In this document: positions 1 to 64,000 of the stretch, one piece after another
Layout: every line of letters starts with the position of its first letter
Position numbering within the stretch: the stretch's first letter is position 1
Assembly: GCF_963676685.1 (NCBI RefSeq)
Contig: NC_092350.1
Location: forward strand, 13,516,001 to 13,580,000
Direction of reading: 5' to 3'
From: Mytilus edulis
Taxonomy: Eukaryota
Length of the DNA stretch: 64,000 nt
Translations under genes and position numbers: made by a program
Notes under the pieces: model-generated
What the model saw: only the letters and a program-made list of their open reading frames with translations
The model's database searches: none
What the model was told of the DNA's origin: nothing

Positions 1-1092
1 TTGGGATTGTATTATGGTATGATGTCATCAAGGTCTGTGACGTCCGAAGACACAATTGGTGTCCGGAGAATAATTTTAGTTTAAGTGAATGGATCTCTAT
101 GAAATTCAATAAGAAGGTTCAATACCACAAAAGGAAGATGTTTGTCCCAACAGTTTTGGAATAAGGGGCCCAAAACAAGCATTTTTTTACTTTCAGTATA
201 TTAACTTGTGTATAAGTATTTCAATTGCTCTGAAATTGTACCACAATGTTAAATACTACAAGTAGAAGGTTTGGATACATTTAAGGGTTATGGTGCCAAC
301 AGTTTAGGTATTAAGGACCAAAAAGGGGCCAAAAACTATCATTTTTGTAGTTTCTGGACAATAACTTGTATGTAAGTGTATTGATCTCTCTTACATTGTA
401 CTACAAGATTCCATATCATGAAAGGAAGGCTAGGATTGAGTTTGGGAGTAATTGCCCAATTCATGCCGGAATTAAGGACCAAAAAAGGGTTAAAATATGT
501 AAAAACAAGCATTTTTATAATTTTCCAGATATGATCACTGAACTAGTATATATATTTGTTTAGGGTCCAGCTGAAGGACGCCTCCAGGTGCAGGAATTTT
601 TCACTGCATTGAAGACCTATTGGTGACCTTCTGTTGTTATCAGTTCTGTGGTCGGGTTGTTGTCTCTTTGACACATTCTCCATTTCCATTCTCAATTTTA
701 TAATAACTTGTGTTTAAGAAGATGGATCTCTCTGAAATAGAACTACAAGGTTCCATACTACAAAGAAAAGGATGGGTTTGAGTGTGGGGGTAATTGCTCT
801 AAAGGGGGGGGGGGGGTCAAAAAGTTTGGTTCCAATTTTTTTTATGGGGTTCATATTTTTTTTTCTATTTTTTTTCAATTTTCAAGAAGAATCTTTAATT
901 GCATAGTATTGTGCAATAGACTTGTAAGATCTTGACATTTATTTTGTGTCAGAAACCCAAACTATGTCAAAAATTTGATCACAATCCAAATTCAGACAGA
1001 ATCAAGCTTGAATATTGTGAGTCTAAATTTGCAGCAACTGTACGGGGTTGGACCTCTGCGGTCGTTTCCAGCTACGCTTGGCGAAACATTTT
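1..1092. mobile_element. Non-autonomous Helentron/HINE-like element with degenerate satellite-type internal repeats (5' part outside window), interrupted by a SINE-like fragment at ~563-700
   Basis: Recurrent aaggggccca/aaggaccaaaaa motifs. The terminus ctctgcggtcgt...gcttggcgaaacat has a related inverted terminus at ~56440-56495. Confidence 0.5.
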
Positions 1093-1601
1093 ATTGACAT
1101 TTACACCCAATTAAAAAAGAAAACCAATATAACCCCTGATGACAAAAACAGCAACGGTCTTGCTTTTGGAATGCTGCAAGCCAGGGTCATTTTCTAGTTT
1201 TGGATTTTAAATTTCAACAAACTGTGATCCAAAAGTACCGTAGTATAATTTTTTCTGGTCTAATGATTTACCATTTCATGAAACATCTTGGCTGAAATCT
1301 ACTTCATCATCAAGTTTACAAAGATTTACTTAACTGTTCTGTCACAGATGTATAGGCATTTTAAATATATTTGCTATCAACAGATGTAGTAAATAATGTA
1401 GGGTTTATATGTCAATAATTTTAACACAGCATAAGATATAAAGAAAAAATAATCAGTAATCCAATATAGAGATTATAAATTTTCATATCCCCATTTGTCA
1501 ACAGATCATAAGTTCTTTAAACTTGCAGGTCTTTAGCAGAAATGTTTAGTTCATAGTAGTAAATGATTGATTTCATTTTTGAAATGCATCATATATACCG
1601 G

Positions 1602-1814
1602 TACTGTAAACCAACTAATTTTCGCGGATACTTTATTTTGCGTTTTACCTTTTTTATTCTAAATCGCGACTTTTTAATTCCGCGATGTTTCAATTAACTT
1701 AATGTAGGTTAATATCGAGAGAGCAAAGTTTTACATATTTACGACGATTAATATTCACGTTGTTTTTCTACTCGCGAAAATAAATCGTTCACGAAAATTA
1801 GTTGGTTTACGGTA
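1602..1814. mobile_element. MITE, Tc1/mariner-like (TA-flanked)
   Basis: TIRs tactgtaaaccaactaattttcg / cgaaaattagttggtttacggta. Confidence 0.75.
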
Positions 1815-2309
1815 TATCAATCAAAATGTATTTACACATGTATCTGTAAATGTGGAAATTTTATGGTCTTTCTGCTGTAGAGTTGCACCCATGCTTACAC
1901 ATAAATCCTATTTTGACAAAACTGAATTGTATTTAAATGTTATGCTTTACTTTTCCTATAGAAATTTGAGATTACGTCTTAAATAAGTAGTCTAAATAAA
2001 ACTTTGAGAGACACACCCTGAGGGTCCATTATTAACACTAAATGCTGAGAATTGAAGCTTCATATGATCTAGTATGAATATACAATATTTAAATCTATAG
2101 TTTATACCTGCATTGATTAAATATTTAAAGGTCTATAGCTATATAAAAGTAGATCTTTATTTCTTATTTGGATAAAGTATTTTAAAAAATTAAACGTGTT
2201 GTTAAAGATTTCGTGGCGTGATATTTATTGACATTATAGTGAAGGTTAAAAATTCAGTTCTTTTTCAAACCATATGTGTATAGAATAATAGATCAGATGT
2301 GATTGTGGT

Positions 2310-5300
2310 ATGGATATAGAATTCATGGATTCGTCAGATCTCCTGAAGAGCATAGACAATAAAAATGTGCTGTCAGGTCTTCAGAAAACCATAGATATTG
2401 AAAATATTCATAATCATGGAAATTTAGAAAGGTGGGATCATTTGTTCTTTTTAATCTTAAAGTTTTGTGATGTAAATTACTTCTGTTCTGCATTAGCAAT
2501 TGGAAATAATTTTGTGTGAAAATGTTTTGAAGTACAAATGTAGTATTATTTATAAACAGGTGATGTATATTTTAATTATTTACATTCTCTGAATTGTCTT
2601 TAAACCAGTCAACTTTGCAATTGAATGCACTGTTAAGATGGTTAATGATCATCTATGTGTTATTAATAATGTAGTATACTGTTTGGTACCATTAAAACGT
2701 TAAATCCCTATGCAAATGTTTGCACCTGTCCTAAGTCAGGAATCTGATGTGCAGTAGTTGTCGTTTGTTAATGTAATTTATACATGTTTCTTGTTTCTCA
2801 TTTTTTATATAGATTAGACTGTTGGTTTTCCCGTTTGAATGGTTTTACACTAATAATTTTGGGGCCCTTTATAGCTCGTTCGGTGTGTGCCAAGGCTCTG
2901 TGTTGAAGGCCGTACATTGACCTATAATGGTTTACTTTTATTAAATGTTATTTGGATGGAGAGTTGTCTCACTGGCACTCGCACCACATCTTCCTATATC
3001 TATAACTGCTGACTATCATCCATACATTTTTGATCAGCAAGTCAACTCACTCAAGACTGCACATGTCGATTTTCTTCATAAAAAATGTAATGGTTGTCTG
3101 AGCATCTTGGTACTTTTTTAGGAGTATTGATTTTGTTGCACTTAGTTTTGCCAGAAATGTTACATAATATAGGTGTTCAGCCCTTATTATGATAAATTAA
3201 GTTTTAAAAAGACATTATCAAAACTTCCCAGATGCCACCATTAGGATTTTTATGCCCCCACTGTAGCAGAGGGGAAGTATTACGTTTTAACCCTGTTTGT
3301 CCGTACGTCCAAAACTTGGTTACTGTTCTCTAAATTAAGTTTGCCTCAACTAAATGTAACGAAACTTTTAAAAAATTACCACAAAACTCAAGTACAACTT
3401 TGGGTAGGGTCACTTTTACAGTTATTGAGATGTGTCCCATTATAACCTTACCGTATATGCATTTCGGGCATCATCTGTGTCACATGGACACATTCCCCAT
3501 TATTTTTTTCTCTCATTTTTTTCGTTTGAACAGAATATTTTGATAAAAAATATAACCATTACAAACAGGTCAATGCACATGAAATCATGAAGATAGGGTG
3601 TAACATAGAAGGATGCATTGTCCATACTTTTTATACAACTGTTTACGGGACATATTATTTAAATCAGGTAAAATCTGTCTGGACCAGAGGCGGCTAAAGG
3701 AAAATGTCATTTGACATGGTATCTAAATATTTATTTACTTAACACTACAAGACAAAACATTCAATACATAACATGATTTCAGTGATCATGATGATTGTGG
3801 TAGATTAAAACATTCAACAAATTAACTTTTATTTAGGAAAAGAACTATTTATGATGATTGCCGCATTACTGGTTAATAAAAACAAAAACAGCAAATGGAT
3901 TCAATAAAAACTTCCCGAGGGTATCACAAGCCCAGTAGTAAGCACTGTTTGTGCTGACATGAATTATCATTGATATTGTTATATTTATAAATTAACTGTT
4001 TACAAAATTTTGAATTTTTTGAAATACTAAGGCTTTTCTACCTCAGGCATAGATTACCTTAGCTGTATTTGGCAAAACTTTTAGGAATTTTGGTCCTCAA
4101 TGCTTTTCAACTTCGTACTTTATTTGGCCTTTTTGACTTTTTTGGATTGAGTTGCACTGATGAGTCTTTTGTAATAGAAAAGCGCGTCTGGCATATATAT
4201 AAACTTTAGACCTGGTATCTATGATGAGTTTATTTCATATATAAAGAAAAGGATAAAATCTAACATCAATTATTTATTAGTAAAGTGCATCTAACATGTA
4301 TTGCTTGACTGGTATTTAGTTTTTTGTAATTTCATTGGAGTGTAAATCGTTGACTGAATAGCATAAGCACTTCGTACTTAGTAAGCACAGTGCATATGTT
4401 CAACTGCTTGACAACTCTTTGAAAAGAGGTATTCAATTCTTATAATTACATTTTTTATGCAACAACCCTGAATTGACGAGTTAATTCAAGCCTTTCATTG
4501 GGTTTTCTTTATATAGATATAGGAAGATGTGGTGTGAGTGCCAATGAGACAACTCTCCATCCAAATAACAATTTATAAAAGTAAACCATTATAGGTCAAT
4601 ATGCCATTGTTCACTTAATAAAAGTTTATAGCACTTGAAATCATAGATTTTGCATGTTATACAAAAATAAAATTTTACTTTTGGAATGCCTTGACCAAGC
4701 AAAATAAGAGAATGGTATGAAACTTCTATGTTATGTAATTATTGACAGTTATAATCTTTAATGTGTATCGATACAGCTTTTGAGAGAAAAGCTCAACTTT
4801 ATCCCCATTTCAGAATTTTTGCATTTCCATCCAACTTTAAATCATTGTCTCTTCATATTTGTCTAATTTTCTTTTTTAGATGCAGCCATTCAGCAAGTAA
4901 TATTCAGTCTGTGGCCTCCACCAACATGGATGACAATTCATGTGAATCCAAGGAGCTCATTCCTAATATAGAGGTCACACAACATCTTCAAAGCATCATG
5001 CCACCAGAGAGCACTACAGGAACTCCAGAACCTAAACGTTCTTTGACTTTAATGCAGATGATCCTGCTGAATGCCATTGTTTGTGGAGTAGAAGTTTGTG
5101 CGTGTGCAGGTTTTACCTATATTCCACCAATGTTATTAAAGGCTGGATACACTGAGGAAAACATGAGTATAATACTTGGTATAGGACCATTCTTAGGACT
5201 CATCGTTGTGCCTATTATTGGTAAAGAAAGCGATCGTTGTAAGAGTCGTTTTGGTCGAAGGCGACCGTTTATAGCTGGCCTATCACTTGTTTTATTATTT

Positions 5301-8240
5301 TCCTTGTTATTTATTCCGTATGGAGATGTTATATTTATAAAGCTGTTAGGAGACACATCCTTTAGTAAAACAATGTGTCTCGTAGGATTAACTGTTGGTG
5401 TGATACTTTTAGATTTTACTAGTCAGGCTTGTTTGACGCCATGTGAAGCTCTTCTGTCTGATGCATCACAAGGTACCCAACAACAGGAACAAATATTTAC
5501 CATATACTCACAAATGGTCAGCTGTGGTGGTTTCCTAGGTTACCTAGTTACAGCAATAGACTGGAATTCAATGAGTATAGGTCACTTTTTTGGCAGCCAA
5601 GAAAAAACTGTGTTTTCAGTATTAACTGTTTTATTTTTACTTTTGTTCACAGCAACTATAATTGTTGCAAAAGAAGAGCCACTTAGTGAAAGAGTATCAA
5701 GTCATCTTGATTTACAACAACTTGAAACAGATATCCCAGAATTCAAAGTTCCAGGAAGTACATTAGAATCTGGGTATGAATCTAGCATCAATTCTGATGA
5801 AGAAAATTATTACCCAGGACAATTAGTTAGAAGACAAAAACGTGTTAAAAGTTTCTCAAAATCAAGCAAAAAAGCAAGGAATTATTTCACATTACTTTTA
5901 AATCTTTGTTTATATCCATTAATATTTGTACTTAAACGTATCAAACTTTTAACAGTATTACAGACTCTTTGTAAAGCAGTTGGTGGAATTATATATGAGA
6001 AACTTCCAGAAACTGTGAAAAATTTAATAAATATTCCATATGTTTTAAAAGTTTTAGCACTAGCAAATTTTTGCAGTTGGACAGCACTTATGGGATTTAA
6101 TTTATTTTTTACTGATTTTGTTGGACAAGCCATATATGGTGGCAACCCTAATGCTCCTGAAAACTCTGTTCTGCGTAATCATTATGATGAAGGAGTAAGA
6201 ATGGCAAGTTGGGGATTATTATTTCATTGTATAACATCAGCTATATATGCATTCTTAGTGGAAAGACTTGTGAATAAGTTTGGAACAAGATGGACATACT
6301 TCTTTGGAATGTTTTCATTTTCAATAGCCATGTTTTGTATGGTGACTTGGAGAAATATCTACATTGTGAATTTAATGGCAGCATTTACAGGATTTGCCTA
6401 TGCAACATTGACAACCATTCCATTTATATTGGTTACAACCTATCATACAGACAAACAGGTAATACTTTTACCATTCTTGAGTTATTTCCCTTTAAAGATG
6501 GAAAATTGTTAGTGTCTTTGAAAGTGGCATTGAAAATCACAAAAACAGCTCGTAATTTTTAAGATAAAATGATATATTTCCCCACTGCTATATAAACTCT
6601 TATTATATACGCATTACTCTACCATTCTAAATTAAATACAAAGTAATGCTATACCTTAGGTGAAGAGGAAATCATGTTGTAATTCCATTTAAATATTTAT
6701 TTATAAGTTTTGATTATATGATATAACAATAGACCATAAAGGAATACAGAATAGTAACAATGTCAAATGATACTTAAAATATTGGATCAGATCAGATTAT
6801 GACCCTCTATTTTTACTATTTCAAAATTTTATAATTGTACATTATATATGCATGTTGTCCTATGTCAATTCCCTATTGGAGGAAATAAAGTATGATGATG
6901 ATAATGATGAAACATCCCAATAGTAGAAGTAGTTGGGAAATATTTAGAAAAAATATAAAATAACAAAAGTCTCAATTTCTTTTAATTAAAATTTTGAATT
7001 TTTTTTAATAAAAAAAACAGTTTGCACTTTAAAATCGTTAGGAATAATGGACTGCTTAATAGGGACATATTAATACTACTCAAGTTGAAATTTGATATAT
7101 TTATTATTTCTCTAAAATACAGAAATTGTAAGAGAAATTTTATATTTCTTCTAAAAGATTAAATTGCTCTAGTAGTAGACTACAACATGTTCAGTGTAAT
7201 CAAGGACGTATAACTAACTAATAAGCGTCCTTGGTGTAATGATGGGAAGTTTTGTCACATTTCTATTAAGTTGCTACAGTGTAATCATGGGAAGTTTTGT
7301 CGCATTTCTATTAAGTTGCTACGTTAAGGTAGATGGGGTGTCTAAATTATAATCCATAGAATTTTTTCATAATTTGCCAAAATGTAGTTTATATAATGCT
7401 TTTTAAAAAATAATAATAAAAATAATGGGTCACCGGGCTTATTTCCACGCCACACAGTGTTCAAAATTGACAAATTTTGTATAGATTATGTATGGAAAAT
7501 CCAATTTTCTGCAATAAAGCGTCATCTACACCATAGAATTTTGAGATAACATATGAGAAGATGGCTTTACTTATATGCTTTTAGTTAAGAAAAAGAAACA
7601 ATGGGGTCACCAGACCCGTTTTCTTGCTACATTATAAAATAGGTAAATTCCTAACACATTCTATTGTAAAAGTACCTTAATCTGAATTATCTGCCCTTGC
7701 ATTTGAGTTGCCTCCCCTTATGTGGCAAAGTTGGAAAAAAATTGATCAGACAAATGTTTTTGTTTTTTTGTAAAATACCACAAATATGATAAAACATGTC
7801 ATTTTCTATACCGAAGTGGAAGTTCTTACACATGAATTACCCGCTACTCTAAAAATTTGCACATTCTATTAAAGATCTAGACCTTGTTTTCTGGTATTTC
7901 CAAATCCAAGATGGAGGAAGACACCCTATCTACCTTAATTGTTTAATTTGTATTTTTTCTTCAGGTTTTCTTCTTTGATGTCAACAGTAATGGACCTAGT
8001 CGTGGAGTAGGGGGTGATATGGGTACATTAGATACTGCCTACTTCCTGTCACAAGTTGTTCTGTCTGGCCTGATGGGATACATTGTCCACATGACTGGAA
8101 CAGTGTTGTCATACATGGTCACTGCTGGTGTCATGGGTATTCTGAGTTGTATATGTGTACAAAGAATTATATCTAGCAAGCATGACCTACACCATGTTTT
8201 ACCAAAGCCCAGAGAGAAAATGGGAATATTGAACATCTAA
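2310..8240 (+). CDS. SLC45A3: SLC45 family (MFS sucrose/H+ symporter-like) transporter, SLC45A3/prostein-like; join(2310..2431,4880..6458,7965..8240), 658 aa
   Basis: The ORF 4761..6512 carries GVEVCACAGFTYIPPMLL...LGIGPFLG...SDRCKSRFGRRRPFI and LLDFTSQACLTPCEALLSD plus many TM helices, all typical of SLC45A3. Splices are phase-consistent: AG|gtggga at 2431 to ttttag|A at 4880 (phase 2), and CAG|gtaata at 6458 to ttcag|GTT at 7965 (phase 0), in frame with ORF 8019..8240. The first exon is the least certain. Confidence 0.88.
2690..3002 (-). repeat. Dispersed SINE-like repeat family (aagatgtggt.tgagtgccaatgagacaactctcca)
   Basis: The same motif recurs at ~4512-4600, ~16886-16940, ~29545-29625, ~37124-37300 and ~52050-52090. 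Confidence 0.65.
3249..3500 (+). mobile_element. Short HINE-like element
   Basis: Starts ttttatgccccca and ends catctgtgtc.catggacacattcc. A related copy lies at ~49039-49480. Confidence 0.5.
3913..4235 (+). mobile_element. Retrozyme-like repeat with degenerate type I hammerhead ribozyme
   Basis: Homologous to 59870-60217. CTGATGA at 4157 and GAAA..GCGCGTC at 4177-4188, but stems I and II are degraded. Confidence 0.6.
7328..7934. mobile_element. Non-autonomous DNA transposon with TTAA TSD (Kolobok-like)
   Basis: ttaa|ggtagatggggtgtct ... agacaccctatctacc|ttaa. GG termini plus TTAA fit Kolobok better than piggyBac. Confidence 0.7.
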
Positions 8241-11200
8241 CGTGTTCTTGTTATATTTATTATTTATTGTTATTTTATAGGGTTAGTTTGTTAAACCATT
8301 TTATGTTTAAAATGAAACTAGTCTACTCTCAATTTCAATCATAGTGACCAAAATATATGTAGAATTATTGTCAATATTTACAAGCTTGTCTCAAATATGT
8401 ATTGAGGGAACACATGTCCTACAAGAATATATTTTGAAAACTACTTGAATTTCTGTTGTGATATATATTTTATGAGACACAAATTCTGTATTTTTCATTC
8501 TCACTGAAAACTGCCAAAATGTCTGAGTTTGTACCATTTTTGTCTCATATGTGACCAAAGTGAGAGAGTGCAAAGACATGGGGGAACAAATCTAATTGCA
8601 ATGATATGAATTATATATACATGATATTTGTACAAGGCTTTATAATGATGCATTGTTGTTTTTTTGTTTGTCCAGGCCTAGGGGTTAATTTAGTTTATTT
8701 AGATAGGTTTATAAGAACCAGTATGTTGATCTTATTTAAAATGTCTTCCTATCATATTTGTTATAGAGTATCAAATCAAATTATTCATATACATGTATTT
8801 TATGTCTGTTAGTTAGTTACATATAGGTAGTCATAGTTTTAAAAATTTGAAAATATTGGATCATCATACTACATGTACTATGTTATTACTCTAAGGTTGG
8901 TGGTTCTATCCAAGCACTCTAGCCTCTATGATCAATAAGAACTGACTGCCATAAAATGGCAAAATAGTGCTGAAAGTGTTGTTAAACACACATCAATCAA
9001 TCAACATATAATTCTATATTTTAATAAGTTATTAATAGGGAAAGATGAAGGTTGTGCCAAATATTCATTATTGTCTTCCTGGAATGTCAATCTTGTTTTT
9101 TAAGATATTTGTTATTGATATTTCATAGAATTTTAAACCTGTTCTAAACTTACATTTTTATTAAGAATACAAAATTTAGAATTAATCAAAAGTTTACTGA
9201 AACAAATACATTAAACAGAAATTAAGCAGCCATGATGAGAAAATTTTAATGTTTTTTTGTTTCTGATTGTTACGAAGCTGCTTTAACTTAACCCTTTCAA
9301 TTGTAATGTTATCATTTTGTGGTAAGATTGCTAGATTTTCATTGTTTTCTTTATTCAAGTAATTCTTGACATCTGTTAGTGATATCTGTATTTATTTCTC
9401 TTAACTCCTCAAGGAAATAGAGGAGCAAAACCATTTTTTTCTCCAACTCTCTGTTTTGGAAGTTTTAGTCTCATTTATATTTTAACTTCATTAACTATAT
9501 ACATGTAATAGCACAATGTTTTAGGTGACAGTCAGTAGCTACTTTGGATTTGTGGGTTTTTATGTTGGTTAGTTTAGAAAAATCTTATTCTGTATATGGG
9601 CCATATTTAATTAAAATAGGACAGTTACCAAAACCTTTATTTATTTTTATTATTAATTAGATGATACCACATTGAGGTCCAAAGTGTCCTAAATGAAACT
9701 TTTGTTTATTTCTTCAAAACAATTTTCCTCTATACAGAATAATTATTCAGCAAGAGAATACTCTTTCCACAATGAATGTGCAGAGTGAAATAGTGAGATT
9801 TAATACTGTGCCATTATCAATCTTGATATTTTTGCCTTCTTAACATATTTGAAATACAGAAAAAATACTGAACTTCCAGGAAAATAAGAAAAATGCAAAA
9901 TCAAAAGTTCAAACTCATCATTTTAGATTTTTGAAGATGTTTATGATTATGACAAAATCAGAGGATCATGAAAGGTCTTTAAAACAGAAAGTAGAACCAA
10001 GTCTTGTCAAGTAAGCTAAGTGGGGACGCAGGATCTGTAATTTAATAGGTTATATATAAGCATTACTTTTTATTTTTGTGTATTTATTAGTTATTTTGTA
10101 TATGATGTATTGAGGGATATATTCTACTTAGCAATGTTTGTTTCATGATCAAATTAATTCAGGTCGCTTGTACACTTCATATTTAAAAGATTTGAGATGC
10201 CAAGGGACAAACCATTTATTTTATTATTTTAGTGGATTTATGCTTACTTAAATGAGATCAGATATAATAACTTTCACTATATATGTCTTATTTATAACAT
10301 TTAAAGATTATTTGTGGTTATATATATTTACTTTATATATTATTGTTAAATTGTTTTATTTTAGTAAAGTTAACCTGTCACAAACTTCCAGTGTGAGCTA
10401 TTGCCAGCACTATCAATTTGTGTTCATTATCCCTCGTTTACTTTCTACTCTTTTGAGAAACTACTAGGTTTATTATATCATATGCAAACAAAGTTTTAGG
10501 GGTATAAAGGAATCAAACCATCTTTCAATCTGTCTGTTTGTCCAGATTTATCATTTGTTCTAATCACTTCAAATTTAGTTTTAAAAATAAAAGATCATGA
10601 TATGCAACATTTATCAATTGAAGGAATTTTACTCTTAGACTTTTTAGTTTATCCAGATTTATGCCCCATTAACCAAAGAAATTTTGACTCTCTTCAAAAC
10701 CACTTTGTCATTATAACTTTAAAGAGAGAGCCCCATTATATCCATATGAAACTTTGTGTATTTCATTTTAGTGGACACTTCCAGTATGAACTATATTTTG
10801 TCAAGAAAAGTAAATTGAAAGTGATTTTTACAAAACCATTCTGTTTTGATAAAAAAAAAATTGTTTCATTTTGTTTTGGTAGAAATGTAAATAGTTATCA
10901 AAGGTACCAGGATTATAATTTAGTACACTAGACGTGCATTTCGTCTACATAAGGCAAACAAGTACAAAGTTGAAGAGCATGAAGGATTCAAAATTGTGCA
11001 AAATATGACTAAGGTAATCTATGCTGAAAATGTTGATTTGTAGAAGTTTGATACTTTGTTCATTTTGCTTCAATTTTACTAAGAATTCTTTAGCAAAAAC
11101 CAAATTCAAATGTTACTTATTTTATTATCATTAAAAAATGTCAATCGTTTAATTTTAGTGTATTCTTAATGAGAGTATAAGAAAAGACATTTGAGGGAAC

Positions 11201-12264
11201 TATATTGTATGCTGTAATAGTAATCATTCCTACATTGGCATTATTATTTCTCCTAGGAAACATTATTGTATATCTCTGTCTATGTATCAAAGAACTCACA
11301 TTGTAACTGAAGTATCCAGCAATGAAACTGGACCAAATTTTTATACAATCAGTTATTTTTAAATACTTTGACAAATCATTGACAAATGTGTACACAATAT
11401 TATGAATCCTTAGCAATTGTTAAACACAATGATGACTTGGTAATTTTCCATTTTGATGATGTTCCTTTTAGTTGTTTCAGATTTATAGTCAATAATTATG
11501 ATCACAATGTTTTTTAAATAGTCATTTTATTGAAACTGTTTTTATATTCAATAACGTACTTAATCTACAAACAATGTCCACTCCTGATTTGTAGATGAGT
11601 GTATAAAATGCTCTAGGCAATCATATTGTGAACAAAATGTACCTAATACTGCCATCGGGTGTATAAAATGCTGTAGGCAATCTTATTTGTGAACAAAATG
11701 TACCTAATACTGCCATCAAATACTGTTATGCATTTTCGGCGTTTGCTCCTTGAGCTTGTAGTTTTCTGTTGCTACGCATATTATGAAAAATGTTCCTGTT
11801 GCTATTTATCATCGTTTGTTAGTTCTGCAAATTTCTGTTTGCATATTTTATTGAAAAAATGTGAGAAGAATTATTGCAATTTCAGAAATTGTTGCAAACA
11901 AACAATGCTATCAAAATTGAAATGCATTTATTTTGCAAAACCTTTATAAAAATATTGCAGAAATTTCTGATTGTACAGAATATAGTTTTAAAAACATTTA
12001 TTATTGAAATATTGGATTTTTGAGTATTATAATTTGTTTTGTTTATCTTTTTTTATTTTTATTGCCAAACTATTAAATTTTTGAGGATAGAATTTGTTTG
12101 ATTGTTTTTTTTACATGCATAATACTCTCCCTCCCTCCCTCCCTCTCTGGTTGACAAACGAATTGATCCATTAGTCTCTTGATCTCTTGATCTTGAAAGG
12201 AATGATTGATGTGTTAGGTTTAGATATTCATATTAAGATTGAACTTAAACTTGACATGAGTCTT

Positions 12265-12478
12265 TCATTGGATTGATCGATTGTTGGTGTTTGGGTAATT
12301 CGTTGAGGAAGCTGAAGTGCCAGGAGAAAACTACGATAGGAAAACTGACAATCCTAGTCAACTAAGATTGGAATGGAGTGCTACCACATGAGCGTAGTTT
12401 GAAGTAACAACCTCAGTGTTGACTGGCTAGTTATTACAGTAGTAGAACTACTTTGACCACTTGGCCACCAATGCCCCT
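12265..12478 (+). repeat. Dispersed repeat (gataggaaaactgacaatcctagtcaa... family)
   Basis: Near-identical segment at ~24352-24595 and a degenerate one at ~14515-14660. Confidence 0.6.
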
Positions 12479-12896
12479 TCTTTCATTGGAACAATTTGTC
12501 AAGTGCATGTTATACTTGTGAAATCTTACTTCAAATTCTACAATTTGTTGTTCTACAAAGGACTTTGTAATGAAACCAATAACAAGAACAATTCACAGTT
12601 GATCAACAAGGCTCTAGTAATGACAAAGAAAATCATACATGTCATCAATGAATAAAAATCTTCTCAGTTTGTATATGATAGCATACGCCAATTCCATTTT
12701 CATCTAAACATGCATCAGAAATTCAGAGACATTAAAAAGAAATATGCACAGATATAAACATTTGATGAAATCAAAACTGTAGAAATAAACAGGAAAAAGA
12801 AAGTATTTAAATTGAAATTATATGAGATAAAATCTTATGAACAATATGTTTTCAATGTTTCAAAAAGCCCTGTTCTGGTGTTATTGGTCTTGGCAG

Positions 12897-13360
12897 GCAT
12901 GATTTTCTTGATAGAAGGTCGCTGCTCACAAGGAAGCTATTAAATCAAGAGTTCCAAATGGTGAAGTTGAAATCATCCATTTGTAAATTTTAAGGACGCC
13001 ATCACCAGTTGGTTGACTGTTATGGAATAACCGTTTCACAAATGATATCAGATATGTTTCTTACGTCGTAACCACAATCCCCTTCCCTTACATAAATGTG
13101 ACCTACCGAATTAGACTATTTACCGGATTTGTTATAACATGAGCAACACGACATGTGGAGCAGGATCTGCTTAGAATTCCAGAGCACCTGAGATCACTCC
13201 TAGTTTTTGGTGGGGTTTTGGTGCTTATTCTTTAGCATTCCATGTTGTGTCATGTGTACTATTGTTTGTCTGTTTGTCCTTTTCATTTTTAGCCATGGCG
13301 TTGTCAGTTTATATTCAATTAATGAGTTTGACTGTCCCTCTGATATCTTTCGTCCCTCTT
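12897..13360 (+). mobile_element. 3' fragment of Penelope-like retroelement
   Basis: Degenerate copy of 54222-54693 (HDFLDR...LLTRKLLNQEFQMVKLKSS plus 3' UTR). Confidence 0.65.
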
Positions 13361-16300
13361 CTATACTAAAGAGATCGTTAAGACTAATCTTGATAACCAT
13401 TTGGCACACAGAAACAATAAGAAACATTTACAAAATTGGAAAAGGATTCGATCAAGCATTCTTCAGTTATTGCATTAACATAAAAAACAAATTTCAGATT
13501 GGTCAAAGGCAATAAATTCTGATAAGCAAAATTGAAAAATAGTCAAAATCAATTTTTGCTTTCCATTTTATCACAAGTAACAACAGGTTTTTAATTCAGT
13601 TTTTGCAGGAGTTCTCTAGTTATTCAACTGAAGACTCTCAACTGTTTTCGTCAAAATACAGGTACAAGACAGATTTTTTCAATTATATGTAATACATTTA
13701 TTCTGAATAAATTAACATACGGATGTAAGCTTAATTTTGATTGAAATTTCAATTTTAAAGTCATATGAAAATTCAAATTAAATAAAGATTAAGCATGTTT
13801 TTTTTATAAATTAAATGACTAGTTTATATAATAAGACTTGTGTACATATACTTTTTCTCAATAAAATTTTAAAACTAGTCAAAATTTTGAAGAAAGTTAC
13901 TTTTTTAATAGTGTGCTTCCAGTAAACAATTAGCCAATATGTTTTCGGTATGCAGTGAACTCAGCATGACCTTTCTTGTAAAAATCCAGTGATCACAATA
14001 TGCATGGATCCGTCATTTGAATAAACTATTATCTTATTGTACATGTTATGCATGTGCTCAATATCCATGATTCTCTGTTGATTGTTTACTATAAATGTGA
14101 CAATCTGTAAACTATGGTCTCAAAACATACAATTATTTTGTTTTTATGTGAATTCAAATATCAACCAACAACCAAAGATGCAGAACTGGATCTGCCTTTC
14201 AACGTTCTACTAAATATCCAATGTACAAACAAACCTTATCTTTGTGGGTCTGTTAAATGCTCAATGAAATCCATGCTATATAAATCTATATTATCAACAA
14301 TCACAAATCAGTTTCAAGTTTACTTTGAACCTACTAATTCTACAGGTGCTTTGAGTTTTGGTTGATGAACAAATACTAACATGTAAACACAATCTCAAGT
14401 TTCTTAAATCATGCAGGTCATGTTGAATATAGAATATTTGATTTATCTACCCTTAACACCATGTATTAGTATTGATCGTATGTTTAATGGGTTAAATGCC
14501 ACTTGCAGTGACCCTCGTTTTATCATGACAGTTTTTGTTTTCATGAAAGAAGTTATAATACCCAGAAGAACCACTGACCTTTGGCAGAAAAACAACAATC
14601 CTGTACAATTAATATTTGAGTTAAACACACCTCACCTGAGGGGGCTCACACTGAAAACCCTTGAATTGGAACGAATTTAAATTTGTATAAAAAAAAATCA
14701 CTCTGATTCAACTAAATGGTTCTCTGAAATTGACATCAAGTTTTGTAGGCAACATATTTGTCACATGGAAAAAATAAAAATTGTTTTCAAAATAGGAATT
14801 CCAATGGGAACTAGTGCTTCTACCTTCTGAAATAATTTTTTTTATAGAAAATTGTTTGCGTTACGTCTGCCGGAGCAATTTCCCTATGTCAACCTTTCAA
14901 CGACTTCTGACAAAAATATGAAAAAACACTAATTTAGAAAAACATATATTTTCATTCATTTCAAAACAATGTGACATAACATACATACTGTATTTTCATT
15001 CAATTTCAAACCATACACATCAACAAACATACTATTGAACACATGAAAATGACTGCACTATTTAAAAGTATAAATTCATTCCATGAAAAATATCATGAAG
15101 AAAAAAATAATCATATAAATAGCATGACTAATCATATTGTATTAAATAGTTAATTCATTTAAACTCACACAACATACTGTCTTTCAAGGGAGAATTACTC
15201 AATCAATGTTCCCTCAAATATTCGTCATGGTATAAAATTAAGTGATGCTTATTTTTTTTATTATTGAATTTACCAAAAAATGCAAATATAATCTTTAGCA
15301 ATGTCAATGCCAACTAATCCATGAAATATATTTCTGTACAAATGACTGAATTTAACAAACTTTTTCTTACTTAAAATGAAAATATTTAACTTAGTTATAG
15401 ATTATTGTTTGTCATCTCAATGAGATTGATATTATCACACCAGCAGGTACAGCAAAAGTGAGAAAAGCGATCAAGTTGAGATGACAAACAATAATATATT
15501 TATCGATACTTTACCTATCACAACTTTGTTTCTTACATTGACAACGGCACTTGCTTCTTTAGTTTCTAGTGATCATTTTTCATATCACTACTGTGCATCA
15601 GTAAGATCAAAGGAAAATTTTTACAATGGTGGAATTAAATTCTGAATTAAACCATATAAAAGAAATTGAACAGAAATATAAAATGTGATATGGTAAGAAT
15701 ATAATTAGATGATAACTCCTTTAAATTACAACCTATCTTAATAATAAATTACATATTTTAAATTATGTACAAATCATACAGAATAGCACCTTGTAGTAGA
15801 GTTTGACATCATAGAACACAACACCTAGTAAAACATGTTTTTTTACAATATAGATTTGATACAAGTCCATTACAACTAGATGGGGTAATACAGGACGAAA
15901 TTACACACAAAAATTATAAATGCTTCTTTTTCATGTTACTATTGAAAAGTTTAAATATTTGAAAATACTGATCTTGATAATATTTCAACAGGGATCAGCC
16001 TTTATGTAACAAATTAATAAAGGAGGTACCTGTACATTACAGAAACTAAGTATAGAGAAGCTAGGCATCATCATATTAGACAATTTCTAATAAAACCTTT
16101 TTAATCTTGCTGATGAAAAACTGACTTTAGGATCTATAAATGGGAAAAGATAAAATACAATTATGATCTAGATCACTGTGTACATTGAATTATAAATAGA
16201 AAAAGATATGTAAAGAAGAACACAAATGAAGTCTTCAATTTTCAGTTAATTATGCTTTCACATACATACACATACACAATTGCACATTCACATAAATCTT

Positions 16301-17364
16301 TTGAAAAAAACATTAAGGAAATCCTAGAACAAACACGATGTAATTGAAATGTCTAATTGCCAAGATTTTGAAAATCACAGTTTGTTTTTATACAGATTCT
16401 ACATTATAATCAAATGACGGTCAACATAAAATTGAGAATGGAAATGGGGGAATGTGTCAAAGAGACAACAACCCGACCATAGAAAAAACATCACAAATAC
16501 TTATATATCAAACTTAAACAACAAATAATAAGTAAATTATACAATGTAGTACAATTTATTTTTACATGCATGTAAATCATTTTTATATATATGAACATTG
16601 TCACATACTTAATATTCTCATGAATCATATTTTCGCCATAACAGTAACAATCTTTTTTTTTTATTTCATAATAGACCAATTCATGTTTAATTCAATTTAA
16701 AAGTAGACACCTTTTAAAAATCTTTTTAAACTTCAGATTCTTAAAACAATTGTTAAAAATGCTTTTAAATAAAGCACTCTTTTCATTTTTCCCAACCGAA
16801 ACTGATACTTATTAGCACTGTTATTGACAAGGCATGAGTAATTCAGATTTGATTGCATTCATCAGCATAAAAATGCACATAGTTAGATATAATAAGATGT
16901 GGTGTGAGTGTCAATGAGTGCCTATGAGACAACTCTCCATTCATAGGCCTGAGTATAAAGACAATAATTTTTCTCAAAACGTTCACCAATTAAAATAAGT
17001 ACTTTGTATTTAAATAGAGCAAAATCAAACTGTTCAAAAAATATTTCATAATTTTTAATTGTTTTCTTTCAATATTATACTGTATCAAATAATGTTCTTC
17101 TCCAAAGATATATTCTACTGTATACAATTAAGGTTTTTTAAACCAAATATTTAGTGGAAATATAAATAATAACAAATCTATTTTCATGTTTTTCTCTTCA
17201 TATGAACTTCTTTTTAATGTACTTAGAAGATTGTTGCCTTTCATTCTATGAATAATCACATGTTTTAAATATGAACAATAAACACATGGACCATATTATC
17301 ATATTTGAATCTTTTTGGATTACTGTATCAGTACAATTTTAAACATTGACATGCAAGACAACCG

Positions 17365-20300
17365 TTAAGAAGCTTGTATAACTTTGATGAAATTCTTCAT
17401 TGTCTCTACAGACTGTTGGGTTAATCTGTGTCTTTCTAACAATTCTTCTTTTCTTTGTCGTTGTTGCTGGAAAAAAAGAAATAAAAAAGTTTAATAAGGC
17501 CAACTAAAATTAATTAGTAGATTTTCATCCAAAGTTTTGAAAAAATGTGGCGGGTGGGAGGATTTTTTAAATTTTATTTAATATGAAACCTTCTTGTGAC
17601 GTGAACTTTCATATAGTTGCAAGTGTTATAATTAGCTTATACCATGTACATGTGTAAACATGTATAAAGAATCGTACATAATTTTTCAAATTCTTAAATA
17701 AATATCTCTGATTGGCAAAGACTGTTCTACATGCAATTGCTACTTTAGAAACCTATTTCCAGTAAACAGAAAAATCATGGAGAAATTCTCTATTCAGTTG
17801 GACTACTTTTTAAGCGATGGTTTGTAGTCCCTATAAAATTATACAAATGCAATGGTATTCAGCACAAGTATTGTGAATGAAATGAGAACTCAAACAGTGT
17901 TGGTAATAGTAGGGTTGTGCATTTAAGATTCTCAAGTTATGCAAGACTGAAGCAAAAACAATTACAATGTAAAACATGAAGTTGTTTAATGACTCTTTTA
18001 AGGGTATTTTTAAACAAAAACAAAAGCCATGGGTAAATCTAAAGGCTTTCTATAACACAATGTGTATGTTTGCCGACTTTTTGAACTCAATATACGGTCA
18101 CAGATCTAACAAGTTTGTGCTTTTGTCAGTTTCTTTAATCCAGTTTTTTTTTTCTACCAATGTGTTCTACAATTCTTTCGCTTTTGAAATCTTTCAGAGC
18201 CCAAATTTGCTGACACAAAGTCAATGTTTTATAAAAAAAAAATCAAGGTTTTCTAATGAAAGAAATTTCCAATTTGTGAGATACCACGATTTGCGTTCTT
18301 GGACACAATGTATTACTTGTAACCTGAATATTTCATGCCCTTCTGATAATCTATCTCTATTCTCCGTAGATGATATTGTCATCATTGAGCAGCAGAATTT
18401 GTCAACATAATCATTTTAAAGTACTCGAAACAAGAAATGTGAAAACCAAATTTGAAACAGGAAGTTCGAATGAAACGAAATTATTGACGGTTACTGGTAA
18501 CGGAAATGAACAAAATCCAGAAATTAGAGGGGCGGGCGAGGATGAAAATCTATCAATTAATTTAAATTGGCCTTAAGGAAAACAATTTAAATAAAATGCA
18601 AAAGAAAACCCTTTGAAACAAACTTGCTCACATCAATCTCTACCTTCATTTTGTCATGAAATCAACATATCAAAATTTTCAAAAGGGTTTTATCAAGTGG
18701 TCTCAAGTTATCACATGGAACCAACCAAATGAAGGTCAAATATGCCATTTTCTAATCCATGATGGACCTTCAACTCCTGAACAGCAAAAGTGTGAATGGT
18801 CAAAATTGTACTTGACCTTCTTATAGTGCAGATAGTGTATGTGTAGATGCACACAATTTTAGTAATTAAGAAATTCATACTCTATGTTGGTTGCTTCAGC
18901 AAAAGCAAAAGCAAACGCATTAACAATAAAATCTTTAAATATTGTTATTTACAAACAAAAGGCAAGACAACTTAAAACTTTAGAGATATATCTGTTACTT
19001 ACCATAAGAGTTTCATTGAGTGATTTAGTTTTATTCTCAATCATCATTTTCTCAGCCAGTAAATCAGAACTCCTCCTTTGGAGTTTTCGTTTTTCTTCCT
19101 CTTTAGCTACAATATATAAACTTCAATAAAAGCTGTCCTTTGATGAATTTCACTGCTTACTTTATCAGCAGTTGTTGTTTAGATATAAATGGTATTATTA
19201 TACCTTACATATATTTCAAACAATTCTATTGGGTGAAACATAATCACGTGACATGGAATAATTCAATTAATTTTCATTCAATTGCAAGGAAGGACGAACA
19301 ACCCTAAAAATTTACACCAGCGGTGAATAACCTTTTGAGTTTGTTTATTTGTACTTGAGTTACCTCCCATGAAAATGGCGTAAATAAACAAAATGGCAGC
19401 GTTCACGTAACACAAGAAGCCCATCGAGAGACGAGGAAATATGGCATTGAATATAAATAGAGCTGAGAGTGCCAGCAGCCGATGAAATCTCTTATAAACG
19501 GTCCTTTTCAGGGCCATCAATATTTTACAAAAAGATTCTACTTTTGTTGTAAATTTGAGAAAAACGAACACAAATGTATTTTCAAACGTCAGTCTGTGTG
19601 TTATGTTAAAAGATATAGACTAGTAAGTGTTCAAAATGCCCTTCCACTGTTAGTTCGGTATAATAAAACAATTGTGGCCCCTTGGAATCGATGAATATCC
19701 AAAATTGTCATCCCTCAAAAGTTATGCTCCCAATGAAATAACCTTCTTGTGTTGACAATTTTGGATATTCACCTCTTCAACGGGCCATAATTGTATATTG
19801 TTACTTTTTCATATCAAACATATATCACAAAGAGTGTAAAATTATAAATATTTTTTTTCCTATTGTCTGTTTACTAAATTGTTGACTTATTTCGAATATA
19901 TCACATGCAATTGTATTATATAAAAGCTTACTAATAATAAATGCTGTAGCAATTTTGTATAAAATAAACAATTTTTCTAGCTATGTTTAATATTTTAAAA
20001 TGATGTCCAATAATTCACTTAAATATGAAGATTTTCTTCACATCAAATTGCTTCATTCTAGTTTTGATGACAAAATTGTTGTTTATTAAACAAACCAAAA
20101 TAATACATTTGTCCTGTATATTGTTATTTCAGTTTTGCTAGCACTGAATATTTTATTGCCTACTTACCAGTTTTGTTGGCAATAAAGTTATGTACCATAG
20201 CCAGAGTTTCAGCAGACCAGGTACCAGATTTCCCATTGGCCTGTAATAATAACTATAGATATGAAAGTCTGTTTTGAAATTTATATTTGGTTACTTACAT

Positions 20301-23300
20301 CGGTGAAAAGCTCATTAGAGCTTATGTTTGTATTGTTTGTCAATATGCCGAATCCAAATAAAGTTTTACTTACTTACTTACTTACTTTGATTGTTGGTTG
20401 CTTACTGTCCAGTGGCAATTATTTCATGCATGTTCAGGACGATGGTTACATTTATGTATTTAATTTTGCTACATGTATTCATTTGAATCTAATAATTTAT
20501 TACACATACAATTGCCATCAAACATATTTCAGAAAATAAAAGAAAGACATTTTACATCATCAAGCAGTACAAACTTAACCATCATTGATGTATCAGTCAT
20601 GTCATATTTAGGAACTCTTTCAGCTCATGACATCTTTCAGTAAACTTGTTTGCAAACTTATTGTCTTGTATAAAATAAAACTAGAAAGATTATTTATACA
20701 TAAAAAAGAGTTAAAATACGTAAGTTTGAAAATAAGATGGGATAGCAATTATGTTTATCTAAATAAAGTGACCATATGTATTTCAAACTGTATCTTACAT
20801 GACATTTAGGACAACTCCATCTTCCCTCTGGAATGCTGGGTAATGATGGTTCTACACAATGAATATGGTAAGCTCTATGACACGTGTCACATGGAATGAG
20901 GTTATCCACCATGCCACATTTGGAACAAGACAAGTCTCTGACTTCTTGGAACTGAAAGATAAGAAGTTTATTTTCAATTCTTGTTAAGGAGAAACGTGTT
21001 AGTATCTTAGACATTATGGCAATTAAACAGTAAATTGAGTGTTTTCACATTACCTACTTTTCAGTTGTTTTAATTTTTCTCGCTGATACAGACAATTAAT
21101 ATAACATCAACTGACAAGAAGCTCCAGCGGAACTTTTGTGTTTAGAAACCTCTTCATGTCAGTTTTCTCGCTATTACTCATGTTATTTCGATGACCTTAA
21201 TTTTTGACTGAGCAAGTGACCAAGCATTTTCTTTTCCAAATTAAAGAACCTTAGTGAGCACGCTCACATACCCCACGTCCCCACATTGTCATTGGAGAAA
21301 TTAAATAAGTATAAGAAAAAAAAAAATTGTATAAGAAAAAATACTGAATAATAATTTCCTGTCAATATACACATCTACATAGTATGTCCTTATTATCTAC
21401 AAAATTTCATGAAATTCTGTTCTGTGTTTTCAGAGGAGTTGAGATGACAAACTGTTGCAGAAGTACATTGAAGCAAATAAGTTCAAAGGGGCATAACTCC
21501 TAGAAAAAAAATTGAATCGTAATTTCCTGTTGATATGCACATCTACGTAGTATGTCCTTATTATCTACAAAGTTTCATGAAATTCTGTTGTGTGGTTTCA
21601 GAGAAGTTGAGATGACAAACTGTTGAAGTAGTACCTTAAAGAAAATAAGTTCAAAGAGGTGTAACTCCTAGAAAAAAAATTGAATCGTGATTTCCTGTCG
21701 ATATGCACATCTACATAGTATGTCCTTATTATCTGAAAAGGTTTCATGAAATTCTGTTACGTAGTTTCAGAGGAGTTGCGATGACAAACTGTTGCAGTAG
21801 TACATTGAAGCAAATAAGTTCAAAGGAGCGTAACTCCTAGAAATAAAATTGAATCATAATTTCCTGTCGATATGCACAACTACATAATATGTCCTTTTCA
21901 TATAAAAAGATTTCGTGAAATTCTGTTGTGTGGTTTGAGAGGAGTTGCGATGACAAACTGTTGCAGTAGTACATTAAAGTAAATAAGTTCAAAGGGGCGT
22001 AACTCCTAGAAAAAAAATTGAATCGCAATTTCCCGTCGATATGCACAACAACATAGTATGTCCTTATTATCTGAAAAGGTTTCGTGAAATTCTGTTGTGT
22101 GGTTTGAACAGAGTTGCGATGACAAACTGTTGCAGTAGTACATTAAAGTAAATAAGTTCAAAGGGGCATAACTCCTAGAAAAAAAATTGAATCGCAATTT
22201 CCCGTCGATATGCACAACTACATAGTATGTCCTTATTATCTGAAAAGGTTTCGTGAAATTCTGTTGTGTGGTTTGAGAGGAGTTGCGATGACAAGAAACA
22301 GGACTGACAGACGGACTGACGGACGGACGGACGGACGAACGGACAGACGGGTCAAAAACATTATACCCTACGCAACTACGCAACTTCATTGCGTGGGGTA
22401 TAATAATAGCATTAATTTATTTAAAGGATCACTATGTAATAACTTACCTCAGAAGCCCCATTTTTAAAGACACCATTTTTAATGCCAGTCCAACTATCGT
22501 TACTATCTGGTGTACTTGGATGACTATTACAAGGTGAAGTACGACTTTGTTTAGGTGGTCTTCCTACAAGTAAAGAAAAAAAACATCTGTAATACTTAAT
22601 ATTGGTTTCTTACAATGAATATAATTGTTATTATCGCTATTTTGTGCATTTTTCCTTTGATCTTTTTTTGTGATAATTTTTCATATCATGCTACTCGCTT
22701 GAGATGGAAAATTATCGCTAGAAACTAAGCAGGCAAGTGGCGTTACTAACGAAATTGACAATGTCGTAATACGTAAAATAGCGATAAACAGATTATCATT
22801 GGTCATCGATCAACAATAATCTATAATTATTTTCATAAATGAAATACAGCTATATAAAAAGTGTAAAAAGTTATAAGAGATTAAAGCAAATATCCAAAAA
22901 GGGAGTGTGCAATTCCGATCTTTCGGATGTCTGATTACCACAAAATTAGTGAAAACAAAATAAGATAAATAATGGTTCATCAAAATAAATGTATCTCCTA
23001 TAATTAAACATGGTATTGTACAATATATAAACGGATACATACCTCTGGACCTTTTACCACCAGGAAGTGAATTTAATGTTAAACTATTTGGTCTCTTTCT
23101 CTGTAAAATAAAACATGTCAATTATTGCATGAGATTCTAATGAAGGGTTTTATGCACCCGTATTTCTAAACACAAAGGCAGTAAGAAATAATGCAACAAT
23201 TTCAATCTAACTTTTAAAACTGATTTTTAAGTTTTAGTCCAATATTATGTCAAGATAACACAAACACATATCAAAAACCATCGATAGAGTTTCAAAAGCA

Positions 23301-26300
23301 ACAAATATGAAATCTACCTAGCATTAAATTTCTGTTAGAAATAAAGCATTCATAAACAAAATGAAACCCAATTAAACTTTTTATGAAAAAGTCAAACAGA
23401 TTTGCAAAGATTTTGATCACAGAAAATAAAATTTTACAATAATTTATTTATGTGTAACACAATAAGCATCTAAATTCTGTAAAAAAATAACTAGACAATG
23501 AAGGTCTCTGATTAAAAGTTACCACACTGCTTAGAGAAAGATTTTTTTTAAATGTTTTATGTTTGAATTTTTTGGTGGTAGTGGACAAAGGGAAATAACT
23601 CTATCTATTTATTTTTTTATGTCACATTTTTTGTTGTTAATTGGTATAATCTATACAAAAGAAAGATGGAAAAAAATACAATCAATAAAACAATGTTTTC
23701 TGCCACTTAATGTTTATGGTTATTTAGAAATGGGTGGTTGAGGACACTCCTTAAAAAATGATAAAGATGTTGAATTTTTTTTTAATCCAGTTTGGTTTTA
23801 TCAAGTTTTTTTTTATATATCATGCATCCTCCCAAATAGACTTGATTTTTATCTCCTTGGTTACTTACTATATCTGGTTCAAAATTATACAGTGGGTTAG
23901 CAGTAGTCCTTCTTCTTCTATCATATCTTTTATTCTTCAATTCTAAAAAAAAGTGTAAATCAATAAATTACAACCTTTTCTCACATCTCAAAGTTAAAAA
24001 ATAAAACAACACAACTCTTTTGCTTTCCTAACAAAATCTGAAATTTCAAATAAAAGACAACAGTTTGTCAGGATAATATTTTACCTTCAGGATTGTTTTA
24101 TATATGTTATATATTATAATTTAATTTCAAATTAAAATACTGTACACTTATCGAACAAAAGTTAGTTCCCACTCAAAAAAAGATCTATTAATTAAGGAAA
24201 ATAAACATTAAAATCTAAACATTTCTACATCATATGGTATTTATTTGATATAAATCCGACCTGTAGTTAAAAAAATCTCAGGTGATGTAAAGTTTAAAAA
24301 AATACTGTAAATTCAGAAATTATTGCAATGTTTTTACTGCAAAAAATGTGATTTGATTTGATTTTTGGTGTTTTAAAAAGCACTTTTAAGCACCGCATTT
24401 AGGCTATTTCATGGCGACCAGTTTTTATTGGTGGACGAAGCCGGAGTGCTAAGAGAAAACCACAACCTTTGATAGGAAAACTGACAATCCTAGTCAATCA
24501 AGATTGTAGTCGAGTGCACCCGCACAAGCGGGGTTCAAACTCACAACCTCAGTGTTGACTGGCTAGTGATTACAGTAGTTACTACTTAAACCACACAGAA
24601 ACAAATGTGACAGTATCAGACAGGCAACAATGAAAACTTGCATTATTTATTGTGAATTTCCTTCACAAAAATTTTGCAGTTTTCCATAAAAAAATTATGA
24701 TTTAAAGCATTATAATTAGCTATAACATGTAGTTAAATTATACTTGCCATTTAATGCTTCCCTTGTTATAAGTTCTAGAGCACTCATAAAATTCAGTTTC
24801 TGAAAATATATTGTGAAATTCAAATATGAGTATATATTATTTTAAAATCTTTATAAAAAAAAACCATATTCAAAATGTTAGGTACATCTATTCTTGCATT
24901 TGCAGGACTTTTTTTATGTTTACTCTATTGCCAAGCAAAGATATATGCACTGCTCCTAATAATATGCAATACTCTTGCAATTCAAAACAAAAGAAAACAA
25001 GTGAAACTGCGAGCTACTGCTCACTGATGATAGCCCTGCCGCAAGAGGATAATATTAATAGTGTAAAAATATGCAAGTGTTCGGTAAACAGGAAGTTGTC
25101 GAGTGATGAATCTGAAAACGCATCACACAGTAAAGCTGACTTATATAAATCCTGAAACCAAATTTCAGAAATCCTTGTATTGTAGTTCCTGAGAAAAATG
25201 TGACAAAAATTTTCAACTTGGCTATCATGTGTAAAATCATACAAGTGTTCGGTAAACAGGAAGTTGTCGAGTGATGAATCTGAAAACGCATCACACGGTA
25301 AAGATGACTTATATAAATCCTGAAACCAAATTTCAGAAATCCTTGTATTGTAGTTCCTGAGAAAAATGTGACGAAAATTTTCAATTTGGCAATCATGTGT
25401 AAAATCATACAAGTGTTCAGTAAACAGGAAGTTGTCAAGTGATGAATCTGAAAACGCATCACACGGTATGGCTGACATATATAAATGTTGATACCAAGTT
25501 ACAGAAAGGGTGGATGTGTAGTTCCTGAGAAAAATGTGATGAAAGTTTTGTGGGACGGACTAACTGACGGACGGACGGACTGACGGACGGACTGACGGAC
25601 GGACTGACAGACAGAGGTAAAACAGTATACCCCCCCTTTTTTAAAGCGGGGGTATAATTAATAACTGTCAATTTAGATTTTTTTCATTCTTCTATGTCAG
25701 CAAAATAAATGACAACATATAATAAGTAATAATCTAATCAATAAGATTTGGCTTAAAAGTCATCTTATTTGTAAGCCACAAAAAGGTATTAAATAATGTC
25801 ATACATGATACAATTGTGAGGTGAAAGAAGGGTTGTCATCCCTAATTTCTGATAAAACACTAAATCCAGGATCTAAAAAATATAATCATTATTTCCTGTG
25901 TCCTGATAAGTGTAAATCCTGAATTGCCAAAAAAAATATATTTAATTCTGACACCCCAAGATTTATTGTTTATTTGTCAACAGATCTAACAATAAATGCT
26001 TGCAAAAAAGTAAATTTACTACTAGCTACACTAAAAATTTCAAAGTCTTTAATTCTTGCTACATATATATGCAAGTTATTCCTGTTCTAAGAATTTAACT
26101 TCCATATCTACAGTAGCGTTGATTCATGGTTATACTACAATGTAAACGAATAACTTGATATACCTCTTTTTCTTCTGGAGTTGGTTTTTTATCAACAGTT
26201 CTGTCACCAAGATCATCAGATGAAGGTTGCCTCTGTATTGATGTAGAGGAGGACGACTTAGAACTACCCTGAAACAATATCAATTTACGGAAATGTTGCA

Positions 26301-29064
26301 TACAAGTTGTCATTTTACATGTACATCTTATTCTACATGTTCTATATAGAAATTTCTACAAGTATTCATTATTTTAAATTTACAGTATGGGTTTTTCTCA
26401 TTGTTGAAGACTGTATGGAAACCTGTGGAGGTTTAAAACTTTCTCTTTTTATTTCTGGTGGATAGTCGCTCATTGGCAATGCGACCACATCTCAATAATT
26501 TCATATATACCTTTAATTTTTAATTTGTAAGATATTTTTACACATATATGTTAATACAGATGACTGTATTTATAAATACCGGTATATATGCAAATTTGAA
26601 ATAATACAAGATATTTTACCTGTGAAGTTGACCTTGACTTAGGATACTGAGGTACTCGTAAAGGTGATGATGGCTGAGATTTATCTGTCTTTATAACTGA
26701 GCTAACCACATTAGTAACAGCTGTTTGAATCAGAGAGACAGGTAGAGGAGCTGGTAATATCCTGGCTGGCTGGATAGGAATAACAGGAGTTGTTTGAATA
26801 TTCGTTGGCTGTGGCAAGATTTGTTGATTTATATGAGCTGGTTGTGGTAATGATGTCACCAACTGACCAATAGATTGGACAAACTGGGGCATAGCACATA
26901 TTTGAGGTGAGATTGGTTGACCAATAGACTGAGCAGCAAATACAGTGGGAATGAGTTGATTGACAACAGGCTGGAGTAATAAATGAGCAGGTTGAGACAT
27001 AGCGTGTGCGGCTGGTGGCACTGTTGTAATGGCAATACTTGTGGCTCCAAGTGGTAGGCAAGTAGGCTGCAAGAAAATATATACATTTGATATCAACAGT
27101 GCTTTTGTTATTGAGCCAAAATTAAAATCGGTTTAATCTTCAAAGCATGTCTGATCCCTTCATTGCCAAATTTGTCATATATCTAGCAGATTTGAAAAGT
27201 AGCGCAAAAGAGGTAAACATCCTATTCTTATGCCTAATGCTTCACATAGGAAAATCTTTTCAGTAAATTGATGAGCTATTCTTAACACACACTAGGAATT
27301 TAGTTATATTGCTAACTACATTGCACAAATGTAGAGTAAATTATTTCAAAATTGTTACAACTAAAAATCTTTTTTTATCATTTCTTAGAAAAGTTTAAGT
27401 TCAAATTTTAACCTGAGTAGTTGTTAAAACATCAGATGTAGAAAAATATATCATTCTACTGGACTCCATGTTAATCAAAGGTGAAGCTCACTGAAGCTAT
27501 TCAAACTATACCAATTTCTATTGTTGTAAGATGTCAGAGGAGTGAAATAATCATGTTTATTTCACATGTGAAATTATTGGTTTTTATTTCACTGGGAAAT
27601 CAATGAAATTCATTGCAACCAATGTAATAATCAAATTTAATGCACATGGAAATAATAATATATTAACGATTACATGACAAGGGTAATATTTAACTTATAT
27701 TTACCTGAATATTCATTTGGGTTGACACTGGTGATTTCTTCGTTATAATATCTTTACGCAAACTCTGAACTATAATCCTCTGCAAAGAAATTTAAATAAT
27801 TCATTTCTATTAAACATTATGCTTCTTTTTTTTAATTGATACAACATTTCAATTTTACAGTATTTTTTTATGCCTTTACTTTCTTTTAAAGTGGATTTGA
27901 TGTTAGAGTTCAGATGTCATAAGCCTCATTAGGCAAATTTTATTTCAACTTCTTGGGATTTTCACCCTCCTAATATATGGAGAATTTAACTTTTCCGGTT
28001 AAACAGTCCATTTTTCGGGAGGCAGTACCCAGTACTTATACCCGTCTATATACAGTTTTAAATATTCCTTTGATATTTTCCCCCTCTTTATAAGCATAAA
28101 ACTGTTTAATCTTGCTGTTGGACCATAGCTCTTAGGTCCTTAAGATATTTTTTTACAATTTGCTAACCCTAAGCTCTAAGGTTCTTGTAAGTTTTTTGTG
28201 CACATATTGTCAAAAAAAGTCATAAGAACATAAGAGGTAATGATCAGCAACTGTCTGATTATTGTAATTATGTTAAATAAGATGTTATTAAATAAACTCA
28301 AAATTATATTTAGTTAGTGTAACACTCTATAATGTGACTTTGGATAGATTTTACAAAAATATATATATCTTTCACCTGATACATAGAAAAATTGTCAAAA
28401 TTCACTTTTTTCAAATTCAAATTAAATTACCTGTTTTTCACTTAAAACTGTAATCTGTTTCTGTAAATCACGAAGTTGTGTTTTCAGCTCCACATTCTGT
28501 AATGAAATACATGAATTATTATTTGTATAAGTGTAACTGGAAAATGAAACTTTGTCCAACAAAAATCAATAAATACCCAAGCATATAAAATGTACAACAA
28601 TGATTCAGTAAAAATACTTAATTTCCTCACCTGTAGGTCAGCCTTTATTTTAGAAACCAGGATCTGAAATTATAAAAAGTACAAAATACTAGTAAATCAT
28701 ATTTTAATTATTAATTTTATTGTAAATCTGTTTTTACTATCCATAATTGTGTAATGTGACGTGCGCATTCATAACCACTCATACGAAACGACACAGAAAT
28801 ATTGGGTTATTTTTGGGAAAATACACAAATAAAACCAACGAAACAATTAATAAATAAATTCATATTCAAAGATATTCAAATAATATACAATAAAATTAAT
28901 AGCAATAAATGTTGACTCGATGCAAAATTTAATACACAACTTTGTTTTGCGATATGAAAATAAGAAAGTTGCATTTGAAAACCATTGGTTGTTTTTACCT
29001 GATGATTTTGAATAGCCGACTTCAGCTGCACTTGAATTAATTCTAGCTCTGGAGTTGTCATCAT
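17365..29064 (-). CDS. PHF21A: PHD finger protein 21 (BHC80, CoREST/LSD1 complex) homolog; exons 29064-28999, 28663-28631, 28496-28431, 27779-27705, 27066-26620, 26268-26164, 24799-24748, 23942-23869, 23100-23043, 22563-22448, 20951-20799, 20240-20168, 19106-19003, 17466-17365; 507 aa
   Basis: The N-terminal coiled coil ELELIQVQLKSAIQNHQ-ILVSKIKADLQ-NVELKTQLRDLQKQITVLSEKQ matches the PHF21 start. Further motifs: FMSALELIT..., RRRRTTANP, AT-hook KRSRGRPPK, PHD finger CSKC...CDTC...HIHC...WSCPKC, and TLAMVHNFIANKTAKEEEKRKL followed by a C-terminal coiled coil. All introns are phase-consistent. Probably co-orthologous to vertebrate PHF21A and PHF21B. Confidence 0.9.
17498..18572. mobile_element. 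Non-autonomous DNA transposon, Kolobok-like, in last PHF21 intron
   Basis: Imperfect TIRs ggccaactaaaattaattagtagattttcatcc / ggatgaaaatctatcaattaatttaaattggcc, flanked by ataa and ttaa. Confidence 0.65.
21241..22403. mobile_element. Helentron/HINE-like element carrying ~5.7 copies of a ~169-bp tandem repeat and a (GACG/GACT)n microsatellite
   Basis: aattctgtt recurs at 21413, 21581, 21750, 21919, 22088 and 22257. Microsatellite at 22303-22349. Sub-terminal repeat ataccccacg and a terminal hairpin ending gcgtggggtataat. Confidence 0.75.
24996..25658. mobile_element. Helentron/HINE-like element with ~2.8 x 168-bp repeat, copy 1
   Basis: 56-codon periodicity in the spurious ORFs, (GACG)n at 25553-25613, and terminal hairpin tatacccccc...ggggggtata. 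Nearly identical to 29956-30603. Confidence 0.8.
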
Positions 29065-29769
29065 AGAATATATCGGAATCAACAGAAATATTTTACTCTG
29101 TTTTAATTATTTTTTTCCTTAAAAACAAGAAAATTACACAGAGCAACACATCACGGGCACATAACGATCACTGACCTCTTCCGTTTTGCGGAGAATATGC
29201 TCAAGTTTCTTCAAAATTTAAATATGGCATATATAGTTCAAAAAGATGTCATATTATGAACCATTGGTATATCAAAAATCAGAAAAAGGATAGTAATTTA
29301 CCTTACTATTTAACTGAAACAGTTTTTGCACAGAATTATTTTGACACGCGGATGCATCGACAGTCGAACCACTGTGCTCCACTACGTGTAAACGTGTTAG
29401 CGAATACAATCTGGAGAATGGTCGTTAATATTCTTAAATCCGTTGAAATTTAATACATGAGACCACTTGAAACTAAACACTGTACTGTGTTATACCAGTC
29501 TCAGAAATTACTAATGATTTACAACTACATATACATTTCCTTATATAAAAAGAAGATGTGGTATGATTGCCAATGAGACAACTATCCACAATTAAAAGAC
29601 CAAAATGACACAGACATTTAACAGCATTTAACTCATTTCTTTTAGCGTGCTCAACCATGTTGACCACCGAGCCTCCTTAACCGATAAACGGGCATTGGAA
29701 ACTTACAAGAGAGTTCCTACACAATATATGAAATTTTAAAGATATAACTCATATAATTTTAGATATAAA

Positions 29770-30800
29770 CTCACAGTTGATTAACTTCCTCCAATCGGAA
29801 GCAGTGACCACGACATCGTACTATTGGGCCTAGCTAGCAGCTAAAGTAACATGACCAAAACCAACCAGTTTAGAACCATCAACCTCTGGAAATATGCCAA
29901 TATGGAGTGGAAATCAAGAAAAGCCTTACTGAGTAACTTCACTGAATTCAAGTTAAACAAGTGAAACTGCGAGCTACTGCTCACTGATGATACCCCCGCC
30001 GCAAGTGGATAATATTAATAGTGTAAAAATATGGAAGGGTTCGGTAAACAGGAAGTTGTCGAGTGATGAATCTGAAAACGCATCACACGGTATAGCTGAC
30101 TTATAAAAATCCTGAAACCAAATTTCAGAAATCCTTGTATTGTAGTTCCTGAGAAAAATGTGACGAAAATTTTTAACTTGGTTATCATGTGTAAAATCAT
30201 ACAAGTGTTCGGTAAACAGGAAGTTGTCGAGTGATGAATCTGAAAACGCATCACACGGTAAACCTGACTTATATAAATCCTGAAACCAAATTTCAGAAAT
30301 CCTTGTATTGTAGTTCCTGAGAAAAATGTGACGAAAATTTTCAACTTGGCTATCATGTGTAAAATCAGACAAGTGTTCGGTAAACAGGAAGTTGTCAAGT
30401 GATGAATCTGAAAACGCATCACACGGTATGGCTGACATATATAAATGTTGATACCAAATTACAGAAAGGGTGGATGTGTAGTTCCTGAGAAAAATGTGAC
30501 GAAAGTTTCATGGGACGGACTGACTGACGGACGGACTGATGGACGGACAGACAGAGGTAAAACAGTATACCCCCCCCCCCCTTTTTTTGAAGTGGGGTAT
30601 AATCATGCAATTTCAGTGATATCAACGCAATGTGGAATAATTTCAAGAACATCATCATGAATGTAATGACCACATACGTACCAACTAAACAGACTAAAGA
30701 GAGATACAGCCACCCTTGGATGAACACACAGCTACGTAAAATTAGCAACAGCAAACAGCGTGCATACACTATGGCTAAAAGATCTAAAAACACTAGAGAG
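29770..30800 (+). mobile_element. Degenerate non-LTR retrotransposon ORF2 fragment (end of APE endonuclease plus linker), split by the HINE
   Basis: PPIGSSDHDIVL before the insertion and MWNNFKNII...YVPTKQ...HPWMNTQLRK after it. Confidence 0.6.
29956..30603. mobile_element. Helentron/HINE-like element with 168-bp repeat, copy 2 (inserted in a LINE remnant)
   Basis: Nearly identical to 24996-25658. Confidence 0.8.
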
Positions 30801-30885
30801 AGATTGGCCTGTATTTTATTTGAAGAAAACCACTGTTTTAAATAATTGCTGTCTTCTTTAAAAGCAAAAATTACATCTTGTCAAA

Positions 30886-32600
30886 GTATCTGTATCTGTA
30901 TTCCCAAAATGAAATTCTGTATGTGGATGTATACGTCACAGATTCCTTTCGGCATGATTGTGTGACGGTTAGTCTGCGCACAAGCAAGTTCGTCTGAGGA
31001 GTGCAGTTTTAAACTCCCGTCAGTTGTAGGGACGCACACTACCGAGTCATCTAGACCACTCTACTGCAGTGCGCATGTTCTTAGTGATAAAGTTGTTAAA
31101 GGTTGTAGCCCTTAGTGTCGTTTTAGTCTGTGAAATTTAATAAGGTCGTCCATGAGAGGGAGCACTGGTATCTTCCCATTAAACACTTTGAAAAATAAAA
31201 TCAATCATTGTTGTTGACGGAAGCTGCAGTTCTTATAGAATTTTTGTCATACATCCTTTCTCTCTTGATTTGTATGCTTTAGCGATGAATCGAACCCCTC
31301 CCTTTTGTATGGATTCTAATTAATCTATGTCCTTTTGCGTATATTGGTCTCAGATAATTGATCCATACTCTTTAACGGATCTTATTAGTGATATACATGC
31401 TGTTTTACGGTATTCCTTAGGGCAGTGTTGTATATTTCTCCTAAGGAAGCCTAGCTTTCATGGAACTGGCTTTGTTAGTTGAATAACACTTGTTCTAGCA
31501 CGTGGTTATTAAGGTTGTAGAACTGCTTGAATTTGCTTTCTAGGCTTAGCAGATCCCCCCCCCCCCCTTTTAGCACATATAAAGCATTTTTTAGCGTTGA
31601 AGCGCATACCCCAGTCGTTGGTCTATTTTTCTAGTGATTTGAGATCTTCTTGTAGCCGTTTGTTATGTTTATTTTGGTTTTTGATTTTTGATGTCCCTGT
31701 ACAGCAAGCAGTCGTCTGCAAATAGTCGGACTGATGAGTATACTGCATCTGGAAGATCATTTATGTGACAAAAAAAAAGGATGGATCCTAGATCTGTTCC
31801 TTGGGGGATTCCGGATTCAACTGAGGCATTAGTTGAGTGTTCTCCTTTTATATGTTCTAGTTGGACTTGCATTTTTCTTTCAGTTAGGAATTAAGTTAGC
31901 CATTTGTGGATATTTCTTCTTATTCCATATTGATTTATTTTGTGCAGGAGTCGATCATTAGGTACAGTATCGAAGTCTTCGATAAATCCTGGATCGCATT
32001 GACGGTCTACTTGGTTTCCCTTGTCGTATGACTGGAGCATGTCGTTGATTGGGATGGAAATTAGGTCTCCCCTAGAATATCCAGATCTAAATCCATGGTT
32101 TAAAGAAGTCAATACATTATGCTTGTCAAGGTGTTTAAGCTAGCATATGTCTGCATATAATGTGCTCAAGTAGCTTACATGGTACTGATGTTAGCGAGAC
32201 TGGCCTATAGTTTCAGCCTCCTTTCTTGAAGATCCTAGAGATGTTGGCATTTCTCAAGTCCTCTAGTAGAGTACCACTGTCTCTAGGGATAGCTGGAATA
32301 TTGATGTTAGTATCAGTGTGCCAGATGTTCTGCGCATTGTTCCAGTACTCTATTTGGTATATTGTCTGAAGCTTTGGATGGGTTGATGGTTAGCAGCAGT
32401 TTTTTTTCACTCCTCCTGTTCTGATGGTAATTTGATATATGGAGTCTTTTACCCTGATGCTTGTTTTGGGTAATGTTTGTGTTGTTTCTTTTTTGAAGAC
32501 AGACGCAAATTGCTTCAGAAGAATTTGAGTCTTCTCCTTATTTTCGTTTATGAGCTGTCATTGTTTCTTAGTTCATTAGAGCTGATGTTAAATCATTTGT
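30886..32600 (-). mobile_element. Degenerate LINE (RT domain plus 3' end)
   Basis: HGFRSGYS..., FDTVPNDRLLHK, SGIPQG.DLG.ILF..HINDLP...VRLFADDCLLYR, with frameshifts. A short (GATACA)n tail lies at ~30886-30901. Confidence 0.8.
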
Positions 32601-33189
32601 CAAATATAAATTATATTTACAATTCTCCCAAGATTTTACATAGGATACTTTTAAACAACTACGCAAAGTAAACATTTTCTGAATTTGTATTTATTAAAGT
32701 TACTAGTACAAGGCAGATCAATAATTTTACATAGGTGTCTGACACTGCTATACCAACTATTGTGATTTTGGGGTCAAACCCATAATCCAACAGACCCATA
32801 ATCCGACAGTCCCGTAGTCCGACAACCCGACAGTCCGACACGCATTCACTTGTCTCTGAAAAGTCAAGTATGGCTTTAAATACATGAAAGTGATTTTTTT
32901 TACACAAAAAATTGTCAAATCGATCAGTATGGCGTCTTCTCACCTCGAACCTGACCAGTATTCTGCGGGTGTGACCCTAGAAAAATAAATGACCCGTTGT
33001 CACCTGGATTCAAAGCCTTCAGACTGATTTCATATTGAGTGATTTTCCTTAGCAGAACCGGTAAATTCGTAATTCTCCTTGGACAATACATTCAACTAGT
33101 AGCTTTGTAAACTCAAATTAACTGACCCATGTCAGTGCATGGCTTCACTTGACAGCTTTGGTGTACATGTCAAACACACTGTTGATAAA

Positions 33190-33341
33190 CAGTGGCGGAT
33201 GCAGGAATTTTCGAAAGGGGGGGTGCTAGCCCAGGGCAAAGGGGGGGTGCAAAACATATGTCCCGATTCAAATGCATTGATCGGCCAAAATAAAGGGGGG
33301 GGGTGCGGACCCCCGGAACCCCCCCTCTGGATCCGCCACTG
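33190..33341. mobile_element. GC-rich MITE (hAT-like termini)
   Basis: TIR cagtggcggat / atccgccactg. The flanking direct repeat tgataaacag overlaps the termini, so TSD length is ambiguous. Confidence 0.7.
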
Positions 33342-33448
33342 ATAAACAGCCATTACCTAAGCTTAAGGTCGTAAATAATTTGTTTATTTCAAGTTAAATT
33401 GTTTCCCCTTTCACAATATATGTAACCCTTCAACTTAGGTTGTTTTGA

Positions 33449-33995
33449 TTTTTAGCTTATCTGACCTGAAAGGTCAAGTGAGCCTTTCTCATCACTTGAC
33501 GTCCATCGTCCGTCGTCGTTAACGTTTACAAAAATCTTCTCTTAAACTACAGAGACAAAACTAACCAATTTTAGCCATAATCACCATTAGGGTATCTTGG
33601 TAAAAAAAAATGTTCGATGACCCTGCCTTCCAACCAACACCCATCTCCGACAAGGGTAAAATTAGAACATAAATGTAAAAGGCAGTTTTTGGTTTATACC
33701 TCTGAAACAAAAGCATTAAAACAAAGCTGATGGGTGTAAAAAATGTTCATCAGATTTAGATTTATCTGCCCTGAATTTTTCAGAAGAATAAGACAACCTC
33801 TTGTTAGGTTGCTGCCCCTGAAATAGTAATTTATAGAAATTTTTTAGTTTTTTGTTATTATGTAAGATATAATTATAGTGTCTAATGATATTGTATATCG
33901 AATACTGTTGATTATGTTTAAACCTTTTTTCAACATGATTTTCAAAGCATCATAAAATACAGGTGAGCGACACAAGCTCTTGAGAGTCTCTAGTT
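33449..33995 (+). mobile_element. HINE/Helentron-type non-autonomous element
   Basis: Starts ttttagcttatctgacctgaaaggtcaagtgagc followed by (cgtc)n. Ends caggtgagcga plus the hairpin gctcttgagagtc. Confidence 0.6.
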
Positions 33996-34092
33996 TGTGT
34001 AAAAGATTAAATCTAGAATGCAAAATCATACTTTACTATTTTTCTAGAACAATTAACTGTTGTGAAATAAAAAAATAAAAAACTTTTTACTG

Positions 34093-34327
34093 AAAGTACG
34101 CATAAAAAAAACTTTTAATTGCATTCGGCCTTTTTATACCCGAGAACACTATTTTGAATAAAGCCTTAGATCTACAGATCTCTAAAGATTTAGATAATAA
34201 AAATCACGGGAGCGTAGCTATAATCTAAATCTTTTAGAGATCTGTAAAGCTTTATTCAAAATAGAGTTCTCGGCATAAAAAGGCCGAATGCAATTTAAAA
34301 AAAAGGTTTTTATTATGCGGACTTTCT
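34093..34327. repeat. Foldback/palindromic element with ~100-bp imperfect arms
   Basis: attgcattcggcctttttat...gagaacactattttgaataaagc is mirrored by gctttattcaaaatagagttctc...aaaaaggccgaatgcaat. Confidence 0.75.
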
Positions 34328-34979
34328 GTTATATTCATCCTGTCTTTTGTGGAGCACCTCAATTTTTGTTGACCGAAATGTTTTCTTGGACTACTTTTTA
34401 AACATATTTTTTTAAATAAATTTTATTTTCATATATATTCAAACATAAAATGATCGAAACTTAACCAAATGCAACAAACAACAATACGAAAAAATATGTG
34501 TATCAGTTTGATAAATTTAAGACATAAACATAAAAAAATCTTAACAGTTTCCCTTTTACTTAGAGGCGTAATGATTTCCAACATGTCAGCCTCCATGGGG
34601 ATCATTCTGCAAAAAATTGAACTGTAGAAATATTGAAGTTAGACTCGATAGACCTTTAAAGAAACAAAATTTTGTTGATTTTAAGGATAGCAGTAGTCAA
34701 TTACATCATAGATAATTATTTGAAAGAACGGAGAGGTGTGTACTGCTTTTCTCGAAGTCCAATTTCCACAAGAGTTATTGACTGGCAAATATGGCCGTTT
34801 TTACACAAAAAAAAACCAAACTCTTTTAAGTAAGATAAACCACGTGCAACTGGAAGAGATTTGAATCATAACACATTGTAGATGAATAGAATAAGATTGG
34901 ATAAATTAAGGTTAATGGAGTACAAGTTTTCCTCTCTTCATGTATTTTGTTTCCTTTGAACTTATAAGCATGAAACACC

Positions 34980-35389
34980 TTTATTTCGCTAATCCCCGCT
35001 GACCTGGCCGTTTGAATTTTTGATGTCATACAACAATCACTTTTCCATTGTGGCGTCAGATATTTGGTTTATGACGTTTGAATTTTACGGGAACCTGTGT
35101 GATACATCATGTACATGTATACAGTGGGGGTCTCATTGGGGGGTTCCGATCCCGGATCCCGCTTACTGTTTTGTCAGATTCCCGTATCCCGCTTACACTA
35201 TGTACGTAAGCAATTCTCATTTTTTTTGTCATTTCCCGGGTCCCGCAAGACCTCATTTCCCTTTTTCACCCCACAATAATTTTTTTACTTTTACGTGTCG
35301 CGCTTACAAAAAATCGGCAATCCCGCGTCACGCTTAGACCCCAATGAGACCCACTACAGTAATGGCGGACAAATAGCGATAAGGTGTAC
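34980..35389. mobile_element. MITE with nested second MITE (35126-35354)
   Basis: The outer element matches the intact copy at 41487-41648. The inner element has TIR gggtctcattgggg / ccccaatgagaccc and is flanked by tacagt repeats. Confidence 0.7.
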
Positions 35390-35605
35390 ATTGCAAATGC
35401 TAAGCTACTAAATAGGGCTCTTTGACACATTCCCCATTTCCATTCTCAATTTTATTTACTCTTCACAGTTAGTTGGGCTATATTGGATTAAACTATAGTG
35501 TACTATATAAATGGTTGAGCTTTGGAAGTACTTCTTTTGCTCAGATGGTTAATACTGAAGCAATTCTCATATTTTTTGTTCTCACTGAAAAGGTTTGTTA
35601 AATGA

Positions 35606-36143
35606 AAATAGTGCTGAACGTTTAGAAAGTCACAAACTAGTGCTGAACGTTAAGAAAGTCACAAACTAGTGCTGAAATGTTGAGAAAGCTAATAGAAAAG
35701 TGCTGAACTTTGAGAAAGCTCTTTAAAATAGTTCTAGAGGTAAAGGGGTAGGGTTGAGATCTCACAAACATGTTTAACCCTGCCGCAATTTTTCGCCTGT
35801 CCCAAGTCAGGAGCCTCTGGCCTTTGTTAGTCTTGTATGATTTTTAATTTTAGTTTCTTGTGTATAATTTAGAGTTTAGTATGACGTCCATTATCACTGT
35901 ACTAGTATACATATTTTTAAAGGGGCCAGCTGAAGAAAACCTATGGGTGCGGGAGTTTCTCACAACATTGAAGACCCATTGGTGGCCTTCGGCTTGCCGC
36001 TGTTGTATGCTCTGTGGTCGGGTTGTTGTCGCTTTGACACATTCCCCATTTCCTTTCTCAATTATACTGAACACTGAGAAAGGTTCTAAAATAGTGCTTA
36101 ACGTTGAAAAAGCTCATACAAATAGTTCTGAATGTTGAGAAAG
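35606..36143 (+). repeat. ~30-bp minisatellite (tagtgctgaacgttgagaaag...) interrupted by a SINE-like insertion (~35737-36063)
   Basis: Repeat units lie on both sides of the insertion. The insert contains cctgtcccaagtcaggagcc and the tail ...gacacattccccatttcc, also seen at 563-700, 16428-16488 and 35420-35455. Confidence 0.65.
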
Positions 36144-36290
36144 CTTGCAGTAATGAACTCGATGTCCCAGGTTAGGGGGAGGGTCAGGATCCCGCTAACA
36201 TGGTTAATCCGCCTAACATCAGATGAAATTTTATTTGAATATTCAATTTCAATTTTATCTTTCTTTTAGATATTTATCTTTAACTAAAAT

Positions 36291-39200
36291 ATGGCAAAGA
36301 GACGAGCAGATAAAGAATTAACTGACAGAAATTGGGACGATGCAGATGAACCAGAAGAGGTTAGTTAGGGATTTTACTGACTAATTCATATATGTAGGTA
36401 ATATTTTTATCATGGAATTTTTCAAGCGCCAGGTTACGCAAAATAAGGTAAAAGAATTTTCTTAATTTCATTGAAAAGTAACGAAAAATGAATTGTATTC
36501 CTGTATCAAAATTTGCATGCATACGTATAAAGATCTACACTGATTACCTAGTAATTTATTCTATTTATAGAATAGGAATACCACCATAAAGATATTTTCA
36601 ACATGTATTCAAATTTAGTTCAATCTGACATAAAGTAGTTGACCTGTTACAAATTATGAGTTTCTTATCCACATGAACCATATTTATTATACATGTTGAA
36701 TATACCTGACACATGTCGATAAGTACGTACATTTTTAGATAGTCTATAACACTGTATTTTTAACTTTACATATTGTTGAATTTCAGGCAGGGGAAATCCA
36801 GCTTGCCACTGAAGAATCATTAAAAGGAAGACAAATTCTGAAAGGAAAAAGGAGAGGTGCAGCTCCAGTTCAGGTATTCCAATGTATTCAATTGTGCTAG
36901 TTACTGGAAGTTATAAAAATATTGTAATAAAAGAATAACCATCTTTTTCTTCTTAGTTTCTAACGTAGAGTGCAGGAGTTTGTAGGTTCCATCCCTAGTA
37001 GGATCAACATCTCTGAAATATGTATTTGCTGCCTCTCTGCAGTGTATATTATTGCATTGTGGAATAACATCAAAGAGTGGTCGGCTTTGATTCAGAATAA
37101 TGTGTTAAAGTAGGGTGACAACTGATATAGGAAGATGTGGTATGAGTGCCAATGAGACAACTCTTCATCCAAGTAACAATTTATAAAAGTAACCCATTAT
37201 AGGTCAAGTTACGGCCTTCAACACAGAGCTTTGGCTTACACCGAACAGCAAGCTAGAAATTAGTGCCCCAAAAATTACTAATGTAAAACCATTCAAACGA
37301 AGTCTTCTTGTAGATTGTACATGTACCTTAATCTTTTAAATGCTTTGTAAAAGAAATATATACATTTGTACATTGATACAAAATGGAGTGATATGAGTAC
37401 ATCCTGAAGTTAGTTTTTATTTCTTTATATATTTTGTCCCTTTAAGCAACTAATATTTATAAATTTCAGTTATAGATTTGATATTAAAAACCTTCTTTCT
37501 TTTTAGAACAAAGAATTCAGTGGGTTTTCTGGTTTTAGTTTCAAACCTACAGCAGCTAGTACACCATTCTCTTTTAATGTTAGATCGGTCACCAATGGTG
37601 GGTCGGAAAAGGATGAAAAACAAACGGAGAAAACAAAAGAATCTGAAAATGGACAAGCAAAGACACTTCCACCATCTAATGGTGCTGAGAAAAAGAAAGG
37701 ATCTTATTTGTCAAGTTTGAAAAATTTGAATGAAAGTGTTTTATCATGGATAAAAAGTCATGTTGATAAGAATCCATTTTGTATATTGACTCCTGTATTT
37801 AAAGACTACGAGAAACATTTAGAAGAAATAATGAAAAATAAAGATGGAGAGAAAACAGAAACTGGAGAGAAATCAAAAGGAGAAACAGACACAAGTAAGT
37901 CCTGTTAAACCACTGTAAATTCAACAGTCTTTAAATCTGGTATAATTCTTTATAATTTGCGGGCTACCAACTTTCATGGATTCTGAGCGTAAAATTGAAT
38001 CAGGAGGTGAGCAAGAGTCCAGAAATGGTCATATTTGCCAAACGTAACCGATTCTGAATCTATTTGTGCCAAACGACAGATTCGGATTTGGGACAAATTT
38101 TATTTGTTTAACAAAAATAATTTTGGTCATTTCGTTGAGATTGGGTTTCTTCATCGCCATTTTGCACAGGTTTTTGTCTTGTTTTCCCTTCCCTGTAATA
38201 AAACTGCCACTCCTGTATAGTGTTATAATCCTGAGAGCCCTCCTTATAACTATATTAATGCCTCACAGATATATTGGCTGATGATCGCTAATCTCTTTAG
38301 TCTCTTTATCTGTGTTTTTAATTCACACCTGACTATTGATCACAGGCTCAGAACTAATATTATAAAGAAATTAAAATTCCATAAAAACTATCTTCATTAT
38401 TTGATTACTTTTCAGCTAATACAATTGTCAATTCTGATTTAAAATCAAATGAAAATTTAAATTAATTTACATAGAAAAAGTAATTTTTACTTGACATGCA
38501 TGCTTTGTTTACTACATGTATGTAATATGCATGTGTGGAAATTCTCTTTCGCAGATTCAACCACTTAATCGTAAAATGCAAAATGATTTCATGCTAAAAA
38601 AAACATGTGCAACCATTATCATTAATATTCAAACACTAACAAAGGTATAAATTTAAAAAGCAGATGATTTCCTGTCAATTTGATAACCAAACTAATCTGG
38701 GAAATGAGTACAGAATTAATTACTCGTTTTTGTATTGTCGCAAAAAGTACGGTTTGAATTTTGTCTTCAAAATGGATAGAAACTTTAGCGATGTATACAC
38801 ATTGGCACACCTCTATTTGAAATTAACTGTTCTCAACCCATAATAGATGTCAAATTTATTTGTTTGATGTAAGACCAGTTTTTCGTAAAATAGTAATTTA
38901 TTATTTTTTACAGAAACAGCTCCAACATTTCCCCTTGGAAATTCTCTTATGTCACCAACATCTTTAACAACAGAAAACAAGCCATCTGTTGCAAGTTTTG
39001 CATTTGGTAATTCTCCCAATTCTAAAACAGCAACTACTACAGAGACCAAACCATTGGGAACTGGTTTCCAGTTTGGAGCCAGTTTAACTAAACCAACCGG
39101 GTTTGGTTCTATTCCTACTACAACTGCAGCCTTTGGTGCCAGCTCAACTACAACAACTGGATTTGGCGCAACAGCTACTGGTTTCTCAGGGTTTGGTTTC

Positions 39201-42200
39201 AAGTCTTCCACAGAGAGTAAACCTACATCTGGTTTCTCATTTGCTGTAAACAAGCCAGCTGGAGAGAGTGGTGCTAGTCAAGGTATATTTTCTTTGCCTC
39301 AGATTTTTAATGACTTTTAAAAAAAACAACTAACATACATGCAAGTGTTATGATAAAAGTCCCAAGATGGTAGAATGACGAAAGAGAAATAAATAACATA
39401 CCCTAAGACCACTATTCTTGATACTGAGTCAATTTAAGTTAACGGTTCCTGGACATATTTAAGCTGGACAGACAGATGGAAGATGTTTTACAACTATAAT
39501 ATTTGATCATGATGGTCGTATATAAAGCATTCAGTTTATTATTCTTTTTATGTACTTTGTAGAAGAAGATGATGAGTATGTGCCTCCTCTAGCAGAATCT
39601 AAAGAGGTTCCAGAGGAGGGATCAGTACACTCCATCAAGTAAGTAGTAGGTTTATTTAAATCCCTTTCAATCTGAACAGGGAGATGTATGTACACAATTT
39701 TAAACAGAGCTGTGAGAATTCTGCCATTTATGAAATATATTATAGCATTTATTAGAAGTGCACATTTTTAATGGGAAAACATAGATCAAAACACAGCAAT
39801 CAACTAGTTGGAATGTATTAAAATAGCTGGATACTTTGATAGTAATAAGTCGTATAAACAAATGAATTGTCTCCCTTTCATTTGCTCACATATTTGAAGA
39901 CAATATGTTTACAAGATTTCAATTACAATTATTGTATGTCTTAGGAAGACTGAATGTAGGTAAACATTATTTGCTTTTCTACACATTGATATCGTAAAAT
40001 AAGATATTTGCTAAAAAGCTTAACATTGTGTGGAGTGGCTGATATTTTACCATATCTATACGAAGAAAACCCGATTATCTGTGTATAGTTTTATTACTGG
40101 TCATTTCCCACTCCTTAAGATAGATTTACGCTTCACGAAAGAAACCTTGATAACATCTCCTCACACATTGTGACGTCGCTGATAACTTCTCCTCAGACAT
40201 TGTGACGTTGCTGATAAAGCCTGCTCTCGTCTCAAAGCCATGATACCAAAATTACAGAGAGACTGAGCAGTGTGGTAATGTGTAGGGAAGGACGATGATT
40301 TTAAATATCAAACTGATTTCATTGTATTGTCTCAATAAAATAATCTATTTATAGATGTAAGCTGTTTTATCAGAAAGATGGAGCTTGGACAGAGAGAGGT
40401 GTAGGATTTTTACATCTGAAGATAATTGATGAAAAGTTACAACTTGTAGTTAGAGCTGATACTACCCTAGGTAAGAAATTTATTCTTCTGTAGCATGGAT
40501 TGTTGATGGATATTTTGTAAGATGGTACAGATAGCTTGCAAGTTTTGAGATTGAAAACAAAATTTCTCAGATAATACATTGCAAAGAAGTCATCCATATT
40601 TGGGTCATTAAGTGGTCTTTTTAAGATAGAAACACAACTTTAAGTCATTTCCTGTTTTGAAAATATTTTTAAATATTTTATACCTGCAGAAAATGCAAAT
40701 TTTGTTTACATATTCCTCAGCTGTCCTTATTTTAGTCTGGAACTTTATTATGGTGAATTACCTTAATTACCTTAATACATCCAGTTGTACATATGAAAGC
40801 CAGGAATGTTACCGTAGATACTCGCTTATAAGTCGGAAGTTTGGGAGTAAAATTCAGAATCCAGAGAGGGGTACCGACTTATAGGCGAGATCCAGCGACC
40901 AGAGGAAAAATCCAAGCTCGAGAAAAGTGGTCAGGAGTGAATTTCCTGGTCAAAACTACGTTGGTGATTGCCAAACCTACATAAATCCCTAAATTAAAAG
41001 TTTTTGTTGAAAATAAATGACTACAATACTGTCTTTGTGTTTTATTTGTTCTCTGTTAACATTTTTCTGTCAATTTGTGTTGAATTTCCGACTATTTCCG
41101 GTTTGTGTATTGATTTTCATGGTCAAATGGTTTGTGCATAAACCCAAAAGAAAGAGCCAAGAACCAAAAATGAAAACGGGATAACAATGTACCAACTATG
41201 TAAAAGGATGTATTCAGCGGAGTTATTGTGTCATTATTGTGATATCATGATATCAATTCAATACTTATAAATCATACAATAATCAAAAATAATTTGAAGA
41301 TTCATTCCCAAGATCAAAATATTAGTCATTAAAATGTCTCAGGTAAACACAAAGATTACAAAATTGATTGGCAAGCCAATATAATCCATTGATAACCCCT
41401 AATTAAGAGACAAAGAGTTGTATTCACTAAAGGTGTGAAAAACATCAGTGATAGGTGAACAGATGACACTAATGAGTTGGGAGTTATACACCTTATCGCT
41501 ATTCCCGGCTGACCCGTCTGCTTGAACTTTTGACGTCAACAACAATCACTTTTCCATTGTGGCGTCAGACATTTTGTTTTATGACGTCAAAATTTTACGG
41601 GAACCTGTGTGATTTCCAGCAATGGCGGACAAATAGCGATAAGGTGTATTTTAATATAAAGTTGATTAGCTTCACTTAATTTTTTTAATCCTATAATCAT
41701 CACAATATAATGAGAATTATGAAGTGTACATGCTCCTTTAACACTGAGTTATGTGTGCTGTGAAAATATTGATTGACTTTAAATTTTTTCAGGTTCATAT
41801 TGGTTTATGTTCGCTTTTCTCAAACAATAGGTTGTTAGTCATACCCTACAAAATCATTGATGCATTACGTAAACAACACATGGCTAATCTGTAATCAAAC
41901 AGTGAACAAAACAACAGGAATAAATACATCTTTATTATTAAACAGCTATATAAATTATCATAATCAACATCAACTAAATTCAAACCAAACAAACATTCAT
42001 GCAGAAAATGAATATAATTCCTGGATTTGCATTGGTTTTACTGGCGTTCAGTAACTGTCAGCTGCAAACAAAAATGTCCAAATTTTGTCCGACTTATACG
42101 AGGGTCAAGACTAAATCCTCAGAATTTGGAGCTGAAAAGGGCATCCAACTTATAGTCGGATCGACTTATAGGCGAGTATCTACGGTAAGATATATAGAAA

Positions 42201-42593
42201 TGTTTGGAGCTATATAACTCATAGGGACCGAACAAAAATAACCAAATTTATCCAAGCCTAAGGTCAACTTTATCTGAGAGAGGAACTGTAGTTTCTAAAT
42301 AAAGGTAAAAAACTAAGATCTTCAAAATTCATGGGATATGTTAAAGAAAAAATAATCATATTACTGTTACATTATTCTTTTCAGGCAACATAATCTTGAA
42401 CATTATACTGTCTCCATCTATACCACTGAAAAGACAAGGCAAAAACAATGTGAGCATGATATGTGTACCCAATCCTCCTGTGGACAAAAAGGCTGATCCT
42501 TCCAAACCTGTTCCTATGATGATACGAGTAAAAACTTTGGAGGACGCAGATCAACTACTAGAAAAAATGGAAGAATTGAGAAAGAAAGATTGA
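36291..42593 (+). CDS. NUP50: Nuclear pore complex protein Nup50; join(36291..36359,36787..36873,37507..37894,38914..39282,39563..39638,40355..40470,42385..42593), 437 aa
   Basis: N-terminal [16 protein letters not shown] (importin-alpha-binding NUP50 domain), [35 protein letters not shown], an FG-repeat exon, and a C-terminal RanBD ([23 protein letters not shown]...[15 protein letters not shown]). GT-AG splices are phase-consistent. Confidence 0.93.
40810..42187. mobile_element. Non-autonomous Tc1/mariner-pogo-like transposon in NUP50 intron 6, with nested MITE 41487-41648
   Basis: TIR taccgtagatactcgcttataagtcg / cgacttataggcgagtatctacggta. The inner TIR is tacaccttatcgcta / tagcgataaggtgta. 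Confidence 0.75.
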
Positions 42594-42624
42594 TGAAGAA
42601 AGAGTACTTAGTTTATTTTGGATA

Positions 42625-42864
42625 TTTTTCTGCCAATGTGTAATGTACAATTGTAGCAATTTTACATATGATTTTGTAATTTCATTGCCATCAATAAGAG
42701 TATATGTGTTCATCCTAAAGTTCATAAACTAAGACAGTAAACATGTTTTTCTGCCAAGGTGTAATGTACAGTTGTAGCAATTTTTAATATGATTACATTA
42801 TTTCATTTTCATTAACAAGGGTGTTTGTTTTCATCTTATAGTTCATAAACTAGGACAGTAAACA
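42625..42864 (+). repeat. ~121-bp tandem duplication in NUP50 3' UTR
   Basis: tttttctgccaa.gtgtaatgtaca.ttgtagcaatttt...gttcataaacta.gacagtaaaca occurs twice. Confidence 0.7.
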
Positions 42865-45800
42865 AGATTTTCACTGCATGTGAAAGAAAAAGTTTTCAGG
42901 TTGTATAAATATGTGTCTCTCTTTTTTATTTTGAAATTTTAAAATGTTTTCTGGTTATAATTACTGAGTATTAGTTTGTGTATGAATTGGCTATATTTGG
43001 ATTTATATTTGTAAAGCATGAAAATGGACAAAATACTTATATTGTATAGAAAGGCCAGTAATTTCCCCTCAAATTGTAAATAACCGGCTGGTACACAGGT
43101 TATTTTAGAATTGCATTTTTTTGTTGTTGTTGAATTATAAATAACATGACATCCATATCAAATCATTTCAGACAGCATCTGAAAGAGAACCATATAGCAT
43201 CTTATATCTATGATACTTAAAGGGCAAACTTAAATCTGTTTTTTGTAATCAAAAACATGTTTTATAGTGGCAAAGACTAAATGGACTAAATTTTATGATA
43301 CAATTTATGAATTCCAAGATATCCAGTGTTTTATATGAACTTAGGCCGTGTCTGTTTTTTTCTTTGTTTTGCGTCAACTGATTCTGAGAAAACCTACCAG
43401 ACAGCAAGGAAAAAAAACACACACAAAGAAAATAACCCAAGAGTCTGCTTAAGTTCTGGACTGATTAACAGTGACTTTAGATCAATACTGTCATATCTAA
43501 GTGAAAGAGCAAACATGACAAACAGGAAATTTAGCAATGTACAAACTTGATATGACTATATTCTGAGAAATGGCCTTGGTATTTCAAACATTTCCCATTT
43601 ATACTGAAGCCTTTGAGAAGAGACATGTTTTGATCTGAGATGTGTCATGTTGTATTAAAACCTATGTATAATCAATAATTCCCTGTATCAAATCAATAAT
43701 GCTTTAAGCATGAATTATCTCCCATTTGCAGAGTTATCTTCCTATAATTGGAATACTTTATGTAAACTTTTTGTCAATATATTAATATTTTGTTCTGCGT
43801 ACTTTTTTTTCAGAAAATAAACTAATGAAATTATGTTTTATATCTTAATATCTTGTGGAATTAAAAATGTACATACTAATTTATCCTATCTTATCAGACA
43901 GTAGATATCATTTAAAGAAATTTATTAGAAATATTTGCAAAAACTACTATTTTTCATTTAAAAAAGTATAAAAATTTATTTCAATTATAAAATAAGATTA
44001 CTGTGCAAATGGGAGGTAACTCTTGCTTCAAGCAAGTAAGGAACGCCTACTGTAAGACATGTACCAAGGAAGAACCATTACAGTGAAATTGGTTGATCTT
44101 TTCAATATCAAATTTAGTGAATCTTAATATTAAATAAAAGCTCTGATACATTCAAATGTTTTATTAATTGAAAACAATTCTTAAAACAAAATTTAAAACA
44201 AATAAATAAAAACTTAACATAAGAACTATTATATAGAGCTAGATGAAACATAACATTTTATCAGAGTTTTATCCCCTATGGTGATAGGTTCATTGAATCT
44301 TGAATTTAACGTGTCTCTTATGCTGGCTACGTAAAGGCTCTCTAGAATCTAAGAAAAAGTTTCTGTGCCGGCGAGCGGAAAGGCATATTGAGCCAGAACG
44401 ATCCTTTTATCTTTGAAAAGTGAAACACAAACGATCTCGCTCGCCGGCACATTTATACTGGCCATTTCTGCTGTCACATGTATCGAAGTCAAGATCGCTT
44501 AAACGCTTTAAATAAGGAGCGTACTTGTTATTTAAAGCGCAAAATAGATTTGAGTATAAGAATACACAAAAACACGGCTGGAAAAACCTGGAAAATACGG
44601 ATTTTCTACTGACGAACAAAAAAAAGTTTGTGTTTGTTTTTGACACAAATTGGCCTAAAACCTACCCGCACGCGGACGCAAAACAAATAAAAAAACAACT
44701 ATGGCCTTATTCTATTAATTTTTTTCCATACAACTATGAATTTACTTTAGGAACCATTGAAAAGTAACTGTTACATTACTTTGAAAGTTTAACTGAATAT
44801 AACTAAATCTAAAAAAAAAAAAAATGCACATAAACAAATTTTAATTTAGAGACAAATGCTGTTCTAGCCTTGTTTCAAAATCACATAACAACTGCATGAT
44901 TAGTTTTATTTCATTTATATTTCATGATGTAGTAACAGTGCTGAAATCATTCATACAGCATTGCTGTCAAATCTTTAAACTTGGTAGACAATGTAAAACG
45001 TATTGTGAACATTAAAACAATGAGGAAGGATGTAATTTTCTTTGTGTATTCATCATGCATGATTTTTGGATAACAAACTCCTAATTTTAATTGATAGCCA
45101 AACATGTAATGTGCATTTTTCTTTTTCATATAAAGCAGACCTCAATAGTATTTTAATGTTATGCATCAGTAGTATCATAATTCCTGTAAGGCTTATCAAC
45201 ACATTTCGTGACAATTGATTCAAGCCCATTGAGAATATCTAAATTAAAATTTTCAAAATATACCAGTACAGATTTCTGCTTAAAAAGATGTGTTAAGAAA
45301 GAAGCTATTCCCAATTTTTCTAAATTAAAACTCTTTTCAAGGTACACAGATCTATGCTAAAAAGATTTAAATATAAGAAAAATGCTGTTTTTTTCAGCAG
45401 CAATAAATCTGAAGTATTTGTAAGTCTTTCTCTGGAAATGAATACAATAATTTAGAAAACAACATCCTATTGATCAAATTTATTTTAGAACCAAAAATGT
45501 ATTTTCAATGACCTTCTGCAAATTTCCTAACATCCCAAGTTATAACATATTCTTGATTAAAAATCATAACTTTTTTAATTGAGTATGTAATATCAATGAA
45601 TAAAGCCAACAGAATAATACAATACATCATGTACATAGAATCCCACTTACATGTATTACACAGAGTCAAGATTTGGGAGATGTTTATCATTTAGTTGATA
45701 ATGAATGTTGTAAAATTGAAATGAGTGAAGGGTAAAAGAATTGAAAAAAGACGATATGTTTGAAAGATCTGTTGAAATTATTGCTCTGTGTTTTATGAAG

Positions 45801-46142
45801 TTTTTGTGCGTTAAAGATTGTTACATCATGTAAGTGCTTATTATCATTTAAAAAGTGCTTTGTTATATATATTTTTCAATAAAAGTCTTCGATTTGTTTG
45901 TAGTATTGATAAATATGCAGAAGCATCTCTTTCTCTTATCAGAGTTTAGACCAATGCATAAAAGCAGTACATATGTTATTTATATATACAAAAGTTGCAT
46001 GATCAGAGCTTAGACAAGGTTACAGTTGTCACAATGGTATTGTACTATTGAATATTTGAAAATGGATTAAGAAATTCAATTTCTCTCAAAGTAAATTATG
46101 TCTGGAAAAGTTCAAAAGAGGGAATTTCTCATCATACAATAT

Positions 46143-47445
46143 ATATGTCGTGTACAAGTTGCGATTTTGTACAGGTTATAATATGTACAAAAATAGTGTA
46201 CATGTTATAACTTGTAAAATGCATAAATACAAGTTATAACATGTACAAAAGTACCTCATACATGTTATAACCTGTACAAAATATTGCTTAAAAATGGTTT
46301 TAACTTGTACAAAATTTATGATTAATCTTAATGAAATAAAATATACATTTAAATTCACCAATGCATAAAGAACAACAATAAATAGGCCAGAACGTGTGTT
46401 TTTCTGTAGAGGACAATGATCACAAAGTTTCAGAAATATATGTTTTATGACTTATGTTGGCAAAGTGTGTTTTCATGTAATTGTATGTTTTATATAGTCC
46501 ATCATGGCTTAAATAAGTGTGACACTATTTACTAAAAGCTTGCATTTCCTCAATGACAATTACATTAGATACTAGTAATTTAATTCTTCCAAAAAATTTA
46601 AGAATGATGCCTTAAAAATTTGGGTAATACTCCTCCCTCTCGTTTTATAGCATGCAAAGACTAAAATAATGTCTTATATGCTTACTCTGTAAAAGCAAGA
46701 GAGAGCTGAAATGGTTTTCTCCGGACCACGCTTCATTATCAATATCTTTGGATCTACTCTTCAACATTTTTTACCTTCAGCATGTAAATTTATAATTATT
46801 TTTTTTATATAAACTATAAGATCATTGCATGAGGCTGATGTCATTTTGATGTTTTAAATATATATCCTCTACTTTGAAAGCATGTATTTGTGTCCTTTGG
46901 ATGTCGTCTGCTCCATGGTCTGGTTGTTGTCTTTTAGACACATACCCCATTTCCATTCCCAATTTTATTTGTAGACACATCTGTCCTGGCTATCCTCTTC
47001 TGTCTTTTAGTGTGAACTATGAAGTGGACACTCACAATTATAATTCATCAAATCAAGATATGTCCATAGATAGTCATAAGAGGATCATAAAACATGTTCT
47101 AAGATATATCTTATGACAAGTCAGGAATGCTTCGTAATACCGACCCCTTGACATTAACTGTACCAAAAAAGGACAAAACACACTATCATGAAGGAATAAT
47201 AAAAACGTTATGAAAATATTATTGAGGTCATAACATCTGTTGCAATAATAGAAACATATCCTTATTTTTCAATTTTTTACAAGTTAAAACCATTTTTAAG
47301 CAATATTTTGTACAGGTTATAACATGTACGAGGTACTTTTGTACATGTTGTTACTTGTATTTTTGCATTATACAAGTTATAACATGTACAATATTTTTGT
47401 ACATGTTATAACCTGTACAAAATCGCAACTTGCACACGACATATA
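46143..47445. mobile_element. Non-autonomous DNA transposon with ~175-bp TIRs built from short internal repeats
   Basis: 46143-46318 is the reverse complement of ~47271-47445 (atgtcgtgtacaagttgcgattttgtacaggttataa...). Confidence 0.75.
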
Positions 47446-47891
47446 CACCTGGAAAAAAAGTATTGCAACACTTCCATTGAAAACAATGTAAAATGACATG
47501 ATTGTAGAATGTGTATGATTTGGGTTCTACCAAATACTTTTGATCTGTTTATGTTTTAAAATTGAATACATGGTATAGACTTACTTTTCAACCTATATTA
47601 ATGCTTATGGTTATGACAAAACAGCTGCACTGAAATAGTTTTTCACGCTTTTCACAAAAAATGAAAATATTGCAGGACTATTTTTTTCCCAAACATTGGA
47701 TCTGCAATAAATACAGACTTTTATGCATTAAACTCATTCAGAACTTTTGAATGTCAATAAATAACACAAATTAAATTTTAAACCATAAACAGATCAAAAG
47801 TATTTGGTAAAAAACAAATTATACACATTCTACAATCATGTCATTTCACATTGTTTTCAATAGAAGTGTTGCAATACTTTTTTTCCAGGTG
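47446..47891. mobile_element. MITE with ~120-bp TIRs, TA-flanked
   Basis: cacctggaaaaaaagtattgcaacacttc... / ...gaagtgttgcaatactttttttccaggtg. Confidence 0.8.
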
Positions 47892-49620
47892 TATACAAAT
47901 AAAACCATGAATTGATTCCTATTGAGGCAACTATCCACAAGGGACAATATGACCATGATAGAAACAATAGGTTGTTATGCAGCCTTGAACAATGAGATAA
48001 ACGGTTTAACCTGCACTACATAGTAATGCAAAAGGCCAAAAGTGACAAATTTAAACAGTTCAGCCTAGAAAAGCAATGGCCTGATTGATATAAAAAAAAA
48101 CAAATATGAGATACAATTAAAAAAAAATGATAACTGAATAAGTGGCTCCTGTTTTGGAACAGGCGTATACAAAATGAACTGGGTTCAACATGTTATTTAC
48201 CCCAAATATAGGACAGTCTGTTACAGCTCAACATAAGATCAAACTGTAAAAATCAGTTTAAATTGACTACACTCATTAGATCGACACAAAGCTAAATCAA
48301 AAATCAAAAACCATCAAAAGACTAAAGACACACAATGATCTGAGTTGACTCACAGCTTCTGAAAGCTAGTTCAATGCCAACATTTACTAATTAAAAAGTC
48401 ATCCATCCAAAACAACACTTTCTAAATATGCTAATTGACTCCTTTTAAACCTCATTTTGGTGGTATAAGTTTGTGTGTATACTTATATATTTTCTTCCCA
48501 ACTGGTTTCTGAGCATTCTGGATTACTGTTTATCCAGTGTGCCAGGTGCTATCAACTTTGTCATTGAGTTTCATATGAAATCAGAAACAAAGTCCCAACA
48601 GTTCTTGTTATTCAGCATTTACAAATGCAAAATCGAGTAAAGGTTGCGTCTCTGAAAGCCCTCTAATGAAACCTGTATTTTTCAATTGCAGCATTTGATA
48701 GTAATGTTACCATGTAGTATCATGCCTAGAAAATTATTTGATACTGGAACAGTAACCATACTGGTACTGGCTGTACTTACTTACTTTGGACTGTTTCTTA
48801 GATTAAGGATCAAACCCAACTATTCTTGACAGTTGCTTTTATCTTATTAATGTGATCTCCTCTATGTAGTTCTTGGTGTCTGTTCTATTGTATTTACCAC
48901 CGGAACTCTCTCTAGATTAGTCATGTTAGTCTTGAAGTTGGTATTGACATTAATTATGTTATTAAACTTTGCAATGTCGTAGGTGGTACATATTTAAGCA
49001 AGTAAAGCTATTTGCTAGCCTCTTGTGCACTTTTTGATTTTTATGCCCCCACGGAACGGGAGGAGCATTAAGTTTACCCTTGTCTGTATGTAAGTATGTC
49101 CCAAAGTTGGTTTCCGTTCTGTTCTCTTACTTTAATTGCTTCAGCCAAATGTTATAAAACTCATACAAAATGCTTATTACCACAAAACACAGATCATGTT
49201 TGAATTGTGGTAGCGTCCCTTTTAACGTTCTAGAGTTGTGCCACTTTACAAATGATTTTTTTTGTTTCCCTTCTATAAATAACTCTTGGTTTGACTCAAC
49301 CAAATGTTATCAAAACTTATACACAATGCTTATTGCCACAAACTACAGATCAAGTGTGATTTTTGGTGGTGTCACTTCAACCGTTCTAGAGTTGTGCCCT
49401 TTTACAATTTTGCCCCCTTTGTAACTTTATATGATATGCAAGTGGAGGCACCATCTGTGTCCCATTGACACATTCCCTATTTTTTTTATTAATAAAAAAC
49501 ATTGCTACTATCAGTTTTATTTGAATGATGATAACATATTAGAAAAAGCTACCAGTATGTGTTAACCAACAGCCAGGATAGCTGAAACCAAAGGCTTTCC
49601 CACATTATAGTATTTGTTAG

Positions 49621-49740
49621 ACAGGATAGGTGGCGTCAGAGGTAATGCTTTAGTGTTTATACAGGATAGGTGGCGTCAGAGGCAATACCACATCGGTTAT
49701 ACAGGATAGGTGGCGTCAGAGGCAATACCACATTGGTTAT
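49621..49740 (-). repeat. 3 x 40-bp tandem repeat spanning the stop codon of the cathepsin-like gene
   Basis: acaggataggtggcgtcagagg at 49621, 49661 and 49701. Confidence 0.9.
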
Positions 49741-52700
49741 TCTTATTTCTTCTCATTAGTATGTAACCTTGCATTCCCCAGTTTACACCTAAAACATACA
49801 AGATTATACTCTGTTTCACTATTTTGCTGCTTTACATCACTGCTGTGTTTCGATTTTTTAAAAGAGAATGACAATTGAAATAAAATTCAGGGCCTTTTTC
49901 TTAAAAAAAAATCAGTGTTGATATGATATTTTTGATGATATTGTAAATTTTACCGGAATAGCGTGAGACATCAGTTACATGAAATAATTTGAGAAGATTC
50001 TTTATTGTAAATAGTCAGAATATGACGAATATACAAATATCTACATCCGTTTGATGCACTTGCTTATAAATATGAGCCTCTGGAAAGGGGAACCTACATT
50101 TATTTTATAAATGACCATTAATGCATTTTCTTTATTTCCTTGTATTCCGTAGTTCTCTGTTATCTATTTTCAGACCTTTTTTTCTCTTTGTTTCTTATCC
50201 CATTTAATTTTGTGTTCATGGCCCAACATTCTGTAATCTGTAAGCCTACAAAAAACATACCCCAGCTATTTTTGACGATCCAATAATCTTTTCCACCTTC
50301 AGAACCATATCCGACGATCTGAACCGCATGATCAAGTTTTGTTGAACTGCACTTTGGTTCATCGTAGACCCCAGCTCGATACAACTGAAATGACTGAAGA
50401 CTAGCATCAATAACTGCCATTACTGGAAAGTGTAACACGGCTATCTGTAATTGGTCTTCGTTTCCTTCTGCAACAGCCATTGTGCCCATATTCTGAAATC
50501 GAAAAAAAATATAGAACAGTTATGTAAAGAAGTTCTAAGACAAACTTTATATTTTTTAACTAAGTAAATTTATAAAGTTTTTATTTTAGAATTAGCAAAC
50601 ATCTATGATATTAATTGATATCTTAACATTGTAGTAAAACGTGGCATGCAATGAAAGAAATTCTTGTCTCTTATTTATACTATTTTAAAAAAAATGCAAA
50701 ACTTATGAATTGTTTGAACTATTGAATACTAGTATACATGATAGGGAATAACATACCCGTACAACGGACGTACAGCTTGTGTTTCTGCACTGTCCAGCAG
50801 AACCATGCATTGGATAATCTGCCATTGAACACAGACCACCTATATTATGTATACAGTTAAACACTGGTGTCACCAACTCAGACCCATGGGTACAGCAGTC
50901 CACCACTTCTTGTAAGCTTAATGGAATCGAACGTCTATTTTTTATAAATTCATAGCTTTCCATAATTTCTGTGTTAAAAAAGGAAAAACAGTTTAATTCT
51001 TCGGCATGTTCAGTACTATAACATTTGGTGAATTATATTCTATCAATTGCACGCAGGCTATTGTTACATTAGTGCATATTTTTTTTCAGGTTTCAAAATG
51101 ACATTTTTATTCTATATACATATCACTGTGTGCTACTTAAAATCTAGTGCATTTTAAATTTGATTTGAGTTGATTTGACATTTTTAAAAACAAGTGAAAA
51201 AGTGTTAAGTACAATTGAATAGGGGTAAATATAGATGGAATGCATCTTTAAAACATTTTAAAATCTAAATCTTTAGCTCCCCTGAATATAAATACTTTGT
51301 CTGAGCTTTTCGAAATAAATAAAAAAGTAGGATGAGAAAAAATACTCCTTGTTTAAAGACATAATACATCTAATAAACGCAAAATCACGCAACTTGATTT
51401 GAAGAAAAATCCCCAAAACAACTCTACACTTAAGAGAGAAACAAAACATTTTTTAAAATGCACTAGATTTTAGGTAGCAGACAGTGATACATCTTCGCTA
51501 GCCAAGGGTTACGATCCACTCCCGTTCTCTTGAAAGAGAACGGGAGTGGATCGTAACCCTTGGCTAGCGAAGATGACAGTGATATGGATATAGAATAAAA
51601 ATGTTAAGTGTAGAGTTGTTTTGGGATTTTTCTTCAAATCAAGTTGAAGATTTAGATTTTAAAATGTTTTAAAGATGCATTCCATCTATATTTACCCCTT
51701 TTCAATTGTACTTAACACTTTTTCACTTGTTTTTAAAAATGTCAAATCAAATCAAATCAAATCAAATTTAAAATGCACTAGATTTTAAATAGCACACAGT
51801 GATATGGATATAGAATATAGATAGTAGCGTAAAATTTTCAAGAATATCACCTAGTGCTGCAATTGAAAGTACTTGTCCCAGCTGCCCTTGATTTTGCACA
51901 GGACCTATTGCACCTTTTGTTCTCCAATCAAAAGTAGACGGTAAAAAAGTCCAATTGTGTTCAATCTCTTCATACTCTCTTTCAGAATTAGTTTTAATAT
52001 GCGGACGTTTTGGTGATTCCTGTAATGATAAATCAAGTAATTATGACATATAAAAAAGAATATGTGGTGTGATTTCCAATGAGATAATTAAACTCATCAT
52101 GCTGACACCAAATGATCCGACTGGCTTGGATATAAAATTAGTCGACAGTAGTTTAATGATGATCAAATTAAAGCATATTTTTTTTCTCACGATGAGTGAT
52201 TAGTTTACGGAAATCTGTCGAAGTGATAAAAATAAGGTAAAAAAACACAAACTAAAACTAAAGGAATCACATGAACTCTACATGGAAAAAAACTGGGTAC
52301 TGGATAAGCGTCTCCTGCTATGTATGCATTACATGACATGCTAATCAACATTAAACAAAAAACATACGTCTACTCGTATGTGGGTCCTTTATAGCTGACT
52401 ATACGGTTATAGTCAGCTATAAAGGACCCACATACGAGTAAACCCAATGTGAAAAGATTAAAAGAAGAAAAATCAACAGTGCGACCTATGCCAAAATAAC
52501 AAACGAAAACTTGAACATCATGACAGACAGCAATCACCGCCAACAACTGACCCGAGATAGTAAAAAAAGAACGCCGGAACGCGTTTTTATACACAATAAT
52601 GTGCAATCATCATAATTGAAAATTAAACAGGTACCAATCTTGAAGAAATTGAACTAATAAGCGAAGAATATGAAATACTAAGTACATCTTCTTTTTGACT

Positions 52701-53376
52701 TTGAGTTAGAAAAAATAGAGACTCGATCATTCACTTGCAATTTTATTTATTTTTTCTCAATTAAAACTGCCTTTTTTGAAAACTTATTTTTAAATTTATG
52801 TAGCTAACCAATAGATTCAGTATAATTTTTGGAGTTTCAAAGCCCCCCTCCCGACACATCATAATTCAAATGTCACCAACAAGTTAATCATCACTATATC
52901 AATGCCAATATGCGTTTTAATCATACATACTAGTAATATCTTATGAAGATCAAAATTTGCTGACACTTTTTTGTTAATAGTGTCCGGAGTTTAGTTCTTT
53001 AGTTCTAAAGATGAAAATAAAAAAATGCTATGTTGTCCCCGTACAAAGACAATTTATGAATATTACTATCAGAGGATGTCGTTTTGGGGTTATTGTTTCT
53101 TCTATGTACGGTTCACATTTTAAATACAATAACATAAAAACCCACCTGGTCAGCAAATTCGTTCATTGCCAATCTGAATTCTGACTGTACATCATTGTTG
53201 TGTGCATTAACATATTCCAGGTTCATCTCCCACACGGCACGCTTGTTAGCTTCATCTTCTGAAGTACTGTAATATTTGTCAAAGTCAGTTTTCCACTGAT
53301 TCCATTGACCATTTAGATCAACTACAGCCAAAGAAGCCGACACAAATGTTGCCGTGAAAAATAAAATCAATTTCAT
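49697..53376 (-). CDS. Secreted cathepsin L-like (papain family C1A) protein lacking the catalytic cysteine; exons 53376-53146, 52019-51851, 50968-50757, 50492-50261, 49788-49697; 311 aa
   Basis: Signal peptide [17 protein letters not shown], then an I29 propeptide with ERFNIN-like ([19 protein letters not shown]) and AMNEFAD motifs. Mature domain: [11 protein letters not shown]...[74 protein letters not shown]. No stops or frameshifts. Confidence 0.88.
51108..51817. repeat. Composite foldback (inverted-repeat) structure in cathepsin-like intron 2
   Basis: ~51108-51273 is inverted versus ~51647-51817, and 51391-51433 is inverted versus 51604-51645. Confidence 0.8.
51490..51575. mobile_element. 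86-bp perfect hairpin MITE with 9-bp TSD (Mutator-like)
   Basis: 42-bp perfect arms with a 2-nt loop. acagtgata at 51481-51489 and 51576-51584. Confidence 0.85.
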
Positions 53377-54040
53377 TATAAACAAATTATTTTAAAATGT
53401 GATGATTTAATATTTAATATTTATATATCTTTATACAACAACATGTGATAGAATAAGGTATCATATGATAACAATGTGTTAAACACGTGTCACAAATTGA
53501 TATGGGACATTTGTTTAAAACTAATCAAAAACCCTTGATTTCTTCCCTTTCCTATTTATAGTGAATTTATAATAACATGTAGCTCAAAATTTTCTGATTT
53601 GTTTTGCTTTATTTATGTTTTATTCAATCTGGAAATTCTTTAAAAATATTCTTTCCCACGTTTCCCGTTCAAGTTTGTGGAAGCTCTTTTGGTATGAGCT
53701 ACGTATAATTCCGACCAACATTAGTGCGTCTACGTGATCTACGTGATACTTGTATAACTAGACACATGTCCTATGATTTGAATAGAAGTTTTTACATTGT
53801 CATCATCTTGACAAAACCGTAGGTACTTTTACATTGGAATTACCACAAATATGGAACTCAATAGCTGATATCTGTAACTATCTGTTTTGCCAGGGTTATA
53901 TAAAGGCAACAGTAGTATATCGGTGTTCATAAGTCATAAATCTATTGAGAGGAAACAAATCTTAGCCACAAACCAAAACTGAGAGAAACACATCAACTAA
54001 AAGAGGATGAGTTTCACTTTTTACTTGTTCATGGTGATTT

Positions 54041-54693
54041 AGACTTACATCTAGAAATTGACAATGAGGGTCGGTTGAAAACAAAACTTTACGACAAAAG
54101 AGATGATTTCAGCTTTCCAATTGTGAACTTTCCATTTCTAAGTAGCAACATTCCAGCAGCACCTGCATACGGGGTATATATCTCCCAATTGATACGATAT
54201 TCCCGTGCTTGCATTTCCTATCATGATTTTCTTGATAGAGGTTTGCTGCTCACAAGGAAGCTATTAAACCAAGAGTTCCAAATGGTGAAGTTGAAATCAT
54301 CCCTTCGTAAATTTTACGGACGCCATCACGAGTTGGTTGACCGTTATGGAATAACCGTTTCACAAATGATATCGGATATGTTCCTTACGTCGTAACTACA
54401 ATTCCCTTCCCTTTCATGAATATGACCTACCGAATAAGACTATTTACCGGATTTGTAATCACTTAAGCAACACGACGGGTGCCACATGTGGAGCAGGATC
54501 TGCTTACCCTTCCGGAGCACCTGAGATCACCCCTAGTTTTTGGTGGGGTTCGTGTTGTTTATTCTTTAGTTTTCTATGTTGTGTCGTGTGTACTATTGTT
54601 TTTCTGTTTGTCTTTTTTATTTTTAGCCATGGCGTTGTCAGTTTGTTTTAGATTTATGAGTTTGACTGTCCCTTTGGTATCTTTCGTCCCTCT
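54041..54693 (+). mobile_element. 5'-truncated Penelope-like retroelement (RT C-terminus plus 3' region)
   Basis: DLHLEIDNEGRLKTKLYDKRDDFSFPIVNFPFLSSNIPAAPAYGVYISQLIRYSRAC... is an RT thumb region of Penelope-like elements. The ORF stops at 54395. Confidence 0.75.
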
Positions 54694-56699
54694 TTCTCTT
54701 TTGTTACATGGTCTGGATATCTATTAAATTTCTCAAGATAAATGCGAAAAAGCTAAGTAATTATCAACAGAAGAAGTCATTTTGGGGTTTTGGTGTAAAA
54801 GAGGTACGAAAGATACCAGAGGGACAGTCAAACTCATATATTGAAAATAAAGTGACAACGCCATGGCTAAAAATAAAAAGACAAACAGACAAACAATAGT
54901 ACAAAAGACACAACATACTGTAATTGTCATTAAAGTACATACTTGTATTTCTTTTTCCAAATGTCCTTTACTTTGAACGATGTTTTTACATTGGAATCTT
55001 CTTCTAAAGGATTTTCTGCACTTTAACAATGGAATTTCTGATATCTCTCGACCCCTTAAAATACAAATACCGTGATTTATCCCAATTCAATCTAGGTAGA
55101 TTTTTCTTTTACAATTTTCTATGGTACTATGGGAAGATATTTAAAATCAAACTGGATACATTGAACCAACATTTTTACTACGGCATACAATTGTGTTTAT
55201 ATAGAAAAAAAGTAAAATCACAAAAATACTGAACTTGAGGAAAATCAATTCGGAAAGTCCATAATCACATGGCAAAATCAAATAACAATACGTATCAAAA
55301 ACGAATGGACAAGATATGTCATATTCCTGCATTTTGTCATGCACTTGTCGAATTAAAACTGTTTGTCGACAGGGTGAGACGTATCCTTCCAAGCTCATTA
55401 CAGCTTTTATCTAAACAAACAATGTCGAGGTAGGTCAGCATTATATGAATAGATTTTTAGATATATTCAACCATTCAGGGATCTCTATTCTGCCATTAAT
55501 GGCCAAATAAGAAAAATGTTGCATTTTGTATCGTTCAAAAACAAATTATTATCCACACTTCATCACCACCTTCATCATAGCATAAAAGTTTGTAGACATC
55601 TCAAATCAGTAAATGTCGGCTATATAAGTCACCAGCTTGGTTATGTTGCAGCTTAATCACTATACAAAGTAAGATACATTTGAATTTTAGTTAGATAGCT
55701 AGTTTATTATGGCAATTGTTTTTTATGCATATAAATAAAGGCAACATTAGTATACCGGTGTTCAAAAGTCATTAATCAATTGAGAGAAAACAAATCCGGG
55801 TAACAAAATAAAAGCGAGGGAAATACATAAACTATAAGAGGCAAACAAAGGAACAACAGGCGAGGAACACTATAGTGCGACAAAAACAAACGCCAACAAA
55901 CATAGAAACGAACTATTTGATACATATAACTTTTAGTAAGTCGTACACGGCCATATTTGCCATTACGTTATCATAATCTTGTTAGACCCTTGTAATCTTA
56001 AAGTCTTAGATTATTTTTGTAAAGAAACGGTCTTCAATCATTTATAAACACGATTTATCCACAGGTGCTTTTAGAATAGTTCTGGTTTTTTTTCTATAAT
56101 AAAAATGTGTGTCTTTAATTATTTTTTAGTTAATATTCTGTAATATCGCTTATTAAATGGGTTCTTGCAATTTCTCATACGATATAACAATAAAATAAAT
56201 ATATGAATTTTGATCCTTTTCTTAATGAAGTAAGAAAAAAACTATAACACATATTATTGGAAACAGCTCGCCCAGCCGAGTGCACTAAAGTTGTAATTAG
56301 TCTAACAAAATATAAATGTCATAAATCCTTTTACAAACACATCAAAGCCTCTGCAGCAAACATTGTCTTTTAATCATATCTACAACAACAACACAAAATA
56401 GAACTCTTTCATAACATAACACATATGTTCTTTCTAATAAACCAGGTGCTCCGCAGGGCGCAGCTTATACGACCGCAGATGTTATACCCTGAACAAAAAC
56501 AATAGATCAAAGGAAAATATCACCAAACAATCATGAAAATGCATGAAACTTGATAAAATGTAAGCCTTCCAACCTATGCATTCTTTTCTTCTCAATTTGC
56601 TGTAACCTCACCATGTGTCTTATAATAGTATTATGTATGTCTATGTGTTTCTGTATACCATTGTGTCAACATAGGTTATCCAGAATAAATATATTTATA

Positions 56700-58088
56700 T
56701 ATATGTTAAAACCATTTTCTAACTTTAGGCATTTGTAAAATGACTTAATGTTCAGGCAATTTATAAAATGCCTAACTTGACAGACATTTTACAAAATTAC
56801 TAAAAAAAAATAGTCATTTTGTGAAATGACTAAAATTTTTAAACAAAACTCAACAAACTGCTTGTTCAGTTTCAGGCAATTTGTAGAAGAAGGATATAAT
56901 TGAGATACATACTATAAAATTAAACAAAACACATCATCTTGCCAAGAAAATAAGTTAAAGTTTTGTAGAATTAATTTATTCTCAAAAAGCCATCTGGGAA
57001 TGTTTGTATGTCATATGATATATTCTTTTTAGTGAAACAACATTAAGTATGTACATTGTACTCACTCTGTATTTCAGATACCAGTAGTAAATTTGTGATT
57101 ATTTTGTCAAAATGGCAGAAGGACACATTGTTCTGTCAATAGAACAAAAATTATAACAATGTTTAGAAAATCTAGATTCAAAACAGTAAAGTGAAACATA
57201 TGAAGCAGATCTAGAGAAAAAGAAGTTTTTTTAATTGACTGATTGCTGTTTGTTTGCTTTCAGTCACAAATACGGCAAATATGTCATGTATTTTTAAGAC
57301 GTGAACAATTTGGTTATAAATCGTATGGGTTAGTTCTGCAGTGGATTGACCTGGCTTACATACAGGAATTTTGACTGCTGCTAGCAATTGAAATGAAGGT
57401 ATTTTGGATATAGACAAAAATTATCAACCAGCAGAATGGCCATAGATTTCTTAAAGTACAGAGAGCTCATGTAAGACCGTTTTTGTTGTGATGCAAAGAT
57501 ATGAGTATCACAATCTTCACTGCTTAAAAAAATGCCTAGGTCTTTGCAGTCTGATGAAGTAATGAGACAGTATAGTTGACTGTTGTAAAAATCTTGAAAA
57601 ATCAACCAAAAAAAGACAAATAACAGTGCTTTGACAGGATAAGCTGTCTCCTCCTAAAGATGGACCACCCGGCATGGGAAGATCTGCTTCATTGTTTTAC
57701 CAGTAAAGGTGATGAAAGTGATGAAAGTTAAATGTGTCATGATCCTGGTTTACAGATTTTAAGCCAAACAATGTATTTGCCAAAAATCCGGACAAATATT
57801 GTGTAACACTTCTGTCGTCAAAACATTTTCGTGAAATAGTAAATAATTGTAGAGTTCTGTTCTTGTGTGGGTTCTGAATAATTCACCAAAATTTATTCTT
57901 TTTAATTCAGTACTTATCATAAAAAAACTGCTCAGTTTTTCAGAGCTTTCAATTTTTTACATTTCATTCTATATAATAATTTCAGGCATTTTGTAAAATA
58001 CCTAGAAAATTTAGTCATTATGTAAAATGACCAAATCTTGCGGGCATTTTTACAAAATGCCTAAAGTTTTCAGAAAATGCCTATATAT
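56700..58088. mobile_element. Probable non-autonomous DNA transposon with repeat-rich imperfect termini
   Basis: Arrays of ggcatttt(g/a)taaaatg(c/a)cta at both ends in mirrored arrangement, flanked by (TA)n. Confidence 0.5.
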
Positions 58089-58961
58089 AGATAAAGAGAG
58101 AGAGGGGGGCACTGCCGTTATGGATTTATTAATTGCGTGTTTGTAGACATTATACATCTCTTCAATGTAACACTTTATACATATGATATCTGATTCATAA
58201 TAATATATTGACAAATAATGCCAGATAATATGTATATATATGGTTATATAGAAATACATAATACGACAGAGTTTTCTCCCCTAATATTGACTCAATTAAG
58301 AAAAAAAAAAATTTTCTGTAAGAGGATAATGGTTGTTCCTAGCCCAATAATTAATGAAGTTAAAATGCAATATCAGATATAACTTTTTAATGATAATTAT
58401 AGATCTTTATTCGAAAAGGAAATATTTAAAGGTTATTAACAACTATAATACTTAAATGTGAATTTATTAAATGTGTCTCATCAAACATTCTTTCTGAGAC
58501 AACAGCGGTCTCGAGCGTACCTGATGAAGGTAAAATTATGTTTTGTCACTTACACAAATCAGACAGATCTGTGTTAAAATTTATACTGTGAAATTTACTT
58601 TCATTTTCTAAGAAAATGCGTGCACCAAGTCAGGAATATCACAGATGTCATCCTTTCGTTTGATGTGTTTAGGCTTTTGATTTATTTTGCAATTGGATTA
58701 GGGACTTTCCGTTTTGAATTTTGTCCGGAGTTCAGTATTTTTGTGATTTTATTTTTTCTTATTACTAGGCAAAATCAAAATGTCGTCTATGCTTCCTTAC
58801 TGCTAATAAGTCCTATGTTGTGTAACGTTACTCTCAATAATTTACTCAATGACTGTGTAGTTAAGCTATTTCTCTATTTCTCTATTCCTCTACTTGATTT
58901 CCTTATATAAGATATGAAACTTTAAAAGAATTAAACCAACAAATAAATAATAACAATAATT

Positions 58962-59200
58962 ATAACAGTTGTCTACAAAACTTTCAATTTTTCGAAAAAC
59001 TAAGGATTTTCTTATCCCCGGCATAGATAACCTTAGCCGTATTTGGCACAACTTTTTTTGGAATTTTGGATCCTCAATTCTCTTCAACTTTGTATTTCTT
59101 TGGCTTTACATTTATTTTGATATGAGCGTCACTGATGAGTCTAATGCATACGAAACATGCGTCTGGCGTACTAAATTATAATCCTGGTACTTTTGATAAC
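58962..59200 (+). mobile_element. Retrozyme-like repeat (partial) with type I hammerhead ribozyme
   Basis: gcgtca-CTGATGA(59132)-gtct..atac-GAAA-catgc-GTC(59161)-tggcg. Confidence 0.7.
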
Positions 59201-59869
59201 TGTTGTATGTTGTGATATTTTATATGATTATATATATTCTGTGATATTATCTTAGGTTAATTTTAATTTTATCTTCATTTATATGTGTATGTGTTATGAA
59301 TGAGAATATTTTGTGTATTGTTGTCATTATGTCCTTCCAGGTGACATGAACTGGAAAATAAAGAATTTTAACTTCATACTTTTATTCACACCAAAATTTT
59401 TTAAAACACTGTTACTATTTCTTGTGGAAGTAAGATAATCGTTAACTAAACAAAATAACAAAATTATTGTATCTCATATTTTTATTTGATATGATTTTCA
59501 AAATGATAACTAACTCTAGTAAAAGGTTGACGTGCGTCTTGGTGCAGTAACCCATACCTTATATAGGTATATATTTAATTTACATCCAAACTTAAATTAT
59601 ATTTATCTTTAATGGTTATTATTGTCGTTTTCATTTCTTTTGTTCGTCAGCATTGAAAGTGATGCATAACAAATATTCTCTAAATAATCGAAATACATGG
59701 CTGCCAAATAAACAATAACTGTTATATTACAATCTAATGATTTTAATAAAAGCGGTGAAAAAGAATTTTCATGTGTCAATTTAAACAAAGTAGTGCCATC
59801 TGTGTCACTATTACTTAAAGACATGTAGACAATTTCGATTATATCTTTTTCACATAATTTTACTTGTTC

Positions 59870-60217
59870 AGTCCATTACTTGCTGGTGGACGTTTCGTCC
59901 CCGAGGGTATCACCAGCCCAGTAGTCAGCACTTCGGTGTCGACATGAATATCAATTATGTGGTCATTTTTTTTTTATAAATTTCCTGTTTACAAAACTTT
60001 CAATTTTTCGAAAAACTAAGGATTTTCTTATCCCAGGCATAGATTACCTTAGCCGTATTTGGTACAATTTTTTGGATTTTTTTATCCTCATTGCTCTTCA
60101 ATTTTGTACTTGTTTGGCATTTTAACTATTTCGATATGAGCGTCACTGATGAGTCTTATGCAGACGAAACGCGCGTCTGGAGTACTAAATTATAATCCTG
60201 GTATGTTTGATAACTAT
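59870..60217 (+). mobile_element. ~350-bp retrozyme-like repeat
   Basis: The most complete copy in the window. Contains the hammerhead core. Confidence 0.7.
60139..60184 (+). ncRNA. Minimal type I hammerhead ribozyme
   Basis: CTGATGA at 60146-60152, stem II GTCT/AGAC, GAAA at 60166-60169, palindromic stem III ACGCGCGT, and cleavage triplet GTC at 60175-60177. Stem I has a mismatch. Confidence 0.75.
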
Positions 60218-61191
60218 TTTCGCTCTTTTTTTCCAAAAAATCGCCAGAATTCAATTACAATGTTTGCGTTTTCCTTATTAACACTATCAATTTGTGAATT
60301 TCGAGATTAGCACGGTTAATCAATAAGATAGATGAGATCGCTTGTGTTTCTAGAAAGTGAATTCGAATTTCCATGCTACGAGACTGGTCTGTACACAATC
60401 TTAAAATCAATACTGCAAAGTTGTTGCAGCCGTTAGGGTCTTTAAATTTGTAAAGATAATTAAGTGAACTGTAATCCACTCTCAGTTCGAAACGACGATC
60501 AACTAAGTTTATTTCTAAAATATGTAATAAAGTAAACTACAGATTACAGTTCTATTTGTGTTACACACCATTCTGTTGAACTTTACTTAAAGTTCTGCAT
60601 GCGTATTCAATCACCTTATTTGTCTTTCGTGAAATTGAGACAAAACTGCTCCGATCCCAATGACTCTTTATTCAATGTAAACCTTTCCAAATATTTTTAA
60701 ACGTGCACGACCCATCTGCATCCTTCTGTTGACACAATAAGTCCGGGATACTCTTAGACTACCTCGTGTTTTGACAACTCTTAGTTACATTAAGCTTTAA
60801 TCAAGTATTTAACAATCCCTGAAAGACTTTCTGCAAATTAACCATATCTTTATCCACTGTTTTACTAAACACTATATATCATATAAGTACAAAAAACTAG
60901 AACATGACACTGCAATTCTTGAATTTCTGTCTCAATTATTATTTGAAACGTAGCTCCTCCGTTACATAATCAACATCTGGCTCTAGAAAAGGCAATCTTA
61001 TCTGTAGCTGCTAGATTCATAGGCATCTCATGAAAAGCCATACTCAGGATAAAAACTGACATCCAATTAGCTCCACTCAGTGCGTCCTCTATTTTAGGTA
61101 TCGGATACACATCTGTGTTCGTCTTATCGTTAAATGTCCTGTACTCAACACATAGCCGCCACGAATGATCTTTATATTTTATGTCAGGCAC

Positions 61192-61700
61192 TAAATAAAG
61201 GCAACAGTAGTATACCGCTGTTCAAACTCATAAATCCATGGACAAAAAGCAAAATCGGGGTAACAAACTAAAACTGAGGGAAACGCATAAATATAAGAGG
61301 AGAACAACGACACAACACTACAATGTAACACACACAGAAACGGACCAAGTATCAGACAAAATCCCACGAGAATAACAAATATAACATCAAAACCAAATAC
61401 ATGAATTTGGGATAGACAAGTACCGTGACACGTCTCATCGCAATGTCAATTTACACTCAAAAATAAGAGAAAACAAACGACGCAACGTTAAATTGTAACA
61501 CACATAGAAACGAACTATAATATTACAATGGCCATATTCCTGACTTGGTACAGGACATTTTTAAAAGAAAAAATGGTGGGTTGAACCTGGTTTTGTGGCA
61601 TGCCAAACCTCGCACTTTAATGGCAATGTTAAATATAACATTGAAATGACAACATAATATTACAGGACTACAATACAAATAAATAGGAGAACGTATTAGA
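61192..61700 (+). repeat. Dispersed repeat family (taaataaaggcaacagtagtataccgctgttc...)
   Basis: Partial copies at ~53900-54010 and ~55733-55925. Confidence 0.65.
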
Positions 61701-61705
61701 CAAAG

Positions 61706-62000
61706 AAACACATGATTAATGAATAACAAAAAGCATCAGGTTTAAAATTCAATACGCCAAAAACGCGCCTCGTCCACACAAGACTCACCAGTGACGCCCA
61801 GATATAAAAGATCGAAAGCGAAAAAAAGTACAAAGTTGTACAGCACTGAAGATCAAACGTTGAAAAAGGTTGTGTCAAATACGGCTATGTTTCTATGCTT
61901 GGGATAAGAACATCCTTATTATTTAGAACAATTAATGCTATTGCAAACAGTAAATTTTATCAAATGAATATAACAGATATACATAATGACACTGAAGTAT
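61706..62000 (-). mobile_element. Retrozyme-related repeat with mutated hammerhead core
   Basis: The reverse complement reads gggcgtca-CTGGTGA-gtct..ggac-GAGG-cgcgtt, so conserved core positions are substituted. Confidence 0.55.
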
Positions 62001-64000
62001 TAACTCATTACATAAAACAAACACAAATACATAACACAGAATAGACACACCCGACTCAGTCCAGGCCTCAACGCAGTAAATTATGAAAATGACGTCACAT
62101 ACGATGGTGAAAAGGCATTAAAAATTACGTCACATTTGAATATATGAAATTTCTGAAACAGCAGAAAAATGACGTCATATATGAAAAACTATATCTCAAA
62201 AGTAAGATAGAATTAGGATTGATTAAAGATTATAATAGAACTAAATACTGATATTGCATTTAAACACAATGCATATTGCAATACTTATTAATAGCAATTA
62301 GCTATAATACATATATGTTAAAAACTAAAACTAAAATTATGATATATATGTTAAAAACTAAAACTAAAACTTAGGCTGACGTAAAGGGTATTTTTTACTT
62401 GTCAATAAGTTTCTCATCCTCCAACTTCTTAAATTCATCCTCAATCTCTTGACATTTATAAAGAAGATATTCTTCTTGGAGGTACTTTTGCTGGAATGTC
62501 GTCTTTCTGTTTGATACTATGTTTACTTATTGTCGCTTTTTCTGGCTCTCTTGTCGGATTATGGAATGTGCATTTATTCTTTGGAAGATCTTTTTTGAAC
62601 TTGTTCCTCACATACTGTGGAATATATTTAGTGAATCTTTGCCATTCTAAACGTCATGATGTCCAAATAACGGTAATTTGATATAAAAAAAATCAATGTA
62701 ATTCACAATTTTCTGAGCTGGAACGATCAATTTAATATGAGTTCTGTTCAGTTCAGTAGTCTCGAAAGAATCAGCGAACGAGAAACACTTCCAACCCATA
62801 CTCTCGTGAGTTTACTAACTGGGCACACAATATCACATACTTCTTTTAAAAGGTTCTTCATTATATATTTTCCTAGTGAGAAAATTACAATTAGTACCCA
62901 ATTTGATTGAAATTCACTTATAACTTTACAATATGGATTTTGTTGTAAAACAACATTTATACAGACTATATAATTTGTATTCAATTATCACACACAATAA
63001 CCATTATTTACAAAATACAAGAATAGTTTTGTATGATTTTACTTGCAAAAGGTAAAATCATAAAAAAAAACCTGTCATATTCCTGACTTGGTACAGGCAT
63101 TTTCAAATGTAGAAAATGGTGGATTAAACCTAGTTTTAAACCTGGTTTTTGAGTATGTTCACTTGTTGAATAACATATGGCATCCAAAATTGTACAAAAT
63201 GCTCCCTCTTGGCATTTACATGAAAAAAATCGTTGACCATCAATGTTTAAAAACTGTTTAACTGCTTCACGTAGAGAAAGTTGAACCCCAGAAACCGAAG
63301 CTGCGAATAAAAATGTGTCTTTAACAGATAAATCTAATTCCTCGATATAATATCCTGTTAAAAATTCCTACAGCTATATTCCAATGCGGTACCCACATTC
63401 TAATAGTTACTCATAAAATATTTCGTGGATCAGTTGGGAAAATATAATACTTAGGAATTGGTATAATGGCATTATCGCTTACATGCTTAGACATTCGGGT
63501 TGGAGCAGTTGGCAAGACAGCGCACGGTTCCTGGCACGTATGATTGGCGTTTCAACGTCAGTGTAATTCTAATTGTCATTTGGGCCGATTTCTATTTCAA
63601 TTACAATTTCTATTAGAATAATCACTGGGGCCAAAGTCTATTGTACTATCAGAATTGTTATTCAGGTCATTTTAAATTATTACATCAGAATTATCACTGC
63701 ATGGGGCCAATGTCTGTTGTATTATCACTATCGGAATTAATTGGCATGCATGCATGTATCATGTATATATTTTTTGTGTTTTGTAAATAATGTTTATTAT
63801 GTTTTCATTGAATAACAATTCTATAGTAGCAATGCTTTTTGTATCATAAAATCCATACTATAAATTTTTGTACAAATTATAAGTGAATTTTGTACATATT
63901 ACAATTTGTATAAAACCAAATATAATTTGTACGATTTTTTTTGTGTACAAATCATATTTTATACAAAATGATAACGTGTACACAACATATATACACTTAA

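Follow-up and report, generated by a model that had tools for sequence, protein, structure and literature searches.

An intact cathepsin-L-fold gene of Mytilus edulis without the catalytic cysteine, a member of an old and likely non-proteolytic papain-fold family

Results and Discussion

The gene on the minus strand at 49697..53376 of the window, by which the whole analysed 64-kb stretch of Mytilus edulis DNA is meant, was found intact and spliced, and it belongs to an old papain-fold family without the catalytic cysteine. Judged from sequence, its product likely does not cut, passes into the secretory route and, by prediction, binds a partner through a conserved half of the cleft, a reading to which, taken as a whole, we give an even chance. 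That the mussel protein would not be a cysteine protease is, on the same kind of evidence, very probable.

The coding sequence is divided over five exons, all four introns being GT..AG, and the joined 936 nt encode 311 amino acids plus the stop codon with 0 internal stops in the translation, in agreement with the uninterrupted five-exon frame claimed by an earlier sequence-only reading. The translation is identical to a M. edulis protein in RefSeq, where automatic annotation calls it 'digestive cysteine proteinase 1-like'. Exon 1 (53146..53376, minus strand, as for the other four) codes for a signal-like N-terminus and an I29 propeptide that shows the NxFxD motif and one of ERFNIN type (PF08246, E 1.9e-12), and exon 2 (51851..52019) for a propeptide linker from which the usual helix motif is missing, the start of the mature domain and the dismantled start of the catalytic helix; the joints of both were found in spliced contigs. 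Exon 3 (50757..50968) contributes the left domain, with Cys158, 159, 172, 180, 194 and 199, an N-glycosylation sequon at Asn196 and no C-x-G-G loop. The right domain lies in exon 4 (50261..50492; PF00112, E 1.9e-23), with His259 at 50330-50328, Asn279 at 50270-50268 and Trp281 at 50264-50262, and exon 5 (49697..49788), identified by its Pfam match and splice joint, supplies the C-terminal strands and the stop codon. Each of the five exons matched Pfam I29 or Peptidase_C1, in order, with exon 2 below the curated cut-off; on the whole protein the matches were E 1.4e-11 for I29 (PF08246) and E 3e-58 for Peptidase_C1 (PF00112, residues 103-311). The N-terminus, judged by eye, is hydrophobic and signal-like, and lysosomal targeting would fit as well as secretion. 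A 40-bp tandem repeat (3.1 copies, 49616..49740), built from the last codons and the stop of the gene, extends into the 3' flank, and intron 2 contains nested inverted repeats (51103..51822; 121-nt arms at 97%, central 42-nt perfect hairpin), which are removed by splicing.

All four splice joints were present in contigs of three of the four sequencing runs compared (presumed to be RNA, none being recorded as such), and single contigs of 898 and 930 nt spanned all five exons. The check in RNA proposed earlier, made on these presumed RNA runs, returned the predicted splicing and the same Val codon, with no variant letter listed at 51870-51872. In the fourth run (raw reads under another species label, about 6% read) exon cover was absent, which would fit a decaying pseudogene or an assembly error. 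Against the intact frame, the canonical introns, the same codon in spliced contigs, valine in five Mytilus records and intact relatives in many phyla, that explanation has a negligible probability, and the earlier view that the gene is not decaying held. The suggested search for molluscan orthologues yielded intact relatives of 311-313 amino acids in three other named Mytilus species, besides further members across many phyla.

Val127 (GTA, 51870..51872, minus strand) stands at the catalytic Cys25 of papain numbering, leucines were read from exon 2 at positions 22 (CTG, 51881-51879) and 26 (CTT, 51869-51867), and Gln121 (CAA, 51888..51890, minus strand), the oxyanion-hole Gln19, is kept. The replacements of Cys25, Cys22 and Trp26 were thus confirmed by the codons and by an alignment to human procathepsins K and L that was gap-free across the active-site stretch of exon 2. 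The C-x-G-G loop is also gone, and the absence of the GCxGG motif noted earlier extended to all six frames of the window, whereas Gln19, His159, Asn175 and Trp177 are retained; the catalytic His and Asn had been expected to remain. No CxxCW, CW[AS]F or GSC motif occurred in any intron frame on the coding strand, and a hidden alternative exon with the catalytic motif was rejected for the introns; the spliced contigs carried the Val codon.

Elsewhere in the genome the pattern Gln-Cys-Gly-Ser/Thr-Cys-Trp gave 13 matches (control, 3), of which 10 lie together on a single different contig; the genome thus contains active paralogues. With the best candidates scored, exon 2 gave 1 match, exon 3 gave 1 match plus one at E 0.26, and the next best match to exon 4 had 58% identity; a second family copy in the genome was not supported by these searches.

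The predicted structure (pLDDT 89, pTM 0.87) has a procathepsin fold, best matched by procathepsins K and L at TM ~0.83 (Foldseek E 3e-29 for procathepsin K). With cathepsins L and K the mussel protein shares this fold, the I29 propeptide, 36-41% identity, the right-domain motifs and Gln19, His159, Asn175 and Trp177. Its family differs from them in lacking Cys25, Cys22, Trp26 and C-x-G-G, in four extra cysteines, in a Glu that replaces Asn before the DC motif, in the lost propeptide helix motif and in a separate side of the tree. Bit scores were 191 for procathepsins K/L and 146 for pro-cathepsin H, the trees containing no labelled cathepsin O, F or H. Silicatein alpha (6zq3) reached 149 bits, below the procathepsins and mature cathepsins K and L, in a set whose trees contain no identifiable silicatein. 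Silicateins of sponges (Ser26-His165-Asn185) are likewise cathepsin-L folds that keep His and Asn without the catalytic Cys, but they have, in the available text of PMC6233156, an invariant Ser next to a conserved aromatic residue, as against Val-Leu in the mussel and a variable position 25 in the family; by its residues the mussel protein is not a silicatein.

The family was defined by all four extra cysteines (Cys159, 172, 180 and 199), the absence of Cys25 and a place on one side of the tree. It takes in 51 of the 390 domains aligned, the mussel protein among them, and conservation of the four defining columns is circular, the family having been picked by them. Named members come from bivalves, snails, a brachiopod, a rotifer, echinoderms, an acorn worm, amphioxus, two sponges and one choanoflagellate record, mostly with one or two copies per species. 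Position 25 is Cys in 0 of 51 and drifts among Val (18), Ser (18), Ala (11), Pro (2), Thr (1) and Asp (1), so the family has no conserved nucleophile there; valine is found in all five Mytilus records. Cys22 survives in 1/51, Trp26 in 0/51 and C-x-G-G in 0/51 (active-type domains, 215/226), whereas Gln19 is kept in 48/50, His159 in 50/51 (the single loss, to Leu, being in a sea-urchin member) and Asn175 and Trp177 in 50/50 each; Trp181 is also retained. The sequence-only reading was therefore sound in calling the gene intact, non-decaying and an unlikely cysteine protease, but its stress on the valine itself understated the case, which is that of an old family with a freely variable position 25 and a rebuilt cysteine pattern.

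The rebuilt pattern bears on whether the protein could still be a protease with its nucleophile relocated, as the kept His, Asn and Gln19 and the four new cysteines might suggest. Across 292 domains outside the family (kinship ignored), Cys159 co-occurred with 172 (p = 7.5e-12) and 180 with 199 (p = 7.4e-23); for the four cross-combinations p was 0.23-0.64. By alignment, mussel Cys158, 180, 194 and 199 correspond to falcipain-2 Cys73, 99, 114 and 119, whose disulfides are 73-114 and 99-119 according to the consulted part of a review (PMC6411711). The Gly-Gly-x-Cys ... Cys pair of falcipain-2/3 (Cys99-Cys119) thus aligns with Cys180-Cys199, although the falcipains are active proteases, unlike the mussel family. 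In the adjacent Cys158-Cys159 (50892..50897, minus strand), Cys158 is papain Cys56 and the family-specific Cys159 would, from alignment and co-occurrence, pair with Cys172. The lost Cys22-Cys63 bond may accordingly be offset by a new Cys159-Cys172 and a falcipain-type Cys180-Cys199, and all eight cysteines of the mussel protein would be paired, leaving no free thiol. With these accounted for, with no conserved Ser, Thr or Cys at positions 22-29 of the family, and with the inhibitory part of the propeptide degenerated or gone, a relocated nucleophile is most improbable.

Of the ERFNIN-type propeptide described earlier, the ERFNIN and NxFxD motifs, read in the translation, and the I29 match stood; the helix motif that follows NxFxD and leads over the cleft did not, being absent from the mussel protein and found in 0/35 family members against 129/166 active-type proteins. 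The propeptide is missing altogether from 7 of 47 family proteins, and these seven short forms still carry His, Asn, Trp177 and Gln19, which are therefore not kept solely for propeptide docking. Where present, the propeptide may serve as an aid to folding or trafficking which, its inhibitor role gone, can be dropped. Scabies SMIPP-Cs are inactive C1A paralogues that all lack a predicted propeptide, but as far as the accessible text of PMC5956821 goes they are mite-specific, with Ser for Cys and His lost, as against an ancient His-keeping family here; each SMIPP-C having Ser, the earlier statement that they use various residues was wrong. A viral origin of the short forms was rejected, the viral scan having given one 30-residue match at E 1e-3.

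Constraint is unevenly distributed over the fold. Mean column conservation in the family and in active-type domains was 0.45 against 0.95 at the start of the catalytic helix, 0.32 against 0.58 in the 160-171 loop and, for the right domain, 0.69 against 0.73 and 0.72 against 0.75. The S1-S3 (unprimed) side of the cleft may thus be free to change, with selection maintaining the primed side and the right domain as a surface for a ligand; selection is argued here from protein conservation. Non-catalytic binding through the kept half of the cleft is the function we propose, poised midway between acceptance and doubt.

Other Cys25-less domains in the set also keep His (45/52), Asn (51/52) and Trp177 (49/50), so retention of these residues may be structural and is a weak pointer to a binding site. 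They might hold the fold only, the function residing elsewhere on the protein, which could for instance be a scaffold, a component of matrix or mucus, or a partner of active cathepsins in their trafficking. Family-specific conservation away from the catalytic position, at Ser138 (47/48), Ile142 (45/48), Glu154 (47/48) and a sequon between Cys194 and Cys199 (34/48 against 14/226 active-type domains), would agree with this. His and Gln19 are, however, surface residues of the papain-fold cleft. Plasmodium SERA5 is an earlier case of a papain fold that is essential without acting as an enzyme (PMC4671257, in the part available), but His and Gln19, lost or changed in the SMIPP-Cs (PMC5956821, likewise), are nearly fixed here, and we consider another surface unlikely. 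For SERA5 and fluke TrCB1.6 a non-enzymatic role was shown by experiment; both belong to other, parasite-restricted C1A branches and have Ser or Gly at the site, unlike the mussel family (available text of PMC4671257 and PMC7054455).

Binding through the half-cleft has also to be weighed against a nucleophile-free or Ser-optional catalyst, in which His159, held by Asn175, would activate water or a hydroxyl in the pocket left by Cys25 and Trp26 (absent in 51/51) and Gln19 would stabilise the anion. This draws on the persistence of His, Asn and Gln19 from sponge to amphioxus, and some members could keep a serine chemistry, Ser being as common as Val at position 25. Yet Val, Ala or Pro occupies that position in 31/51, the sea-urchin member has Leu for His, other Cys25-less proteins keep His nearly as often, and the data suggest no substrate. 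The owners, moreover, include a calcareous sponge and many animals that we take to be without silica skeletons. A non-covalent, Gln-assisted mechanism was proposed for silicateins (PMC6233156, in the part available); on balance such a catalyst seems distinctly unlikely.

A decoy that soaks up cystatin-type inhibitors of food organisms or parasites, sparing the active cathepsins, would suit the intact primed side (Gln19, Trp177, Trp181). All 51 members lack the Gly65-Gly66 loop and Trp26, both of them lining that part of the cleft to which the N-terminal trunk of a cystatin binds, and this weakens the idea. Decoys in an arms race usually multiply and change fast, whereas one gene copy was found in the genome and named species mostly have one or two. 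With chicken cystatin an inactive fluke cathepsin B paralogue did form a complex, but in the accessible text of PMC7054455 it was weak, took overnight and was absent with human cystatins B and C. This role is held to be quite improbable.

The family side of the tree had support of 100/97 (54 rows), and removal of the diagnostic columns left it at 98/90 (44 rows). It was only 63/90 in the largest tree, of 88 rows, whose bootstrap had not converged. Family branches are long, and the trees are unrooted, with a simple model in three of four. The mussel protein was closer to a sponge member (45%, 235 bits) than to an active clam cathepsin L (39%, 204 bits). The nucleophile would have been lost once and early, before the split of sponges and bilaterians and possibly before animals, the pre-animal age being read from a single choanoflagellate transcript record. 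The family is likely to have been non-proteolytic since early animal evolution. Tubulanus P0040 and coral Ser-Trp proteins, first taken as members, were placed outside by the trees. Cathepsin-L-like proteins with Ser25-Trp26 from corals, a rotifer and a sea cucumber, in which Cys25 is also replaced (and Cys22 lost in some corals), group among or beside ordinary cathepsin L, outside the mussel family, and hence represent separate losses. In a metagenome scan of 76 loci the family appeared only in L015-L019, as two intron-free genes in tandem, the DNA around them being poor in genes and of 39-41% GC; the ESM Atlas returned generic C1A clusters only.

Most named owners presumably feed on particles or digest inside cells, and on that basis lysosomes, phagosomes or gut fluid are our guess for the site of action. 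Only tentatively do we suggest the wider scheme, that the nucleophile of an unrecognised C1A lineage disappeared before the origin of animals and that the lineage was kept, from choanoflagellates and sponges to molluscs, echinoderms and amphioxus, because the His-Asn-Gln half-site has a conserved new task in feeding on particles or digesting inside cells, be it as a receptor or as a catalyst without a nucleophile.

Conclusions

The family is apparently undescribed in the literature searched. The C1A census of Kordis and Turk (2023), in the part available, has ten lineages, none described as inactive and the mussel family not among them, nor is such a family described in the accessible text of PMC12032550, PMC7148315 or PMC13142308. 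A search by member accessions found no tissue or function paper; the limpet shell-proteome supplements (PMC3374290, 12 files) held no match to the limpet member or to 'cathepsin', the Ephydatia supplements (PMC7385117, 11 files, one left out) no match, and the main text of PMC8194122 does not contain the word 'cathepsin'. The family records seen are named 'cathepsin L-like' or similar.

Silicateins, SMIPP-Cs, SERA5 and TrCB1.6 are each confined to one lineage, as far as the sources consulted in part show, whereas the mussel family spans sponges to amphioxus. If the present reading is right, invertebrate expression and proteome studies that count the family as a protease misread it. The cysteine pair of the Cys99-Cys119 type, called unique to falcipains and parasite homologues in the available part of the review (PMC6411711), would be far more widespread, since it occurs in the mussel family and in a further 17 domains of the set. 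The gene is small and present as a single copy in bivalves that are farmed and sea urchins that serve as models, which makes knock-down and partner pull-down feasible. The family would then be a long natural experiment on a nucleophile-free papain fold, bearing on the dispute whether silicatein needs its triad.

Results and Discussion

Structure and Splicing of the Mussel Gene

The minus-strand cathepsin-L-like gene (49697–53376) consists of five exons (53376–53146, 52019–51851, 50968–50757, 50492–50261 and 49788–49697), which match Pfam I29 and Peptidase_C1 in order. They are separated by GT-AG introns and join into an open frame of 311 amino acid residues without internal stops, in agreement with the sequence-only reading. 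The codon for Gln19 (papain numbering; 51890–51888, minus strand) is retained, and the catalytic Cys25 is replaced by Val (GTA, 51872–51870, minus strand), with Leu at the positions of both Cys22 and Trp26. These substitutions, which had been proposed previously, were confirmed by the codons and by a gap-free alignment of the catalytic stretch with human procathepsins K and L. The translation also bore out the reported loss of the GCxGG motif, the counterpart of the C-x-G-G loop of active enzymes being shortened and lacking its second cysteine, and the retention of the catalytic His and Asn (His259 and Asn279 in the mussel protein, together with Trp281). The introns were searched for an alternative catalytic motif, such as another exon might supply, and none was found. 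The C1A papain fold and I29 propeptide are common to this protein and cathepsin-L-like zymogens; identity as an active cathepsin L was rejected on the missing Cys25, Cys22, Trp26 and C-x-G-G. Silicatein identity was likewise rejected, since silicateins have a fixed Ser according to the available text of PMC6233156, where the mussel protein has Val.

All four splice joints were present in assembled contigs from three of four runs (three studies, presumed RNA), two of which contained single contigs spanning all five exons. No alternative letter was listed at the Val codon in the spliced contigs, and bins inside introns 3 and 4 had zero depth, so the exon 2 sequence and splicing, for which a check in RNA had been suggested, held. 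The fourth run (raw reads, different species label, about 6% read) gave no exon cover. P0002, the Mytilus edulis record annotated as "digestive cysteine proteinase 1-like", has exactly the same sequence; in three further named species of Mytilus, 9, 9 and 35 of the 311 positions are changed, and Val is kept in all three. Searches with exons 2, 3 and 4 found one copy of the gene in the genome; the catalytic-motif pattern occurred at 13 other places (3 for the control), ten of them on one contig, which also carries most exon-4 look-alikes.

At 49616–49740 a 40-bp tandem repeat, over which depth is raised in the contigs of these runs, holds three copies of the gene's final codons and stop and extends into the 3′ flank. 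The bulk of intron 2 (51103–51822) consists of nested inverted repeats around a perfect 42-nt hairpin (51490–51575) matched by many unrelated contigs and reads; this unit looks like a small non-autonomous element. Elsewhere in the window were found an open frame of 585 codons that matches the Major Facilitator Superfamily (4755–6509, plus strand), a Pfam PHD-finger exon (20697–21044, minus strand), and two open frames with many Phe-Gly and Phe-Ser-Phe repeats (37507–39317, plus strand; no Pfam match), which we take to resemble a Nup50-type nucleoporin. A 148-codon frame upstream of the gene (53949–54392, plus strand; no Pfam match) resembles a retroelement fragment.

The Four-Cysteine Family

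The best 120 of 692 matches to the mussel protein (P0001) were chiefly one Cys25-less protein per bivalve species, followed by brachiopod, chiton and sea star proteins. A profile from 26 Cys25-less proteins was searched twice (best 120 of 2,185 and best 150 of 56,317), and the alignment set comprised 342 proteins with 390 domains. Four cysteines missing from active cathepsin L (Cys159, 172, 180 and 199, numbered in the mussel protein) were present in 51 of these domains, five being near-identical Mytilus records. None of the 51 has Cys25, the residue being Val (18), Ser (18), Ala (11), Pro (2), Thr (1) or Asp (1). Cys22 is found in one, Trp26 in none, and C-x-G-G in 0/51 versus 215/226 active-type domains, whereas Gln19 (48/50), His (50/51), Asn (50/50) and Trp177 (50/50) are retained. 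The earlier idea of a pseudoprotease was supported. Two domains that do bear Cys25 have three of the four extra cysteines, as do Liolophura and Lottia.

Owners, taken from named records and 20 unnamed matches looked up (P0208, P0212 and P0232 being among those left out), include mussels, scallops, ark shell, clams, freshwater mussels, pearl oyster, oysters and Solemya among bivalves; Haliotis, Babylonia and Lymnaea among other molluscs; Lingula, Adineta, Acanthaster, Patiria, Strongylocentrotus, Diadema, Glandiceps and Branchiostoma among other bilaterians; and the sponges Dysidea and Sycon and the choanoflagellate Codosiga (one transcript record). Arthropods, nematodes, cnidarians and vertebrates supplied no named member among the matches listed at the top of each search. 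In the choanoflagellate protein P0234, the family domain is preceded by the C-terminal portion of another papain domain, which is more degenerate.

The ERFNIN-type helix of the propeptide is retained in the family, and the helix motif after NxFxD is absent from 35/35 members versus present in 129/166 active-type proteins. The propeptide is missing altogether in 7/47 members (1/180 active-type proteins was flagged short, by a pattern false match). The Sycon propeptide-less form is represented by two records, and direct reading of metagenome DNA (loci L015–L018) showed two short family genes in tandem, both intron-free. The intron-free, propeptide-less pair (L015–L019) lies about 1 kb apart in gene-poor metagenome assemblies of 39–41% GC, and possibly represents retrocopies in an animal host.

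Phylogeny

All trees were built from mature domains; they are unrooted and have long family branches, both of which call for caution. Supports are SH-aLRT/bootstrap. A 117-row tree (quick search, mixture model; five fused, tandem or truncated rows and two without the anchor motif left out) gave a 29-row Cys25-less side with SH-aLRT 100. An 88-row tree placed all 37 four-cysteine rows with eight other Cys25-less rows at just 63/90, the bootstrap being unsettled. In a 54-row subset leaving out the intermediate row P0244 the family side reached 100/97, and in a 44-row tree with P0244 restored and diagnostic columns removed, 19 four-cysteine rows grouped with P0134 (Ephydatia) and P0269 at 98/90. 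In pairwise comparison the mussel protein matches the Dysidea member at 45% and a clam cathepsin L at 39%, so the sponge protein is the nearer of the two. Ser25 proteins of coral, rotifer, sea-cucumber and nemertean origin fell outside the family side, which makes them separate losses of Cys25.

A separate coral-type cathepsin-L-like set with Ser25-Trp26 (P0054, P0105, P0129, P0050, P0145 and P0172) is likewise without Cys22 and the C-x-G-G loop, an independent loss that is convergent with that of the four-cysteine family. A side branch at the family edge (P0134, P0228, P0255, P0306 and L020) has Cys159 and 172 and lacks Cys180, Cys199 and Cys25; in P0134 the His is Leu.

Fold and Predicted Function

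The AlphaFold2 model of the mussel protein (pLDDT 89, pTM 0.87) has procathepsins K and L as its closest solved folds. The protein has exactly eight cysteines, all in the mature domain. Ginger protease II and falcipain-2 are the best PDB matches of exon 3. The falcipain counterparts of Cys158, 180, 194 and 199 in the alignment are Cys73, 99, 114 and 119, bonded 73–114 and 99–119 in the available text of PMC6411711. Among 292 domains outside the family, co-occurrence links Cys159 to 172 and Cys180 to 199, with no such association in the cross pairs (relatedness ignored in the statistics). From this alignment and co-occurrence we infer four bonds (158–194, 159–172, 180–199 and 252–301), which would leave no thiol as a relocated nucleophile.

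Column conservation at the catalytic helix start is 0.45 in the family versus 0.95 in active-type domains, and 0.32 versus 0.58 in the 160–171 loop; the right domain shows no relaxation (0.69–0.72 versus 0.73–0.75). A sequon between Cys194 and Cys199 occurs in 34/48 family versus 14/226 active-type domains. Proteolysis would require a nucleophile at position 25, where the family residue drifts freely. Since, in addition, neighbours shaping S1–S3 are gone and the inhibitory propeptide part is decayed or dropped, cysteine-protease activity of the mussel protein is, judged from its sequence, very unlikely.

The retained surface is the primed half of the cleft with the right domain, propeptide-less members included, which favours non-catalytic ligand binding through this half-cleft, a prediction we put at even chances. 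The product may be secreted or lysosomal. The other Cys25-less domains of the set keep His (45/52), Asn (51/52) and Trp177 (49/50) as well, which counts against half-cleft binding and makes retention of the active-site residues for a purely structural reason a serious rival, though we consider it unlikely. Catalysis by a nucleophile-free route is a serious rival too, and similarly unlikely. A ligand-binding protein acting as a cystatin decoy has a weak precedent in the available text of PMC7054455 and is predicted to be quite improbable.

Testins, soybean P34 and TINAG are further papain-type comparison proteins. Non-enzymatic working may be likened to that of the papain pseudoenzymes SERA5 (PMC4671257) and the SMIPP-Cs (PMC5956821), which in the available text are lineage-restricted, whereas the four-cysteine family is wide-ranging. 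The available part of Kordis and Turk 2023 (PMC10380794) describes ten lineages and uses "inactive" twice, for zymogens both times. A full-text literature search, with most subscription papers and MEROPS outside its reach, found no description of the four-cysteine family, which is apparently a very old and seemingly undescribed pseudoprotease subfamily.

The finding extends beyond one gene to a whole old subfamily of pseudoproteases, which, to guess from the biology of its owners, may serve particle feeding or digestion within cells.
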